Part shown: positions 1 through 64,000 of the stretch, piece after piece | Numbering within the stretch: position 1 is the stretch's first letter | How the letters are laid out: each line of letters begins with the position of its first letter | Assembly: GCA_965200965.1 (NCBI GenBank) | Contig: OZ241744.1 | Coordinates: 1,664,001 to 1,728,000, forward strand | Origin: an uncultured Candidatus Binatia bacterium | GTDB lineage: Bacteria; Desulfobacterota; Binatia; Bin18 | DNA: 64,000 nt | Direction of reading: 5' to 3' | Translations under genes and position numbers: made by a program | Notes under the pieces: model-generated | The model's database searches: none | Told to the model about the DNA's origin: nothing | The model's input: only the letters and a program-made list of their open reading frames with translations

Positions 1-1
1 C

Positions 2-2005
2 GGCCTGCCGCTGACCGAGGCCGGCTTTGCCAACCTGAGCTTTGAGTTCACCAACTCCGACTCCACCAACCGCAGCGTCCAGCGCGACGACGCGCGCCGC
101 ATGATTGACAACGGCAACGACTACATCCGCACGTCTCCTGTTCAGGTCTGGGGCGCACCGGACATCCACTACGACTACAAGTTCTTCGGCAACCTTGGCC
201 TTGACCTCGGCAATGCCCACCACGCCTACGCCTTCGGCAACTGGGCCGAGCGCGAGATTGCGGACTCGTGGTACTGGCGCAGTCCGGTCTCGCGCCCGGG
301 CGTGTTCACCACGGCCTGGGGCGGGGCCGACAACGAGATACTGATCGCCGATCTGTCACCCGACGGCCGGTCCGGTGCCTGTCCCACCATTCTCGCCAGC
401 GACTACGCACAACGCGGCCCAGCCGCCCTAACCCCACTACAGGGCAACACCGACTGCTATGCACTGACCCAGACATTTCCGGGCGGCTTCACCCCCCGGC
501 TGCGGGCCAAGGGACAAGACTGGAGCATCGCCTTTGGCCTGCGTGGCACCCTGCGCAGCACCGCCGCCCTGCTTGACGGCTGGCACTACGACGCGAGCGC
601 GGTCTTTGGCCAACACCGCGGGACCTATAGCTTCTGGAACAACGTCAATCCTCAGATGCTCCGGCTCGGTGCAATCATCCCGACACGCGCCTTCGTCCGC
701 GCCTACACGGAACGCGACAAGATTTTCAACCTCGACCTGTCGCGGCCGTTTGAGATCGGCCTGCTCGCCTCCCCGCTGAACGTGGCGGTCGGCCTGGAAT
801 ACCGTGAGGAGGAGTTTGAAATCGAAGCCGGAGAGCCGCGCGCCTGGTGTATTGACGACGCCGGCGAATGCGGCGGGGAGCGGCCTCTGTACGGCCTCGC
901 GCGGCAGGGATTCGGCATCGGCACGACGGGCTACCCCGGCATCCGGCCCGAGGAGACTTCGACAGCCAACCGGGGCAGCTTCGGGGCCTATCTCGACCTG
1001 GAAGCCGACATTATCGAGCAGGTCCTGGTGAACGCCGCGGGCCGGTTCGAGCATCACGAAGGCATCGGCGAATCCCTGGACGGCAAGCTGGCCGCCCGCT
1101 GGGAACTGCTCGCCGGCCTGCTGGCCGTGCGCGGCTCCCTCGGCACCGGCTTTCGCGCCCCGACCGTAGGACAGGCCAGCTACCGGGACACCACCACCAT
1201 CCTCGGCGACGACGGCAATCTCGTTGAATCCTCGATCCTGCCCACCGACGACCCGATCGCCCGCCACAAAGGTGCCAAGCCGCTCAGCCCGGAGACCTCC
1301 CTGTCCTTTTCGGTAGGTGCCGCGCTGACCCTCGGCGATCTATCCCTTACCCTGGACTACTACAACATCGAGCTCAGAAACCGCATCGGGCTCGGTGAGG
1401 ACTTGGCCGTCAGCCCCGAGGATGTTGCCGCGCTGGCGGCCCGGGGGGTTGACGCCAGTCGGGTGGCCAGGGTGCAGTTCTTTGCCAACGCGTTTGAAAC
1501 CTACACCCAAGGCATTGATCTGGTGGCCAGCTATCCCCTGAACCTGTTCCGCGGCCGCTTTGGTCGGACCGTGTGGACCCTGGTCGGCAACTGGAACGAC
1601 ACCAAGATCAACCTTGACTCAATCGATACCAATGTCATCGGCTCACTGCGCAAACACCAGCTCGAAGAACTGGAGCCGGAGTTCCGCTTCTCGCTGACCG
1701 CAGACCACACTTGGCGCGCTTGGCGGCTCCTCTCCCGGCTGCACTACTACGACGACTTCACCGAGCGGCATCAGAATAACGACGCCCAGCCCATCTATGC
1801 CCACGCCCGGGTCCTGCTCGACCTGGAAGTCTCGTACCCCGTGTTCGATCTCGGCCTGACGCTGGCCGCCGGCGCGCACAACCTGCTCAATACCTACCCG
1901 ACCAGAAACCCCTACTCCCGCGCCTACGGCCAGAAATACCCCAACACCTCGCCCTACGGCTACAACGGCGGCTTCTACTATCTGCGGGCCAGCTTCGAGT
2001 GGTGA
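2..2005 (+). CDS. TonB-dependent outer-membrane receptor, 5' end outside window
   Basis: Frame open from base 2; GTGFRAPT, LSPETS and YYNIEL motifs, alternating beta-strand pattern, aromatic C-terminus (YLRASFEW). Confidence 0.9.
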   Translation, partial: GLPLTEAGFANLSFEFTNSDSTNRSVQRDDARRMIDNGNDYIRTSPVQVWGAPDIHYDYKFFGNLGLDLGNAHHAYAFGNWAEREIADSWYWRSPVSRPGVFTTAWGGADNEILIADLSPDGRSGACPTILASDYAQRGPAALTPLQGNTDCYALTQTFPGGFTPRLRAKGQDWSIAFGLRGTLRSTAALLDGWHYDASAVFGQHRGTYSFWNNVNPQMLRLGAIIPTRAFVRAYTERDKIFNLDLSRPFEIGLLASPLNVAVGLEYREEEFEIEAGEPRAWCIDDAGECGGERPLYGLARQGFGIGTTGYPGIRPEETSTANRGSFGAYLDLEADIIEQVLVNAAGRFEHHEGIGESLDGKLAARWELLAGLLAVRGSLGTGFRAPTVGQASYRDTTTILGDDGNLVESSILPTDDPIARHKGAKPLSPETSLSFSVGAALTLGDLSLTLDYYNIELRNRIGLGEDLAVSPEDVAALAARGVDASRVARVQFFANAFETYTQGIDLVASYPLNLFRGRFGRTVWTLVGNWNDTKINLDSIDTNVIGSLRKHQLEELEPEFRFSLTADHTWRAWRLLSRLHYYDDFTERHQNNDAQPIYAHARVLLDLEVSYPVFDLGLTLAAGAHNLLNTYPTRNPYSRAYGQKYPNTSPYGYNGGFYYLRASFEW

Positions 2006-2084
2006 GACAGGCCGGCACACGCGATGGGACGCAGAGCGAGACATGCCCCGACGACGCGATCATTACACGCACTCATCCTGGTCT

Positions 2085-2500
2085 TCAGATATGATGGCGG
2101 CGTACATACGGAGGATTACAGTTCAACAGGTTAAACTTTTCGGATTCCCCCGGTGATTAAGCCAGGGTGAAGTCCTCAAAACGAAGGTCCAGGCCGGTCT
2201 CTCTCCACAACTCCACCGCCGCAGGAGCGTAATGCGGGTCAATTTCATAGCCGACAGCGCGCTTGACGCGATTCTTTGGAAATACTCTCAGTAACGCTGA
2301 ATAAAACGAGCCGGTTCCGATCGCTGGATCAGTGAAGCGAACGGTTTTCCTCTCCCCTCCTAGATGCTCCTTCGCATATCGAAGAACATCAAGGGCAAGC
2401 CCGGTCAGCGTTGCGAACTGGCCCAGCCGATTCCGTTCCGCCTGTCCCTTATCAGCATCAAGTCTGGCTTGCAGCCTCAGACGCCTCTTCTCCAATTGTA
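2085..2500 (-). pseudogene. N6-adenine DNA methyltransferase fragment (XamI-type partner)
   Basis: RNRLGQFAT and motif I DPAIGTG; in-frame TAA at 2157-2159 followed by FNLLNCNPPYVRRHH (motif IV NPPY); no start codon and no C-terminal part. Confidence 0.8.
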
Positions 2501-2509
2501 CCCCTTCCT

Positions 2510-3426
2510 TTACACCCCCAAACTCCGCCAAGTCCTCAGATTCGGTGTTTCCACACCCAGTCAATGCCTTCCGCAGCCTCATAGCCAAGATCGCCGCTGT
2601 CAGAATAGCCGCACAGGAACAGAATAAATTGTACATCCGTCCCGTAGGTTCGGCGCAGCTGATTCGTCTTCGTCGCCTCTTCCTTACGCCGTTTATTGAC
2701 GTTCGTGAAATCTCCCGCCGACTTCGCTTCAACAAGCAACGGAAACTCTCCTGCCCTAGCGTTCTTCGGCAAGATAACCGTGTCTATGGGAACGTTGATC
2801 GACCTATCGGCTCCTTCCGTCTCAACCGAAACATTCAGACGAAACGAGAATGACCCCGGCCTCATGTCCGTATATTTTACGCCCCCTCCGGTGGGGAGAC
2901 GCTGGTAGCCTCTGGCTGTCAGCCAGTCACCAATGGCGTTGATCTGATGTTTCTCCCAGGCGTTCCGAATGATCGGGCTCGCTACCGCGCCACACAGACG
3001 ATCAGCCACAATTGTCGCCGCCCGGTACATCTCCTGCTCCGATGGCGGGGTATTACGTTTCAGCCAGACGAAGATATCAGGGTCCCTCATCTTTTCGAGG
3101 GTCTTCCCGATCTTCACAAGATCGCTGTTCAGGTCCGCTTGGGGCATACGAGTCGGCAACTTACCCTGCTTGTCCATGACCTTGACCAAATTCGCTGAGA
3201 CGCCGGTGATCCCGATCAGTCTGTCCACCGCCAGCGGCAGACAGGTGGACATCCGCAATGTGGGTAGGGCAGCAGGATTCGCCTTCAGCGAGTCTGCTCC
3301 GATGTTGGTCAGGTTCCTTGTCGCTTTCAGCGTCGATTCGATATCCTTTGTTGTCTGCACCCGGCTCGCCCGGTAAGCCTCTGGCGCAAACTGCATGAAC
3401 CAGTCGTTGTACATATCGACCGGTTG
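2510..3426 (-). pseudogene. XamI-family type II restriction endonuclease, decayed
   Basis: ORF 2536-3414 with VDMYNDWF, EAKSAGDFTNVNKRRKEE and YEAAEGIDWVW; N-terminus apparently missing; +1 shift separates HRI from EDLAEFG. Confidence 0.75.
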
Positions 3427-3492
3427 GGAATGATGTGGGCCTATCCGGGCAGCATCCCTGTTGGGGCCTGGAGTTTCCTGCGTGTCTCGCCC

Positions 3493-4539
3493 TCACTTGA
3501 TGTGCGGCAGAACATAGCTGCCAAACCGATCCAGCGAGTCCAGAATCTGCTGCCGGGGCAGACCGCCAAAGTCGGCCAGCAGACTCACATTGGTAATGCC
3601 CGCGGCTTCAATCTGTTGAATGCGCTGGACGCACTGCTCTGGATCGCCAAAGATGACCCGCTGGGGATAGAGATAACTGTCGTAGTCCATTGCCCGAAAG
3701 CCTTGGCGCAGGTTTTTGTAGGCGGTGTACTGCCCGGAGTAGGCCGCCTCGGGGTTGGACGCCTGGACCGATTCAAGGTAGCGCAGCATGGCCGCCCGCG
3801 GCTCGAGTTTGGCTTGTTCTGGCGTTTTACCACAGTAGAAATGGTACACCCCCAGGACCTCGGCGTCGTCTGGGTAGCCGTGGGCAGTGCGCGTCTCCCG
3901 GAACAGCTTGATCCTGCCAATCAGGGCTTCGGGTTGGGCCGCGGCGTAGGGCACGACCATAAGGTGGTAGCCCTGTCTGCCGGTCCAGGCAAAAGACTCT
4001 GGGGTGAAGATACACGCTACATAGACGGGGGGCAGTTTCTGGACCGGCTTGGGCAGGACTTGCAGATTCGTGACCGTGCGGAACCTGCCCTGGTAGGAAA
4101 AACGGGCTTCGGTCCAGGCCTTCATAATAATGTCGTGGGCCTCCTCAAACAGCAGTCGACTATCGCCCATGTTGCGCTCAAAGGCGTCAAACTCTACTTT
4201 CTGGAAGCCGCGGCCAATCCCAAACTCCAGCCGCCCGCCCGACAGGCAGTCGAGCATGGCAAACTCCTCGGCAAGCCGAATCGGGTCTTGGAGTGTCAGC
4301 AGCGCAATGCCGGAGCCTATGCGGATATTCTTGGTCCGCTGGGCCACGGCCGCGCCCAGGACCGGCACTGACGGGATATGGCCGCCGTAGTGGTAAAAAT
4401 GGTGCTCGGCAAACCATACCGAATGAAACCCGTACTCCTCGGCCTTGTCTGTCTCCAGCAGTATGTTCTGGTAGAATTCGTACTCGCTGGCGTGAAACTC
4501 GGGAAAAAAGCTGGGTAAATGAAACAGTGAGATCTTCAT
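3493..4539 (-). CDS. LLM-class (luciferase-like) flavin-dependent monooxygenase
   Basis: VWFAEHHF, RLAEEFAMLDCLSGGRLEFGIGRG, PKPVQ; ATGA overlap with hisC. Confidence 0.92.
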   Translation of the reverse strand: MKISLFHLPSFFPEFHASEYEFYQNILLETDKAEEYGFHSVWFAEHHFYHYGGHIPSVPVLGAAVAQRTKNIRIGSGIALLTLQDPIRLAEEFAMLDCLSGGRLEFGIGRGFQKVEFDAFERNMGDSRLLFEEAHDIIMKAWTEARFSYQGRFRTVTNLQVLPKPVQKLPPVYVACIFTPESFAWTGRQGYHLMVVPYAAAQPEALIGRIKLFRETRTAHGYPDDAEVLGVYHFYCGKTPEQAKLEPRAAMLRYLESVQASNPEAAYSGQYTAYKNLRQGFRAMDYDSYLYPQRVIFGDPEQCVQRIQQIEAAGITNVSLLADFGGLPRQQILDSLDRFGSYVLPHIK

Positions 4540-5681
4540 CGGGGGTCCCTATGTCCGGGCCGCTCCTCGTCGGCCCCGGTCTGGGCCAGAAACTGGCGTA
4601 TGGCGGCGAGCAGCTGATCTATCTCCTCATCGCTGCCAATTGAGATCCGTACCCAGTCGCTCAACTCGGGTGCGGAAAAATAGCGGACCAGAATCCGCCG
4701 GGCTTTCAACCACTCGTACAGCCCCCGCTGGCTGACGCCGGGCCGACGGGCTACAACAAAGTTCGCCTGCGAGGGGGAGACCTGATAGCCGAGCTCGTGG
4801 AGAGCTACACCCAGCCGTGCGCGCGTGGCCCGGATTCTGGCCACATTGGTCTGCATCCAGTCAGCGTCTTCAAGGGCCGCCACCGCAGCCACCATGCTCA
4901 GGCGGTTCATATTATACGAATCCTTGACCTTCAGCAGTTCGCCGAGCAGATCGGGGTGGCCAAATGCCAGGCCGACCCGCATCCCGGCCAGAGAAAAAGA
5001 CTTGGACAGGGTGCGTAAGATCACTACCTGGGGATAGCGGGCGATAAGCGGCAGCGCGGTCTGTTGGGCAAAATCCACATACGCCTCGTCAATAACAAGC
5101 AGACCCGAGGTCTGCCGGGCCAGGGCTTCGAGCTGCTCCAGAGGTGGGCAATTGCCAAACGGTGGGTTGGGGTTGGCGACAAAGACGAGCTTGGCCCGGC
5201 TCTCGGCGAGCCGCTGTACTGGCAGGGAAAAATCCTCCGGCCAGGGCACAGGCACGGCCCGGCCGTCCTGCATGGCCACCAGAATGTCGTACAGGCTGTA
5301 GCTCGGGACCGGATAGGCGACCCGGTCACCCGGGTCAATGCAGGTCCGCATCAGCATGGTCAGAAGCTCGTCCGATCCGTTGCCGACCAGGACCTGCTCC
5401 GGCTCCAGGCCGTACACTTCGGCCGCTTTGGCACGCACCTCTTCGGCGTCAGGGCTCGGATAGACGCGCAAGGTCTGTGGGCCGGATGTGCTCTCACCGT
5501 CTGGCCCACAGCCGACCGCCCGCCGGAGGGCGCGCAGGACGCGAGGCGAGGGCGGATAGGGATTTTCGTTGGAGTTGAGCTTGATGTAGCGGTCGAGCTG
5601 CCGCGGCTGCTCGCCGGGCACATAGCCGGCCATGCGGCGCACGGCCGGCCGCACAAGCCCGAAACGGGAAAACGGCTTCAT
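4536..5681 (-). CDS. hisC: Histidinol-phosphate aminotransferase
   Basis: KLNSNENPY, GNGSDE, IDEAYVDF, RTLSKSFSLAGMRVG (PLP lysine motif). Confidence 0.95.
   Translation of the reverse strand: MKPFSRFGLVRPAVRRMAGYVPGEQPRQLDRYIKLNSNENPYPPSPRVLRALRRAVGCGPDGESTSGPQTLRVYPSPDAEEVRAKAAEVYGLEPEQVLVGNGSDELLTMLMRTCIDPGDRVAYPVPSYSLYDILVAMQDGRAVPVPWPEDFSLPVQRLAESRAKLVFVANPNPPFGNCPPLEQLEALARQTSGLLVIDEAYVDFAQQTALPLIARYPQVVILRTLSKSFSLAGMRVGLAFGHPDLLGELLKVKDSYNMNRLSMVAAVAALEDADWMQTNVARIRATRARLGVALHELGYQVSPSQANFVVARRPGVSQRGLYEWLKARRILVRYFSAPELSDWVRISIGSDEEIDQLLAAIRQFLAQTGADEERPGHRDPR
5475..5511. repeat. REP-like palindrome inside hisC
   Basis: CTGTGGGCCGGATGTG-CTCT-CACCGTCTGGCCCACAG forms a near-perfect hairpin and coincides with extra residues GCGPDGESTSGPQ. 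Confidence 0.7.
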
Positions 5682-5802
5682 CGCTCCTTCCTATATCCGA
5701 CTTCCAGGGATGAGAGAAGAGACATGGCCGGCGAGTTGACCCACACAGGCCCATTTGCTACTCAGAGAGGTGGTAGAGAGAGACACAAAGGAGGAGAGAT
5801 CA

Positions 5803-6588
5803 TTGGCAAACTGGACCGAAACAACGGTCAATGTCGGCGGGACCGGCGTTGTACTCATCAGAGGTGGCTCTGGCAAACCTCTTTTTATGTTGCACGACGA
5901 ACTCGGCTTTCCCGGCTGGGTCACATGGAATGAGGCCCTGGCCGAGGATCACGAATTTTTTATTCCTCTCCAGCCCGGCTGTGGCAAGACCCCGCGCGTG
6001 GACTGGATACGCAACTACCGCGACCTGGGCGGTTTTTACGCCCGTATGATCCGGGAAATGGGCCTGGACCCGGTCAATATCATTGCCTTTTCCGCGGGGG
6101 GCTATGCCGCGGCCGAGATGGCCGCGGCCGACCCCGGCATGTTCAGGCACCTGGTCCTGGTCGCACCAATGGGCATCAAGCCCGAAGAGGGCGAAATCGC
6201 TGACATTTTTCCCCTGACCATCCGCACCCACATGCGGGCCACGGTGGCCGATATCAACACGCCCGAGTTTGGCGACATCTATGGCGGCGAAATGACCCCG
6301 GAGCAGTTCGAAGCGTTTGAGGACGCCCGGGCCGAGGCTGCCCGGATCGGCTGGGAGCCGTATATGCACAACCCCAGCCTGCCCTATCTGCTGGAAGGGG
6401 CCAAGGGCTTGTCCGCCCTTCTGGTGTGGGGCAGTGCCGACGCCATCGTGCCCAAAGGCTGTATTGATTCCTATAAGGGAGCCGTCGCCAACGCGCAGGT
6501 GGCCACCATTGAGGGGGTGGGCCATCGACCGGAAATTGAGCACTCGGCCGAGTTTGTCCGGGTCGTCCGGGACTATCTGGCGTCATAG
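5803..6588 (+). CDS. Alpha/beta hydrolase
   Basis: TTG start after AGGAGG; nucleophile elbow AFSAGG, WGSADAIVP, GHRPE. Confidence 0.88.
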   Translation: MANWTETTVNVGGTGVVLIRGGSGKPLFMLHDELGFPGWVTWNEALAEDHEFFIPLQPGCGKTPRVDWIRNYRDLGGFYARMIREMGLDPVNIIAFSAGGYAAAEMAAADPGMFRHLVLVAPMGIKPEEGEIADIFPLTIRTHMRATVADINTPEFGDIYGGEMTPEQFEAFEDARAEAARIGWEPYMHNPSLPYLLEGAKGLSALLVWGSADAIVPKGCIDSYKGAVANAQVATIEGVGHRPEIEHSAEFVRVVRDYLAS

Positions 6589-6611
6589 ACCAGCGAGGCC
6601 AGGAGGAAGCC

Positions 6612-7943
6612 ATGAAACTCGCCTATTTCACCGAGCGGCCCTACCGCTGGCTTGATGAGGACGAGGTCCTCAAAAACAAAGCCTTTTTCGCCCTGTCGAA
6701 TCAACATTTCGACCACCACAAAGCTGCCGACGACTACAACTATTTCCTGGACGAATACTGCTACGCCGAGGAACTGGGCTTTGACGCGGTGGCCCTCAAC
6801 GAGCACCACGGCAACCCCTTCTGTATGGGCAGCGTGATGAATGTCGAGGCGTCCATCTTGGCCCGCATCACCAGCAAGGTCAAAATCGTCCTCATCGGCA
6901 ACCCCCTGCCAGTCATCAAACACCCGCTGCGCATGGCCGAGGAACTGGCCGAGATTGACCTGATCTCGCGCGGGCGGCTGGTAACGGGCTGGGTGCGCGG
7001 GGCCGGCAGCGAGCAGTTTTTCAACAATGCCAATCCGGCCTACAACCGGGAGATGTTCAACGAGGCCCACGACTTCATCGTTCAGGCCTGGACCAGACCC
7101 GGCCCGTGGCGCTACGAGGGCAAACACTTCCACTACCGCCACGTCAACCCCTGGGCCCTGCCCTACCAGAAGCCTCACCCGCCGATGTGGATTCCGGGCG
7201 TCCTGAGCCCGGAGACCGTGCTCTGGTGCGCCCAGCATCGCTATCCCTACATCGGCCTTGGTACCGCGCTCGGCCCGACCTGTGACCTGTGGGACATCTA
7301 TGCCGACGAGGCGGCCAAGCTCGGCTACCAAGCCGGTCCAGAAAACTTTGGCTATCTGATCCCCAGCTTTGTGGCCGAAACCGACGAAAAAGCCCAAGAG
7401 TTGGGCAGGAATTTTGTGTACGGCGGCGGACAAAACGCCTTTTCGCGGCCCGAACATACCCTGCCGCCCGGCTATAACTCCAAAGGCGCAATCAAGATGC
7501 TGGCCCGCCACCCGGGCGGCAGCTGGCTGGGGGTGAACCCCGACAAGCTGCGGGAGGCCAAGGACGGCGAACTGCGGCCGGAGACCGATTACGGCGTGGT
7601 CCGCAAAAAGCTCCTGTCCGGCTACCAGAAGGTGCAGAACAACCACCAGCTCATCATCGGCTCGCCCAAAACCGTACTCCCCAAGCTGAAACTCCTGCTC
7701 CAGATCCTGCGACCGGGCGTGTTTGTGTTCTTCAACATCCAGGGCAAGGTCAGCAACGAAGACCGGCTGACCAGCATGCGGCTGATCGCCAATGAGGTCA
7801 TGCCCGAGCTGCGGGAATATGCCAAAGAGATTGACCTGCCCGATTCATACCAGCGTACCCCCGGCTCGGTCGCTCTCCAGACCGGGGTGTCACCGGCCCC
7901 GGTGGCCGACCGAGGGCCGCTGGAGGAGCTGGCTTTGCGCTGA
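6612..7943 (+). CDS. LLM-class flavin-dependent monooxygenase
   Basis: LNEHH, RMAEELAEIDLISRGRLVTGWVRG, QKPHPPMW; RBS AGGAGG. Confidence 0.92.
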   Translation: MKLAYFTERPYRWLDEDEVLKNKAFFALSNQHFDHHKAADDYNYFLDEYCYAEELGFDAVALNEHHGNPFCMGSVMNVEASILARITSKVKIVLIGNPLPVIKHPLRMAEELAEIDLISRGRLVTGWVRGAGSEQFFNNANPAYNREMFNEAHDFIVQAWTRPGPWRYEGKHFHYRHVNPWALPYQKPHPPMWIPGVLSPETVLWCAQHRYPYIGLGTALGPTCDLWDIYADEAAKLGYQAGPENFGYLIPSFVAETDEKAQELGRNFVYGGGQNAFSRPEHTLPPGYNSKGAIKMLARHPGGSWLGVNPDKLREAKDGELRPETDYGVVRKKLLSGYQKVQNNHQLIIGSPKTVLPKLKLLLQILRPGVFVFFNIQGKVSNEDRLTSMRLIANEVMPELREYAKEIDLPDSYQRTPGSVALQTGVSPAPVADRGPLEELALR

Positions 7944-7986
7944 CCCCGGCGCGTGATCGAGTGGCGGTGAATGTGGAGGAGGAATC

Positions 7987-9690
7987 ATGCAGTCGGTGGA
8001 TATGCGGCGGGGCGTTCTCGCCGCCCTGCTTGGAATCGTATTCGTCCTGCTGCCCGGCGCGCTCCAGGCCGGGCAGCCACCCTCACCCTTTCCCTATCCG
8101 CCCGCCCTCAAACCCCAGGTCGAGTTCTGGAAGCGGGTGTTCACCAGTTCCAAACAGACGGTTCTTTTGCACGACAGCGTCCACATGCTGGTCTACAAGG
8201 AGCTGGACCTGCGCCCCCTGTACCAGAAATACGCAGACAGGCCAAACACTCTCGCCCGTCTCAGAAAAAAGCGCATCGGGCGTGAACTCAAAGCCATCCG
8301 GGCGAGCCTGCGCAAGCTGCACCGCTCGGCCAAGAGCGCCCGACTGAGCGTGCAAGAACAGCGCATCCGGCGACTGTTCAGCGCCGTCAGCGGGTCCAAC
8401 AAGTTTCGTCACGCCGCGGCCGAGGGCCGGGTTCGGGCGCAGACCGGCATCAGAGAAAAATTTCACCGCGGCCTTGAGATATCGGGCCGCTATATGGACG
8501 AGATGGAAGCCATCTTCCAGCGCGCCGGCCTGCCGACCGAACTGACCCGGCTGCCGCTGATCGAATCTACGTTCAACATCCGCGCCTACTCCAGAGTCGG
8601 GGCCGCGGGGGTGTGGCAGTTCATGCCCGTGACCGGACGGCAGTTCATGCGGATCGATGGACTGATTGACGAGCGTCGCGACCCGCTCATCTCGGCCCAG
8701 GCTGCGGCCAAGCTGCTCAAAGCGAACTATGCAAGACTTGGCACCTGGCCGCTGGCCATTACCGCCTATAACCACGGGCCAGCCGGCATGGCCAGAGCGG
8801 TCAGGCAGGTCGGCAGCACCGATATTGTCCGTATCATCCGTTCCTATAAGAGCCGCACCTTCGGTTTTGCCTCGCGCAACTTCTACGCCGAGTTTCTAGC
8901 CGCGGTCGAAGTGGAAAAAAACGCGGCCGACTACTTCGACACCCTCAAGCATGAGGCACCCCTCCGCTATGACGAAGTGGCCCTGGACCGCTATCTGTCG
9001 CTGGGGCTGGCGGCGCGCTGCGCCAGCATTTCACCCGAGCGGCTGCTTGACTTCAACCCGGCCCTCGGCCGGGCCATCCGCCAAGGCCGGCGCTCCATCC
9101 CCCGCGGCTACCGCCTGCGTATCCCGGACGGCATGGCGGCGCATTTCCGCCGCCAGTACGCAGCCCTGGAGACCAATACACACACCGTCCAGCCCGGCCA
9201 GAACCTTGCCCTCATCGCCCAACACCACGGGACCAGCGTCAGGACGCTGCAACAGATCAACAACATCCGCAATGCCAACTTCATCCGGGTCGGCCAGCGC
9301 CTCCTGCTGCCCCAGCCCAAGGGGACGACCGCCCTTGCCCAGGTGCCCGTTGCCCCGGCCCGCCAAGCTCAGGCCAAATCCGCCCGTTCAGCATACGCCC
9401 ATACGGTTCGCCGCGGTCAGACCCTCGGGGCCATTGCCCGCCGCTACCGAACGAGCGTCACCACGCTCAAAGAACTCAACGGCATCAAGCGGGTGAACAC
9501 CATCTACCCCGGCCAGCAACTCCGCCTGCCCGGCGGCTACACCACACACACAGTCCAACGCGGTCAGACCCTCGGGGCCATTGCCCGCCGCTACCGAACG
9601 AGCGTTACCACGCTCAAACGCCTGAACGGGATCAGGAACCCCCGCTTATTGCGGATCGGTCAGACCTTGCGCGTACCCCTGAGTTATTGA
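7987..9690 (+). CDS. MltD-like lytic transglycosylase with three LysM domains
   Basis: LPLIES, GAAGVWQFMP, DERRDP, AITAYNHG; three HTVxxGxxL LysM repeats. Confidence 0.92.
   Translation: MQSVDMRRGVLAALLGIVFVLLPGALQAGQPPSPFPYPPALKPQVEFWKRVFTSSKQTVLLHDSVHMLVYKELDLRPLYQKYADRPNTLARLRKKRIGRELKAIRASLRKLHRSAKSARLSVQEQRIRRLFSAVSGSNKFRHAAAEGRVRAQTGIREKFHRGLEISGRYMDEMEAIFQRAGLPTELTRLPLIESTFNIRAYSRVGAAGVWQFMPVTGRQFMRIDGLIDERRDPLISAQAAAKLLKANYARLGTWPLAITAYNHGPAGMARAVRQVGSTDIVRIIRSYKSRTFGFASRNFYAEFLAAVEVEKNAADYFDTLKHEAPLRYDEVALDRYLSLGLAARCASISPERLLDFNPALGRAIRQGRRSIPRGYRLRIPDGMAAHFRRQYAALETNTHTVQPGQNLALIAQHHGTSVRTLQQINNIRNANFIRVGQRLLLPQPKGTTALAQVPVAPARQAQAKSARSAYAHTVRRGQTLGAIARRYRTSVTTLKELNGIKRVNTIYPGQQLRLPGGYTTHTVQRGQTLGAIARRYRTSVTTLKRLNGIRNPRLLRIGQTLRVPLSY
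9412..9618 (+). repeat. 60-bp direct repeat in LysM2 and LysM3 (9412-9471, 9559-9618)
   Basis: 59 of 60 bases identical, offset 147 bp. Confidence 0.9.
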
Positions 9691-9764
9691 CGCGCTCTCG
9701 TCCCGCCCCGACCCGCAAAGGGCATTCCCCCGCTTTTCTGGCTGTGCTATGGCCTCTGGCACAA

Positions 9765-10427
9765 ATGGGCTACTATCCGATTTTTGTTGACCTCAGCGGT
9801 CAAGCGTGCTTAGTCGTCGGGGGCGAGAGGGTCGCTGAGCGCAAAGTTGCGACTTTGCTCAACGCCCGAGCCCGGGTCAGCGTGATCAGCCCGACGCTGA
9901 CCCGGCAACTCAAGGTCTGGACCGCCGAACTCCGCATCACGATCGAGCAGCGTGTATACCAGCACGGCGATATGCGCGGCTTCCGGCTGGTATTTGCGGC
10001 CACCTCAGACCAGAGCCTGCACCGCCGCCTGGCCGCAGAGGCGCAGGCCACCGGCGTGTTGCTGAACATCGTTGATCGCCCGGCCCTGTGTTCGTTTATC
10101 GTCCCTGCGGTGGTCTCCCAGGGCGATCTGAGCATTGCCATTTCCACTGGCGGCGCAAGCCCGGCCCTGGCCAGAAAAATCCGCCGTCAACTGGCCGCAG
10201 ATTTTGGGCCAGAGTACGCCGAGGCCCTCCACCTGCTGGCCCGGGTCCGGGAGCGGGTGGCCCAAGCGGGCCTGTCGAGCCAGGAACGGCGGCAACGTTT
10301 TCACGCCCTGGTCAATTCTCCCCTGCTTGACTATCTCCGCGAGAGGAAAATTGATAAGCTCAACGCCCTGTTGCATGCAACCCTCGGAGAAGCCTACGGC
10401 TTGGATCAACTCGATTTTCGGGTCTGA
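9765..10427 (+). CDS. Precorrin-2 dehydrogenase / sirohydrochlorin ferrochelatase (SirC/CysG N-terminal type)
   Basis: YYPIFVDL, LVVGG, NIVDRPALCSFIVP, AISTGGASPALA. Confidence 0.92.
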   Translation: MGYYPIFVDLSGQACLVVGGERVAERKVATLLNARARVSVISPTLTRQLKVWTAELRITIEQRVYQHGDMRGFRLVFAATSDQSLHRRLAAEAQATGVLLNIVDRPALCSFIVPAVVSQGDLSIAISTGGASPALARKIRRQLAADFGPEYAEALHLLARVRERVAQAGLSSQERRQRFHALVNSPLLDYLRERKIDKLNALLHATLGEAYGLDQLDFRV

Positions 10428-10430
10428 CCG

Positions 10431-11246
10431 GTGGAAATTGTCCTGCTCACATCGGCCCTTGTCTTCTACCTGCTGAGCACCGCAGGTTTCCTGCTCGCCC
10501 TGCTGTCGGCCCAGCAGACCTTTCTGCGCATCGCGCCCGGCCTGCTGTTAGTCGCCTGTGCCGCCCATGCCGGGGCGATTGCGGCTCGCTCCCTGTCGGT
10601 CGGCTATATTGCGGTCACCAATCCGTATGAGGCTGTGTCTTTTTTCACTTGGATGACGAGCGGTCTGTTTCTGCTGGTGCAGTGGCGCTCGTCCCTGACC
10701 GTGCTCGGCGCGGTGGTCAGCCCGATTGGCTTTATCCTGACCCTGGGGGTGTTTGTCTTGTATACCCAGGCACGGGCGCTGCCGCCGGCCCTCCAGAGCA
10801 GCTGGCTGCCTGTGCATGTGACGCTCGCCTTCCTGGGCAATGCCGTTTTCTGTGTCGCCTTTTTTGCCAGCCTGATCTATGTATTTCAAGAAAAACAGAT
10901 CAAGGGCAAAAAAATCGGTGGCATTTTCCGCCATCTGCCCGCCCTGGAAACCCTCGACAAGCTGAACTATCGCTCCCTGTCGTGGGGCTTTCCGCTCCTG
11001 ACCCTGGGCATTGTCAGCGGCGCGGTGTGGGCCCGGCACGCCTGGGGCCATTTCTGGATTTGGGAGCCGCGCCCGGTGTTATCCCTGCTCAGTTGGGTCT
11101 TGTACGCCTTCCTGCTCCACTATCGCAGCGTGGGCTGGCGTGGACGCCGCGCCGCGACCTTGACCATTGTGTGCTTTACCGTGCTCCTGGTCTCGTTCCT
11201 GGGGGTTCGGCTCTTGCCGGGTCGGCATGGAGGCGAATTTGGTTAG
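10431..11246 (+). CDS. ccsA: Cytochrome c assembly protein, CcsA/HemX family
   Basis: Multi-TM protein; WLPVHV, GFPLLTLGIVSGAVWA, WGHFWIWEPR, GWRGRRAA; position in hem cluster. Confidence 0.85.
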   Translation: MEIVLLTSALVFYLLSTAGFLLALLSAQQTFLRIAPGLLLVACAAHAGAIAARSLSVGYIAVTNPYEAVSFFTWMTSGLFLLVQWRSSLTVLGAVVSPIGFILTLGVFVLYTQARALPPALQSSWLPVHVTLAFLGNAVFCVAFFASLIYVFQEKQIKGKKIGGIFRHLPALETLDKLNYRSLSWGFPLLTLGIVSGAVWARHAWGHFWIWEPRPVLSLLSWVLYAFLLHYRSVGWRGRRAATLTIVCFTVLLVSFLGVRLLPGRHGGEFG

Positions 11247-12537
11247 CCCAGACCCCAGCCTGATGGTTGTTGGCCTCAACCATCACACGACCCCGGTTGA
11301 GGTCCGCGAGAAGCTGGCCTTCAGCGAGGGGATGCTGCGCCACGCCCTCCCCCGCTTAGTCGCCGCCCCCAGCATTCAGGAAGGCGCGATTGTCTCGACC
11401 TGCAACCGGGTCGAAGTCGTGGCCTGGACCCACGATCGGCGACAGGCCGGCCAGCACATCAAAACCTTTTTAGCCCAGGAGCAGGGCTTGCCGCTCCAGC
11501 TATTTGAAACCCATCTGTACACCCATACCGACCGAGAGGCCGTCAGACACATGTTCCGGGTCGCCTCCAGCCTCGATTCCCTGGTCGTGGGCGAACCCCA
11601 GATTCTCGGCCAGATCAAAGATGCTTACGCCGCCTCGGCCTCGATCGGCACGCTGGGCACGGTTCTCCACCGCTGGTTCCACAAGGCGTTTTCGGTCGCC
11701 AAACGCGTGCGCAGTGAAACCGGCATTGCGGCCAAATCCGTCTCGGTCAGCTCGGTGGCGGTTGAGTTGGCGTGTCGGATTTTTGACCAACTCAGCGACA
11801 AAACCGCGCTGGTCATTGGCGTGGGAGAGATGAGCCAGCAGACCATCCGCCACCTCCAGGACAAGGCCATTGGCACGCTCCTCATCACCAACCGCACCTT
11901 CCAGCGGGCGGTCGAGTTGGCCAGCGTGTGCGCCGGAACAGTTGTGCCGTTTGAGCAGTTTCCCCGACAACTCCACTTGGCCGATGTGGTGATCGGCTCG
12001 GCCGGTGGCAGCGTCCATCACCTGACTTCAGACCTTGTCCTCGAGGCCCTGCACGAGCGCAAACGGCGGCCCATGTTTTTGATCGATCTTGGTGTGCCGC
12101 GCAATTTTGACCCACGCCTCAACAACCTGGAGAATGTGTTTCTGTACGATATTGACGACTTGGAACAGATCGTCGCCGACCATAAGGGCGAGCGTGTGCG
12201 TGAGGCACGCAAGGCCGAGGCTATTGTCAGCCAAGAAGTCGAAGCCTTCTGGCACTGGTATGCATGTCGAGACCTCAGCCCGACCATCGTCGCCCTGCGC
12301 CACAAGGCCGAAGCCATGCGCAAGCACGAGCTCGAAAAAGCCCTGGCCGGGCTCAAAGACTGCTCGCCTGAGGTGCGCCGCGCGATCGAAGGGCTGAGTG
12401 TGTCGCTGATGAACAAGCTGTTGCACCCGCCGATTGGCTATCTGAAAAACCACAGCCGGAATGGCGATGCCGAGGCCGGCGCAACAAGTGTGACCGCGGT
12501 GCGGCAGATGTTTGGGCTGGATGGCGCGCAAGACTGA
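11227..12537 (+). CDS. hemA: Glutamyl-tRNA reductase
   Basis: GLNHHTTPVEVRE, STCNRVE, LDSLVVGEPQILGQ, IDLGVPRN; start could be 11263. Confidence 0.96.
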   Translation: MEANLVSPDPSLMVVGLNHHTTPVEVREKLAFSEGMLRHALPRLVAAPSIQEGAIVSTCNRVEVVAWTHDRRQAGQHIKTFLAQEQGLPLQLFETHLYTHTDREAVRHMFRVASSLDSLVVGEPQILGQIKDAYAASASIGTLGTVLHRWFHKAFSVAKRVRSETGIAAKSVSVSSVAVELACRIFDQLSDKTALVIGVGEMSQQTIRHLQDKAIGTLLITNRTFQRAVELASVCAGTVVPFEQFPRQLHLADVVIGSAGGSVHHLTSDLVLEALHERKRRPMFLIDLGVPRNFDPRLNNLENVFLYDIDDLEQIVADHKGERVREARKAEAIVSQEVEAFWHWYACRDLSPTIVALRHKAEAMRKHELEKALAGLKDCSPEVRRAIEGLSVSLMNKLLHPPIGYLKNHSRNGDAEAGATSVTAVRQMFGLDGAQD

Positions 12538-13462
12538 AAACATGCCTCCCAGCGTTCGCATTGGCACCCGGGGCAGCACCCTGGCCGTGTGGCAGGCCGG
12601 CTGGGTCAAACAGCGGCTCGAAGCCCACTGGCCGGAGATCCGGGTTGAACTCGTACCAATCACCACCTCAGGCGATAGAATCCAGCACATCCCACTGTCC
12701 CAGCTCGGCGGCAAGGGCCTGTTTGTCAAAGAAATCGAACAGGCCCTGCTGGACGGGGAAGTCGATCTGGCCGTCCACTCGGTCAAAGACCTGCCGGCCG
12801 AGTTGCCGCCCGGACTCAGCCTGAGCGCGATTCCCGAACGGGAAGACCCCCGCGACGTGCTCATCTCGGCCGGCGGCTCATCACTGGCCGATCTGCCGGA
12901 CGGCAGCCGTGTCGGCACCAGCAGCCTGCGCCGCCAAGCCCTGCTCCTGCATCTACGTCCCGGCCTGCGGATCGAAGTGCTGCGGGGCAATGTGGAAACC
13001 CGCCTGCGCGGCCAGCTCGAAGGCCGGGTAGACGCCACTGTTTTAGCCGCCGCGGGACTCAAACGGCTGGGTCTCAGGCTCAAAAACAGCTACCCGCTCG
13101 ACGCCGAGGAATTCTTGCCGGCCATCGGCCAAGGCGCGCTGGGCATTGAGATCCGTACCGGAGACACGGTCGAAGCCCTGCTCGCCCCCCTGCATCACAC
13201 CGACGCAGCGCGCACGGTTGAGGCCGAGCGTGCCTTTCTCAGCGGCATGGGCGGGAGCTGCCGGACGCCCCTGGCCGCCAAGGCGACAGCCGCCAAGGGG
13301 ATCCTGCGGCTGAGTGCTCTGGTTGCCAGCCCAGACGGCACACGCCTGCTGCGGCAGGAGCGCAGCGGTCCGGTCGAGACCGCCGCACACATCGGGGCCG
13401 TGGTCGCCGAAACCCTGCTCGCCCGGGGCGGACGAGAAATACTGGCGGCCCTGGAGGTGTGA
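12521..13462 (+). CDS. hemC: Hydroxymethylbilane synthase
   Basis: IGTRGS, GGKGLFVKEIE, AVHSVKD, GTSSLRR, LRGNVETR, GGSCRTP. Confidence 0.96.
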   Translation: MARKTENMPPSVRIGTRGSTLAVWQAGWVKQRLEAHWPEIRVELVPITTSGDRIQHIPLSQLGGKGLFVKEIEQALLDGEVDLAVHSVKDLPAELPPGLSLSAIPEREDPRDVLISAGGSSLADLPDGSRVGTSSLRRQALLLHLRPGLRIEVLRGNVETRLRGQLEGRVDATVLAAAGLKRLGLRLKNSYPLDAEEFLPAIGQGALGIEIRTGDTVEALLAPLHHTDAARTVEAERAFLSGMGGSCRTPLAAKATAAKGILRLSALVASPDGTRLLRQERSGPVETAAHIGAVVAETLLARGGREILAALEV

Positions 13463-14985
13463 GCCACATGCCCGTCTATCTGGTTGGCGCGGGTCCCGGC
13501 GACCCAGGTCTGCTCACCCTCAAGGCCAAACGCTGCCTGGAGCAGGCCGATGTTGTGGTGTACGATTATCTGGTTGACCAGCGCATCCTGGCCTACGCCC
13601 GCCCCGGGGCCGAGCTGATCTACGCCGGCAAACGCCGCGGCAAGGCAGCCATGAGTCAGGCCGCCATCAATCGGCTGATGGTGGACCGGGCCGGCCAGGG
13701 ACAGACGCTTGTGCGGCTCAAGGGCGGTGACCCCTTCCTGTTTGGGCGGGGTGGCGAAGAGGCCCAGGAGCTCCTCAAGGCCGCCCTTCCGTTTGAGATT
13801 GTTCCGGGCGTCACCTCAGCGCTGGCCGTGCCGGCCTACGCCGGGATTCCACTCACCCACCGCGATCACGCCTCCGCGGTGGCGATTGTCAGCGGCCACA
13901 AAGAAGTCTGGGACACCGCTCCGCACCTCAACTGGGCTACCCTGGCCGGGGTCGGCGGCACACTGGTGTTCCTCATGGGTACCCGACAGCTCCGCAATAA
14001 TATGCGGCGTTTGATGCACTACCAGCTGCCCGGCCACACCCCGGTTGCCCTGATTCGGTGGGGCACGCGGCCCGATCAAGATGTGCTGGTCGGCACGGTT
14101 GAGACGATTGCCGATCTGGCTGAGCAGCGGGGATTTGAACCACCGGCGGTGGCGGTGGTCGGCCAAGTGGTCGAGCTGCGCCAACAGCTACGCTGGTTTG
14201 AGACCAAGCCCTTGTTCGGTCGGCGCATCGTCGTCACCCGGCCGCGTCTTCAGGCCGGCGGCTTTGTTGAGCAGCTTGAACAGCAGGGGGCGGCCGTGGT
14301 CCAGTTGCCGACCATTGAAACCGTGCCGCTTGCATCTTCCCAAGGGCTGGACGCCGCCCTGGACGCGCTGCCGAGCTATGACTGGGCCATTTTTACCAGC
14401 GTCAACGGCGTGCGCTATGTCTTTGAGCGCTTCGCCCACCGCCGGCACGACATTCGGAGACTGGCCGGCGTGCGCCTGGCAGCGATTGGTCCGCAGACAG
14501 CCCACGCCCTGGAAGCCCGGCATCTCCGGGTTGAGGCAATGCCGGCAGAGTACCGCGCCGAAGCTCTGCTGCCGGCACTCGGCAATGTCGCCGGTCAGCG
14601 GATTCTCCTGCCGCGGGCGGCCGAAGCGCGGGAGGTCCTGCCCACCGAGTTGCGCGCCGCGGGGGCCAAGGTCGATGAAATTGCGGTCTACAAGACCGTT
14701 CGCCCCCCCACCCAGACCGAGGAGTTGCGCCGGCTGCTGCACACCCGTCAGGTCGATCTGATCACCTTCACCAGCTCCAGCACAGTGCACAACTTCATGG
14801 CCGCGTTTGCCGACCGGGACATACCGACCCTGCTCGGCAGGACGGTGCTGGGCTGTATCGGACCGATTACCGCGGCTACGCTCCGGGGCTATGGCCTGCG
14901 GGTACGCGTCCAGCCCCAGCAGTATACCATTGCCGCTTTCAGCCAGGCGATTGTGGACTATTTTCAGAAGGAGGACGACCCATGA
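13459..14985 (+). CDS. cobA: Fused uroporphyrinogen-III C-methyltransferase / uroporphyrinogen-III synthase (CobA-HemD)
   Basis: VYLVGAGPGDPGLLT, RLKGGDPFLFGRGGEE; C-terminal IFTSVNGV and FTSSSTV. Confidence 0.95.
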   Translation: MSHMPVYLVGAGPGDPGLLTLKAKRCLEQADVVVYDYLVDQRILAYARPGAELIYAGKRRGKAAMSQAAINRLMVDRAGQGQTLVRLKGGDPFLFGRGGEEAQELLKAALPFEIVPGVTSALAVPAYAGIPLTHRDHASAVAIVSGHKEVWDTAPHLNWATLAGVGGTLVFLMGTRQLRNNMRRLMHYQLPGHTPVALIRWGTRPDQDVLVGTVETIADLAEQRGFEPPAVAVVGQVVELRQQLRWFETKPLFGRRIVVTRPRLQAGGFVEQLEQQGAAVVQLPTIETVPLASSQGLDAALDALPSYDWAIFTSVNGVRYVFERFAHRRHDIRRLAGVRLAAIGPQTAHALEARHLRVEAMPAEYRAEALLPALGNVAGQRILLPRAAEAREVLPTELRAAGAKVDEIAVYKTVRPPTQTEELRRLLHTRQVDLITFTSSSTVHNFMAAFADRDIPTLLGRTVLGCIGPITAATLRGYGLRVRVQPQQYTIAAFSQAIVDYFQKEDDP

Positions 14986-15899
14986 AACTCTACCGCTCGG
15001 TTCTGTTTGTCCCTGGCAACCGCCCCGACTGGATTAACAAGGCCCCGACCTACACGCCGGACGCCCTGATTATTGACCTTGAAGACGCGGTGCCGATAGC
15101 CGAAAAGCTCGAGGCCCGCGCCGTCGTGCGGGCTGGCATTGAGCGGCTGCGAGACAACACGGTCGGCGTCTTCGTCCGGGTCAACGGGCTTGATACCGGC
15201 CTGACCGGCGAGGACGTGGAAGCCGTTGTCACCGCCGGGCTTGATGGCATTGCCATCCCCAAGCTCGAAAACGCGGACGAGATCCGGAAAATCGACGCCT
15301 GGATCGAGCTGTTCGAACGCAAGGCCGGCCTAGCCCTTGGCACGGTTGAAATCATGGCCATTCCAGAGACGGCCAAGGGTATTATGAACGCCTACGAGTT
15401 GGCCTCGGCCTGTCCTCGCGTTGGGGCTGTGATCGGGGGCGTTGGCCAACGCTCGGGCGATGTCACCAAAGCAGTCGGTTTCCAGTGGACCCGCGAGGGG
15501 CTGGAGAGCCTGTACATGGGCTCCCACGTCCTGCTGGCCTGTCGGGCGGCCGGCTTTGAGTACCCGCTCGGGGTCGGCTCGCTGGAGGTCGGCGATACCG
15601 AACTGGTCAAGGCCCAGCTCAAGCGCGCCCGCGAGATCGGCTTCCGCGGTGCCCTGCTGATCCATCCCTCCGCGGTACCGCTGGCCAACGAGGTCTTTGC
15701 TCCGTCTGTCCAAGAGATTGAGTGGAACAAGGGCATCTTGCAGGCTATGGCCGAGGCCGAACAGGCCGGCCGCGCCGCGGTGACCTATGACGGCATGATG
15801 ATCGACTACGCCCACGTCAGAAACGCGCTGGACCTGCTCCATCAAGCCGAGGCCTTCGGCCTCGATGTCGGGGAATACGCCGAAGTCAAGGCCCTGTAA
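14982..15899 (+). CDS. CitE/malyl-CoA lyase-family CoA-ester lyase
   Basis: RSVLFVPGNRP, IIDLEDAV, VRVN, LIHP, DGMMID; ATGA overlap with cobA-hemD. Confidence 0.88.
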   Translation: MKLYRSVLFVPGNRPDWINKAPTYTPDALIIDLEDAVPIAEKLEARAVVRAGIERLRDNTVGVFVRVNGLDTGLTGEDVEAVVTAGLDGIAIPKLENADEIRKIDAWIELFERKAGLALGTVEIMAIPETAKGIMNAYELASACPRVGAVIGGVGQRSGDVTKAVGFQWTREGLESLYMGSHVLLACRAAGFEYPLGVGSLEVGDTELVKAQLKRAREIGFRGALLIHPSAVPLANEVFAPSVQEIEWNKGILQAMAEAEQAGRAAVTYDGMMIDYAHVRNALDLLHQAEAFGLDVGEYAEVKAL

Positions 15900-15975
15900 A
15901 AAACCGCGCTCCGGCCACAGCGAAGGCGGGCGTTTTCCAGCTTGCAAAGCCAGTCCGGGAGTGCCAAGCTGGCAG

Positions 15976-16003
15976 TTGCACGGCACTCCCCGATCGATAT
16001 AAT
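15976..16003 (+). promoter_or_regulatory. Sigma70-like promoter TTGCAC-16-TATAAT
   Basis: Perfect -10 box and 16-bp spacing just upstream of the DsbA-family gene. Confidence 0.5.
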
Positions 16004-16013
16004 GGAGGCAGAT

Positions 16014-16649
16014 GTGGCCCTGGAAAAGATCACCCATTACTTTGATTACAAAAGCCCCTACGCCTATTTGGCCCAGGAGGCCACCTATCGGCTGGCCCGG
16101 GAGTTTGACATTGCGATCGACTGGCTGCCGCTGACCCTGCACATCCCAAGTTTTCTCGGCTCAGCCGAGGTTGACGCCAGCAGGAAGGTCCTGAGCGAAC
16201 ACCGCAACGCCCACCAGTGGCGACGGGTCAGGTACAGCTATATGGACTGTCGGCGTGAGGCCAACCGGCGGGGGCTGGTCATCCGCGGTCCGCAGAAAAT
16301 CTTTGACAGCTCGATCGCCCACATCGGCATGTTGTACGCCAAACGCCGGGGCGATTTCCGGGTCTACCACGACACGGTGTATGAACGCTTCTGGCGGCGC
16401 GAACTCGACATTGAGAACCCGGACCTCATCGCCTCAGTGCTGACCGAGGTCGGCACCGAGGCCGCGGGCTGGGCCGACTACCTCGCCGGCGAGGGACGCC
16501 AGGAACACGCCCGCGTCATGCGCGAAGCCGAGGCCGACGGCGTGTTTGGCGTGCCGAGCTATGTGCTCAACGGCGAGCTGTTCTGGGGCGCGGAGCGCCT
16601 CGCTCGGGTGCGCGAGCGGCTGGTGGAACACGGCCACACCCCCCGCTAG
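16014..16649 (+). CDS. DsbA-like / 2-hydroxychromene-2-carboxylate isomerase family protein
   Basis: YFDYKSPYAYL, GVFGVPSY, ELFWGAERL; start 16002 or 16014. Confidence 0.88.
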   Translation: MALEKITHYFDYKSPYAYLAQEATYRLAREFDIAIDWLPLTLHIPSFLGSAEVDASRKVLSEHRNAHQWRRVRYSYMDCRREANRRGLVIRGPQKIFDSSIAHIGMLYAKRRGDFRVYHDTVYERFWRRELDIENPDLIASVLTEVGTEAAGWADYLAGEGRQEHARVMREAEADGVFGVPSYVLNGELFWGAERLARVRERLVEHGHTPR

Positions 16650-16653
16650 GCCC

Positions 16654-17208
16654 ATGTCCGTGTCTCCCCGCCGGCCGATTGTCGGCGTCATGGGCTCCGG
16701 CGTCCAGCCCCACACCGAACGGGCCAGCCAAGTCGGCGCATGGCTGGCCCGGGCCGGCGTCCACCTGCTGACCGGCGGCGGCCACGGCGTGATGCACAGC
16801 GTCAGCCAGGCGTTCGCCCAGACCACCAGCCGTAGAGGGCTGGTCATCGGCATTATCCCCAGTGCCGCCCACGACCCCGCATCCAGCCCCAAAGCCGGTT
16901 ATCCCAACCCCTGGGTTGAGATTCCGATTTATACCCATTTGGTGCTGAGCGGTGAGCGCGGCACCGAGCCGCTGTCCCGCAACCATATCAATATCCTGAG
17001 TTCCGATGTGTTGATCGCCCTGCCCGGCGGGCCGGGCACGGCCAGCGAGGTGGCCCTGGCCCTCCGCTACGGCCGACCACTGGTTGCCTACCTTGACGCG
17101 CCCACCGACATTGCCGGCCTGCCGGCCCAAGCCGTGGTTGAGGGCGACTTTGCCACGGTACAAGCCTTTGTCCGCTGCCACTTGTCTCCTGGCCGGGCCT
17201 GGCCTTGA
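16654..17208 (+). CDS. SLOG/LOG-family (Moco-carrier-like) nucleotide-binding protein
   Basis: IVGVMGSG, LLTGGGHGVM, SRNHINILSSD, PGGPGTASE. Confidence 0.82.
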   Translation: MSVSPRRPIVGVMGSGVQPHTERASQVGAWLARAGVHLLTGGGHGVMHSVSQAFAQTTSRRGLVIGIIPSAAHDPASSPKAGYPNPWVEIPIYTHLVLSGERGTEPLSRNHINILSSDVLIALPGGPGTASEVALALRYGRPLVAYLDAPTDIAGLPAQAVVEGDFATVQAFVRCHLSPGRAWP

Positions 17209-17330
17209 GTCGCCAGGGAGCGGCGTCTGAGCGATGGGCACCCGGGCCGATGCGGCGCTCCCCCCACCCGCGGCCGGGCGCAGGGTCAAGCGGGGCGGAC
17301 GCCGGGTGAAGGGTATGCTAGACACACGCT

Positions 17331-18833
17331 ATGGGCGCACGGGCCATCATGGTTCAGGGAACCGGGTCGGATGTCGGAAAGTCTGTTATTGTGGCGGGGC
17401 TGTGTCGGCTGGCCAAGCGGCGCGGGATGCGTGTTGCCCCGTTCAAGCCCCAGAACATGTCCAACAATGCCGCGGCCTGCGCCACCGGCGGGGAGATTGG
17501 CCGGGCACAGGCCGTGCAGGCCCGGGCCGCGGGACTGGCCCCGCACCCCGACTTCAACCCGGTGCTGTTGAAACCCCAGACCGACCGGGGCGCGCAGCTC
17601 GTGGTCCATGGCCGGGCGGTTGGAGTGCTGGAGGCCAGGGACTACCCGGCCGGCCGTGCCCGCCTGATGGAAGCGGTCATGCAGAGCTTCGGCCGGCTCC
17701 TTGCCGCCCATGAACTTGTCATTGTTGAGGGGGCCGGCAGCCCGGCCGAGGTCAATCTGCGGGCCGGCGACATTGCCAATATGGGCTTTGCCCGGCACGC
17801 CGACATCCCGGTGTGTCTTGTCGGCGACATTGACCGCGGGGGCGTCATTGCCGCCCTGGTGGGGACGCAGACCGTGCTTGACCCCGAGGACAGCCGGCTG
17901 ATCGTCGGCTTTGTGGTCAACAAGTTTCGGGGAGAACCGGCCTTGTTTGAGGCCGGCATCTCGGTCATTGAGCGTCGCACCGGCTGGCCGTGCTTTGGCC
18001 TGATCCCCTGGCTACCGGCCGCAACCCGCCTGCCGGCCGAAGATGCGGTGTTGCTCTCTCAGCCGCGCATCGAGCGCGCCGGCCGGGTGCGCATTGCCGC
18101 TCCGATGCTGTCCCGCCTAGCCAACTTTGACGACGCCGACCCGCTGCGGCTGGAGCCGCAGGTGGACTTTGCCTTTGTGCCACCCGCTCAGCCGCTTCCG
18201 CGCGATGCGGACGTCGTCATCCTGTTCGGCACCAAATCAACCCTGGGTGACCTGGCCTTCCTGCGCGCCCAGGGCTGGGACCATGACATTATTGCCCACA
18301 GTCGCCAGCGCGGCCAAGTGCTAGGGGTGTGCGGCGGCTTCCAGATGCTGGGCCGGCGTGTCCACGATCCCTCGGGCGCAGACGGGCCGAGCGGCTCGGT
18401 TGACGGGCTGGGTCTGCTTGAGCTTGAGACCACCATGCTCGGCCATAAAACCGTTCGCGTCGCCCGGGGACGCTGCGCCCTCAGCGGCGCGCCAGTCAGC
18501 GGCTACGAGATTCACACCGGCCAGTCGCATGGGCGCGCGCTCAGCCGGCCCATGTTCCGGCTAACGACGGGCGTTGAGGGCGCGCGCGCTCAGGGCGGGC
18601 GTATTGAGGGCACCTATCTGCACGGCCTGTTTGCCAACGATGCCTATCGGCGGGCCTGGCTGGAGCGCATCCGGGCCAATGCCGCCTCAGCGCTGGCCTA
18701 CGAGTCGCAGCTTGAGCACACCCTGGACGAGCTGGCCGACAGCCTGGCCAGTACGGTGGATACCGAGGCCGTGTTTGCCGCCGCCCGACACCCCGGTTCG
18801 TTGCCGGACAGCGAGGCTGCCATACAGGCTTGA
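17331..18833 (+). CDS. cobQ: Cobyric acid synthase
   Basis: MVQGTGSDVGKS, PFKPQNMSNN, EGAGSPAEVNL, DIDRGG, GVCGGFQMLG, GTYLHG. Confidence 0.96.
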   Translation: MGARAIMVQGTGSDVGKSVIVAGLCRLAKRRGMRVAPFKPQNMSNNAAACATGGEIGRAQAVQARAAGLAPHPDFNPVLLKPQTDRGAQLVVHGRAVGVLEARDYPAGRARLMEAVMQSFGRLLAAHELVIVEGAGSPAEVNLRAGDIANMGFARHADIPVCLVGDIDRGGVIAALVGTQTVLDPEDSRLIVGFVVNKFRGEPALFEAGISVIERRTGWPCFGLIPWLPAATRLPAEDAVLLSQPRIERAGRVRIAAPMLSRLANFDDADPLRLEPQVDFAFVPPAQPLPRDADVVILFGTKSTLGDLAFLRAQGWDHDIIAHSRQRGQVLGVCGGFQMLGRRVHDPSGADGPSGSVDGLGLLELETTMLGHKTVRVARGRCALSGAPVSGYEIHTGQSHGRALSRPMFRLTTGVEGARAQGGRIEGTYLHGLFANDAYRRAWLERIRANAASALAYESQLEHTLDELADSLASTVDTEAVFAAARHPGSLPDSEAAIQA

Positions 18834-18858
18834 TGCAGCGCCTCAGGAGACTTAGAAT
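18830..18858 (+). promoter_or_regulatory. Sigma70-like promoter TTGATG-17-TAGAAT, probably leaderless ftsH transcript
   Basis: 17-bp spacing; 6 nt between -10 box and the ATG at 18865. Confidence 0.5.
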
Positions 18859-18864
18859 TGCCCT

Positions 18865-20727
18865 ATGAAAAAAATGGACCGGAAGATTCGTTTTAATATC
18901 TGGTATGTATTCATCGCCCTGTGGGGGGTGATCCTGCTGCATAATCTGTGGCTCCAGGCCACCCAGATTGAACAGATTCCCTACAGCCAGTTCCAGGCCT
19001 ATCTCGACGAGGACCTGATCGAAGAGATCCGCGTCAGTAATAACTATATTCAGGGGACGCTGAAGCGTCCCCTGGAAGGCCAGCCCCGACAGTTTGTGAC
19101 AATTCGGGTTGAACCCGAGCTGGTCGACAAGCTGACCACCAACGGGGTCCGGTTTGCCGGCGAAATCGAGACCACCTTCCTGCGGGACTTCCTGTCGTGG
19201 ATTATCCCGGTGCTGCTCTTTGTCGGCATCTGGCTATTCGTGATGCGCCGGTTTACCCAAAAGCAGGGGCTGGGCGGCGGCTTTCTGTCGATCGGCAAGA
19301 GCAAAGCCAAGGTCTACATGGAGCAGGATGTCAAAGTCACCTTTAACGATGTGGCCGGGGTGGACGAGGCCAAGACCGAACTCCAGGAGGTCATCGCCTT
19401 TCTCAAGACCCCCGAAAAATTCGCCCGGCTGGGCGGCAAAATCCCCAAGGGCATCCTGCTCGTCGGCCCACCGGGTACGGGTAAGACCCTGCTGGCCAAA
19501 GCCGTGGCCGGTGAGGCCGGCGTGCCGTTCTTCTCCATCAGCGGCTCGGAGTTTGTGGAAATGTTTGTCGGGGTGGGGGCGGCCCGGGTGCGTGACCTGT
19601 TTGTTCAGGCCAAAGAGAAGGCACCGTGTATTATTTTTGTGGATGAGTTGGACGCCCTGGGCAAAGCCCGGGGAGTCGGCCCGGTGTCCCACGAAGAGCG
19701 CGAGCAGACCTTGAACCAACTCCTGGTCGAGATGGACGGCTTTGACCAGCGCACCGGGGTGATCCTGATGGCGGCGACCAACCGGCCAGAGATTCTGGAC
19801 CAAGCCCTGCTGCGGGCCGGCCGCTTTGACCGCCATGTGGTGGTTGACCGGCCGGATAAGATCGGCCGGCGGGACATTCTCAAGGTCCATGCCCGTCAGG
19901 TGCAGCTTGACCCGGACGCTGACCTGGAAGTTGTGGCGGCCATGACCCCCGGCTTTGCCGGGGCCGACCTAGCCAACATCATCAACGAAGCCGCGCTGTT
20001 GGCGGTCCGCATGGGCAAGGACTCGGTCGGCCTGCCCGAACTCCAGGAAGCGGTCGAGCGGGTGGTTGCCGGCCTGGAGAAAAAGAACCGGGTACTCAAC
20101 AAGGCCGAAAAAGAGCGGGTGGCCCATCACGAGATCGGTCACGCCCTCGTCTCGCTATCGCTGCCGGGCAGCGACGAGGTCCAGAAAATCTCGATTATTC
20201 CGCGCGGGGTGGCCGCCCTCGGCTATACCCTGCAACTGCCGACCGAAGATCGCTTTGTCATCACTAAGTCCGAGTTGGAGAATAAAATCGCCGTGTACCT
20301 CGGCGGTCGGGTCGCCGAAGAGATCATCTATCAGGAGAGCTCAACCGGCGCGCGGGACGATCTGCTCAAAGCCACCGACATCGCCAAAAACATGATCAAA
20401 GCCTACGGCATGAGCGACCAGCTGGGCCAGATCAGCTTTGATCAAGACCACCAGCCGATATTTCTGCCCGGCGTCCAGAGCCCCGGCCCGAGCGACTACA
20501 GCGAAGAAACCGCCCGGGCGATTGACGCCGAAATCCGGCGCATCATCGACGCCCAGTACGCGCGGGTGACAGAGCTGCTGCGCTCCAAAACCCAGATACT
20601 GAAGAGCGCGGCCCAAGCCCTGCTGGAAAAAGAAACCCTGAGCGGCGAGGAACTGCGGGCGATTGCCTCCCCCGCGGACAGTCCTGACCCCAGCGCGGGC
20701 GGACGCTTGGCCGTCCACCCGTCCTAG
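18865..20727 (+). CDS. ftsH: ATP-dependent zinc metalloprotease FtsH
   Basis: Two TM segments, [34 protein letters not shown]. Confidence 0.97.
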
Positions 20728-21887
20728 GCCCCGGCGGTCAACTCCCGCTCTGAAAACCCGTACAGCCTCAGACAGTTATCCCACATGATCTTGCGCTTGG
20801 ACTCCGTGCTGACCCGGGGGTGCTCCTCGAGAAAGGTACGAATCCCGTTGGGAAAGGGTCCGTCGGCGTGGGGATAATCGACCGACATGACGATGTTATC
20901 ATCACCAATGTGGTCCACCACCAGCCCGAGCAGCTCTTCATCCACATCGGTGCCAATAAAACACTGGCGCTTGAAATACTCGCTGGGCAGGGCCGGCAGC
21001 TTGATCGACTCGCCGCCGCCGTATTTTTTCCACTGATCGTCCAGCCGGTTCAGCCACCACGGCAGCCAGCCGCAGTTGCCCTCCAGAAAACCGACCCGCA
21101 GGGCGGGAAACCGCTCCAGCACCCCGCCGGCGGTCATCGCCCCAAGTGCCAGCATCAGTTCCAGTGGAAAGGCCGACGAATGGTTGAGGGTCCGAAAGTT
21201 GGGATGGCCCCGAAACCGATTGCTGGCGTAGTCTTTTGAGGCCCCGCCGCTGGTGCCGTGAAAGGCCAGCGGAACGTTCAGCCGGCAGACCTCCCGCCAC
21301 AGCACATCACACTCCGGGGCGTTGAAATAGCGGCCGTTGACCGGCATGGGCAGCAGGATCACGCCCACATGGCCCTTGTGCTCAACCGCCCGCTGGGCCT
21401 CCGCGGCGGCCAACTCCGGGTCGTGGAGGGACACAATGGCGGCCGGCTTGAGGCGGCGGAGGTCGGCCCGGCAATAATCGGCCAGCCAGTCGTTAAAAGC
21501 TGTGCAGCAGGCCACGGCGTACTCCGGCTCGAGGGCGTCAATCGACACCACCATATGGGCAAAGGTCCGGTATACCACCCCGATATCAATGCCTTCGGCG
21601 TCCATCGCCTCCAGGGTCGTGCTGGCCTCGTACTTGCGCTCGCGCACCGGCCGGTACAGCGCTTCGGTCGGCGCGTCAAGAAACTTCTGCGGGCCGATCA
21701 CCTCCTCGGAGCGCGCCCAGGGCGGGATCAGCTGGCCCCGGACCTGCCAATGGGGGAAATTGGTCGGGCTCCAGCCCAGATACTGAGGCCGCTGGTCACG
21801 GTATTTTTCAGCAAAGTAGTTCTCGTACACCTCGCCCGTTTCAATCACATGCAGATCGCTGTCAATCACCCGGAAGCCCTCTTTCAT
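20724..21887 (-). CDS. Amidohydrolase family 2 protein
   Basis: IDSDLH, LAFH, FLEGNCGW, SVDYPHAD, KIMWDN. Confidence 0.9.
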   Translation of the reverse strand: MKEGFRVIDSDLHVIETGEVYENYFAEKYRDQRPQYLGWSPTNFPHWQVRGQLIPPWARSEEVIGPQKFLDAPTEALYRPVRERKYEASTTLEAMDAEGIDIGVVYRTFAHMVVSIDALEPEYAVACCTAFNDWLADYCRADLRRLKPAAIVSLHDPELAAAEAQRAVEHKGHVGVILLPMPVNGRYFNAPECDVLWREVCRLNVPLAFHGTSGGASKDYASNRFRGHPNFRTLNHSSAFPLELMLALGAMTAGGVLERFPALRVGFLEGNCGWLPWWLNRLDDQWKKYGGGESIKLPALPSEYFKRQCFIGTDVDEELLGLVVDHIGDDNIVMSVDYPHADGPFPNGIRTFLEEHPRVSTESKRKIMWDNCLRLYGFSERELTAGA

Positions 21888-22067
21888 GGTCGCATCCTTT
21901 CCGCCCTTCTCTCGATTGCTCAAGTCTAGCACTTCCGGCCGGCCGGCAGTAGGGGCGTTGCCAGATGCCTATCGCCCGGGGTAGTGTTCGGGCGGGGTGG
22001 ACGCTGATGCCCGCTTCGTCAAGAAAAACTCAGCGCCCCCCCCTGAGCAGAGAGGAGGAGGCCAGCC

Positions 22068-23279
22068 ATGTTTCTGATGCGGTTTACCGAGCGCGCCTAT
22101 GTGGCCTACACCGAAGAGGATGTACGCAGCAGCTTTCGCAGTTCCGTGCGTCTCACGTTTCCCAACTCCCATTTCAAGCCCGGCCTTGGCGCGGATATGT
22201 ACAACGAGTATCTTGACGAGTACGAGTATGCGGACGAGATCGGCTTTGACGGCCTGATGCTCAACGAGCACCACAACACCCCAACCTGCCTCGGGGCGGC
22301 TATGAACCTGGAGGCCGCCATCCTGGCCCGCACCACCAAACACGCCAAAATTGTGCTGCTGGGCAACCCGCTGCCGATCTTTGACAACCCGATCCGGCTG
22401 GCCGAGGAGCTGGCCGAGATCGACATGATCTCGCGCGGCCGGCTGGTCTCCGGCTTTGTGCGCGGCACCGGCATTGAGAGCTGGGCAACCAACACCAACC
22501 CGGCCTGCAACCGCGAGCGTTTTCAGGAGGCCCACGACCTGATTATCAAGACCTGGACCACGCCCGGCCCGTTTCGCTGGGAGGGCAAACACTATCAGTT
22601 CCGGGTCGTCAATCCCTTTGAGCGTCCACTCCAGGACCCCCACCCGCCGATCTGGATTCCGGGCGTTGGCAGCCCCGAGACCCTGGTGTGGTGCGCCCAG
22701 CATCACTATCCGTACATCTATCTGGAGACCGACCCGCAGGTCACCCTGGATATGATGGAGATTTACAAGCAGGCCGCGGCCGAGGTCGGCTATAGCCCGG
22801 GCCCGCAGCACTTCGGCTATCTGGTGCGGATTCACGTCCAGGACACGGACGAAAAAGCCTACGAGGCCGGGCGGGGCTTTCTGGTCGGCAACGCCGGGGT
22901 CGGGCGGGTACCACTGCCGGGTGATTTCATGGCCCCGCCGGGCTACAACTCGCGCGAGGGCACGCGGCGGCTGATTGAGCAGTACAAGCACGCGCTGCGT
23001 CCAGACCCGCTGTACGGCGGGGTAGACGCCGCTGGCTGGGACAAGGTGGTTGAGAGCAACCGGGTGATTGTCGGCAGCCCGGATACGGTCATCAAAAAGG
23101 TCCGGCAGATGCTGACCGAGGTCCGGCCCGGCATCCTGGGCGTGTGGACCAACGACGGCACAATCAGCCACCAGGACACCATGCGCTGCCTGCAACTGAT
23201 GGAAAAGGATGTGCTGCCGGCGATCAGGGACATGGGCCAGGAGCTTGAGCTGCCCGGTCCGTTTGAGCAAACGCCATAG
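22068..23279 (+). CDS. LLM-class flavin-dependent monooxygenase, paralog of 6612-7943
   Basis: LNEHH, RLAEELAEIDMISRGRLVSGFVRG, QDPHPPIWIPG. Confidence 0.92.
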   Translation: MFLMRFTERAYVAYTEEDVRSSFRSSVRLTFPNSHFKPGLGADMYNEYLDEYEYADEIGFDGLMLNEHHNTPTCLGAAMNLEAAILARTTKHAKIVLLGNPLPIFDNPIRLAEELAEIDMISRGRLVSGFVRGTGIESWATNTNPACNRERFQEAHDLIIKTWTTPGPFRWEGKHYQFRVVNPFERPLQDPHPPIWIPGVGSPETLVWCAQHHYPYIYLETDPQVTLDMMEIYKQAAAEVGYSPGPQHFGYLVRIHVQDTDEKAYEAGRGFLVGNAGVGRVPLPGDFMAPPGYNSREGTRRLIEQYKHALRPDPLYGGVDAAGWDKVVESNRVIVGSPDTVIKKVRQMLTEVRPGILGVWTNDGTISHQDTMRCLQLMEKDVLPAIRDMGQELELPGPFEQTP

Positions 23280-23289
23280 GGAGAACACC

Positions 23290-24078
23290 ATGTCAACACC
23301 ATACCAGGAAGAGTGGGTCGAGGTTGCCGGGGCGAATGTCCAACTCCTGAAAGGCGGACGCGGCGACCCGCTGGTGCTGTTTCACAGTATTGAGGGCAGC
23401 CCGGGCTGGCGGCGCTATCACGCACAGTTGGCCGAGCATTTTACCGTCTACGCGCCGACCCTGCCGGGCTTTGGCGTGTCAGAGCGGCCGGACTGGGTCG
23501 AGAGCTTTTTTGATCTGGCGCGCTTCTCGCTGTGGCTGGTCCAGGAACTGGGGCTGGACAGAGCCGCACTCGGCGGCCAGTTTATAGGCGGCTGGCTGGC
23601 GGCCGAAATGGCGGTCATGAGCCCCGGGCTGATCGACAAGCTGATCCTGGTTGACGCCGCCGGCATCCAGCCCCAGCGGGGAGAGATTGCCGATATTTTT
23701 CTGCACGGCCTGGAGGGCACGCGCCAACTGACATATTTTGCGCCCGAACAGGTGCCCGAATACGAAGAGATGTTCGGCCACAAACCGTCCAAGGAAGAGC
23801 GCGATATCCTGGCCCACAACCAGGAGACGGTCGTGCGCTACTGCTGGAAGCCGTACATGTATGACCGCAGCCTGCCGGCTCTGCTGCCCCGGCTGCGTGC
23901 GCCGACCCTGGTGATCTGGGGCCGTGACGATCGGATTGTGCCGCTGGAGTGCGGCCAGCGCTACCAGCGGGCCATTCCCGGTGCCCGGCTGGAAATCCTG
24001 CCCGAGTGCGGCAACTGCCCGCCCTTGGAAAAGCCCGACGCCTTCAGCAAGCTGGTGTGTGAATTTCTGCGCGCCTGA
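23290..24078 (+). CDS. Alpha/beta hydrolase-fold protein lacking canonical catalytic residues
   Basis: LPGFG and WGRDDRIVP present; elbow reads GGQFIGG and His site reads CGNCPP. Confidence 0.85.
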   Translation: MSTPYQEEWVEVAGANVQLLKGGRGDPLVLFHSIEGSPGWRRYHAQLAEHFTVYAPTLPGFGVSERPDWVESFFDLARFSLWLVQELGLDRAALGGQFIGGWLAAEMAVMSPGLIDKLILVDAAGIQPQRGEIADIFLHGLEGTRQLTYFAPEQVPEYEEMFGHKPSKEERDILAHNQETVVRYCWKPYMYDRSLPALLPRLRAPTLVIWGRDDRIVPLECGQRYQRAIPGARLEILPECGNCPPLEKPDAFSKLVCEFLRA

Positions 24079-24099
24079 GCAATACAGGAGAGTTTCCCC

Positions 24100-25029
24100 A
24101 TGCCCCTCCATCCAGAGGTTCAAAAAGCCCTGGCGGTGATGAACGCCACCATTCCGCCCCTGCACACCCTGCCGCCGCCGGAGGCGCGCAAACTCATTGA
24201 AGACATGCGCGGCCCCGCGGCAGAGCCCGAGGCGGTTGGTCGCGTTGAAAACCGCAACATTCCGGGTATAGCCGGCCCCCAGGCGGTACGGCTCTATACC
24301 CCAGAGGGGGACGGGCCGTTTCCCGTGCTGGTCTATTTTCACGGCGGCGGCTGGGTGCTCGGCAGTCCCAACACAGTTGATGCCTCGTGCCGGGCGTTGA
24401 CCAACTTGGCCGGCTGCATCGTTGTCTCGGCCAGCTATCGTCTGGCCCCGGAACACAAGTTCCCGGCCGCTATTGACGACTGTTATGCCGCCACCCGCTG
24501 GGTGGCGCTGAACGCCGCGGCCCTTGGCGGAGACACGGGCCGGCTGGCCGTTGGCGGGGAGAGCGCCGGCGCAAACCTGGCTACCGCGGTGGCCCTCAAA
24601 GCCGGCCAGCAGGGCATCCCCCGGCTGGCTTACCAACTGCTGATGTATCCGGTGCTCAACTACGCCTTTGACACGCCGTCCTACCACGACAAGGCCGAGG
24701 GCTATTTCCTGACCAGGGACATGATGGCTTGGTTCTGGAAGCAATACCTGGCCACCCCGGCCGACGGGCAGAACCCGCTGGCCTCGCCGCTCCGGGCCGC
24801 AGACCTCGGCGACCTCCCGCCGACCTTTATTGCCGCGGCCGAGTTTGACCCGTTGCGGGATGAAGCCGCGGCCTATGCGGCCAAGCTGGGAGAGGCCGGC
24901 GTGGCCGTGCAATACACCTGCTACGAGGGCCTGATCCACGGCTTTATGGGCATGGCCCCCGCGGTCGAACCGGCCAGGATTGCGCTTGAAGAAGCCGGCG
25001 CGACCCTCAAAGCGGCCTTTGCGGCATGA
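24100..25029 (+). CDS. HSL-family (Aes-like) esterase
   Basis: HGGGW, YRLAPEH, GESAG, DPLRDE, HGF. Confidence 0.94.
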   Translation: MPLHPEVQKALAVMNATIPPLHTLPPPEARKLIEDMRGPAAEPEAVGRVENRNIPGIAGPQAVRLYTPEGDGPFPVLVYFHGGGWVLGSPNTVDASCRALTNLAGCIVVSASYRLAPEHKFPAAIDDCYAATRWVALNAAALGGDTGRLAVGGESAGANLATAVALKAGQQGIPRLAYQLLMYPVLNYAFDTPSYHDKAEGYFLTRDMMAWFWKQYLATPADGQNPLASPLRAADLGDLPPTFIAAAEFDPLRDEAAAYAAKLGEAGVAVQYTCYEGLIHGFMGMAPAVEPARIALEEAGATLKAAFAA

Positions 25030-25074
25030 GTTGCCGGCGCTGGTTCAGCGGCACGGAGAGTCCGATGAATATTT

Positions 25075-25111
25075 ATTTCAATCCTCACCCAGCCCACAAG
25101 CCGGATGCTGT
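25075..25111 (-). repeat. Solitary variant CRISPR repeat
   Basis: ATTTCAATCCTCACCCAGCCCACAAGCCGGATGCTGT, 27/37 identical to the array repeat, hairpin retained. Confidence 0.85.
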
Positions 25112-25135
25112 TTTTACCCTGGCCCAGAGCGAGCG

Positions 25136-25411
25136 CTAGGGCCAGATAACCCGGTCTTCTTCGGCCAGGAAAGCGACCGAGCTGGCTGTGTCAACAAAGC
25201 GCTTCACATCCTCAAACTGCTCACGCTGGAGTTCGTCAGACGCCCATGCCTGCTCAAACGTGGCCAAATCCGGCCACGATAACTCGGCCACGCCGTCAAA
25301 CGCCGGTGTATCAGTCTCATAGGCTTCGGGGCAGACATGACACTGCACATAGCGGCGCAGACCGGGCGTTCTGGGCACCAGCGGCGCGTGTATATTCCGC
25401 CAATAGTCCTG
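25136..25411 (-). pseudogene. EthD-family protein, 5'-truncated at the first CRISPR repeat
   Basis: Reads QDYWRNIHAPLVPRTPGLRRYVQCH...FDGVAELSW...FVD; frame runs into the repeat and stops there, N-terminal segment absent. Confidence 0.85.
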
Positions 25412-28400
25412 GTTTCAATCCTCACCCGCCCTTACGGGCGGATGCTATATGCTCGAAGAAACTCTCCACGGGCGGCAACACCGGTTTCAATCCTCACCCG
25501 CCCTTACGGGCGGATGCTATCAATCATGGTTGCTCCTTCACCTGATGGTGCTTCAGTTTCAATCCTCACCCGCCCTTACGGGCGGATGCTATTGCCTCCT
25601 TGCTTCGATCGCCCCTGCTCGCCTGTGTTTCAATCCTCACCCGCCCTTACGGGCGGATGCTATGGCTCGCGGCGACGACCTGCTGATCTTGTCGCATGTT
25701 TCAATCCTCACCCGCCCTTACGGGCGGATGCTATAGTCGTGCTGTTTGAGGGCCGCTCACATATCAACGTTTCAATCCTCACCCGCCCTTACGGGCGGAT
25801 GCTATTAGTCGGACAGACATCCGAGCCAAAGCCGGGCACACCGTTTCAATCCTCACCCGCCCTTACGGGCGGATGCTATGCCCGGACTGGGCCCACCTTC
25901 TCGGCAACATCCAGCATGTTTCAATCCTCACCCGCCCTTACGGGCGGATGCTATGCCCGGACTGGGCCCACCTTCTCGGCAACATCCAGCATGTTTCAAT
26001 CCTCACCCGCCCTTACGGGCGGATGCTATGCCCGGACTGGGCCCACCTTCTCGGCAACATCCAGCATGTTTCAATCCTCACCCGCCCTTACGGGCGGATG
26101 CTATGTGAGCGGACAGAGTTGGTGATCGAGGCCGACCGGTTTCAATCCTCACCCGCCCTTACGGGCGGATGCTATTTGAACAGAGCTTCAGGTCAGCGGC
26201 CAGAGACTCGATGTTTCAATCCTCACCCGCCCTTACGGGCGGATGCTATACTGGAAGCACGACCACTGGCTCGACGGAAGGCAGTTTCAATCCTCACCCG
26301 CCCTTACGGGCGGATGCTATGGAGTGCGCCAGTCTTTGCCAGGCTGCCGGCGGTGTTTCAATCCTCACCCGCCCTTACGGGCGGATGCTATCGCCCCGTA
26401 GAACTCCAACATCTTTGACTTCTTGCTGTTTCAATCCTCACCCGCCCTTACGGGCGGATGCTATCCCAATCCTAGGATTCCCCCGGCCACGGCCGGGGGT
26501 TTCAATCCTCACCCGCCCTTACGGGCGGATGCTATAACCGCCCGGCGCGGGTTGCGGGCTATCGCCAGAAGGAGTTTCAATCCTCACCCGCCCTTACGGG
26601 CGGATGCTATGCCGGTGAACTTTATGGCTTTCAGTTCGCCCACACTGTTTCAATCCTCACCCGCCCTTACGGGCGGATGCTATGGGGCCCGGTGTACCGG
26701 CTCCTGTCGGAGTGCACCTGGTTTCAATCCTCACCCGCCCTTACGGGCGGATGCTATTCCCGCCAGGTCTCGGCGAGGCTCATCTCCCGCCGCCTGTTTC
26801 AATCCTCACCCGCCCTTACGGGCGGATGCTATGCCGACCGCCAGGAGAGATTGACATGAAAGATCTGTTTCAATCCTCACCCGCCCTTACGGGCGGATGC
26901 TATGAGCTGCTCGCGCTCGTCCAAATCCCGCCTCTGGTGTTTCAATCCTCACCCGCCCTTACGGGCGGATGCTATGGCCCGGCGGTGTAGGTCCGGCGCA
27001 AAAAAGAGCCGTTTCAATCCTCACCCGCCCTTACGGGCGGATGCTATGGTGGCGTTGGGCTAGATCGGTACATCCACCAGGTGGTTTCAATCCTCACCCG
27101 CCCTTACGGGCGGATGCTATGACCCCATCGGGCGGTTGGCGAACAGTCCCATCAGTAGTTTCAATCCTCACCCGCCCTTACGGGCGGATGCTATGTCGGC
27201 GGCAAGGTCAGTTTCAGTCTACGCCTGCCTGTTTCAATCCTCACCCGCCCTTACGGGCGGATGCTATGTTGCTACGCTAACCAAAAAAGGGACGCCCAGG
27301 AGCGTTTCAATCCTCACCCGCCCTTACGGGCGGATGCTATGTTGGAGCGCCGACCGATATTCCCGCGCCTGTGGAAGTTTCAATCCTCACCCGCCCTTAC
27401 GGGCGGATGCTATGGTCTACGTCCAGAGCGAGGTCTCCTGCAAGATGGAGTTTCAATCCTCACCCGCCCTTACGGGCGGATGCTATGGCCTAGGGCATGT
27501 TGCCCTCGCAGCAACTCTCAACGTTTCAATCCTCACCCGCCCTTACGGGCGGATGCTATGGGTCTACGACCGGGACGAGACCCCGGAAGAAAAAGTTTCA
27601 ATCCTCACCCGCCCTTACGGGCGGATGCTATGATGATCTACGCCAAGCTGGAAGAGAGCATGAGCGTGTTTCAATCCTCACCCGCCCTTACGGGCGGATG
27701 CTATGGCCATGACGGATGTTCCTCTTGATCCACTTCTGGATGTTTCAATCCTCACCCGCCCTTACGGGCGGATGCTATGCCGATGGAGCCATATAGGAGG
27801 CGCGGGGTCAATCCTAGTTTCAATCCTCACCCGCCCTTACGGGCGGATGCTATGAGCAGCAGAGGCGTCAGCGTGAACTTGAGTTGCAGTTTCAATCCTC
27901 ACCCGCCCTTACGGGCGGATGCTATGCAGGCCCGGCCTGGTTGGCGGTGATCCCCCCGCTGTTTCAATCCTCACCCGCCCTTACGGGCGGATGCTATGGT
28001 CATGGAGGCCGGGCTGGCGGACCTGTACGCTAAGTTTCAATCCTCACCCGCCCTTACGGGCGGATGCTATGGACCCCTGACTGGCTAGAATCCCCTGGTC
28101 ACGCTGGTTTCAATCCTCACCCGCCCTTACGGGCGGATGCTATGTCTATCATGCTTGCCTCCTCAATCCAGGATTGCCCGGTTTCAATCCTCACCCGCCC
28201 TTACGGGCGGATGCTATGTCCAAGAGTCAACTCAATACGAGATTGTAGACGTAGTTTCAATCCTCACCCGCCCTTACGGGCGGATGCTATGTGGACAGCC
28301 GAAGCTGCCGACCTTCACCAAGGGGTTTCAATCCTCACCCGCCCTTACGGGCGGATGCTATGATCATCTGATGGCTCATACTGCCTCCTCAATCCTAGTT

Positions 28401-31400
28401 TCAATCCTCACCCGCCCTTACGGGCGGATGCTATGTCGATATCGAGGGCATGAAACCCCTCGTCACCCTGGTTTCAATCCTCACCCGCCCTTACGGGCGG
28501 ATGCTATGTGCTCGCGTCAATAAGCGGGGATGGGTTATCAAAGTTTCAATCCTCACCCGCCCTTACGGGCGGATGCTATGGCCGGGTTCTATCGTAGCGA
28601 CGGTTATCTCTACCTGTTTCAATCCTCACCCGCCCTTACGGGCGGATGCTATGTTCAGATACTCCATAAAGGGGTCAACAGGGTCCGTGTTTCAATCCTC
28701 ACCCGCCCTTACGGGCGGATGCTATGTTCTTCTTGGGGTCAGGCTGTGTCAGGCTGAAACGTTTCAATCCTCACCCGCCCTTACGGGCGGATGCTATGCT
28801 GTCGCCCTCTACAGAGATCGAGTGGCTGTCCGCAGTTTCAATCCTCACCCGCCCTTACGGGCGGATGCTATGTAGTTAGCCTTGTGTTGTTCAAGTTCCC
28901 ACTGCTGTTTCAATCCTCACCCGCCCTTACGGGCGGATGCTATGGTCAGCCAAGCCGTCCGGGCGTTCAGGTCCTGGTGTTTCAATCCTCACCCGCCCTT
29001 ACGGGCGGATGCTATGTTTTAGCCCGATGTTGCCGAGGGTCAGGTAGTAGTGTTTCAATCCTCACCCGCCCTTACGGGCGGATGCTATGGCCACTTGGGA
29101 TGGGTCCCTCTGGCGTATGCCTGGTTTCAATCCTCACCCGCCCTTACGGGCGGATGCTATGGCTCAGTCGCACCAAACGCTCGCCAGCTACGCCATGTTT
29201 CAATCCTCACCCGCCCTTACGGGCGGATGCTATGGGCATAACCGCTCAGGAGGGTAGCACCATGCAGAGGTTTCAATCCTCACCCGCCCTTACGGGCGGA
29301 TGCTATGTCCTCAGTGTAGCGAACATTTGACCCAGGTCCGAGTTTCAATCCTCACCCGCCCTTACGGGCGGATGCTATGCAGAATATAACCGGCCGCGTC
29401 TCGTTTCACGCAAGGTTTCAATCCTCACCCGCCCTTACGGGCGGATGCTATGGTCCGAAGCTGAGCTACTTACAGAATGACGCAAAAGTTTCAATCCTCA
29501 CCCGCCCTTACGGGCGGATGCTATGCGGACCTGGGGCTGCCCAAGCCCACCATCACGAGGGTTTCAATCCTCACCCGCCCTTACGGGCGGATGCTATGTT
29601 GAGGTGTTCGTCCGCAACAACTATGGGAGCTAGTTTCAATCCTCACCCGCCCTTACGGGCGGATGCTATGGGGCATGGCGATGATCGGTTTTTTATCGAG
29701 CACAAGTTTCAATCCTCACCCGCCCTTACGGGCGGATGCTATGACGCCCGGCCGGAAATACTCCCGACAGTATATGTGTTTCAATCCTCACCCGCCCTTA
29801 CGGGCGGATGCTATGTACTGTCTTGCTGCCAGGAACGTCGCCATAAAGGAGTTTCAATCCTCACCCGCCCTTACGGGCGGATGCTATGTCGAAGCGAAGG
29901 AGGACGAGTGATGTCGGTTATCAGTTTCAATCCTCACCCGCCCTTACGGGCGGATGCTATGGCGATGCTGCACGACCACAAGCCGTTGCCGTAGCTGTTT
30001 CAATCCTCACCCGCCCTTACGGGCGGATGCTATGGTGATACAATCTGCAACCAGGACGTGACCTACACGTTTCAATCCTCACCCGCCCTTACGGGCGGAT
30101 GCTATGATTGGCGGTCCTACGGCTCCGGCGACGCGGCGGACGTTTCAATCCTCACCCGCCCTTACGGGCGGATGCTATGCTCAACTTGCTGAGCGTTATA
30201 TTGTTCTGGTGGTGTTTCAATCCTCACCCGCCCTTACGGGCGGATGCTATGTTCAACACCGGCCTGAAAATCGCGGACATTGCTGAGTTTCAATCCTCAC
30301 CCGCCCTTACGGGCGGATGCTATGTTCAATTTCAACGACCAGATGCGCGGGTTCATCCGTGTTTCAATCCTCACCCGCCCTTACGGGCGGATGCTATGTT
30401 GGGTGCTGTCTTGGCCCGCCGGAACCACGGGGTTTCAATCCTCACCCGCCCTTACGGGCGGATGCTATGTTCTCCTGCACACCCGACCGCCTGATTGTCG
30501 GGCAGTTTCAATCCTCACCCGCCCTTACGGGCGGATGCTATGAAGGACTTCGGAGTCGGGTTGTTGACTACGGAAGGTTTCAATCCTCACCCGCCCTTAC
30601 GGGCGGATGCTATGTTGGGGTTGTTGAGAATTTGAACGATACGTTCAAGCGTTTCAATCCTCACCCGCCCTTACGGGCGGATGCTATGTCCGGCCAGGTC
30701 GCTGGCGGCCAGGCTGCTGAAGTCGTTTCAATCCTCACCCGCCCTTACGGGCGGATGCTATGGCCAAAACAATCGAGGATTTGCCGGAGGTAACATGTTT
30801 CAATCCTCACCCGCCCTTACGGGCGGATGCTATGGACGCCGCACACTGTATCCCGAGGCTTTGAGCGTGTTTCAATCCTCACCCGCCCTTACGGGCGGAT
30901 GCTATGGCTTCTCAGGGATTTTGGCGAGCTTCTGGCTGACCTGTTTCAATCCTCACCCGCCCTTACGGGCGGATGCTATGATCTCGTGAGAGAGAATGCT
31001 GTCCACCAGCCGCAGTTTCAATCCTCACCCGCCCTTACGGGCGGATGCTATGAAGTCAAGCTCATGCGCCCCGGCCGCCTGTGAGGGTTTCAATCCTCAC
31101 CCGCCCTTACGGGCGGATGCTATGTCGCAGTTGATATCCTCTGGGGTGAGCGTGTCGAGGTTTCAATCCTCACCCGCCCTTACGGGCGGATGCTATGATC
31201 TATTGTTTTGGAAGGGGCTTGACAAGGTTGGGGTTTCAATCCTCACCCGCCCTTACGGGCGGATGCTATGGGTAGCCCAAGATCATCATTGCTACTGCAC
31301 CCATGTTTCAATCCTCACCCGCCCTTACGGGCGGATGCTATGGGGCTTCTCCGCTACAGTGAAGAGAAGCAGCAGGTGTTTCAATCCTCACCCGCCCTTA

Positions 31401-34400
31401 CGGGCGGATGCTATGTAGCAATGCGCCCACACATGGGCGCTCACCTGGGAGTTTCAATCCTCACCCGCCCTTACGGGCGGATGCTATGCTCCTTCGCGTG
31501 GGGAGCCGCGGTTGTCGTAGCGGTTTCAATCCTCACCCGCCCTTACGGGCGGATGCTATGGTCGTGTACATCGCCGGCGCATGCCACAACTCCATGTTTC
31601 AATCCTCACCCGCCCTTACGGGCGGATGCTATGTTGAGCGCGCGTATAACCGCCTCGGATGGCTCAAGTTTCAATCCTCACCCGCCCTTACGGGCGGATG
31701 CTATGGCGATGAGAGAGGCGGTCGCCTACGGTCTGGAGGCGTTTCAATCCTCACCCGCCCTTACGGGCGGATGCTATGATGTTGTAGGCCAGAACGCGGT
31801 TGCGCCGGAAGGGTTTCAATCCTCACCCGCCCTTACGGGCGGATGCTATGTGTAGATTGGCTGTCGTCTCAAGCGGGCCTAGGGGTTTCAATCCTCACCC
31901 GCCCTTACGGGCGGATGCTATGTTGATCCTCTCGCTGCGGTTTACGGACAGGATGAGTTTCAATCCTCACCCGCCCTTACGGGCGGATGCTATGGGTGGA
32001 GGCGCGCAAGAATGAGTAGCCATTCTATGTTTCAATCCTCACCCGCCCTTACGGGCGGATGCTATGGCGCAAAGCCACCAAACGCTTGCGTCGTATGCCA
32101 TGTTTCAATCCTCACCCGCCCTTACGGGCGGATGCTATGGCCGCCGTGGCCGCCCACGCACCAAGACCGATTGGGTTTCAATCCTCACCCGCCCTTACGG
32201 GCGGATGCTATGAAGATATGCTGGGAGGTGCTAGCCGAGGAATGCCGGGTTTCAATCCTCACCCGCCCTTACGGGCGGATGCTATGTCCCTTATCCTGGC
32301 ATGTATCGGGTCAATCTCAAAGTTTCAATCCTCACCCGCCCTTACGGGCGGATGCTATGTTCACCGCTGGGTCGAGCATCGAGGTCTTCGTGCGGTTTCA
32401 ATCCTCACCCGCCCTTACGGGCGGATGCTATGGCCATGCGGCTATCCGTCATATCGTCAACGAGATGTTTCAATCCTCACCCGCCCTTACGGGCGGATGC
32501 TATGGTCATATGTTAGGCTCTCTCCAAATGGTGGGGTGGGTTTCAATCCTCACCCGCCCTTACGGGCGGATGCTATGCCTGAGCTCAAGGACCGAATCCA
32601 GGCGCTGGGGACGTTTCAATCCTCACCCGCCCTTACGGGCGGATGCTATGTCGTCCTTGGGTTCGGCGGATACCTACTCGTGGCCGGTTTCAATCCTCAC
32701 CCGCCCTTACGGGCGGATGCTATGTGCTTGTGAGCGACGCCATGCGGAACAAATACCAGTGTTTCAATCCTCACCCGCCCTTACGGGCGGATGCTATGTA
32801 CGGACTCATGCGTTTGTTGCCATAGCCTTGGAGTTTCAATCCTCACCCGCCCTTACGGGCGGATGCTATGGCCCTCTTGCTTGGCCGGGGCCGCATCACC
32901 ATCCAGTTTCAATCCTCACCCGCCCTTACGGGCGGATGCTATGGAGTCCATCGGATCATAGACGTTGCCAGGAGTCAGGGTTTCAATCCTCACCCGCCCT
33001 TACGGGCGGATGCTATGGGTCTATACAAGCGGCGGCGGAACCGGAAGCAGTGTTTCAATCCTCACCCGCCCTTACGGGCGGATGCTATGGAGCGCAAGGC
33101 GTCAATCACATATCACCTGCCATGTTTCAATCCTCACCCGCCCTTACGGGCGGATGCTATGGCGCCGGCGGTGCGGCGGAGTTTGATGTTTCATGTGGTT
33201 TCAATCCTCACCCGCCCTTACGGGCGGATGCTATGTCGACCGACCATTCTAGCAGTGGGCGGTATAACCAGTTTCAATCCTCACCCGCCCTTACGGGCGG
33301 ATGCTATGCCCTAAATGCTCTTCGGTCAGCCGCTTTTCCCACGGTTTCAATCCTCACCCGCCCTTACGGGCGGATGCTATGTTGGGTCAAACTATCTGGT
33401 CGTGATCGAGCAGATACCGTTTCAATCCTCACCCGCCCTTACGGGCGGATGCTATGATGGGACTCCTCGTATCGCATTGACCGGACGAGATGTTTCAATC
33501 CTCACCCGCCCTTACGGGCGGATGCTATGGGTTGGCGAGGCACGGGCATACTGCCTGACGATGGAGTTTCAATCCTCACCCGCCCTTACGGGCGGATGCT
33601 ATGACCAAGGTCAAAGCCACCAAGGTCAAAGCCACAGAGTTTCAATCCTCACCCGCCCTTACGGGCGGATGCTATGGCGAACATGTTTTCCCGTGGGAAA
33701 AGCGGCTGACCGTTTCAATCCTCACCCGCCCTTACGGGCGGATGCTATGGCCGGGGGGCCACAAGAAAGGAGCCGTTATGGCTGTTTCAATCCTCACCCG
33801 CCCTTACGGGCGGATGCTATGGCCCTTTTCACTGTTGCAGGCGGGACACAAGAGTTGTTTCAATCCTCACCCGCCCTTACGGGCGGATGCTATGGCTCAA
33901 GTCCGCCGCTGACACCATCACCGGAAAGTAGTTTCAATCCTCACCCGCCCTTACGGGCGGATGCTATGGCGCGATCATCTTCGGATTTCATCATCCGGGC
34001 GGTGTTTCAATCCTCACCCGCCCTTACGGGCGGATGCTATGTGCTTACCAAACCCACGCACCCAGGAGCGTAGTTAGTTTCAATCCTCACCCGCCCTTAC
34101 GGGCGGATGCTATGGCTATTATGCATGTAGGAGGTGAGGTGAGGTGACGTTTCAATCCTCACCCGCCCTTACGGGCGGATGCTATGCTCAAGACGCCCCG
34201 CGCTGTGGCGGACCTGGTGAGCGTTTCAATCCTCACCCGCCCTTACGGGCGGATGCTATGACTATGAGCTCGCCCTGCGGGGTATCAACGAGATGTTTCA
34301 ATCCTCACCCGCCCTTACGGGCGGATGCTATGCCGGCTATGTCCGTGGGCTACTGGAAGCGCATAAGGTTTCAATCCTCACCCGCCCTTACGGGCGGATG

Positions 34401-34693
34401 CTATGGCGGGCATGGTCGAACGGCGCTTTGTCCGTGACGTTTCAATCCTCACCCGCCCTTACGGGCGGATGCTATGAATGATGCTCTAGTCGGGCGCATA
34501 GTGTGGCACTGGTTTCAATCCTCACCCGCCCTTACGGGCGGATGCTATGCTGGTTCTTGGTGTCCTTCCCACATTTACGATTGGGTTTCAATCCTCACCC
34601 GCCCTTACGGGCGGATGCTATGCGCGGAGAGGCTGGACGCCAACGCGCTGGCCGAGGTTTCAATCCTCACCCGCCCTTACGGGCGGATGCTAT
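25412..34693 (-). CRISPR. Type I-C CRISPR array, 128 repeats and 127 spacers
   Basis: Invariant 37-bp core GTTTCAATCCTCACCCGCCCTTACGGGCGGATGCTAT (+ strand), unit period 71-75 bp; minus-strand repeat ends ATTGAAAC with a CCGCCC-GTAA-GGGCGG hairpin; leader and cas2 lie at the high-coordinate end. Confidence 0.99.
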
Positions 34694-34887
34694 GTCTTTC
34701 TCACCCAAGCCCTTGACCTGCCTGGGGTTTTTTCCCCGTTTCCGCGATCCCCTCTCTGGCAGGTCTGGAATCTGCACGCGGGAGATCAAGGATAACGAGA
34801 AAATCGTTATTATTCGGGTGCTTACGGTCAACGCGATCCTCCCCGCTGTTGCGCCGTCGCTCCAGGTTCGCACATGTGGATAGCCGC
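34694..34887 (-). promoter_or_regulatory. CRISPR leader
   Basis: Non-coding gap between cas2 and the array; CGCGATCC direct repeats at 34743 and 34832, related inverted GGTTCGCA at 34865, AT-rich middle. Confidence 0.85.
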
Positions 34888-35178
34888 TCAGGCCAGGAGC
34901 GGGTCATCAAAGTTGACCGAGGGGTTCACCCCAAAGTGCCGACAATGTTGGTCTTTGGGTTCTCGCAGACGATAAATACGCAAATTGTCCTCCTTGTCGT
35001 CAATGCACCTGACAAGGTCCCGAACCAGTCGCTCGTACTGCACCTGATCGACCGCGCATTCAAAGACAGAATACTGAACCCGCTGGCCGAAGTTCTTGCA
35101 CACCTGAGCGACCTTGCGCAGGCGTCGCTTGCCGGCGTCCGTTTCCGTTGCCACATCATAGGCGACTAACACCTGCAT
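34888..35178 (-). CDS. cas2: CRISPR-associated endoribonuclease Cas2
   Basis: VLVAYDV, RRLRKVAQVCKNFGQRVQYSVFEC; 96 aa. Confidence 0.97.
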   Translation of the reverse strand: MQVLVAYDVATETDAGKRRLRKVAQVCKNFGQRVQYSVFECAVDQVQYERLVRDLVRCIDDKEDNLRIYRLREPKDQHCRHFGVNPSVNFDDPLLA

Positions 35179-35229
35179 ATCCCGCTGATCCTTACCCAGC
35201 CCCAGGGCCGGATATTGCCCAGCCTGCCC

Positions 35230-36261
35230 TTAGCGATAGACAAAGGGCAGGTAGTCTTCCATGTCTCCACGCAGCACCCGCGCCAGGAGACGCGCCTGAA
35301 TGTGGGGAATCAGTCCAAGCGGCACTTTCTGTTCAAGAACAACATGCTGGACCTCTTCCTGTTTGCGCTTCTGGTAGGCAACAATGACCTCCTTGCGTCC
35401 GTCGTCGGTCAGGGACACAGCCCCGCCCGGACGGCTGACAAAATGCGCGGCAGTCAACTGCCTACGGTTAATCAGGGTCAGGGCCAGACGCTCGGCAATC
35501 ACCGACCGCAGTTCTTCCATCAGGTCCAAACCGAGAGCCGGCCGCCCCGGGCGCAAGGTGTGCAGAAAGCCCATCTGCGGATCAAGCCCGACTCCCTCAG
35601 CCGCGGCCACGCAGTCGCCCAAGAGCAGGGCATACAGAAAGGACAAGAGCGCGTTGGTCGGGTCTTTGGGTGGCCGACGGCTCCGACCGTCAATGCCAAA
35701 GGTGGCCCGGTCTTCCCGAATGAGACACGAGAAGGACTGGAAATGCCGACGGGCAGCATCGCCTTCAAAGCCCCGGAGTTGATCCAGCCCGTCGGCAGTC
35801 GCCAGCCTGCCCAGCGACGCCGCCAGGGAGCGGGCGGTTGCTTTGAGCGCGGCTTCGTCTTCGGGCGTTTTTGCCTCACGCGCCGCCCGCATGGTGATGT
35901 GGCGGGTATTCTGGATTTTGCCGGCAACGATATGCCGGGCGAGGGTCAGGGTGCGGCTCGGGTCACTCACCGCTTCGTGCTGGGCCTTGCGGAGCAGCAC
36001 ATTGCCCGAGACCGGCCCTTCCAACCGGGCCTTGAACCGCCCGTTGCGGTCCAGGAAGCTCACCGACCGCCCGTCATCGGCGCAGCGGTGCAACACGGCC
36101 GGGCTGATGAGCACATTGCCAAAGCAGACCAAGCCGCCGATGTGATGCAGCGGGACTTGCAGCTTGGTTGTGCCCTCAAGCTCGACGCGGAGCGTTTCGT
36201 GATCCAGCCGCACATACGCCTGGGGGGTCGTGACATATAAGGTATTGAGCAATTGGCGCAT
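35230..36261 (-). CDS. cas1: Type I-C Cas1 integrase
   Basis: MRQLLNTLYVTT, SGNVLLR, RRPPKDPTNALLSFLY, GFLH, LDLMEELR. Confidence 0.97.
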   Translation of the reverse strand: MRQLLNTLYVTTPQAYVRLDHETLRVELEGTTKLQVPLHHIGGLVCFGNVLISPAVLHRCADDGRSVSFLDRNGRFKARLEGPVSGNVLLRKAQHEAVSDPSRTLTLARHIVAGKIQNTRHITMRAAREAKTPEDEAALKATARSLAASLGRLATADGLDQLRGFEGDAARRHFQSFSCLIREDRATFGIDGRSRRPPKDPTNALLSFLYALLLGDCVAAAEGVGLDPQMGFLHTLRPGRPALGLDLMEELRSVIAERLALTLINRRQLTAAHFVSRPGGAVSLTDDGRKEVIVAYQKRKQEEVQHVVLEQKVPLGLIPHIQARLLARVLRGDMEDYLPFVYR

Positions 36262-36266
36262 GGATC

Positions 36267-36902
36267 TCAATCGGCGGCGACAAACAGGGCGCGGGCAAAG
36301 CCTTGCAGCCGGGCTTTTTCGCCCACCACCGCCGGCAGACACGAATCCTGTAAGGAACAGCGGTCGCAGCGGGCGTCATTGACCGCGGCGGGCAGCCGGC
36401 GGCGGGCCAGCATGTGCCGAATCTCGGCCACGCTGCGTTCCACCTGCTCCCGCAATTGGGCTGAGAACTCAAGCTCACGCCGACGCCGTGAACTGTGATG
36501 GAAGATCGCCCCTCTGGGGACCGCCTGCCCGGTCATTTCTTCGAGACATACGGCCTGGGCACAGAGTTGCAGATCGTCGTGCGTTTTCTGGCGGCGCGGG
36601 CCGTGCTTATACTCGACCGGGTAAGGAACCTCGCCGTGAAACTCGACCACATCCGCCCTGCCGACCAGCCCCAGCCGGTGGGACCACAGCGGCAAGGCCC
36701 GCTCAACTCGCACCCCGCTGAGGGTCTCGCCTACCGGCTCATCAACCTGCTCGTGGACCGCCCGCCCCCGAAGGGTGTACAGATTCTCATCAAAGGTCTG
36801 CTCCTGGTGAATCAGGGCGCACTGCCGCGGGCAGTAGCTATAGTGCTCCAGGGCCGAGATCATGATGGGGTCGTCGTCTGACCAAGTGGTTGAATTGGAC
36901 AC
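36267..36902 (-). CDS. cas4: Cas4 nuclease
   Basis: ISALEHYSYCPRQ, ADVVEF, PVEYKHG, QLCAQ, CDRCSLQDSC. Confidence 0.96.
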   Translation of the reverse strand: MSNSTTWSDDDPIMISALEHYSYCPRQCALIHQEQTFDENLYTLRGRAVHEQVDEPVGETLSGVRVERALPLWSHRLGLVGRADVVEFHGEVPYPVEYKHGPRRQKTHDDLQLCAQAVCLEEMTGQAVPRGAIFHHSSRRRRELEFSAQLREQVERSVAEIRHMLARRRLPAAVNDARCDRCSLQDSCLPAVVGEKARLQGFARALFVAAD

Positions 36903-36906
36903 ATCC

Positions 36907-37791
36907 TTATCCTATCAGGCGTTTCAACGCCACGCCCTCAGGAATGTCGACTTCTTCCACCGCCACGCTGTAATCGTCAAAATCACGCGGCACGGTGACG
37001 CCTTCTTTCAGCCCCGGCCGAATACGCGCAAAAAGGTCATGGGCATGCGCATTGCCGATTTGCGAGTCATGTTTGAATACATACAAGCCTCGGGTCGCCA
37101 TCTCGCCGCGGGCAGCCGAGCGGTCGTGCTCAAACATGTTGCTGAGCGCTTCCCACAGGAGCGCGAGGTCGTTATCGGAAAAGCCGGTTTGCGCTGCCAG
37201 ATGTGCCGACACAAAACCACGCGCCACATAAAGGCCGTAGGGCACAGTGTGTTTGCGGCCCATAGTCCGATTGTCTCCCTCTTGCTTTTCGGCTTCCGCT
37301 TCTGTCGCTACCGCCATGCGGGTGATCGAGTGTTCCTGAGCAGTAATAGAATCAACCGAGCGCGCAAATGTCAGTTGAACCGGGCCTCGCACCTGGCCGC
37401 AGTTCACACCCGTAGACATCACTGCGCCAAAAGTTCGCACATCGTAGAAGTTCTTGCACATCCAGGCCCGCGCCTCATCAACTTTTTCTCCGCCTTTGCG
37501 CTTTTTGCCGTCGGCCTTGAGTGCGTCGCCGGCACCGATGGCTTCATACGCGCGTTCGTGCTGTTTGTTGAGGATCGCTTTTTCCTTTACATAAATCTCG
37601 CAGGGCGGCTGCTCCGCTTTCACCAGACCGACGTAATTGCGGACTTTTCGTTTCAGACTTACGTCGGTCACAAGGCCCCGCCCGGTCTCAGCATCGACAC
37701 GGGGCAGATTACCCGCATCGGGATCACCGTTAGGGTTGCCGTCTTTCACGTCGAACACCAGGACAAAGTCGTACCGATTCTCGATTGCCAT
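36907..37791 (-). CDS. cas7c: Cas7c (Csd2)
   Basis: [44 protein letters not shown]. Confidence 0.97.
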
Positions 37792-37813
37792 GCTTACGCT
37801 CCTTTCAATGAGG

Positions 37814-39523
37814 TCAGCTTGATTTTTTGAAAAAATCCTGCCGCTGGTGGTAATAGCCGATAGCGAAGCGTCCCTGGTCTTCCAAAGCCAGTTGCCCTGG
37901 GAAATCGTCTATGCCGTCCATGATTTCACCGAGGCGTTTCTCCAGATTCACCACCCGGCCAGGATTCTCCAGTTTAGAGAGATGATGGTTTTTCAGCTTC
38001 AGCAGGGTCGAAAACACGATCACCGGCGTACTTGACGCCGCTCCGTAGTAGCGGTCGCGTATAGTGGCATTGAGGCCAGGGTTCGCCTCCTCTTGGATTT
38101 TCTCCAGCACCGCAAACAACCGGCCTAGCCGGTAGCCAGTGTTCATATTGGCTTCATCCAGAGACATACCGATCTCCTCCTTCATGCTCAGGTTTGAATG
38201 ACGTGTCGTTCGGTTGATGCAGGCTTTTATCAGCGCAGCGCGTGGATATGTCACTTGGTGCTCGGCGCGAATCCGGCGCACGGCAGCCGAGAGCAGCGTC
38301 TGCGGATAGGGCAGACCCGCGAGAATACTGCGCATCAACTCGCCCCCGAGGTTCGGCGGAATATTGTCCGCCTTGCCTTGGATTGCCACGGCCTTCAGCA
38401 GACGAAACACTGAAAGATAGGGCGGGTCACGCGGCGAACGTTCAATAGTCAGATCGTCAAGGTGCTGCTTAATCCGCCCGGCCATTTCGGCCACCGTAGC
38501 GTTGTGCCAGAAACGGATGGCGACCCGAGCTGCATTGGGAGAGATCCCTAATGCAAAAAATTTTGCTTTCCCCTCATTGTTCTCTAACAGGCCATGCGCA
38601 ATAGCGGCGTAGAGACTTTTCACCGCCTGCACATTACGGTCGGGGTCGTCTTTGGGCGGTTCGCCAAAAATGTCCACGGGCAGGGTCTCAAACTCCACCG
38701 GGCGGTCAGCCCAAAACACGACAGTGGCATCGCCGACTTGGAGACGTTGCGGTGAATCTTTGCGGAGGAGATAATTGAGCGCTGTGGTGTAGCTGAATGC
38801 TGTGCGCTTGCCGACAGGCGCGTTTGCGCCCTGCTTTTTCCCATATGAGCAGAACGCGGGCTTATCAAACGAGACGATGTTGGCTCCTGATGTTTGCGCA
38901 CCCCACACCCCCTTGATCGCCGCGTGCAGCTGCTCAACTTCGTCCGTCTCGCCCGTCACCAAGCACAATTCGCCTGCGCCTTGCGCGGTTTGATCTGCCG
39001 TGATGAACTCCGCGACTGCGGCACGCTGGCACACGAGGTCTATGTCGCCATGTAGGCGGAACGTCACATTCGGATTATTGTCGATAATCTCACTCCATGC
39101 ACTGTATTGTGACAAGGCTCCGATGTCCATACCCTGGAGGAAGGATGACACCGCTTGCACTCCCTCATCGCTCTGCGCTGTGGGAGAGAGCAATTCGATT
39201 TTGTCCCTAAAGGATTGGTGTTGCCTGGCAACGCGCTCAGGTTTCCCCTTCGTATCAACCCCCAGCGCGTATTCAACAGTATCCCACAGGAGATTTGCTT
39301 CGATGTTGACCGTTCTCTTCACCCCCTGCGGTACCAGAAATGCCTTCGCCCGTTTTTTCCTGCCCTCCCCCTCGCATGTATCTTCAATCTGTATCAGCTT
39401 TCCCTGGGCGTCAATTTCGAGGATGAACGGAATCTCTTTCCACTCGAAGCCCAGAGGAGCAACGACGGTGTCTGGCTCAGCCCTTTTGCGTTTGTAATAG
39501 TCACGGAGTGCTTGGAGAATCAT
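37814..39523 (-). CDS. cas8c: Cas8c (Csd1)
   Basis: [51 protein letters not shown]. Confidence 0.96.
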
Positions 39524-40251
39524 CCTCGTACCTCCTCACTGTTCCAGGTTGGAATGTCTACTACACCGTTCACCAGCCTCGCGCGGAAAAAACGCGGCTT
39601 GGGATCAGCGGGATTCCGATAATCCATATCGTACAGCATGTAGCCGAGTTCCCGCGTCTCGGCGATCGGACGCACTTCTGAATCTTTCGGCTCTACCAGG
39701 CGAAAGTCCGCCGCAAACTCACGACAGCCTAGATATGGCTGGTTCACGCACTGACCCTTGGCCGCGCGTCGCTCGAACATCGTCATGAATTTCACCGCCT
39801 GGTTTGGGGCGTCGTCTCTATCAGTCCCACCCGTATTAGCCGTTTGTTTGCTCAGGTGCGGGAAGTTCGGCCTGTATGAAGCGGGATCGCGCAACTCAAA
39901 CGACGCATGAATGCGGTATTGTACATCACGCAGAAACAGCCCTGCACGCTGTTGGCGATCGTCTTCAATGAAGATACCTAACCGACCAACCCCGGTTCGC
40001 ATTGCACTTTCGGCGTTGCGCGTTGAAGCGACGCAGCGGACCTCGTTACGGCGCAGATTGATCCATTTGATAGGGCTGAGCACTTCAATCCTGCTTACCT
40101 GCCAGCGTATCGCAGGTTTCCACAGGACAGACTCAAATATGGCTCGCGCCGCCGACGGTGTCATCACATCGTAACTGACGCGCTCGACCTTCATCTCTGG
40201 CCGCGTGAAACATGCGAAGTCGCCGCTGACTTCAAGGCAGTACGTTTTCAT
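39520..40251 (-). CDS. cas5c: Cas5c (Cas5d) crRNA-processing subunit
   Basis: GDFACFTRPEMKVERVSYDVMTPSAAR, RRNEV, QPYLGCREF. Confidence 0.97.
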   Translation of the reverse strand: MKTYCLEVSGDFACFTRPEMKVERVSYDVMTPSAARAIFESVLWKPAIRWQVSRIEVLSPIKWINLRRNEVRCVASTRNAESAMRTGVGRLGIFIEDDRQQRAGLFLRDVQYRIHASFELRDPASYRPNFPHLSKQTANTGGTDRDDAPNQAVKFMTMFERRAAKGQCVNQPYLGCREFAADFRLVEPKDSEVRPIAETRELGYMLYDMDYRNPADPKPRFFRARLVNGVVDIPTWNSEEVRG

Positions 40252-40260
40252 TGCTCTTCC

Positions 40261-42522
40261 TTAGCTGATCAAATCACTCGGATTCAGATTCGTCTCGTCC
40301 ACGAGGACCCCTAATTCCGGGTGATACAGCACCTCCGCAGTCTGCGCGAACATGTCGGAATACACTTCACGCACGTCACCCCTGCGCGACATCTGTTGGA
40401 ATTGGTAGTCCGGTAGCGACACGGTGTAGCGCTGGAGCCTCCGCATAAGCCGCCGCGACGGCCCGTCTTGGCGCAGCTGACTGATCAAGGCGGGGCTCTT
40501 GTCATAACGCACGATAATGCTGCGATAGCCCGATTCGTCAATCAACCGAAAACGCTGGGCCGCGGTACGGAACTGCACTTTCAACGGATCGTCGCCTTCG
40601 CCCTGGGGCATAAGCAATCCGGTTCTGCCGTTGCCGTGTATGTTGTGCTTGTCGAGAGACGGCGCTTTACAGTAGAAGTGCTGGAAATACTTCTTGAACA
40701 TATCGCGCTTGAACAGGTCGGCTATCGTCAACGGCTGGGAGCTCGCCCCTGCCAGCAACGAAACGGTAGTGTCTTCTGCACGGCGCAGATGTCCGAGAGG
40801 GGCACGGTTGGGTGGCACAAAGACGACGACCTGACCCCGATCCATCTTCCCCTCACGGTTACATCGCCCTGCCGCTTGCGCAATCGAATCCAGACCCGCA
40901 AGCGCACGGTACACAATGGGAAAATCCAGGTCGACGCCCGCCTCTACCAATTGGGTACTGACAACTCGTACATCTTCCCCGGTAAGCAGCCGCCGTTTGA
41001 TAGCAGCAATGACGCGCGACCGATGCTCACCACACATCAGGGCGGATAAATGAATCGTCCCTTCAGGCATGCGCCGGTGGAGTTCACGGGCGTCTGCACG
41101 CGAATTGACAACGGCAAGGACAGTAGCATGGTGCTGAATCTGGAGGGCGAGATCGTCCCATTCCTGCCGCTGATGGAAGTCCTCCGGCAGTGACACAGTG
41201 ACGCGCTCCAAATCGCGGTACAGGGTATCCGGGTCGGTGATGATTTCTCGCGTCCCCTCAAGGCCGCGAATCCTGTGTTGAAAACTGTGCAGCCGTCCCA
41301 ACTCTGGTTGGGTCGCGGTTGAGATGACGAAACTGACCCCATAGTAGCGAACAAGCAGATTCATCACGTCAAGAATCGGTTGCAGGAATTCAGGGGGGAG
41401 CAACTGGGCTTCGTCAAGGACCACCACACTGTTCACGATCTTATGCAGCTTGCGGCAACGGCTCGTTCTGGAGGCGAATAGTGACTCGAAGAACTGAACG
41501 TTGGTCGTGACAATGAGCGGAGCATCCCAATTCTCTGCCGCCAAGCGACTTTTCCCTGTCTCTTTTTCGGGATCGAGATTGCTGTGATGCTCAATCACTG
41601 CATCAGAAAAGATTGAGCGGAACACATTGGCGGTCTGCTCAATAATGCTGGTGTAGGGAATGGCATAAATCACCCGCCGCTTGCCGTGGCATTTTGCATG
41701 TTCCAGGGCAAAGGCGAGGCTCGATAGGGTCTTGCCCCCTCCGGTGGGGACGGTCAAGGAAAACAATCCCGGCGCTTCATGCGCCTTGTCCCGACACTGC
41801 CGCAGCACGGTGGCGCGGGTACGGTTCACGCGCGTCTCTTCCACACCTGAAAACCTTTTTTCAATCCAGGCATTAAACCGAGCGAGCATATCTGGAATCG
41901 TAGGCGCGCCGCCCCGCTGTGCGGCCTTGTCCGCATCCATAAACGCTTCGGTATCCAAAAAATCCGCGTCTACCAGGCAGGAAAACAAGAGACGTACCCA
42001 CAGCGCAAAGCCTTCTGATCCTCCCACCAATGGGCTGTTGGGCTTAGATTGTTTAAGAATTGAAGGGGGGATCGGCTGGCACAGTGCTCGTTCCACATGG
42101 CTCGGATCATCGAGGCGCGCTTTGAGTGCCGCTCCACGGGTCTCGCTCGTATGCCAATCTGGCAGGCCGGTGTGATGACCGGCGATGATGTAGGCGAGAA
42201 TCCGGCCGTGCAATCTGAATTGTTTTATGGCGTGCTGTGCGCCGGCAGTGGAATGATCAACCCGTCCGGCCTGTCCTTCAAGATGAGCCTCGGTATCGTA
42301 TCCAGATTGGGACCTGATACGCCTTTGAAATTCCTTGCTATATTTTCCCAGATCATGCCATGTCCCCGCTGGCCGCGCCCAATCTCCACTCCCAAAGGCG
42401 CACGCGAACTCGTCGGCGCGTTGGCCGACACCGCGGAGGTGGTCTTCCAAGTCATGCAAATCGAAGTCATTGTCAACCTGACGGATGTGCGCAATGAAGG
42501 CGGGTGGCTCTTTGGTCCTCAT
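40261..42522 (-). CDS. cas3: Cas3 HD nuclease-helicase
   Basis: WHDLGK, GHHTGL, LVDADFLDT, PTGGGKT, DEAQ, SATQP, QAAGRCNR. Confidence 0.97.
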   Translation of the reverse strand: MRTKEPPAFIAHIRQVDNDFDLHDLEDHLRGVGQRADEFACAFGSGDWARPAGTWHDLGKYSKEFQRRIRSQSGYDTEAHLEGQAGRVDHSTAGAQHAIKQFRLHGRILAYIIAGHHTGLPDWHTSETRGAALKARLDDPSHVERALCQPIPPSILKQSKPNSPLVGGSEGFALWVRLLFSCLVDADFLDTEAFMDADKAAQRGGAPTIPDMLARFNAWIEKRFSGVEETRVNRTRATVLRQCRDKAHEAPGLFSLTVPTGGGKTLSSLAFALEHAKCHGKRRVIYAIPYTSIIEQTANVFRSIFSDAVIEHHSNLDPEKETGKSRLAAENWDAPLIVTTNVQFFESLFASRTSRCRKLHKIVNSVVVLDEAQLLPPEFLQPILDVMNLLVRYYGVSFVISTATQPELGRLHSFQHRIRGLEGTREIITDPDTLYRDLERVTVSLPEDFHQRQEWDDLALQIQHHATVLAVVNSRADARELHRRMPEGTIHLSALMCGEHRSRVIAAIKRRLLTGEDVRVVSTQLVEAGVDLDFPIVYRALAGLDSIAQAAGRCNREGKMDRGQVVVFVPPNRAPLGHLRRAEDTTVSLLAGASSQPLTIADLFKRDMFKKYFQHFYCKAPSLDKHNIHGNGRTGLLMPQGEGDDPLKVQFRTAAQRFRLIDESGYRSIIVRYDKSPALISQLRQDGPSRRLMRRLQRYTVSLPDYQFQQMSRRGDVREVYSDMFAQTAEVLYHPELGVLVDETNLNPSDLIS

Positions 42523-42622
42523 TCAATTCTCCCAATGTCCTTGCCTTTTTGCTCCCACAGATTAGACCATAACTGAGGATTGGGGCATAGCGCCTTGCTA
42601 TAAGCGTTCTCTTTTGGAGGGG

Positions 42623-44221
42623 TTAGCGCGTGGTGCTTCGTCTGAGCAGGCGGGCCAGCAGTTGCACTTCCTCTACTTTGAAGATGAAGCCCAGGGTCAG
42701 ATACAGCCCGCTGCCGGCCAGCAGAATTGCGGCCAGGTGCAACATCGGAAGCGGGGCCAGCAGGGCCCCCGGGGTAGCGGCCAGCCCTCGGCTCAGCACG
42801 AACAGACAGGTCCCGAGGGCCGCGGCCAGCAGAAAATGGGTGGCGAACTGACGGGCGAGCAGGGCTTCGTTCAGCGGGCCGCGGCGGTGGCGGAAGATGG
42901 CGTACAGCACGAGGGTATTGAGGCCCGAGGCCAGCGAGATCATCAGCGCAATGCCCCAGTGGCCCCAGACCTGCATCAGCAGCCAGCCGCCAAGGGCGTT
43001 CAGGCCGACCGAGGCCAGGCCGACGAGGGCCGGGGTGCGGGTGTCTTTGGTGGCGTTGAACAGCCGGACCATGACCTGGCTGGTCCCATAGCCGACAATC
43101 CCGACGCCATAGGCCATGAGTGCCTGGCTGGTCAGGGTGACATCTTCGGGTGTGAACTGGCCCCGCTGGTAGAGCAGGCGGGTAAGCGGCGTGGCGAGGC
43201 CGACCACGACCGCGGTGGCCGGCAGGGCTACAGCAAACAGCAGCGACAGGCCGGCGGTGGCTTTGTCCTTGAAGGCCGGCTCGGCCCCGTCGGTCTGGGA
43301 GAATTGAACGTGTCGTCTTCCTGTCGATCTGATGACACCTTCACTCCTTTGGACCGCGGACAGCTCGGTCAGCAAGACGGTATACACCGGCACGGCAAAC
43401 AGGCTGACCGGCAGCAGGAAGATGCGAAACGCATAGGCCAGGGCCGAGATGCTGCCCTCGGCCAGGGTTGAGGCCAGGGCGCGGGCAATACAGGCGTTGA
43501 TCGGCACGACCGCAGTCGCTATAAACGCCCCCAACGCCAGCCCGCCCATCTCACGCAGGGCCGGATGGTGAAAGGCGAGGCTGGGACGATAGCGCAGCCC
43601 GAGCCGGGCCAGGGCCGGGATTTGTACCGCTAACTGGACCAAGCTGCCGGCCACCACCCCGACGGCCAGGCTGCTGATGCCGCAGGACCCGCTCAGGCTC
43701 AGGGCACAGCCGATCATCACCACATTGAAGAACACCCCGGCGTACTCGGGCATGGCGTAGTGCTCCAGGCTGTTCAGCGTGCCTTTGACCACGGCCAGCA
43801 GGCAGTGCAGAACCAGCATGGGCAGCATCAGCCGAAACAGGAAGACGGCCAGATGGTGGTCGTCGCCACTCAGGCCGGGGGCGGCCAGGGTCAGGATGGC
43901 CGGGGCGGCCAGATAACAGCCGGCGGCCAGGGTCAGGGCGATGACAAAGGCCGCGGTCAGGGCCAGGCTGAAGACCGTGTTCAACTCGGCGGCGCGGTAG
44001 CGGGTGATGACCGGCACGAAGAAATTGCTCAGTACCCCGCTGAAAAACACGGTCTGGATCATTTCCGGCACATTATAGGCCACCAGAAAGGCATCGGTCA
44101 GCCGTGAGGCACCAAACAGAGCGGCCTGGACGGCTTCGCGGACAAAGCCCAGCGGCCGGCTGAGCAGGGTAGCAATGACGATGGGGCGGCCCTTGCGGAC
44201 CAGGCTGGCGCGGGAAGACAC
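42623..44221 (-). CDS. murJ: Lipid II flippase MurJ (MviN)
   Basis: LSRPLGFVRE, DAFLVAY, FVPVIT, LYQRGQF, DTRTP; start uncertain (GTG at 44221 or 44251). Confidence 0.92.
   Translation of the reverse strand: MSSRASLVRKGRPIVIATLLSRPLGFVREAVQAALFGASRLTDAFLVAYNVPEMIQTVFFSGVLSNFFVPVITRYRAAELNTVFSLALTAAFVIALTLAAGCYLAAPAILTLAAPGLSGDDHHLAVFLFRLMLPMLVLHCLLAVVKGTLNSLEHYAMPEYAGVFFNVVMIGCALSLSGSCGISSLAVGVVAGSLVQLAVQIPALARLGLRYRPSLAFHHPALREMGGLALGAFIATAVVPINACIARALASTLAEGSISALAYAFRIFLLPVSLFAVPVYTVLLTELSAVQRSEGVIRSTGRRHVQFSQTDGAEPAFKDKATAGLSLLFAVALPATAVVVGLATPLTRLLYQRGQFTPEDVTLTSQALMAYGVGIVGYGTSQVMVRLFNATKDTRTPALVGLASVGLNALGGWLLMQVWGHWGIALMISLASGLNTLVLYAIFRHRRGPLNEALLARQFATHFLLAAALGTCLFVLSRGLAATPGALLAPLPMLHLAAILLAGSGLYLTLGFIFKVEEVQLLARLLRRSTTR
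43291..43356. repeat. Imperfect 66-bp palindrome inside murJ
   Basis: Arms 43291-43317 and 43331-43356; core TGAACGTGTCGTC / GATGACACCTTCA pairs 11 of 13. Confidence 0.6.
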
Positions 44222-44468
44222 GCCGGCACTGTAGCAAGGCCGAGCGGACACGTCAGCCGGACCGCCCCGGGCTGGGGTCGGCGGCTTTGGGGTCGTGGAA
44301 GTCGGGGTCGGTCTGATGCGCCGGTGGTGGGAAGTGTGACCGGGCGAACTTGGGTCAGGTTTGCCAGAGAGGTCGAACCCGGATCCATCTGATCAGGAGA
44401 TTCCCGTGATTACCTGCCCTGTCCCTGCTCCCCTATTTGCTTGAAGAGCAGCGCTCTGTTCCACGGCG

Positions 44469-46034
44469 TCATGGACGCGGATGTCGCCTGAAATGAATTG
44501 CATCTTTTTGACTAAGGTGCAGTTTTGCCCGCTCTACCTTGCCCATTGCGTTACGGGGAATCTCGGCAATACACCGATACAGGCGGGGGCGTTTATAGGG
44601 CGCGAGCCCATGCTCGGCGCGTGCCCTGAGCCGGGTCTCAAGTTCGGTCGGGTCTTGTCCCGGGCGCGGCACAATAAAGGCAGCGATGCGCTCCCCCAAG
44701 TCCGGGTCAGGCAGACCGGCGACGGCGCAGTCGTGTACCCCGGCTTCCAACTCTAACACTGCCTCAATCTCCCCGGGGGTGACATTGCTTCCCCCAACGA
44801 TGATGAGTTCTTTGAGCCGGCCGACAATTGACACATAGCCGTCTTGGGAGACGGCCCCGAGGTCACCGGTCCGAAACCAGATGCCATCAAAGGCGGCCGC
44901 GGTGGCCTCGGGGTCGTTCCAGTAGCCGCCAAAGACATTCGGGCCACGGACCCAGAGTTCGCCGGTGTGGCCGGTGGGGAGGGCGCGGCGCGTGTCCGGG
45001 TCAAACACCCCGATCTCTACCCCGGGCAACGGCCGGCCGACGCTGCCGGCCTTGTGGACCCCGTGGAGCGGGTTGGAGGTGTTGATGGCGGTCTCGGTCA
45101 GCCCATAGCGTTCAACCGGGGCAAAGCCAAAGCGGGTCTGAAAGCGGCGGAAGGTTTCAATCGAGAGAGGGGCCGAGCCGCAGGTGAAGAGCCGCATTGA
45201 GGCCAGCGATACCTCGTCTTCTATGTCCAGCAGGCGGTGGTACATGGTGGGTACGCCCATGAACACGCTGATGCGCTGGCGGTCGAGCGCGCGCAGGACC
45301 ACCGATGGATCAAAACGTTCCAGCAAGACCGCGGTGCAGCCGCTATACAGCGTGCCGTACAGGCCGAGTCCCAGCCCGTGCAGATGGTGGGGCGGGAGGA
45401 CATGCAGGAGGCGGTCGTCTTCGGTCATCTCCCAGGTGTCACACAGTAAAGCCTGGAGGTTGGCGTGGAGATTCCGATGGCTCAGGCCGACCCCTTTTGG
45501 CCGGCCGGTCGTGCCGCTGGTGAACAGCAGGAGGGCCAAGTCATCGTCGGCCCGATCGACAGGCTCTGGACCGGCTTGGGCACCGGCCAGGACATCCGAC
45601 ACCAGGGTCGTTCCCACGGCCCGGTCGGCAGCGCGGCCACTTACCCACCACGGCCCGGCTACTGCGGCCGTGATAGCCGGTGCCTGGCTGACCGTTTGCG
45701 GCCGGGTGATGGCAAGTTTGACCGCGGCACGCTCTAAGACGGCCTCGGCTTCGCGCGGGGCCAGGGCCGGGTTCAGCGGTACGACCCCGGCTCCAATGCC
45801 TAAGACGGCCAGATGGACAGTGGGCAATCCATCTGCCTTGCCCAGAGACAGCGCCACCCGGTCGCCGGCCTGAACACCCGCCGCCCGCAGGGCCGTCATC
45901 CAGCGTGAGGCGTCTTCCAACAGTTCGCCGCGCGTCTGCCGCCGGCTCACCCGCCCGTCCGTTTCCAGCTTCTCGAATATCGGGCGGCTGGTGTCACGGC
46001 CCAAATTGTGCCAGAAAGCCTGTGCCAGATTCAT
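44469..46034 (-). CDS. AMP-forming acyl-CoA synthetase (MatB-like)
   Basis: FTSGTTGRPKG, FMGVPTMY, ERYGLTE, FRTGDLG, PRNAMGK; start moved to ATG at 46034. Confidence 0.92.
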   Translation of the reverse strand: MNLAQAFWHNLGRDTSRPIFEKLETDGRVSRRQTRGELLEDASRWMTALRAAGVQAGDRVALSLGKADGLPTVHLAVLGIGAGVVPLNPALAPREAEAVLERAAVKLAITRPQTVSQAPAITAAVAGPWWVSGRAADRAVGTTLVSDVLAGAQAGPEPVDRADDDLALLLFTSGTTGRPKGVGLSHRNLHANLQALLCDTWEMTEDDRLLHVLPPHHLHGLGLGLYGTLYSGCTAVLLERFDPSVVLRALDRQRISVFMGVPTMYHRLLDIEDEVSLASMRLFTCGSAPLSIETFRRFQTRFGFAPVERYGLTETAINTSNPLHGVHKAGSVGRPLPGVEIGVFDPDTRRALPTGHTGELWVRGPNVFGGYWNDPEATAAAFDGIWFRTGDLGAVSQDGYVSIVGRLKELIIVGGSNVTPGEIEAVLELEAGVHDCAVAGLPDPDLGERIAAFIVPRPGQDPTELETRLRARAEHGLAPYKRPRLYRCIAEIPRNAMGKVERAKLHLSQKDAIHFRRHPRP

Positions 46035-46154
46035 GCTCCGAGTGTCTAGCACAGCCCCCCAGCCGGGAAAAGGCGCACCAGAACCCCGCCGGCCATACAG
46101 ATGCGTATCCTGGGGCCGTGGGTTTGACAGGTGTTTGACAAGAAGGAGAGCTGT

Positions 46155-46542
46155 ATGGGAGCGACACATGTCACCGTCACCATACGCAACACGGCTGAAC
46201 TGGACCGCAGCTGGGAAGGGCTTTTTCCGGTTGATACCGGGGCGACCGATTGCCTCGTCCCCAGACAGCACCTTGAAGCCATTGGCCTCAAGCCCGAAGG
46301 CCAGCGGACATATGAACTGGCCGATGGCACTGCGATCACATTGGATATCGCGGGATATCGCGGTGGGGCGGATAGAGTTCATGGGGGAGTTTGTCGGCGG
46401 AACGCTCATCTTCGGCGGGGCGGACGCCGAACCACTGCTGGGCGTGACCGCCCTGAAGTCGTTCGGCATTGAGGTTGACCCGCTCAATCAGCGCCTCAAA
46501 CGCCTGCCGGCGGTGCGTCTCAAGAGCCTCAGGAACCGCTGA
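46155..46542 (+). pseudogene. Clan AA (retropepsin-like) aspartic protease, frameshifted
   Basis: VDTGAT and YELADG in one frame, EPLLGVTAL and VDP in another; tandem GGATATCGCG duplication at 46343-46362. Confidence 0.85.
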
Positions 46543-46590
46543 CAGGTATCCTTTCTAAGGACATCACCATTGTCAGAAAAGGAGGAGGCC

Positions 46591-47667
46591 ATGTCTGATA
46601 AGAGATTTCGGGAAGAGGAGATCGAAGACCCCATCGGTGACGACGATCAGATCAGCACACCTATCCGTTACATGATCACCAGCTACGGCGCGGATATGCC
46701 GGTCGATGGGATCGTGAAACGGATCGAGCGCGGTGATATTGTTGTTCCATCATTCCAGCGGAATTTCGTGTGGACCCTGGCGCAAGCCTCGCGCTTCATC
46801 GAATCTTTGCTGCTCGGGCTACCTGTCCCGGGAATTTTCCTGTTCAAGGAGCCCGATACGCCAAAACAGATGATCGTTGACGGTCAGCAACGGTTGCTGA
46901 CTTTGCAGCGCTTCTACAAGGGGCTATTTGGCAACAAGAAGTTCATGCTGACCGGCGTATCTGACGAATTGAATCAGAAGACCTATGAAACATTGGCTTA
47001 TGAGGATCAACGTCGTCTCGATGACTCGATTCTCCACGCCACGATATTCCAGCAGAGCGAGCCGAGCAATGACCGGAGTTCGATCTACCAGGTCTTTGAG
47101 CGTCTGAACACGGGCGGCACACCGCTCAATCCGCAGGAAATCCGGGCTTGTGTCTATCGGGGGAAGCTGAACAAGCTTTTGTCAGAACTCGCCCAAAACC
47201 CTCATTGGCGCGACTTGTATGTTGGGAAGAGTACCAGGAAAAAGGACCAGGAGATTATCCTGCGTTTCTTCGCCCTGTATGACCGGCTGGACAGCTACGA
47301 GCGTCCGATGAAGCACTTTCTCAATACCTTTATGGGAGACCATTGCGATCTCGAACAGGCCCGGCAGGAGGATGAGCTTCGCCGGATGTTTGAGCGGACG
47401 GTAGAAACCGCGGCAACCGTCCTGACATCGAAGGCGCTCCGACCGGAACGCGCTCTGAATGTATCGGTCGCCGACGCGGTGTTGGTCGGGCTTGCCCGCC
47501 GCCTGGACGCAGGCCCTGTTTCTGACGCTGACGCGCTGAAGGCGGCTCACGAGGGGCTGTTGAAGAGACTAAAAGAGGAGTCCCTGCATACCGTAGACAC
47601 GACGGCCCCGGAGCGGGTGAAGCTACGGATCGAGTATGCGTGCGAAGCGTATGGGCCGGTCCAATGA
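46591..47667 (+). CDS. DUF262 (GmrS/ParB-like) domain protein
   Basis: PSFQRNFVW, IESLLLGLPVP, VDGQQRL, FERLNTGG; RBS GGAGGAGG. Confidence 0.92.
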   Translation: MSDKRFREEEIEDPIGDDDQISTPIRYMITSYGADMPVDGIVKRIERGDIVVPSFQRNFVWTLAQASRFIESLLLGLPVPGIFLFKEPDTPKQMIVDGQQRLLTLQRFYKGLFGNKKFMLTGVSDELNQKTYETLAYEDQRRLDDSILHATIFQQSEPSNDRSSIYQVFERLNTGGTPLNPQEIRACVYRGKLNKLLSELAQNPHWRDLYVGKSTRKKDQEIILRFFALYDRLDSYERPMKHFLNTFMGDHCDLEQARQEDELRRMFERTVETAATVLTSKALRPERALNVSVADAVLVGLARRLDAGPVSDADALKAAHEGLLKRLKEESLHTVDTTAPERVKLRIEYACEAYGPVQ

Positions 47668-48135
47668 GCATCGGTGACAGCCAGCGTCTGGAAAAGGCTA
47701 TCCTGTCTGCGCGTGATGCCGCCCGGGCTCTCTCAGCCGAAAACCAGGCCCGGCTTGCCCAGCTTATGACGGTCTGGGCGTCCGGCTATCTGGAAGCGAT
47801 GTGCAGAGATGTGCTGCGGGCCTATGCTGAACAGCGTGCAGACCCTGGCGTGGCACGCTTCGTCAGTCACAGCCTCACCCGCTCCCGCAGTCCAAGGATG
47901 GAGAATATCGTGGAGTTGGTTCGCTCGTTCGATAAAAATCGAGCCAGCGAGCTGGAAAATTTCGCAGAGGGGGCCATAAAAGGAAAGCATGAACAGTATA
48001 GTCGGCTTACGGAATCAAATCGCTCACGGACGCCCAACGGATATATCTGTTGGACGCATAGGGTCCTATTTTGACCATGCCAGGAAATTTGCTGAGAAAC
48101 TGGAAGCCCTTTTCAACACACGACAGAAAAGCTGA
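47664..48135 (+). pseudogene. HEPN-domain RNase, frameshifted
   Basis: ATGA overlap with DUF262 gene; SGYLE helix; removing one base at 47978-47983 gives IKESMNSIVGLRNQIAHG (Rx4H) to a stop at 48133-48135. Confidence 0.82.
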
Positions 48136-48383
48136 AAATGATGAACATCCAGCACGCCAACCGCTATAACTCAGCCTGAAACAGGCCACCCTCACTCCGG
48201 TCCATGAAGAAGGGGCGGCACGGGCCTGTCCCAAGGCTACGCAGCCGGCCACCACTCGTCCCAAAGCCCTCTTTCAGCAGCCCCGGCTTTTCGCTATGCT
48301 GCCCCGGTTTGCAGGACGAATCGTGATGCCCCCCTCTCGATCTGATATCACGACTCGTCCTTCAGGAGTGACCAGGAGCAACT

Positions 48384-50177
48384 ATGAGAGAAACGAGTAG
48401 GACCTGCCCGCGGTGGCTTGGTCTCGGCCTGGGGATGCTGTTCAGCCTGCTCTCCACTGCGGCCTGGGCTGTCTTTGTTGATGAGGCCGAAACCATCCGC
48501 TTCAACGGTCGGGTGTATAACCGGACGGCGATGGCGGTTGACAGCGCGGCCGAGAACACCCGCCTCCAGACACCCTATAACAGCTGGAACATGTTGCAAA
48601 ACCGGACCTTCGTGCAGATGGAACTGCGCCACAACCTGACCGACCTGGTTATGGGCCGGTCTGAGGGTCCCTTGGCCGCGGTCCAGTCCCTGCTCAGCCC
48701 CCTCAGCTTTCTTGCTCCAGACGATTTTGAGTATTTCGTGACCTATCGTGGCGAGTACGACGGGGTGTGGGACTTTGGCCCGGACGTGTTCAGCGAGCGT
48801 TTTCCGCTGCTGAGCGACTGTGGCACGCCGGGCAAAGCGACCCAGAAGAAGCCGGGCGCTTTTGACTGCACCCAGGTCGATACCCGTCAGCGCCGGCGGA
48901 GTCGTCACCGGTTGTTTGAGGCCTATCTCAACTACACCAAGGGTCCGCTGTTTGTCCGGATTGGACGCCAAAACCTGTCGTGGGGTGAGACGGATGTGTT
49001 CCGCCTGATGGACCAGATTAACCCCCTGGACGCCAGCTTTGGCGGCTTTCTGGTCACGCTGGACGAGCGGCGCATCCCGCTCGATATGCTGCGGGTGGTG
49101 TACGGTTTTGGGGGTGTTGGCCCGCTGTCAGAGCTGAATATCGAAGGCTTTATGGTTGCGGACGACGAAGTGTCAACCCCAGTCCCGGCCGGCTCGCCGT
49201 GGTCAACCCCCAACCCGGCCGGTATTCGCAGTGCCCTCAAAAAACCGGCCCGCAACTTCACCGATATGCGGGGCGGCGGGCGGGTCGTCGGGGTGTGGGG
49301 GGATTTCATGTTCAGCGTGGCCCATTACTACACCTATCTTGACAGCGCGACGCTGCGCATTGTCACCCCAGCCACGGCTGCCCCGCTCAGACTCAGCGAG
49401 TTTCGGGACGCAACCCAGCGGGGGGAGTTCGGACGCTATCTGTTTGATCATTTTCAGGCCAATGTGTTATTTCCCAAGACGCAGATCAGCGGAGCGACCC
49501 TGACCTTTGGCCTGCCCAGCCTGTCGGCCATTATTCGCAGTGAATTTGCCTATTTTTATGCCGAGCCGTTTTTCAAGAACTCGGCCTCAGATCAACTCCA
49601 GGGGCCGGTTGCCGATCTCGCCAACTTTGCCCTGACCCCCGGTTACAGCCAAGTCCCCTGCCCGCCTTCCGTCAGCAACGATATATGCCTGCGCTACAAA
49701 ACGGACATTGACCGTTCGGACGTGATCCGCTGGTCGGTCGGCCTTGACATGGACCGCTATATCCGGCTGCTCAACCCCCAGCAGTCAATCGTCATCAGCG
49801 GCCAGGTCTTTGGCACCCATATTCTGGATTTTGACGACACCAAGCTCCGCTCGGTCAGAGACGACTTTGGCTTTGGGCACTTCGCCGTTCCGGTCTTTGA
49901 CCCGCATGGGAACAACGCGTCCTTTGTCAATATAGACCAGCACCAGCTGATCCATACCCTGTCCGTTTCAACCGCCTACCGTTCAGGCGCGGTCTCGCCG
50001 GCGCTGATCTTTCTGTACGACTGGCAGGGCGCGTGGCTGGTGCAGCCGGGCATCACCTTTACCCGCGACCCCTTCCGCTTCACCATCCAGTATAACTATA
50101 TTGACGGCCAGTTTAACGGCATCGGCTTTTTGCGTGACCGTGATAACCTGATCTTCCAGCTTGAGGTGGTCATCTAG
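48384..50177 (+). CDS. DUF1302-like exported / outer-membrane protein
   Basis: Signal peptide; FEAYL, RIGRQNLSWGETDVFRLMDQINPLD, C-terminal LRDRDN. Confidence 0.72.
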   Translation: MRETSRTCPRWLGLGLGMLFSLLSTAAWAVFVDEAETIRFNGRVYNRTAMAVDSAAENTRLQTPYNSWNMLQNRTFVQMELRHNLTDLVMGRSEGPLAAVQSLLSPLSFLAPDDFEYFVTYRGEYDGVWDFGPDVFSERFPLLSDCGTPGKATQKKPGAFDCTQVDTRQRRRSRHRLFEAYLNYTKGPLFVRIGRQNLSWGETDVFRLMDQINPLDASFGGFLVTLDERRIPLDMLRVVYGFGGVGPLSELNIEGFMVADDEVSTPVPAGSPWSTPNPAGIRSALKKPARNFTDMRGGGRVVGVWGDFMFSVAHYYTYLDSATLRIVTPATAAPLRLSEFRDATQRGEFGRYLFDHFQANVLFPKTQISGATLTFGLPSLSAIIRSEFAYFYAEPFFKNSASDQLQGPVADLANFALTPGYSQVPCPPSVSNDICLRYKTDIDRSDVIRWSVGLDMDRYIRLLNPQQSIVISGQVFGTHILDFDDTKLRSVRDDFGFGHFAVPVFDPHGNNASFVNIDQHQLIHTLSVSTAYRSGAVSPALIFLYDWQGAWLVQPGITFTRDPFRFTIQYNYIDGQFNGIGFLRDRDNLIFQLEVVI

Positions 50178-50193
50178 ACAGGAGGACAAGACA

Positions 50194-51648
50194 ATGGGCC
50201 TGCGCACCCCGGAACAGTACAAAGAAGCCCTGAAAGACGGCCGCGAGGTCTATTATCGGGGAGAATTGGTGCCCGATGTCACCACCCATCCCATCATTGG
50301 CAAGGCGGTCAACCACGCCTGTATTGACTACCAGATGGCCGAAGACCCCCGCTACCGGGAGCTGGCCGTAGTCAGCGATCCCGGCCTGGGTGACTATTCG
50401 CGCTACTATCATCTCCCCCGCACGACCGAGGACCTGCTCCAGCGCAGCCGGCTGATTGCGGCCAGCACCCGCGAGGGGGCGACCCTGGTCGTGCTGATTA
50501 AAGAGATCGGTACCGACGCCCTGTTCGCCCTCCACATTGTCGCCGAAGAGATGGCCAAACGCGGCACGCCCGAATACAGAGACCGGGTTCGCACCTACTA
50601 CGAGCTGTGCCGCAACCGGGACTACGGCGTGGCTGTGGCCCAGAGCGATGTCAAAGGCGACCGGGGGCTCGGCCCTCGGGGCCAGGCCCACGACGACTAT
50701 TACCTGCGGGTGGTGGAAGAGCGCTCGGACGGTATCGTGGTGCGCGGGGCCAAGACGCATACCTCGGTGCTGACCAACACCGACGAGGTCATCGTCCTGC
50801 CGACGCGGGCGATGAAGCCCGACGACACAGCCTACGCGGTGGCCTTTGCTCTGCCGGCCGCCACCAAGGGACTCAAGCTGCTGGCCAGCTCCTACGGCGG
50901 GGGGGAGAAAGACCCGTTTGAGTTCCCGATCAGCGCCAGTCATAAAATGATGGAAACACTGACGGTTTTTGACGATGTGTTCGTGCCTTGGGAGCGCGTG
51001 TTCTTGAACGGTGAAACCGAAGCCGCCGGCTTCCTGGCGCTGACCTTTGTCAGGTTTCACCGTTTCACCGCGGTGTCCTATAAGCTGCCCCTGCTGGAGT
51101 TGCTGGCTGGCGCGGCCCAGGCCATAGCCGAGTACAACGGGATTGAACGGGCCGGCCATATCCGGGAGAAGCTGACCAAGCTGGCCACCTATCACGCCAC
51201 CGTCCAAGGGCTGATTTTTGCCGCGGCCCACAACCACGGGATACTTGCGCCGGGCATTGCCGTGCCCAACACCCTGCTGACCAATGTGGCCAAGTACCAG
51301 TTCGCCTCAAACTATCACGCCGCGGTGCAGATGGTGCAGGACGTGAGCGGCGGTCTGCTCGTCACCGGCCCGGCGGCCGAGGACTGGCGCAGCGAGGCGA
51401 CCGGGCCGTACCTTGAAAAGTACTATGGCGGCAAAAAAGGCACCTCGGCCGAAGAGCGCCTGCGGCTGCTGAACCTGATCTCTGACCTGACTGCGGGCGA
51501 CTTTGGCGGCTATCAGGAGGTGCTGGCCGTCCACGCCGAAGGCTCGCTGGAAGCCGAAAAACTCCAGACCTACCGGGAGTACGACTTTGCCACCGCGGCC
51601 GACTACGCCCGGCAACTCGCCGGCATCAAGCACAGGACAGACGGATGA
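50194..51648 (+). CDS. 4-hydroxyphenylacetate 3-hydroxylase / 4-hydroxybutyryl-CoA dehydratase family protein
   Basis: [39 protein letters not shown]. Confidence 0.88.
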
Positions 51649-52013
51649 AGACCTGTCCCTACTGCGCGGAAGAAATCCAGAATGCGGCGATTGTCTGTCG
51701 CTACTGCGGGCGTGACCTGCCTAGTGTCTCAGCAGAACCGCCACCCACGCCACCTTCATTGCAGCCCACTCCGCCCAGTCCGGGCGTGGCTGCGGTCCTG
51801 AGCCTGGTCATCCCTGGTGCAGGTTCCATGTATACCGGCCGGGTCACTGCCGGCCTGGTCTGGCTGATCACGACCGCCATTGGCTACTTGGCCTTTGTTG
51901 TCCCAGGCCTGCTTCTTCACCTCGCAGCGATATTCTCAGCTTACGGCGCAGCGGAAAAAAAGAACAGATCAACCCACGAAGACCCACATACCACACCTGC
52001 CAACACAGCCTAG
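51645..52013 (+). CDS. Zinc-ribbon membrane protein
   Basis: CPYCAEEI...CRYCG, Pro-rich linker, [12 protein letters not shown] followed by hydrophobic helices. Confidence 0.75.
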
Positions 52014-52064
52014 CTGTCTCTTGCCGTCTGCCGAAGCCGAAGTTTCATCTGCCCCTGAGAATAT

Positions 52065-53897
52065 CTACTCCACCGTTACGCTTTTGGCCAGGTTGCGGGG
52101 CTGGTCAATGTCGGTACCGCGGGACAGGGCGATGTGATAGGCCAACAGTTGCAACGGAATCGTCAGCACGATCGGCATGAGCAGATGGGGCGCGCTCGGA
52201 ACCTTGACGACCTCCTCGGCGATATTGTCCAGTTCCGGCGACGGCGCGTCGGTCAGGGCGATAATCCGTCCGCCGCGCGCCTCAACTTCTTTCATGTTAC
52301 CGAGCGTCTTGGCGTAGACAGGGTCCTGAGGCAGCAGCACGACCACTGGCATCTGATCGTCAATCAGGGAGATCGGCCCGTGTTTCATCTCCCCGGCCGG
52401 ATAGCCCTCGGCGTGAATATACGAAATTTCTTTGAGCTTGAGCGCTCCTTCAAGCGCAATGGGATAGTTCACCCCGCGTCCCAGGTATAAGAAGTCGTCG
52501 GCGTGTCCATATTTTTTGGCGATTTTTTCAATCGCCGGCTGTGTGGTCAAGCTGTGGTGCAGGAGAGCCGGGAGGTTCACCATACTCTCGACGAGCCGGC
52601 GACCGCGTTCCGGACTGAGAACGCCACGGCGGCGGCCCAGATAGACTGCCAGCAGATACAAGGCGATCAACTGACTGGTAAAGGTCTTTGTTGCGGCAAC
52701 GCTGATCTCCGGTCCGGCGTGGGTATAGACAACCATGTCGGCCTTGCGCGGGATCGAGGCGTCAAGCACATTACAGATGGTGAGGGTCCTGGCTCCGGCG
52801 GCTCTGCCGCCGTCGAGCGCCGCTAAGGTGTCGGCCGTTTCGCCCGACTGTGACACGGTCAAGACCAGGGTGTCGGCGTCAAGGGGCGGGTTGCGGTAAC
52901 GGAACTCGCTGCCGTAATCCACCGTGGCCGGAATACGGCCCAGTTCCTCCAGGAAAAACTTGCCCAGCAAACAGGCGTGCCAGGCCGTACCACAGGCCAG
53001 CAGCGCGATGCGTTTGATCGAGTCCAGAACCTGGCCGTGACCCTCCAGTTCGCCCAGCCACACATGACCCTCCTCAGCCCGGAGGCGGCCGCGCATGGTG
53101 TCGATAATGGCCTGCGGCTGCTCGTGGATCTCTTTGAGTAGAAAGTGCTTATAGCCCTCTTTCTGGGCGGTCAGGGCGTCCCAGGTAACGTGCCGGGGGA
53201 GACGCTCAACCGGCTCGCCCTCACTATTGTAGAAGCGCACTCCTTCGCGGCTGACTGCGGCCATCTCCCCGTCGTCGAGGAAAGCGACTTGGCGGGTATA
53301 GTCCAGCAGGGCGGGAATATCGGAGGCGATGAAGTTTTCCCCCTCTCCAAGCCCGACCACAATGGGCGTCGCGTTTTTGGCCGTGACGATGGTATCGGGC
53401 TGGCTCTCGCACAAGGCCACAATGGCGAACGACCCGGTCAGCCGTTTGAGGGCGGCCCGGGTCGCCTCGGCAAAAGGCAGGCCGTCCTGGATATACTGGT
53501 CAATGAGGTGTGAGATCACCTCGGTATCGGTCTCTGAGCCAAAGCGCCGGCCCCGGGCCAGCAGTTCGTGGCGCAACTCCAGATAGTTTTCAATGATGCC
53601 GTTATGGATGACCACTACCTGTCCGGCGCGGTGAGGATGGGCGTTCTCCTCGGACGGGCGGCCGTGCGTGGCCCAGCGGGTATGTCCCAGCCCTACCGTG
53701 CCCCGGACCGGCTCGGCGCGGAGCACATCGGCAAGGTTCTCCAGCTTGCCGACCGACCGGCGCAGCGCGATCCCGCGGCCGTTGCCGGCTACCGCCACGC
53801 CGGCCGAATCATAGCCCCGGTAGGCCAGGCGTTGCAGCCCTCGGTATAATACCGGGGCGGCTTCACGATGGCCGACATAACCGATAATACCGCACAC
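52065..53897 (-). CDS. glmS: Glutamine-fructose-6-phosphate transaminase
   Basis: MCGIIGY, YRGYDSAG, HTRWATHG, SQSGETADT, PRNLAKSVTVE. Confidence 0.98.
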   Translation of the reverse strand: MCGIIGYVGHREAAPVLYRGLQRLAYRGYDSAGVAVAGNGRGIALRRSVGKLENLADVLRAEPVRGTVGLGHTRWATHGRPSEENAHPHRAGQVVVIHNGIIENYLELRHELLARGRRFGSETDTEVISHLIDQYIQDGLPFAEATRAALKRLTGSFAIVALCESQPDTIVTAKNATPIVVGLGEGENFIASDIPALLDYTRQVAFLDDGEMAAVSREGVRFYNSEGEPVERLPRHVTWDALTAQKEGYKHFLLKEIHEQPQAIIDTMRGRLRAEEGHVWLGELEGHGQVLDSIKRIALLACGTAWHACLLGKFFLEELGRIPATVDYGSEFRYRNPPLDADTLVLTVSQSGETADTLAALDGGRAAGARTLTICNVLDASIPRKADMVVYTHAGPEISVAATKTFTSQLIALYLLAVYLGRRRGVLSPERGRRLVESMVNLPALLHHSLTTQPAIEKIAKKYGHADDFLYLGRGVNYPIALEGALKLKEISYIHAEGYPAGEMKHGPISLIDDQMPVVVLLPQDPVYAKTLGNMKEVEARGGRIIALTDAPSPELDNIAEEVVKVPSAPHLLMPIVLTIPLQLLAYHIALSRGTDIDQPRNLAKSVTVE

Positions 53898-53902
53898 GGC
53901 CC

Positions 53903-55321
53903 CTAATCCCCGGTTTTCCTGGCCTCCCTGGCCCGCTTTGCCGCGGTCCAGCCCTGGCGCGTCTGCTGTTGGCGGGGATTATACACCAGCGCGCCGGCCG
54001 GCACATCGTGGCGCACAGTGGTCGCCGTGGCAATATAGACATCATCGTCAACGGTAATCGGGGCCACCAGCGTGGTATCAGAGCCGACCTGAACCCGGTC
54101 GCCGATCCTGGTCCGATGCTTACGAAAGCCGTCATAGTTGCAGGTAATCGTTCCGGCCCCGATATTGGCATCTTGTCCGATCTCGGCATCCCCGATATAG
54201 GCCAGATGCTTGGCCTTGGTGTGGGCACCGATGACCGACTTTTTGACCTCAACAAAATTCCCCACCTCGGCCCCGGGGGCAAGCGCAGCCTGGCTGCGCA
54301 GGTGACAAAAAGGCCCGGCCGAGCTGCCGTCGGCCAGCTGGCTGTCGGACAGGACGACCGAAAACAGGATATGCACATCGTCGCCAATCCGGCAATTTTC
54401 AATATACGCGCTGCCGTCGATCCGGCAGCGGGCTCCGATCCGGGTGTGGCCCCTGAGGTGGGTGTTGGGCCCAATGACCGTGTCCCGGCCAATTATCACG
54501 TCTTCGTCAAAGTAGACCGTCTGAGGGTCTTCCAGGGTTACCCCGTGGGCCATCCACTTCTTGCGCAGCTGGTTTTGTTTTGCCTGTTCCATGATGGCCA
54601 AATCCTCCTGGGAATTAATCCCGCCAAGCTCCTCGCTCTCCTCTGTCAGCACCGCCTGGGCCGGCCGTCCAGCCCGGACGGCCCGCTCCACAATATCCGT
54701 CAGATAGTATTCAGCCTGCGCATTGTCGGGTCGCAGGGCACGGAGCGCGGGAAATAAAAACCCGGCCTCCACACAATAGATACCCGAGTTGATTTCATCC
54801 ACCGCTCTCTCAGCCGTGGACGCGTCTCGGGCTTCGACAATTCTCTTCGGTCGGCCATCCCCAGCGCGAATCACCCGACCGTAGTCAGCCGGGTCAGGCA
54901 GGCGCATAGTCAGGACCGACACAGTCGCCCGCGCCGCCCGGTGGCCTTGCACAAAGCCGGCCAAGGTCGCCGTTGTCAGCAGCGGCGTGTCGCCGCACAC
55001 AATCAAGACCTGCCCCTGCCAGTCGGCAAACGCCGGCTGGGCGGCCAACACCGCATCGCCAGTGCCGCGCTGCCGGCGCTGGATGGCAAACCGAATACCC
55101 GCCCCGCCACACGCCCGCCGGACCGCCTCGGCCTGGTGGCCGACCACAACGACGAGGCGCTCGGGCCGCAAGCGCTGGGCGGCCTGAATGATATGAGACA
55201 CCAGGGGTTTACCCGCCACACGGTGTAAGACCTTGGCCCGCTCAGAGCGCATCCGCTTGCCAAGACCGGCGGCGAGAATGACAATGCCGAGCTGACTACC
55301 CTGAGCGATATTCCACCCCAC
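53903..55321 (-). CDS. glmU: Bifunctional UDP-GlcNAc pyrophosphorylase / GlcN-1-P acetyltransferase
   Basis: ILAAGLGKRM, EYYLTD, GNFVEVKK, NIGAGTITCNYDG; start approximate. Confidence 0.96.
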   Translation of the reverse strand: MGWNIAQGSQLGIVILAAGLGKRMRSERAKVLHRVAGKPLVSHIIQAAQRLRPERLVVVVGHQAEAVRRACGGAGIRFAIQRRQRGTGDAVLAAQPAFADWQGQVLIVCGDTPLLTTATLAGFVQGHRAARATVSVLTMRLPDPADYGRVIRAGDGRPKRIVEARDASTAERAVDEINSGIYCVEAGFLFPALRALRPDNAQAEYYLTDIVERAVRAGRPAQAVLTEESEELGGINSQEDLAIMEQAKQNQLRKKWMAHGVTLEDPQTVYFDEDVIIGRDTVIGPNTHLRGHTRIGARCRIDGSAYIENCRIGDDVHILFSVVLSDSQLADGSSAGPFCHLRSQAALAPGAEVGNFVEVKKSVIGAHTKAKHLAYIGDAEIGQDANIGAGTITCNYDGFRKHRTRIGDRVQVGSDTTLVAPITVDDDVYIATATTVRHDVPAGALVYNPRQQQTRQGWTAAKRAREARKTGD

Positions 55322-55376
55322 CCGCGAGAGACCTTCGGCAAGAGGTTCCCCACCCCCTTCCCGTGTGCCCGGAGCC

Positions 55377-56498
55377 TCACGACCCCTTTGCTTCCGTCTG
55401 CGGCTGTCTCGACGGCAGGCTGCTGAACCAGGGCAACACCAGGGTGTCGTTAATGGAGTAGGTGTAAGCGTGCCCCCAGTCGGGCAACTCCTCATACTTC
55501 ACCTTGGTGAACTCGCTCTTCTGCAACAGGTCATAGGCCATCCGCGCGGTGGCAACCGGAAACATGAAATCTCTGCCGCCGTGGACAATATAAATGGGCA
55601 GGTCTCTGGCCTTGTCCAGATCAAACATACCGACGATCATCCCAGCCGCGGCAATCGGCGCAACCCCGGCAAACAGCTTGGGACAGCTCAGTCCAATCGC
55701 ATAGCTGAACGACCCGCCGTCAGACAGGCCGGTGGCAAACAGCCGGCCGATATCAATACTGTATTCGTTGAGCAGAGTCTCGACCATTGACAAAACAGAG
55801 CGGATATCAACGCCCGGCCGCTGGAGCGACCACGTCCCGCCCAGCGATTTTGGCGACAGCAGAATATAGCCGGCGCTCTTGGCCGCCCGCAGCCAGGTCA
55901 GCAGGTAGTCATCCCCACGGCCATGCCCACCGTGCAGCGTCATCACCAAGGGCCAGGACCGGCTCGGAGCGTAGTATTCGGGCACATACAGCGAATATTC
56001 AGCGTGCTTGTCGGTGCTCGGCCGGTGGATGACCCCGGTCTGTGCCGCGACGCCCGCGACCGGCCCCTCCAGCTCATCCCAGCGGGACAGCGCTTCGGGC
56101 AACACCCAGTATTCCCGCAGCGCTGGCAGATCGGCGCGTATATCGTACAGGACGTATTTGCCGAGTGAGAAGGCCCGGCGGCTTTGCATATAGGCAACAA
56201 TGAAGTTGGCCTCAGAGCCGGTCAAAAAAGAGGTGTAGGCGTCCTCTAAGTGCTCCAGAGCTTCCAGCCATTTCTTGTGAAACGCTTCACGCCCACTCGG
56301 CACTTCCAGGCCTTCGAGGGCGGCGTTCAAGGGAGGGAAAATATCGCCACCAGCGCGGTCAAATATGTCTTGCCTGGCCTGCTTGATCTGGCCGAGGTGC
56401 ATGTGCTCCTGCAACCACTCGAACGCCCTGAGGAAGACCAGGACCTTTTCCTGCTGACCGCTGATTACGGCCCGATAGTGTTCTTCCGAGATTGCCAT
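55377..56498 (-). CDS. Phospholipase/carboxylesterase-type hydrolase with N-terminal helical domain
   Basis: YSLYVPE, LHGGHG, GLSDGG, HGGRD, GHAY. Confidence 0.8.
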   Translation of the reverse strand: MAISEEHYRAVISGQQEKVLVFLRAFEWLQEHMHLGQIKQARQDIFDRAGGDIFPPLNAALEGLEVPSGREAFHKKWLEALEHLEDAYTSFLTGSEANFIVAYMQSRRAFSLGKYVLYDIRADLPALREYWVLPEALSRWDELEGPVAGVAAQTGVIHRPSTDKHAEYSLYVPEYYAPSRSWPLVMTLHGGHGRGDDYLLTWLRAAKSAGYILLSPKSLGGTWSLQRPGVDIRSVLSMVETLLNEYSIDIGRLFATGLSDGGSFSYAIGLSCPKLFAGVAPIAAAGMIVGMFDLDKARDLPIYIVHGGRDFMFPVATARMAYDLLQKSEFTKVKYEELPDWGHAYTYSINDTLVLPWFSSLPSRQPQTEAKGS

Positions 56499-56581
56499 AC
56501 GGCCCTCCTTGTGTGCGGCAAGGCTAGCCCCCCCTCCGGACAGTTGCAAGAGGCACACCCATATGCCAAGGTAGCCGCGCC

Positions 56582-57973
56582 ATGAAGACCGCCCGTGAAC
56601 TCCTGCGCCGGCTGCCGGCGGTTGAAAAGGTGTTGTCATCTCCCACCCTGCGCCGGCTGCTCCAAGACCATCAGCACGGCTATATCACACACGGCGTCCG
56701 CAGCGTACTGGACGAGCTGCGCCGGGACATTCTGGCCGGTTCGCTGACCGGGGAAATAACACCGTCGGCTATCGCCGAGCGGGTTGAGCAACGGCTGGCC
56801 AGGGCCGGACGATCGCCCTTACGGTCGGTTATTAATGCTACTGGTACCGTCCTCCACACCAATCTCGGCCGCGCCTTGCTGGCAAAATCCGCGGTGGACG
56901 AAGTCATCCGGGCGGCAACTACCCCGGTGACCCTCGAGTACGACCTGACGGCTGCCGGACGCGGAGACCGTGACACCCTCGTCGAGGCCGACCTGTTGGC
57001 GCTGACCGGCGCTGAGGCCGCAACCGTGGTCAACAACAACGCGGCGGCTGTTCTGCTGGCCCTGAATTCTGCGGCCGAAGGCCAAGAGGGCATTGTCTCG
57101 CGGGGAGAGCTGATCGAGATTGGTGGCGCGTTCCGGATTCCTGATGTCATGCGCAAAAGCGGGGTCGTACTGCGTGAGGTCGGCACCACCAACCGCACCC
57201 ACGCCCATGACTATGCCGAGGCAATAGGCCCAGAGACCGGCGTCCTGCTGAAAGTCCATCCGAGTAATTATCGGATCATCGGCTTCAGCAGTGAGGTCGC
57301 CCTGGACGAACTCGTCACCCTCGGACACGCCCATCAGATTCCGGTCATGGAAGATCTAGGTGCCGGGGCACTCATTGACCTGTCGCAATACGGCCTGCCA
57401 AAAGAACCGATCGTGTCTGAGCGGGTAGCAACGGGCGCAGATATTGTCACCTTCAGCGGCGACAAACTGCTAGGCGGACCGCAGGCCGGGTTGATTGTCG
57501 GCCGCCAGGAATGGATTGCCCGCATAAAGAAAAATCCGCTGAGACGCGCCTTACGGCCCGATAAGCTGACCCTGGCTGCTCTTGGGGCAACCCTGCGGCT
57601 GTACCGTCAGTCGCCGTGTCTGAGCACCGAGATTCCAACCCTGCGCTGGCTCACCCGGCCTGTAGAAGAGTTGGACACGCTGGCCGCCCGGACCCTTCCA
57701 CTCTTGCGCCAGCGGCTCGGCCAGGGCTTCAGCATCACGCTTGAAGACACCGAGGCCCAGATCGGCAGCGGAGCCTTGCCCGAGGCAAGCCTGCCCAGCC
57801 GGGTCATTGTCATTCGTCATGCCCGGCTCTCTGCCGCTCATATTGCGGCGCAATTCCGCGCCGCGGCCACGCCTATCCTGGGTCGGATTCGGGACGGGGC
57901 GTTTGTGCTGGATTTACGCGGGATATTTCAACCCCAGGAATTGATTCCCGCCGCCTCAGAACGGGCCGATTGA
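56582..57973 (+). CDS. selA: L-seryl-tRNA(Sec) selenium transferase
   Basis: VINATGTVLHTNLGRA, VNNNAAA, SRGELIEIGG, FSGDKLLGGPQAG. Confidence 0.97.
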   Translation: MKTARELLRRLPAVEKVLSSPTLRRLLQDHQHGYITHGVRSVLDELRRDILAGSLTGEITPSAIAERVEQRLARAGRSPLRSVINATGTVLHTNLGRALLAKSAVDEVIRAATTPVTLEYDLTAAGRGDRDTLVEADLLALTGAEAATVVNNNAAAVLLALNSAAEGQEGIVSRGELIEIGGAFRIPDVMRKSGVVLREVGTTNRTHAHDYAEAIGPETGVLLKVHPSNYRIIGFSSEVALDELVTLGHAHQIPVMEDLGAGALIDLSQYGLPKEPIVSERVATGADIVTFSGDKLLGGPQAGLIVGRQEWIARIKKNPLRRALRPDKLTLAALGATLRLYRQSPCLSTEIPTLRWLTRPVEELDTLAARTLPLLRQRLGQGFSITLEDTEAQIGSGALPEASLPSRVIVIRHARLSAAHIAAQFRAAATPILGRIRDGAFVLDLRGIFQPQELIPAASERAD

Positions 57974-57980
57974 ATACGAC

Positions 57981-58075
57981 TGGCGGAGAAGGGATGGAGT
58001 CGAACCATCCGCGCAACTTACGCCACGCAACTCGGTTTTGAAGACCGGTGCGGCCACCGGGCCACATCCTTCTCC
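57981..58075 (-). tRNA. selC: tRNA-Sec (UCA)
   Basis: 95 nt; 8-bp acceptor stem GGAGAAGG/CCTTCTCC, anticodon loop CTTCAAA, long variable arm, GATGG-TTCGACT-CCATC T arm, GCCA end; adjacent to selA. Confidence 0.95.
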
Positions 58076-58604
58076 ACAGGGCGAAATTAGCGGGCTTTTT
58101 GTTCCACGGGAAGAGGGGACGGCTTTCAAGATTGACAGACCGGCGAGAACATTCTACACGGGGCAACAGAAAGGAGCAGCCTGGCTCACCAGACAAATCT
58201 GCACAGAGAGATGGACAAGCTGGCCAGCCTGGAAAAGAACGACAGAGGATTGGCCAGCAGACCGGCTCTCTCGCTCAACTCGTCGTGCTCGCCAAGCGGG
58301 ACTCCCAGGCAATGGTGCGCGACCTGGGCCACATCCTCCTGGAAGTCAAAAAATCCTCCGCACGCACAGAACAACGGGCAGCAGAGATACTGTCTGAAAC
58401 CCGAAGGCACTAACAGGAGGGTACATCGTGGATATCCTGCTCGTGCCGTTGATGATCTGCTGAGGAGTATGTGAACTCCCTCTACAGCCGGCCATGAATA
58501 AAAAGCCACGCCGGCCGGTACGAAAGCGCCTGGACCTTGACCAGCCGGCCCTATCCTGATTTCCAACCGGGGAGGCTCTGAGCAGCTCAAAGGAGTTGGA
58601 AGCG

Positions 58605-59975
58605 ATGCCGAGTACCAAGCCCCCGAGCGGGATGCGTGATTATCTGCCCGAAGCGGTGGCCAAACGCCGCCATGTGGTGGCGACGATAGAGCGCGTTTTC
58701 CAGCGTCACGGCTTCCTGCCGGTAGAAACGCCGGCAATTGAAAACCTCTCTACCCTGCTTGGCAAATATGGCGAAGAGGGCGACCAGCTGCTCTACCGTC
58801 TGCTGCACCGGGGTGACAAGCTGAGCCGCGCCCTGGCTGAACCCCCGGTCGAGATGGGCGACCTGGCCGAGCTGGGCTTGCGCTATGACCTGACCGTCCC
58901 GCTGGCCCGCGTGGTGGCCTGCTACGGCCAGCAACTGCCGCGCTTTTTCAAACGCTACCAGATTCAGCCGGTGTGGCGCGCCGACCGGCCGGCCAAGGGC
59001 CGCTTTCGGGAGTTTTACCAGTGTGATGTCGATATGATCGGCACCAGCTCACTGCTGGCCGAGGTCGAGGTCATCAACGCCATCTGCGGCGCGCTGCTGG
59101 CCCTCGGCTTTTCGGGCTTTGGGGTGGCGCTCAACCACCGGGCGGTGTTACGCGGTCTGATAGCAGCGGCCAACATTGATCCGACCCTCGAAGGCTCGGC
59201 CCTGATTGCCCTCGATAAACTGGATAAAATCGGCCCCCCTGGGGTCCGGCAGGAATTGGTCCAACGCGGCATGAACGAACAGGCGGCCGAGCGTTTACTG
59301 GCGCTGACCACCATGACTGAGGACAGGGGCAACACCCGCCTCCTCCACGAGTTGCGTGCCGCGCTCAGCCTGCCCGAGGCCCAGCGGGCGCTCGCTGAGC
59401 TGGACACCCTTTTCAGGCTCAGCGCTGACACCCCGGCCGGCCCGCTGCTGCGCCTCACCCCGGCCCTGGCCCGGGGTCTCAGCTATTACACCGGACCCAT
59501 CTTCGAGATCATCTCGCAGGATTGCAGCGGTTCGCTCGGCGGTGGTGGCCGCTACGATAACCTGGTCGGCATGTTCAGCGGCAAGCAGGTGCCGGCCGTC
59601 GGCTTCTCGCTGGGCTTGGAGCGGATTCTGTTGCTGATGGAAGAACGCCACATATTCCCCGACCTGCGGCTGCGTGCCGAGGTCATGGTGTGTCCCTTGC
59701 CCGACACACCGCTCGTCGCCGTGGCTGGCCTGGCGGCCCGGCTGCGCCAAGCCGGTATTACCGTCGAGTTGTACCCAGAACCGGCAAAACTCGGCCGCCA
59801 ACTGTCCACGGCCAGTCGTTTACACATCCCCTACGCCCTGATCATTGGGCCGGACGAGCTGGCCCGGCAGACCTATAGCCTCAAAAATCTGGCCACCGGA
59901 CAACAGAACAGTCTGGATGAAGCCGGCCTGATTGAAACCCTGGGGCGGACAGGAAACGGTGAGCAATGCGCGTAA
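58605..59975 (+). CDS. hisS: Histidine--tRNA ligase
   Basis: GMRDYLP, LRYDLTVPLAR, GRFREFYQCDVD, LARGLSYYTG, GGGRYD. Confidence 0.97.
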   Translation: MPSTKPPSGMRDYLPEAVAKRRHVVATIERVFQRHGFLPVETPAIENLSTLLGKYGEEGDQLLYRLLHRGDKLSRALAEPPVEMGDLAELGLRYDLTVPLARVVACYGQQLPRFFKRYQIQPVWRADRPAKGRFREFYQCDVDMIGTSSLLAEVEVINAICGALLALGFSGFGVALNHRAVLRGLIAAANIDPTLEGSALIALDKLDKIGPPGVRQELVQRGMNEQAAERLLALTTMTEDRGNTRLLHELRAALSLPEAQRALAELDTLFRLSADTPAGPLLRLTPALARGLSYYTGPIFEIISQDCSGSLGGGGRYDNLVGMFSGKQVPAVGFSLGLERILLLMEERHIFPDLRLRAEVMVCPLPDTPLVAVAGLAARLRQAGITVELYPEPAKLGRQLSTASRLHIPYALIIGPDELARQTYSLKNLATGQQNSLDEAGLIETLGRTGNGEQCA

Positions 59976-60700
59976 CAGTTCTTGGCGCGGGCGACGCCTT
60001 CAGCAGCGGCGGTCAGCGCCAGAGTGGCTATCTGATTGAGACCAACAGCGCCACTTTTCTGCTCGACTGCGGCACAACAACGCTGCTGGCGCTGAAAACA
60101 CTCCAGATTCCGGCCGAGCGGATCGACTTTGTGGCCATCAGCCACATGCACGGGGATCACTTTGGCGGTCTCCCCTTCCTGTTCCTCGAATACCTCCACG
60201 AGCAGCCGCGTACCCGTCCGCTGTATATCGCCGGGCCGCCGGGCATACAGGACCGCGTCCTGGCTCTCCACCGGGTCATGTATGGCGAGTTGTCCACCCG
60301 CGCCCCGTCCTTTGAACTGACATTTCACCAGCTTCCGCCGGGCCGACCGGCCTGTATTTGCGGGGTCAAACTCCTGCCTTTCCGCGTGCCGCACCAGCAG
60401 GACGATATTTCTCTGGGCTACCGCGTGACAGTTGACGGAAAATCCCTCCTGTACTCCGGTGACTGTGGCTGGAACGAAGCCCTGGCCCGCTATGCACACG
60501 GCACAGACCTGTTCATCTGCGAGTGCTGCTATTTTCAGACCCGGACCTCGTATCACATCAGCTATCCACAGCTCGCCGAACAGGCCCCCCGCCTGGCCTG
60601 CAAACGCCTGCTGCTCAGCCATCTTGGCCGTGAGGTCCTGGAATGTCTGCCACAGCTCAGGCTGGAGTGGGCAACCGATGGCCTCGTCGTCGAGGTCTAG
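59966..60700 (+). CDS. MBL-fold metallohydrolase (RNase Z-like)
   Basis: LGAGDAF, LLDCG, SHMHGDHFGG, YSGD, LLSHL. Confidence 0.9.
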   Translation: MRVTVLGAGDAFSSGGQRQSGYLIETNSATFLLDCGTTTLLALKTLQIPAERIDFVAISHMHGDHFGGLPFLFLEYLHEQPRTRPLYIAGPPGIQDRVLALHRVMYGELSTRAPSFELTFHQLPPGRPACICGVKLLPFRVPHQQDDISLGYRVTVDGKSLLYSGDCGWNEALARYAHGTDLFICECCYFQTRTSYHISYPQLAEQAPRLACKRLLLSHLGREVLECLPQLRLEWATDGLVVEV

Positions 60701-60704
60701 CCGC

Positions 60705-61925
60705 TCAGCCGTTCATGAACAGTCGCCCGGAGGCCGTCCACAACTGAAGCAGCCCGAGGGCCGACACTGCCAGGACGACCAGCGTGCCCAAGATATTCGC
60801 CACCCATCCGTTTGTGTCTTCCCCCAACAACTGTGAGCGGTTCATGACGAGCAGCAGGAAGACCGCCATGAGCGGCAGCAACGCCCCGTTCACCGCCTGA
60901 GCCACAACGATAGCGGTCACAGGCCGTTGCCCAAAGGCGGCCAGCGCTGTCCCGATCAGGGTAACGGCTCCCCACACCGCACAACACCGCCAGCCACGCA
61001 TCTCCTGCCTCCAGCCAAGAACGCCGGCGGTTGCATAGGCCGCGGCCAGCGGGGCGGTGATGGCACTGGTAAGGCCGGCGCACAACAGGCCGGCGGCAAA
61101 AAAAGACTGGGCGGTCGAGCCGAGCAGCGGTTCAAGCTGACTGGCCAGCATCCCGGCGGTGTCGGGCAAGTTGCCCCGCCCAAAAAACGCGCCCGCCGCA
61201 GTTGAGACAATGGCCAGCGTAATCATACCCCCAAGAGACACCGACACCCAGCTGTCACGCCGAGCGATCGTGACAGCCTGGTGCTTGGGCAGTCTGTCGG
61301 CCCAGCGTTCGCGGACCGCGTTGGCGTGCAAGAACAGGTTGTAGGGCACAACCGTCGTGCCAATCAGGGCCATAATCAGCACCGCAGAATCCGGGGGGAA
61401 ACGCGGCCACAGCCCACCCCCCAGAACCTCTCCAAGCGAGGGACGAGCCACCACCGCAGTCAGGACAAAGACCAGACTCATGCTCAGCACCAGGACGAGC
61501 AGACACCGTTCAAGCCCCCGGTAGGTGCCCAAGGCCAACAGGACCGCCACACCAAGCCCGATTACCACCGCCCAGACCTGGGCGGGCAGGCCGGTCAGGG
61601 CTGCCAGCCCCACCGCGGCCCCGGTGATATTGCCGGTTTCAAAAGCCGCATTCCCACCACCGATGCCAACCACAACGAGGGCACACACCGGCAGCCGGAG
61701 ACGTGACCCACGAAAGACCGCTCGCAGCGCTTCGCCAAGTCCCTGGCGGCTGACGATCCCAAGCCGGGCGGCCATGTCCTGGAGGACAATGCTTGCCAGG
61801 ACGGAAAAGACCAGCACCCAGACCAGGCGGTGTCCAAAGCGCGCGCCGACCAAGCTGGCCGTTGTCACCGTCCCCGGACCGATAAAGGCGGCAACAACCA
61901 GAAAACCCGGGCCAAAGTGCTTCAC
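60705..61925 (-). CDS. Nramp-like divalent metal transporter
   Basis: GPGFLVVAAFIGPGTVTT, ETGNITGA, IGTTVVPYNLFLHA. Confidence 0.88.
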   Translation of the reverse strand: MKHFGPGFLVVAAFIGPGTVTTASLVGARFGHRLVWVLVFSVLASIVLQDMAARLGIVSRQGLGEALRAVFRGSRLRLPVCALVVVGIGGGNAAFETGNITGAAVGLAALTGLPAQVWAVVIGLGVAVLLALGTYRGLERCLLVLVLSMSLVFVLTAVVARPSLGEVLGGGLWPRFPPDSAVLIMALIGTTVVPYNLFLHANAVRERWADRLPKHQAVTIARRDSWVSVSLGGMITLAIVSTAAGAFFGRGNLPDTAGMLASQLEPLLGSTAQSFFAAGLLCAGLTSAITAPLAAAYATAGVLGWRQEMRGWRCCAVWGAVTLIGTALAAFGQRPVTAIVVAQAVNGALLPLMAVFLLLVMNRSQLLGEDTNGWVANILGTLVVLAVSALGLLQLWTASGRLFMNG

Positions 61926-62125
61926 GCCTCACCCCCGCCAGCCAGCCACATCTTTTCCGGCTCGGCAGTCATTTTCTTCATGACCAGAATATGACCTGTT
62001 TCTTCTCATGAAGAAAGCGACAGACCACTGGGTCCGGGCGGTGTCTCGTCTTGCCCCCTCTTCCTGCGCCATAGTATACAGTCAGCTTCCGGGTTCACAG
62101 TCGTACACAAAGGAGGGGGCACACG

Positions 62126-63400
62126 ATGGCGCGACCGGTTCGCTATAATATGATTGGGTTGCTGTTCTGTAGCTCGGTCGTCAATTACATCGATCGGGTC
62201 AATATCTCGGTCGCTGCCCCGGTCATCATGGCCGCTACCGCTTGGGATACAGACCGCTTCGGGCTGGTCTTTTCGGCCTTTCTGGTCGGCTATGCGCTGT
62301 TGCAGATTCCGGGCGGCCTGGTAGCCGACCGCTGGAGCGCCCGCAAGGTGCTGGCGGCAGCCTTCTGCGGCTTTTCGCTGTTCACCGCCCTGACCCCGCT
62401 GGGCCAGTTGGGCTTTGGGCTGTTTATCGCCATGCGTTTTCTGGTCGGCGCGTTTGAGTCCATGACCTTTCCGGCCCTGACCTCGCTCAACTCGCGCTGG
62501 ATTCCACGCACAGAGTTCGGCCGGGCGCAAACGATCAGCATCTCGGGCATCACCGTCGGCCAGATGATCGCCTACCCGCTGACCACCTGGATTGTTGTCC
62601 GGTTCAGCTGGCCGAGCGTCTTTTATTTCAACGCCCTGCTCGGTTTTGTGTGGGCCGCGGCCTGGCTGTGGTATGCGACCGACACCCCGCGCCAGCACCC
62701 GCGCATCAGCCATGCAGAGCGGGACTATATTGAGTCCAACCTGTCGCCCAAGCCGAGCGCCCCGCTGCCCATCAGCGCCCTCTTCAGCAGCCTGCCCCTG
62801 CTGACCGTGTGCCTCAGCTATATGGGCTATGCCTACATCGGCTGGATGTTTCTGTTCTGGTTTCCGACCTATCTGGTCGAAGGCCGGGCCATGTCGCTGG
62901 AAACAATGGGCCTCCTGGGTGTCCTCCTGCACGGGGCCGGCTTTGTCGGGATTCTGGGCGGCGGCGTGGTATCGGACTGGCTGCTGCGCAAAGGCTGGAG
63001 CGCCCAATTCGCCCGGGCCCGGCTGGCCGGCTTTGGGGTTGGCCTGTCCCTGCCCTTTCTGCTCACGGCATCGTTGGTGCCCTCAACCACCCTGAGCGTC
63101 CTGTGCCTCGTGAGCTTTTACTTCTTTTTCGCCAGCGCAGTCGCCGGCTATACGACCGTGTCGATTGAGTTCAACCCCCATTTTGCCGGGGCGATCTTTG
63201 GCATGATTAACTGTCTGGGCAGTTTCGCCGGCATCTTCGGCCCGATGACCGCCGGCTTCATGCTGGCCGGGGGCGGCAGCTGGACCCTGCCGTTTTTTGT
63301 CGCCACCGGGGTCGGCGTCGTATGCACGGCCATCCTGCTCATCGTCCCGATCCGCCCCATCGCCTTCCCCGGCCTCACCGCAACAGCATCGCGTGTTTGA
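62126..63400 (+). CDS. MFS transporter, anion:cation symporter-like
   Basis: [36 protein letters not shown]. Confidence 0.92.
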
Positions 63401-63471
63401 CTTCAATGCGCCTATTCCTTAAGGTAGCGGGCGCTGACAAGACCGCCCTGCGACACGGAAGGAGCCTGAAG

Positions 63472-64000
63472 ATGGATTTTGAATACGCGCCCAAGGTCAC
63501 AGCGCTGCGCCAGAAGGTCCAGGACTTCATGGATGAGCACATCTATCCCAACGAAAAGACCTATGACGAGCAGCTCAACAGCCAGGGCGACCGGTGGCAG
63601 ATTCCGCCCATTATCGAAGAACTCAAACACAAGGCCAAGGCCCGCAACCTGTGGAACCTGTTCCTGCCCGAGAGTGACCACGGCTACGGTCTCACCAACC
63701 TGGAATACGCGCCTCTGGCCGAACTCATGGGTCGCGTCCACTGGGCGTCCGAGGTATTCAACTGCTCGGCCCCGGACACCGGCAACATGGAAGTCCTGTC
63801 GCGCTACGGCACCACGGAGCAGCAGGACCGCTGGCTGCGCCCCCTGCTGAACGGCGAGATCCGGTCGTGCTTTGCCATGACCGAACCCGCGGTCGCCTCG
63901 TCTGACGCGACCAATATCGAGTCGAGCATCGTCCGGGACGGTGACGAGTACGTCATCAACGGCCGCAAATGGTGGTCATCGGGCATGGGCAACCCGTGCT
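63472..64000 (+). CDS. Acyl-CoA dehydrogenase, runs off window
   Basis: MDFEY start, [43 protein letters not shown]. Confidence 0.95.

Follow-up and report, generated by a model that had tools for sequence, protein, structure and literature searches.

The CRISPR locus and its junction with ethD

The analysed stretch of 64,000 nucleotides (the window) carries a type I-C CRISPR-Cas locus between murJ and an esterase gene (Table 1). In terms of gene content it has the type I-C set, with cas3, cas5c, cas8c, cas7 (Csd2), cas4, cas1c and cas2 present and cas6 absent; cas1c, cas7/Csd2, cas8c and cas5c score above their profile cut-offs. Sponge metagenomes are among the runs that contain the stretch; no RNA data set is listed among them.

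At its trailer end the array meets the remnant of an ethD gene. On the crRNA strand CAG GAC TAT TGG adjoins the terminal repeat with a gap of 0, and a frame of 91 codons stays open from there to its stop at 25136. This frame matches the EthD family (PF07110 from profile position 10, 55.8 bits against a cut-off of 22) and also TIGR02118. Full-length EthD at this locus has 228 amino acids in two domains, and the intact protein of the relative G007 matches in two stretches; the remnant holds most of the second domain, with 137 of the 228 codons lost. The preliminary description of the locus had reported a perfect, non-degenerate trailer repeat running directly into the interior of an ethD gene in the same direction. 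Both points are borne out, the terminal one of the 128 identical repeats being equal to the consensus. Nor is there a full identical ethD elsewhere in the genome, where the closest paralogue has 42% identity.

A perfect terminal repeat is also found in G007, G002, G059 and G063, so it is not rare in this family and is not diagnostic alone. The remnant has 3 non-synonymous and 6 synonymous branch-specific changes (1 and 7 in G007), too few to date the loss. No promoter-like or terminator-like sites were seen in window 24900-25500.

Table 1. Features of the window around the CRISPR locus and the ethD remnant.
Feature	Position	Strand	Observation
Esterase (hormone-sensitive lipase family)	24100..25029	+	synteny anchor below ethD
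Solitary variant repeat, older	25075..25111	-	differs from the array repeat at 10 positions and from the G007 repeat at 6; hairpin retained
Native ethD 3' flank	25112..25135	-	in part common to G007
ethD remnant, final 91 of 228 codons plus stop	25136..25411	-	native position, open frame; 87% identity to the intact G007 allele
Putative former protospacer, ~36 nt (length estimated from spacer lengths)	25376..25411	-	TTC just upstream in G007, G006, G005 and G001; PAM gone, repeat end in its place
Trailer (terminal) repeat, consensus sequence, fused to ethD	25412..25448	-	junction also in metagenome contigs
Type I-C CRISPR array	25412..34693	-	128 identical 37-nt repeats, 127 spacers
Leader	34694..34887	-	kept in G007 and G004; last base C
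Type I-C cas operon, cas3-cas5c-cas8c-cas7-cas4-cas1c-cas2	34888..42522	-	profile hits
murJ	42623..44251	-	synteny anchor; immediately followed by ethD in G002

Several other repeat-like sequences lie in and around the locus. In three congeners (G002, G005 and G006) the place of the variant repeat is taken by some 5 kb that carry E1/E2 2-oxoacid dehydrogenase genes and lie between ethD and the esterase; window 25030-25135 lacks this segment. Between cas1 and cas2 there is a decayed repeat (window 35179-35229), with a clearer copy in G007, G020, G056 and G063. The murJ-cas3 interval of G007 (L037) has two variant repeats in the orientation opposite to the array, separated by a spacer-length gap; the pair is possibly a regulatory mini-array, and the window retains only a trace of it. 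Elsewhere in the genome, four further lone repeat-like copies were found (891596, 970930, 1452279 and 2495268), three of them immediately before start codons; the PAM scoring given below includes none of the four.

Intact alleles and the extent of the deletion

An ethD orthologue is present in five of the seven congeners searched. It directly follows murJ in G002, with no CRISPR locus between the two genes. ethD is therefore native to this place, and the two genes became separated by the CRISPR locus or by other DNA. In G007, a type I-C array occupies the same place and an intact ethD is found 50 bases beyond its trailer; the flanks are about 90% identical, and relative to this genome the deletion in the window amounts to 461 bases (137 codons).

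The residue before the junction is Phe in all 19 orthologues fetched, encoded by TTC in 10 and by TTT in 9. Among congeners, TTC precedes the junction in four of five, including the closest (G007, 87%): G007, G006, G005 and G001 read GAG TTC directly followed by CAG GAC, and G002 has TTT. Within the G007 segment from the array to the ethD stop, TTC occupies 12 of 733 positions. A metagenome scan for closer ethD alleles gave 77 loci, the best 81% identical, and one of these served as an extra allele.

Contigs of other strains also cross the junction. Those of X3 and X4, both from one study, bridge it with at least 31 letters on each side, and they contain 37 letters of repeat and their own substitutions; contigs of X1, X7 and X9 extend 26-30 letters into the repeat. 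A further strain, X10/X12, has 37 differences in 1078 bases (96.5% identical) and its match runs only one base into the repeat position, which implies that its codon before the junction ends in C. On the X12 contig the first repeat follows 439 bases further on, and the X10 contig has 475 bases remaining. The extra 439 bases are probably made up of 411 ethD bases and 28 bases of leader sequence. In this strain, too, the variant repeat lies beside the longer allele; it therefore predates the fusion and does not mark where an oversized spacer ends.

The expectations of the preliminary description were borne out: the missing codon is one for Phe in every orthologue fetched, intact alleles with TTC immediately before the junction occur just below a longer array, and sequence spanning the junction exists in X3 and X4. 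With the data from relatives given below, the junction in the window is almost certainly PAM-defined.

Repeats of the same family behind TTC in relatives

A search of the family genomes with the repeat-end pattern gave matches in 34 of 55, mostly with one to five copies. Junctions were scored by the triplet that precedes them in repeat-free orthologous alleles. For 17 of the 22 junctions entered, one or more alleles lacking the repeat could be aligned; TTC was the commonest triplet at 10 of these 17, against 1.46% and 1.53% at downstream and upstream control positions. Without ethD, 9 of 16 are TTC-exact (binomial 5e-13, or 5e-7 at a fivefold background), and of the 7 sites selected before any of their empty alleles had been looked at, 4 are exact (2e-6). 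Junctions that share an intergenic region are not independent, and five fall in two regions; by locus, 10 of 14 are exact. Related genomes can also have an event in common, and an allele counted as "empty" may in some cases have been filled once and then lost its repeat (L259, MFS region). For one site the score was taken from allele L283 and not from L229, which has eight extra AAAC-type bases.

The ten TTC-exact junctions are ethD, a coding site in G007, rlmE, GYD site 1, the array end of G059, a tRNA flank and four more intergenic sites. The other seven comprise one that is off by one, two that are partly TTN, two that are clearly different (GGC; GAC/GGC) and two array ends that are weak or different (G004 and G056); some of the seven align poorly. 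The five unscored junctions are the MFS solo repeats, the G007 array end, two genomic copies (891596 and 1452279) and the variant repeat at 25075. Also outside the score, since all alleles carry the repeat or no orthologue was found, are L130/L161, genomic copy 970930, L162, L239, L240, L242, L131 and the array ends of G063 and G002. Neither does the scored set include L129, L132 and L232 or the repeat ends of G008, G015, G018, G020, G043 C205, G066, G019, G021, G070 and G023.

The scored repeats are mostly lone and distant from cas genes. Their polarity is always the spacer polarity, and lone repeats track the array-repeat sequence of their lineage. At most clean sites, TTC and 12-31 upstream bases are replaced and not duplicated, and the repeat end is joined to the first base after the PAM, as expected of a spacer-protospacer recombination product.

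Three sites illustrate the geometry. The G007 coding site (L241:1081-1117, C1 near 1283600) has a lone repeat in place of 31 bases ending in TTC, with the frame kept over 409 codons; its empty allele lies in the window's own genome at 2949465-2949495. Upstream of an amidohydrolase gene, 12 bases, the purine-rich ribosome-binding stretch among them, have given way to the repeat, whose GAGGA now sits seven bases ahead of the start codon and probably stands in for the lost site. In four alleles of a gene that we take, by its protein sequence, to be rlmE, TTC is kept and is followed by five bases resembling the target start and then by the repeat.

In terms of sequence, the ethD fusion is one member of a recurring class spread across the chromosomes of relatives, which can be counted by before-and-after alleles.

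A few minor observations belong to these lone repeats. The 409-codon G007 protein with in-frame repeat codons looks TIR-like by eye. Where a lone repeat precedes a start codon, AAAC-like copies of the repeat end, from zero to several in number, often come after it (L164-L178, L144, L229, L244 and the G007 cas1-cas2 gap), possibly the result of slippage that tunes the distance from GAGGA to the start codon. L162 (G064) has a pair of lone repeats at a distance of 700 bases; the sequences behind them are nearly identical, so that the region is a repeat-bounded tandem duplication. The possibility of a solitary repeat unit (Racr) on a mobile element was discarded, since the scored sites lie in orthologous chromosomal regions common to repeat-free relatives.

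Origin of the junctions

Comparison of alleles establishes that a deletion occurred, where it ends, that intact alleles have TTC there, and that nine further junctions in relatives are built in the same way. As to how they arose, the reading that we favour, with a probability of about 0.56, is that a spacer was acquired from ethD and then recombined with its own source, which made the fusion through a deletion of at least 439 bases ending exactly behind the TTC PAM. Cas4-Cas1-Cas2 would take a PAM-trimmed piece of ethD and place it behind a repeat. Spacer and protospacer, some 35 identical bases in direct orientation, could then recombine. In cis, everything between them would be lost, that is, the older spacers, the start of ethD and the PAM. 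In trans, pairing would copy the repeat alone into the target, the upstream side being closed by short or no homology, and the product would be a lone repeat that replaces or follows the PAM elsewhere. Either product would leave no PAM beside the target, which would no longer be attacked and would survive self-targeting; for the cell, this would be an escape from autoimmunity. The five target-like bases between TTC and repeat at rlmE are as a trimmed single crossover would leave.

Some evidence counts against this reading. Thirty-five bases is short for RecA. The postulated self-spacer was never caught, with none of the 22 junction sequences matching any of 535 spacers apart from one 13-nt chance hit; a matching spacer would have been consumed in cis, or possibly lost in trans. 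Moreover, TTC is missing from the exact position at 7 of the 17 junctions, including the ends of the G004 and G056 arrays, and the spacer overlaps described below do not agree on TTC.

The first step, acquisition from the neighbourhood, does occur in the family. The DNA around arrays is described as a hotspot of self-acquisition (PMC5737086). In G004, the leader-side spacer of a collapsed three-repeat array (L042:14488-14523) matches cas7 of four relatives, with TTC upstream in four of five hits, and the genome has lost the cas3-to-cas1 stretch that held the target (cas5-cas8c-cas7-cas4 are absent). In G056, the leader-side spacer of another collapsed three-repeat array (L158 minus 3350) matches cas1, with TTC upstream in two of three relatives, and the 8 kb fetched lacks the targeted part of cas1.

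Both genomes show the classical outcome, resembling known self-targeting escape (PMC6990116, PMC7708048, 10.1101/860999). Escape routes described so far are loss of target, PAM, spacer or cas genes (PMC6990116, PMC7708048), and in type I-C self-targeting of P. aeruginosa the deletions are bidirectional with random ends, while the main escape is spacer loss (10.1101/860999). In classical escape, as these sources present it, the target is removed or mutated with random ends (PMC6990116, PMC7708048, 10.1101/860999), whereas here the repeat replaces the PAM and the protospacer is kept to the base. The neatly kept protospacer differs from the P. aeruginosa outcome, which counts against self-spacer recombination, and the fusions may be rare recombinants merely selected by interference.

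An accident of the integrase itself is the next candidate. Cas4-Cas1-Cas2 would trim a still-attached chromosome end at the PAM, half-site integration would join it to the spacer side of a repeat, and replication or repair would fix a cis deletion or a trans lone repeat, with no need for a free spacer, RecA or autoimmunity. The identical PAM-exact junction and polarity would result, and the absence of a matching self-spacer and the intact protospacer would be accounted for. Type I-C Cas4 is reported to recognise the GAA strand of the PAM and to cleave independently of half-site integration, and the non-PAM end is reported to go to the leader site (10.1101/2022.05.30.494039). The end products alone cannot distinguish direct joining from self-spacer recombination. 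However, the five-base near-duplication at rlmE is easier to obtain by crossover than by integrase joining, and no such product was found described in the literature covered. We regard this route as credible but on the whole unlikely.

A chance deletion, or microhomology end-joining, that ended by luck at the repeat boundary behind a Phe codon is quite improbable. The trailer flank is unstable in the genus (G004 lacks ethD and the esterase, and the G007 esterase has a deletion), one base (C) is common to the repeat end and TTC, and some junctions elsewhere are not at TTC. Such an event would nonetheless have to stop precisely where a repeat ends, as about 2 of 72 positions do, and also at one of the few TTC positions of the segment (12 of 733), and it leaves the nine other TTC-exact junctions among 16 unexplained, which largely refutes it.

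Less probable still is that the repeat behaves as a tiny mobile element, moved by a transposase or by a Cas1 that prefers TTC, with the ethD fusion as an adjacent deletion. Lone repeats do occur at many unlinked sites, and the near-duplication at rlmE would fit, but most clean sites show replacement instead of duplication, a constant target duplication is absent in the set examined, and the invariable spacer polarity and the resemblance of lone repeats to the array repeat of their lineage also speak against it.

Finally, the alternative raised in the preliminary description, an oversized spacer of about 300 bp (DNA moved between two array repeats, the variant repeat and repeat 1), and likewise a misassembly, can be set aside: 300 bases do sit between two repeat-like sequences of equal orientation, but ethD holds its ancestral place between murJ and the esterase, the longer X10/X12 allele already has the variant repeat alongside, and contigs of other strains span the junction with their own substitutions. 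A CreA-like or regulatory mini-array, with two repeats and a short spacer pairing with a cas or toxin promoter, was also rejected, the interval being a 300-bp native gene end.

Self-spacer recombination, our preferred reading, can be placed beside several known systems. Recombination between spacers and phage is cited in 10.1101/2020.10.09.333658. In that phage-CRISPR case (Varble et al. 2019, via 10.1101/2020.10.09.333658), spacer-length homology between array and target likewise serves as the crossover; there the partner is phage and the products are transducing phage, and here the partner would be the host chromosome, with fixed deletions and lone repeats at PAMs as products. Ectopic repeats are reported in excess in CRISPR-positive genomes, where they are read as copies dynamically gained and lost and are attributed to repeats being recombinogenic (Shmakov et al., 10.1101/2023.03.03.530964). 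Our lone repeats also stand in CRISPR-positive genomes, and their PAM-exact position points to a Cas-defined origin. Solitary repeat units of mobile elements, such as RacrIC1, act as anti-CRISPR RNAs, and no origin for them was found in that source (PMC10651486). These too have one repeat of the host subtype followed by non-array sequence, but they inhibit Cas and lie in phages and plasmids near acr genes (PMC10651486), whereas the repeats here are in core host genes (rlmE, oxidoreductases). No paper on repeats fixed at chromosomal PAMs was found in the literature covered, outside which most subscription papers lie.

For Cas12a, a perfect terminal repeat is reported to yield an extraneous guide (PMC6610086). 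Similarly, a consensus terminal repeat with its downstream sequence could give a guide here; the extraneous crRNA was demonstrated for type V-A (PMC6610086), and the putative I-C guide would match intact ethD behind its PAM. One may then speculate that CRISPR-Cas acts as a recurrent editor of the host chromosome that stamps its own repeat over PAMs, with a guide from the stamped site directed against the unstamped TTC allele; we consider this doubtful. If true, a transcribed lone or terminal repeat with the old protospacer could guide attack on the unstamped allele, and the stamp would be hard to undo by gene transfer or might even spread to new alleles by homing. It would protect its site, could supply a ribosome-binding site or in-frame codons, and would be the source of solitary repeats.

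Some of the known ectopic and solitary repeats serve as regulators or anti-CRISPR RNAs, with no specific origin given in the sources covered. PAM-exact before-and-after alleles in one family make the origin of ectopic repeats testable. The junctions would offer a sequence signature for past self-acquisition and a PAM read-out for uncultured systems, and self-spacer recombination would be a new exit from autoimmunity that retains both cas genes and target sequence. In terms of host genes, the alleles show changes made by CRISPR, with one truncation, one in-frame insertion and repeats at the place of a former ribosome-binding site.

As for the spacers of the window array, all 127 being younger than the fusion is consistent with the data: none is shared with G007, and the first spacer of X3 differs from that of the window. 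X3 and X9 give no cover on the trailer spacers of the window and are uninformative there. No self-matching I-C spacer was found in the window's genome, where the only long hits of window spacers are overlapping spacers of other arrays. The genome has three more arrays with other repeats (2072249, 2819953 and 3365834, with 23, 224 and 86 copies), some of whose spacers overlap spacers of the window array. Reading the PAM from five independent spacer overlaps gave TTC twice, TTC off by one once, TAC once and ATG once (a 13-nt overlap).

Lastly, spacers 7, 8 and 9 (window 25843-26067) are identical 38-mers. Spacers 20-127 (window 26796-34693) all end in C on the crRNA strand, which is the case neither for spacers 1-19 nor for the spacers of G007; the unit that is duplicated has apparently grown from 37 to 38 bases. 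Two overlaps with spacers from other arrays bear on this point, and in both the source carries A or T at the position of the spacer-final C.

Follow-up and report, generated by a model that had tools for sequence, protein, structure and literature searches.

How did a CRISPR repeat gain one base partway along an array, and why was the longer form kept from then on? The window (the whole stretch analysed, 64,000 nt of contig OZ241744.1, with coordinates given in its own numbering) holds 128 exact copies of a 37-bp repeat core at 25412-34693, followed by a leader and a cas operon. The features of the locus are as follows.

25412..26795, minus strand: old block on the trailer side, repeats 1-19 of 37 bp, spacers of 34-38 nt
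26796..34694, minus strand: new block, repeats 20-128 of 38 bp, each starting with an additional C when read on the crRNA strand
34695..34887, minus strand: leader, between cas2 and repeat 128, aligning with the leader of relative G007
34888..35178, minus strand: cas2 (TIGR01573, 72 bits)
35230..36261, minus strand: cas1 of type I-C (TIGR03640, 504.6 bits, cut-off 385), ATG at 36261
36267..36902, minus strand: cas4 (TIGR00372, 134 bits)
36907..37791, minus strand: cas7c (TIGR02589, 405.6 bits)
37814..39523, minus strand: cas8c (TIGR01863, 632 bits)
39520..40251, minus strand: cas5c (TIGR01876, 201 bits)
40261..42522, minus strand: cas3 (TIGR01587 and TIGR01596, above cut-off)

The seven ORFs at 34888-42522, all past curated cut-offs, make up the gene set of type I-C, and none is Cas6. 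Spacer 7-9 of the old block is present in triplicate.

The switch at repeat 20

The first-pass annotation had described a base after the core that is mixed in the old part of the array and then fixed, and this is borne out. G follows the core in 8 of the 19 old repeats (11 are not G; 6 of 17 once the triplicated spacer is collapsed) and in 109/109 repeats from number 20 (26796) to number 128 (Fisher p 6e-12). Repeat 128 is among them, and its G at 34694 faces the leader, not a spacer. The leader-distal cut is unchanged, as none of the 128 cores differs from the others and the spacer base next to them varies. The repeat hairpin starts at core position 5, with the extra base upstream of it. The switch from a 37-bp to a 38-bp repeat is real and was kept for 109 copies; the 108 spacers of the new block measure 33-37 nt when the extra base is not counted. 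The orientation proposed earlier also holds, with leader and cas operon at the high-coordinate end, on the minus strand, and TTC located 5' of the s88 and s114 protospacers.

A shift in unit period had been put forward as well. The mode does move, from 71 in 7 of 19 old units to 72 (35/108) and 73 (51/108) in the new units, but the mean periods are equal (72.84 old, or 72.59 for unique units, versus 72.79 new; Mann-Whitney p 0.37), and the shift was therefore rejected as a sign of repeat extension.

Source of the extra base

PAM-distal acquisition motifs occur in E. coli (AAM) and Pyrococcus (NW), and in E. coli type I-E the terminal base derived from the PAM is found at the PAM-proximal spacer end. 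The base studied here sits at the spacer end opposite TTC, in agreement with the earlier statement that it is not the PAM-derived base of E. coli. PAM-side letters are TTC for s88 and s114, TCC for s109 (TTC one base off), TAC for s51, and TTG for s43, so that the 5' TTC PAM expected for type I-C is exact in two of five.

The first-pass annotation had offered a newly gained PAM-distal motif as an alternative, and had suggested protospacers as the check. A motif supplied by the invader would be present in the protospacer, and it is absent in two direct and two indirect cases of seven. Spacer s51 overlaps the I-E spacer E171, which has T at the G position, and s75 overlaps U6/U8, which has A, whereas for s70 and s95 the read joints imply that G is excluded (indirectly, and on an assumption about which of the joined pieces forms the shorter side). 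The protospacers of s43, s48, and s88 match G, and three matches in seven fit a G content of 30%, which is chance level (binomial p 0.44). Three 10-nt overlaps ending short of the G position (s57, s72, s95) were left out. In the old block, s6 matches E23 starting at its first base.

A spacer-end profile was built from 54 other arrays of the family, with 2090 spacers. The new spacers agree with it once the C is taken off (z 7.9) but not when it is left on (z -1.6), and in none of the registers does the old block (n = 17) display the family profile. The mean length of the new spacers with the C counted (35.8, versus 35.6 in the old block) and the three matching protospacers would suit an invader-supplied motif. 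This origin is nevertheless extremely improbable given the T and A in the direct overlaps, the two joints, a profile in register only without the base, and the same base beside repeat 128 where a neighbouring spacer is lacking. With no conserved C in the protospacers, the repeat-extension reading survives its check. The overlaps and the profile register support a base that is borne by the repeat or leader and has been copied at each integration since the switch, rather than derived from protospacers.

Further protospacer searches were negative. The new block had no match among 50,697 phage records and only repeat-like matches, in 13 records, among plasmids. Three spacer patterns (3 of 127 spacers tried) gave 0/3 matches in viral_contigs, five same-genus genomes searched with the spacers gave one repeat match only, the collected loci gave three weak partial matches to the spacers, none reaching the G position cleanly, and the exact repeat had 0 matches in metagenome_contigs.

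Leader junction and spacing

Four features of the leader-repeat junction bear on how the base entered the repeat.

34694, minus strand: extra C at the junction, template for the 38th repeat base; missing in samples X2, X3, X4, X6, and X8
34695, minus strand: second extra junction base (A), which stays in the leader and is not duplicated; missing in X2, X4, X6, and X8, present in X3
34704..34733, minus strand: conserved leader motif, an A-tract with a 24-bp imperfect inverted repeat
34706..34718, minus strand: predicted IHF-like site inside the leader motif, 7/9 consensus positions

Compared with the window, four of six other samples lack both junction bases (X2, X4, X6, and X8), X3 lacks one, and X7 has different letters, so that four junction alleles occur across seven samples. 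The X7 allele comes from one contig at depth 5.4, and X3 and X7 yielded junction alleles but no array. The gap is a two-letter one at 34693 in X2, X6, and X8, and X4 has the same joint as X2. Elsewhere in 34695-35230 the listed differences number 0 for X2 and 1-3 for X6-X8. The X2 population, two bases shorter at the junction, keeps the 37-bp repeat: its five listed spacers start with C, A, C, A, and G, and the 31-mer with G has a depth of 3300 versus 8000 for the core end (41%). In the window, column 39 is variable, i.e., the A is not copied into repeats. The sister strains point to an insertion at the junction and not to a slide into an unchanged leader. The earlier claim that the integration site moved one nucleotide into the leader is right in that one base became repeat; it misses that the junction gained two bases relative to the commonest sister allele and that one of them stays in the leader.

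The first C of the leader motif (34727) is 33 bp from the cut. Among 13 relative loci the motif-to-cut distance is 32 bp in nine and 33 bp in four, and in the window the old repeat start is 34 bp from the motif while the present cut is at 33. Relative G004, whose 37-bp repeat starts 35 bp from the motif and hence outside the 32-33 range, was omitted from the count because its three repeats differ from one another; L150 (identical to the G032 sequence) and L033 (no array) were also left out. Candidate sites resembling the IHF consensus WATCAANNNNTTR (PMC5224486) match at 6-8 of nine positions in the 13 relative loci versus 7/9 here, and 10 of the 13 have theirs 10-11 bp away from the cut. The genome holds three IHF/HU-family genes. 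The leader-plus-repeat pattern had 0 matches besides the window in 400 phylum genomes, so the motif as written is family-limited. The local C-before-A sequence was ruled out as the cause, as G007 (126 repeats) and G002 (79 repeats) have C before an A-start repeat at distance 32 and yet have stayed at 37 bp throughout.

Sister strains without the extra base, an unchanged far repeat end, and relatives that cut at 32 or 33 bp are all observed, and we consider it probable that an insertion at the junction shifted the repeat from its leader landmark, with Cas4-Cas1-Cas2 then cutting in front of the inserted C to give a 38-bp repeat. Two inserted bases (A then C, or both at once) would have put the old repeat start 34 bp from a motif that is predicted to fix the leader-side cut 32-33 bp away, which is likely why the repeat is 38 bp from copy 20 onward. 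The complex would now cut at 33, before the inserted C, copying it into each new repeat. The IHF-like motif may act as the ruler, and the far cut would be set by motifs within the repeat, as in types I-E and I-B. Loss of the usual 5' G, which starts 62 of 67 surveyed 37-bp arrays, may have left the junction dependent on the leader in this lineage, where the repeat starts with A.

Two other accounts were weighed against this insertion. The cut may have slid one base into an unchanged leader through a changed Cas1, Cas2, Cas4, or host factor, which would suit the changes in spacer-length spread and 3'-end composition at about the same point, and X2, with 37 bp kept, does differ from the window at three residues (Cas1 P133L, Cas4 Q126R and R181H). 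Yet the window residues at those sites also occur in 37-bp relatives, cas2 of X2 shows no difference, and the leader itself is altered, five of the six other samples being shorter at the junction. No window-specific Cas change was found relative to X2, X3, and X4, and the SNPs at which all three differ from the window, six in cas1 and cas4, are 6/6 synonymous. A protein-driven slide is thus very unlikely, and the switch in the adaptation machinery that the first-pass annotation had read from the array is unsupported as far as altered proteins are meant. It is also unlikely, if somewhat less so, that the array combines two strains, one supplying the leader, the cas genes, and the 38-bp repeats and the other the old block, fused at a repeat by recombination or in the assembly. 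No record bridges repeats 19-20, spacer lengths scatter differently in the two blocks (Levene p 3e-6), the old block lacks the family end profile, and genome contamination is 5.74%. On the other side, the genome is one contig, and in X1, which may be the source sample, depths are equal (trailer 31.9, old spacer unit 31.6, new units 28.3-33.3, cas block 32) with no other letters, which argues against a mixed assembly. Even then the base would be repeat-borne, though the boundary could no longer be read as the date of an event.

The insertion does not account for everything that changed at the switch. Spacers of at least 37 nt fell from 6/17 to 2/108 (p 6e-5), i.e., lengths tightened, and T third from the 3' end (-3) occurs in 0/108 new spacers versus 53/450 in relatives; neither the tightened lengths nor the loss of T follows from the insertion model. 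A causal link from longer repeat to shorter spacers was not accepted because spacers are short in relative G462 (34.9 ± 0.9 nt), whose repeat is 37 bp, which puts the shortening inside the range of the family; G021 combines 35.9 nt with a 38-bp repeat, and old and new spacer lengths compare at p 0.12. A tentative and rather doubtful possibility is that the junction is an integrase-made hot spot in the A-start lineage. Imprecise half-site reversal would leave terminal prespacer bases there, the ruler would make them repeat once past 33 bp, and the longer repeat would proofread prespacers harder, with no T at -3 and few long spacers as the outcome.

Relation to known systems

According to Goren et al. 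(2016, PMC5039180), insertions upstream of IR1 in E. coli type I-E gave >76% 29-bp repeats; the first cut is set by the leader and the second by internal anchors, which is why a one-base insertion upstream is copied into new repeats. The array resembles those mutants in that new repeats copy one base lying upstream of the first inverted repeat, and differs in being natural, of type I-C with Cas4, and fixed in 109/109 copies, with two bases gained and one copied. In Haloarcula hispanica type I-B, one-base duplications gave 31-bp repeats, as reported by Wang et al. (2016, PMC4872114), and there, too, duplication begins where leader and repeat meet, and an extra base before the anchor lengthens the repeat by one. 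In that system adaptation was lost with two-base changes upstream of the AACCC motif, whereas here a two-base gain was followed by 108 acquisitions. The window array has the properties of an elongated repeat, with an extra base that is not protospacer-derived and was inserted between leader and first repeat, and a leader-distal cut left in place. By analogy, it likely behaves like the engineered I-E and I-B repeat-insertion mutants and is their natural counterpart.

In type I-C the non-PAM end attacks the leader-repeat junction (10.1101/2022.05.30.494039), and the I-C structure paper leaves the role of leader elements to future work. According to 10.1101/2023.05.26.542337, IHF sites are present in most I-C leaders, at a spacing that is specific to the subtype, and the predicted IHF-like site at a fixed spacing from the cut may recall such IHF-phased leaders (the same source and PMC5224486). 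A 5' GT is given there as essential for integration in type I-F (10.1101/2023.05.26.542337); unlike that rule, this array integrated before 5' AT and then before 5' CA.

A survey of 6/64 parts of the collection flagged one candidate for a like switch in 50 arrays with at least 16 repeats (L050, in which 10 of the first 11 have T), whose sequence ends before its leader. A literature search, with subscription journals and bioRxiv supplements outside it, found no report of natural junction-born repeat extension.

As it is explained in kind by the published I-E and I-B mutants, the locus is less a surprise than a useful test case. It provides a natural allele series (0, +1, and +2 junction bases) in near-identical systems, a numeric prediction (a cut 32-33 bp from the leader motif), and 108 acquisitions into a repeat without the 5' GT reported necessary in most systems. 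For annotation, callers giving a 37-bp consensus will report spacers with a spurious invariant base. Should the junction be a hot spot made by the integrase, adaptation errors would drive repeat-length evolution and retune spacer choice.

A repeat switch in the type I-C array

The array (25412-34693) contains 128 exact 37-bp cores. It belongs to a minus-strand type I-C operon, which is complete and has every gene above its curated cut-off. The first-pass annotation had claimed that the base after the core becomes fixed as G at repeat 20, and this is borne out: G follows 8/19 of the old, trailer-side repeats (6/17 unique ones) and 109/109 repeats from number 20 on, including the leader-adjoining base at 34694 (Fisher p 6e-12). 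The switch is real. The accompanying change in period holds for the mode, which moves from 71 to 73, but not for the mean (72.84 old, 72.79 new). Because the crRNA strand is the minus strand, the extra base is a C where the 3' end of the spacer meets the 5' end of the repeat. In type I-C systems, attack of the leader site by the non-PAM end creates this junction (10.1101/2022.05.30.494039).

The I-C repeat also occurs as isolated, diverged copies at four places in the window and on its contig (G000:C1), and at least two of them sit directly after a stop codon.

Window 25075-25111: solo diverged I-C repeat copy
G000:C1 891596-891632: solo diverged I-C repeat copy
G000:C1 970930-970966: solo diverged I-C repeat copy
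G000:C1 about 1452279-1452315: solo diverged I-C repeat copy

At the trailer, intact repeat 1 adjoins the middle of a putative EthD-like gene (25136-25411), a junction common to the sister-strain samples X2, X3, X6 and X8. The relative G007 has about 460 extra bases there, gene start included, and on sequence comparison the trailer end and the 5' half of the gene appear to have been deleted.

Origin of the extra base

The annotation had proposed to decide between a repeat or leader origin and a PAM-distal acquisition motif by mapping protospacers. None were found for this array in public phage, plasmid and viral collections, but spacer overlaps with four other arrays of the same genome and contigs from public runs gave seven cases. 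The other arrays of this genome are:

G000:C1 2072250-2073862: 23 repeats
G000:C1 2215437-2216815: 21 repeats (37-bp repeat, 30-nt spacers), with no cas1 match nearby
G000:C1 2819954-2833583: 224 repeats
G000:C1 3365835-3372515: 86 repeats

Spacer s51 overlaps the I-E spacer E171 by 19 nt from base 2, with T in E171 at the G position, and s75 overlaps U6/U8, spacers in another array, by 18 nt with an A there; the match of old spacer 6 to E23 begins at its first base. The five further cases, from public-run contigs with match lengths checked, include the G for s88 (no other letters, TTC PAM), s43 and s48, and exclude it for s70 and s95, provided that each is the shorter piece of its joint. The G is matched in 3/7 cases, as expected at 30% G (p 0.44), whereas an acquisition motif would require 7/7 and thus gains no support. 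The s51 target is also targeted from two other arrays.

Spacer ends gave an independent check. Across 54 other family arrays with 37-bp repeats (2090 spacers), position -2 is A-rich, -3 T-poor and -4 T-rich, and the new spacers fit this profile once the C is left off (z 7.9), whereas counting the C as spacer gives no fit (z -1.6). Since the profile fits only without the C, and in light of the protospacer cases, the extra base is part of the repeat and not invader-derived, as the annotation had preferred.

Junction alleles and leader spacing

The junction is covered by six other samples from two studies; runs with an organism label, among those listed, are sponge metagenomes. Two letters are missing at 34693 in X2, X6 and X8, the X4 joint is identical to that of X2, X3 lacks one letter, and X7 has the window's junction length with two letters different (one contig, depth 5.4). 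The remainder of 34695-35230 has, among the differences listed, 0 in X2 and 1-3 in X6-X8. The X2 population keeps 37 bp, as five of its spacers among those listed start with C, A, C, A and G and a 31-mer including the G reaches 41% of core-end depth. One collapsed repeat is visible in X3 and X6, and no array was seen in the X7 contigs. Compared with X2, X4, X6 and X8, the window allele thus has an additional A and an additional C, and the C alone is copied into repeats. The proposal that the cut moved one base into the leader therefore stands insofar as C is now copied, but the leader itself changed, its junction being two bases longer than in X2, X4, X6 and X8.

Common to the family's leaders are an A-tract and, next to it, an imperfect inverted repeat of 24 bp with an IHF-like 13-mer (consensus from PMC5224486), and the genome encodes three IHF/HU-family genes. 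The pattern was found in 12/54 other family genomes (13 loci); with G037 added and G004 left out, 13 loci were counted. Measured from the first C of the motif, the duplicated start lies 32 bp away in 9/13 loci and 33 bp away in 4/13; in the window the distance is 34 for the old start and 33 for the actual cut. G004, at 35 and with three divergent repeats, does not fit this rule. A local C before A as the cause is ruled out by the relatives G007 and G002, which have C directly ahead of an A-start repeat at distance 32 and keep 37 bp, so spacing rather than local letters separates the cases. Two I-C loci of G019 (L169, L170) have the same G-start repeat and junctions one G apart, at spacings 32 and 33. 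Leader phasing in type I-C is reportedly treated by Santiago-Frangos (2021).

The first base is G in 62/67 surveyed arrays and A in the window lineage. Pyrococcus Cas1 prefers to attack G, then C (PMC6698737), and a 5' GT is essential in I-F (10.1101/2023.05.26.542337). A weak A start would let the leader set the cut, and within reach C would be preferred over A. Most likely, an insertion at the junction extended the repeat, with a leader motif acting as the ruler for the cut.

Altered adaptation proteins, also suggested by the annotation, find no support in the comparison of Cas1 and Cas4 from X2, X3 and X4: all three differ from the window at six SNPs in cas1 and cas4, every one of them synonymous (6/6), and at the remaining changes (Cas1 P133L, Cas4 Q126R and R181H in X2 and X4; Cas4 V92I in X3) the window residues also occur in 37-bp relatives. 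The cas2 gene has two nucleotide-level differences in X7 and X8. A join of two strains by the assembler is argued against by X1, probably the source sample, whose depth is 28-33 at the trailer, one old unit, new units and the cas block, with no other letters. Recombination between strains may have produced the old/new boundary, as no public-run record bridges repeats 19-20.

The junction insertion leaves two features unexplained. T third from the 3' end occurs in 0/108 new spacers, 2/17 old ones and 53/450 in 37-bp relatives (p 1e-5), an exclusion beyond all relatives tested, and spacers of at least 37 nt fall to 2/108 from 6/17, although shorter spacers alone are still inside the family range (G462). 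The own-genome array at 2072250 also has no T there (0/22, duplicates included). Within spacer 113 (33603-33638) lies a 15-nt tandem duplication. At a depth of about 14, X1 has joints that pair up spacers 48, 49, 70, 75, 93 and 95, pointing to a co-occurring element targeted by several spacers.

Comparison with known arrays

One of 50 scanned arrays with at least 16 repeats was flagged for a like switch: L050:1-800, an unrelated 37-bp array with T ahead of 10 of its first 11 repeats, where an extension is indistinguishable from chance because the locus ends before the leader. The relatives G015 and G019 have gaps of 1-4 kb between repeats. In L021, the G007 array, the first repeat base is A in a block of 5 copies, G in the next 11 and A again in about 110. 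Its five spacers nearest the leader measure 31, 41, 45, 67 and 41 nt, the 67-nt one including a partial repeat, which suggests a recent loss of precision.

No natural block of this type is described in the accessible parts of PMC12839519 (a 2026 survey covering repeat mutations), the review PMC8047081 or PMC6519985, and a literature search of openly accessible main texts listed no report of one. The array behaves like E. coli I-E arrays with engineered insertions (PMC5039180) and engineered Haloarcula I-B insertions (PMC4872114). Its extra base is repeat-borne, and the array is most likely a natural counterpart of such insertions, with an unusually good junction allele series.
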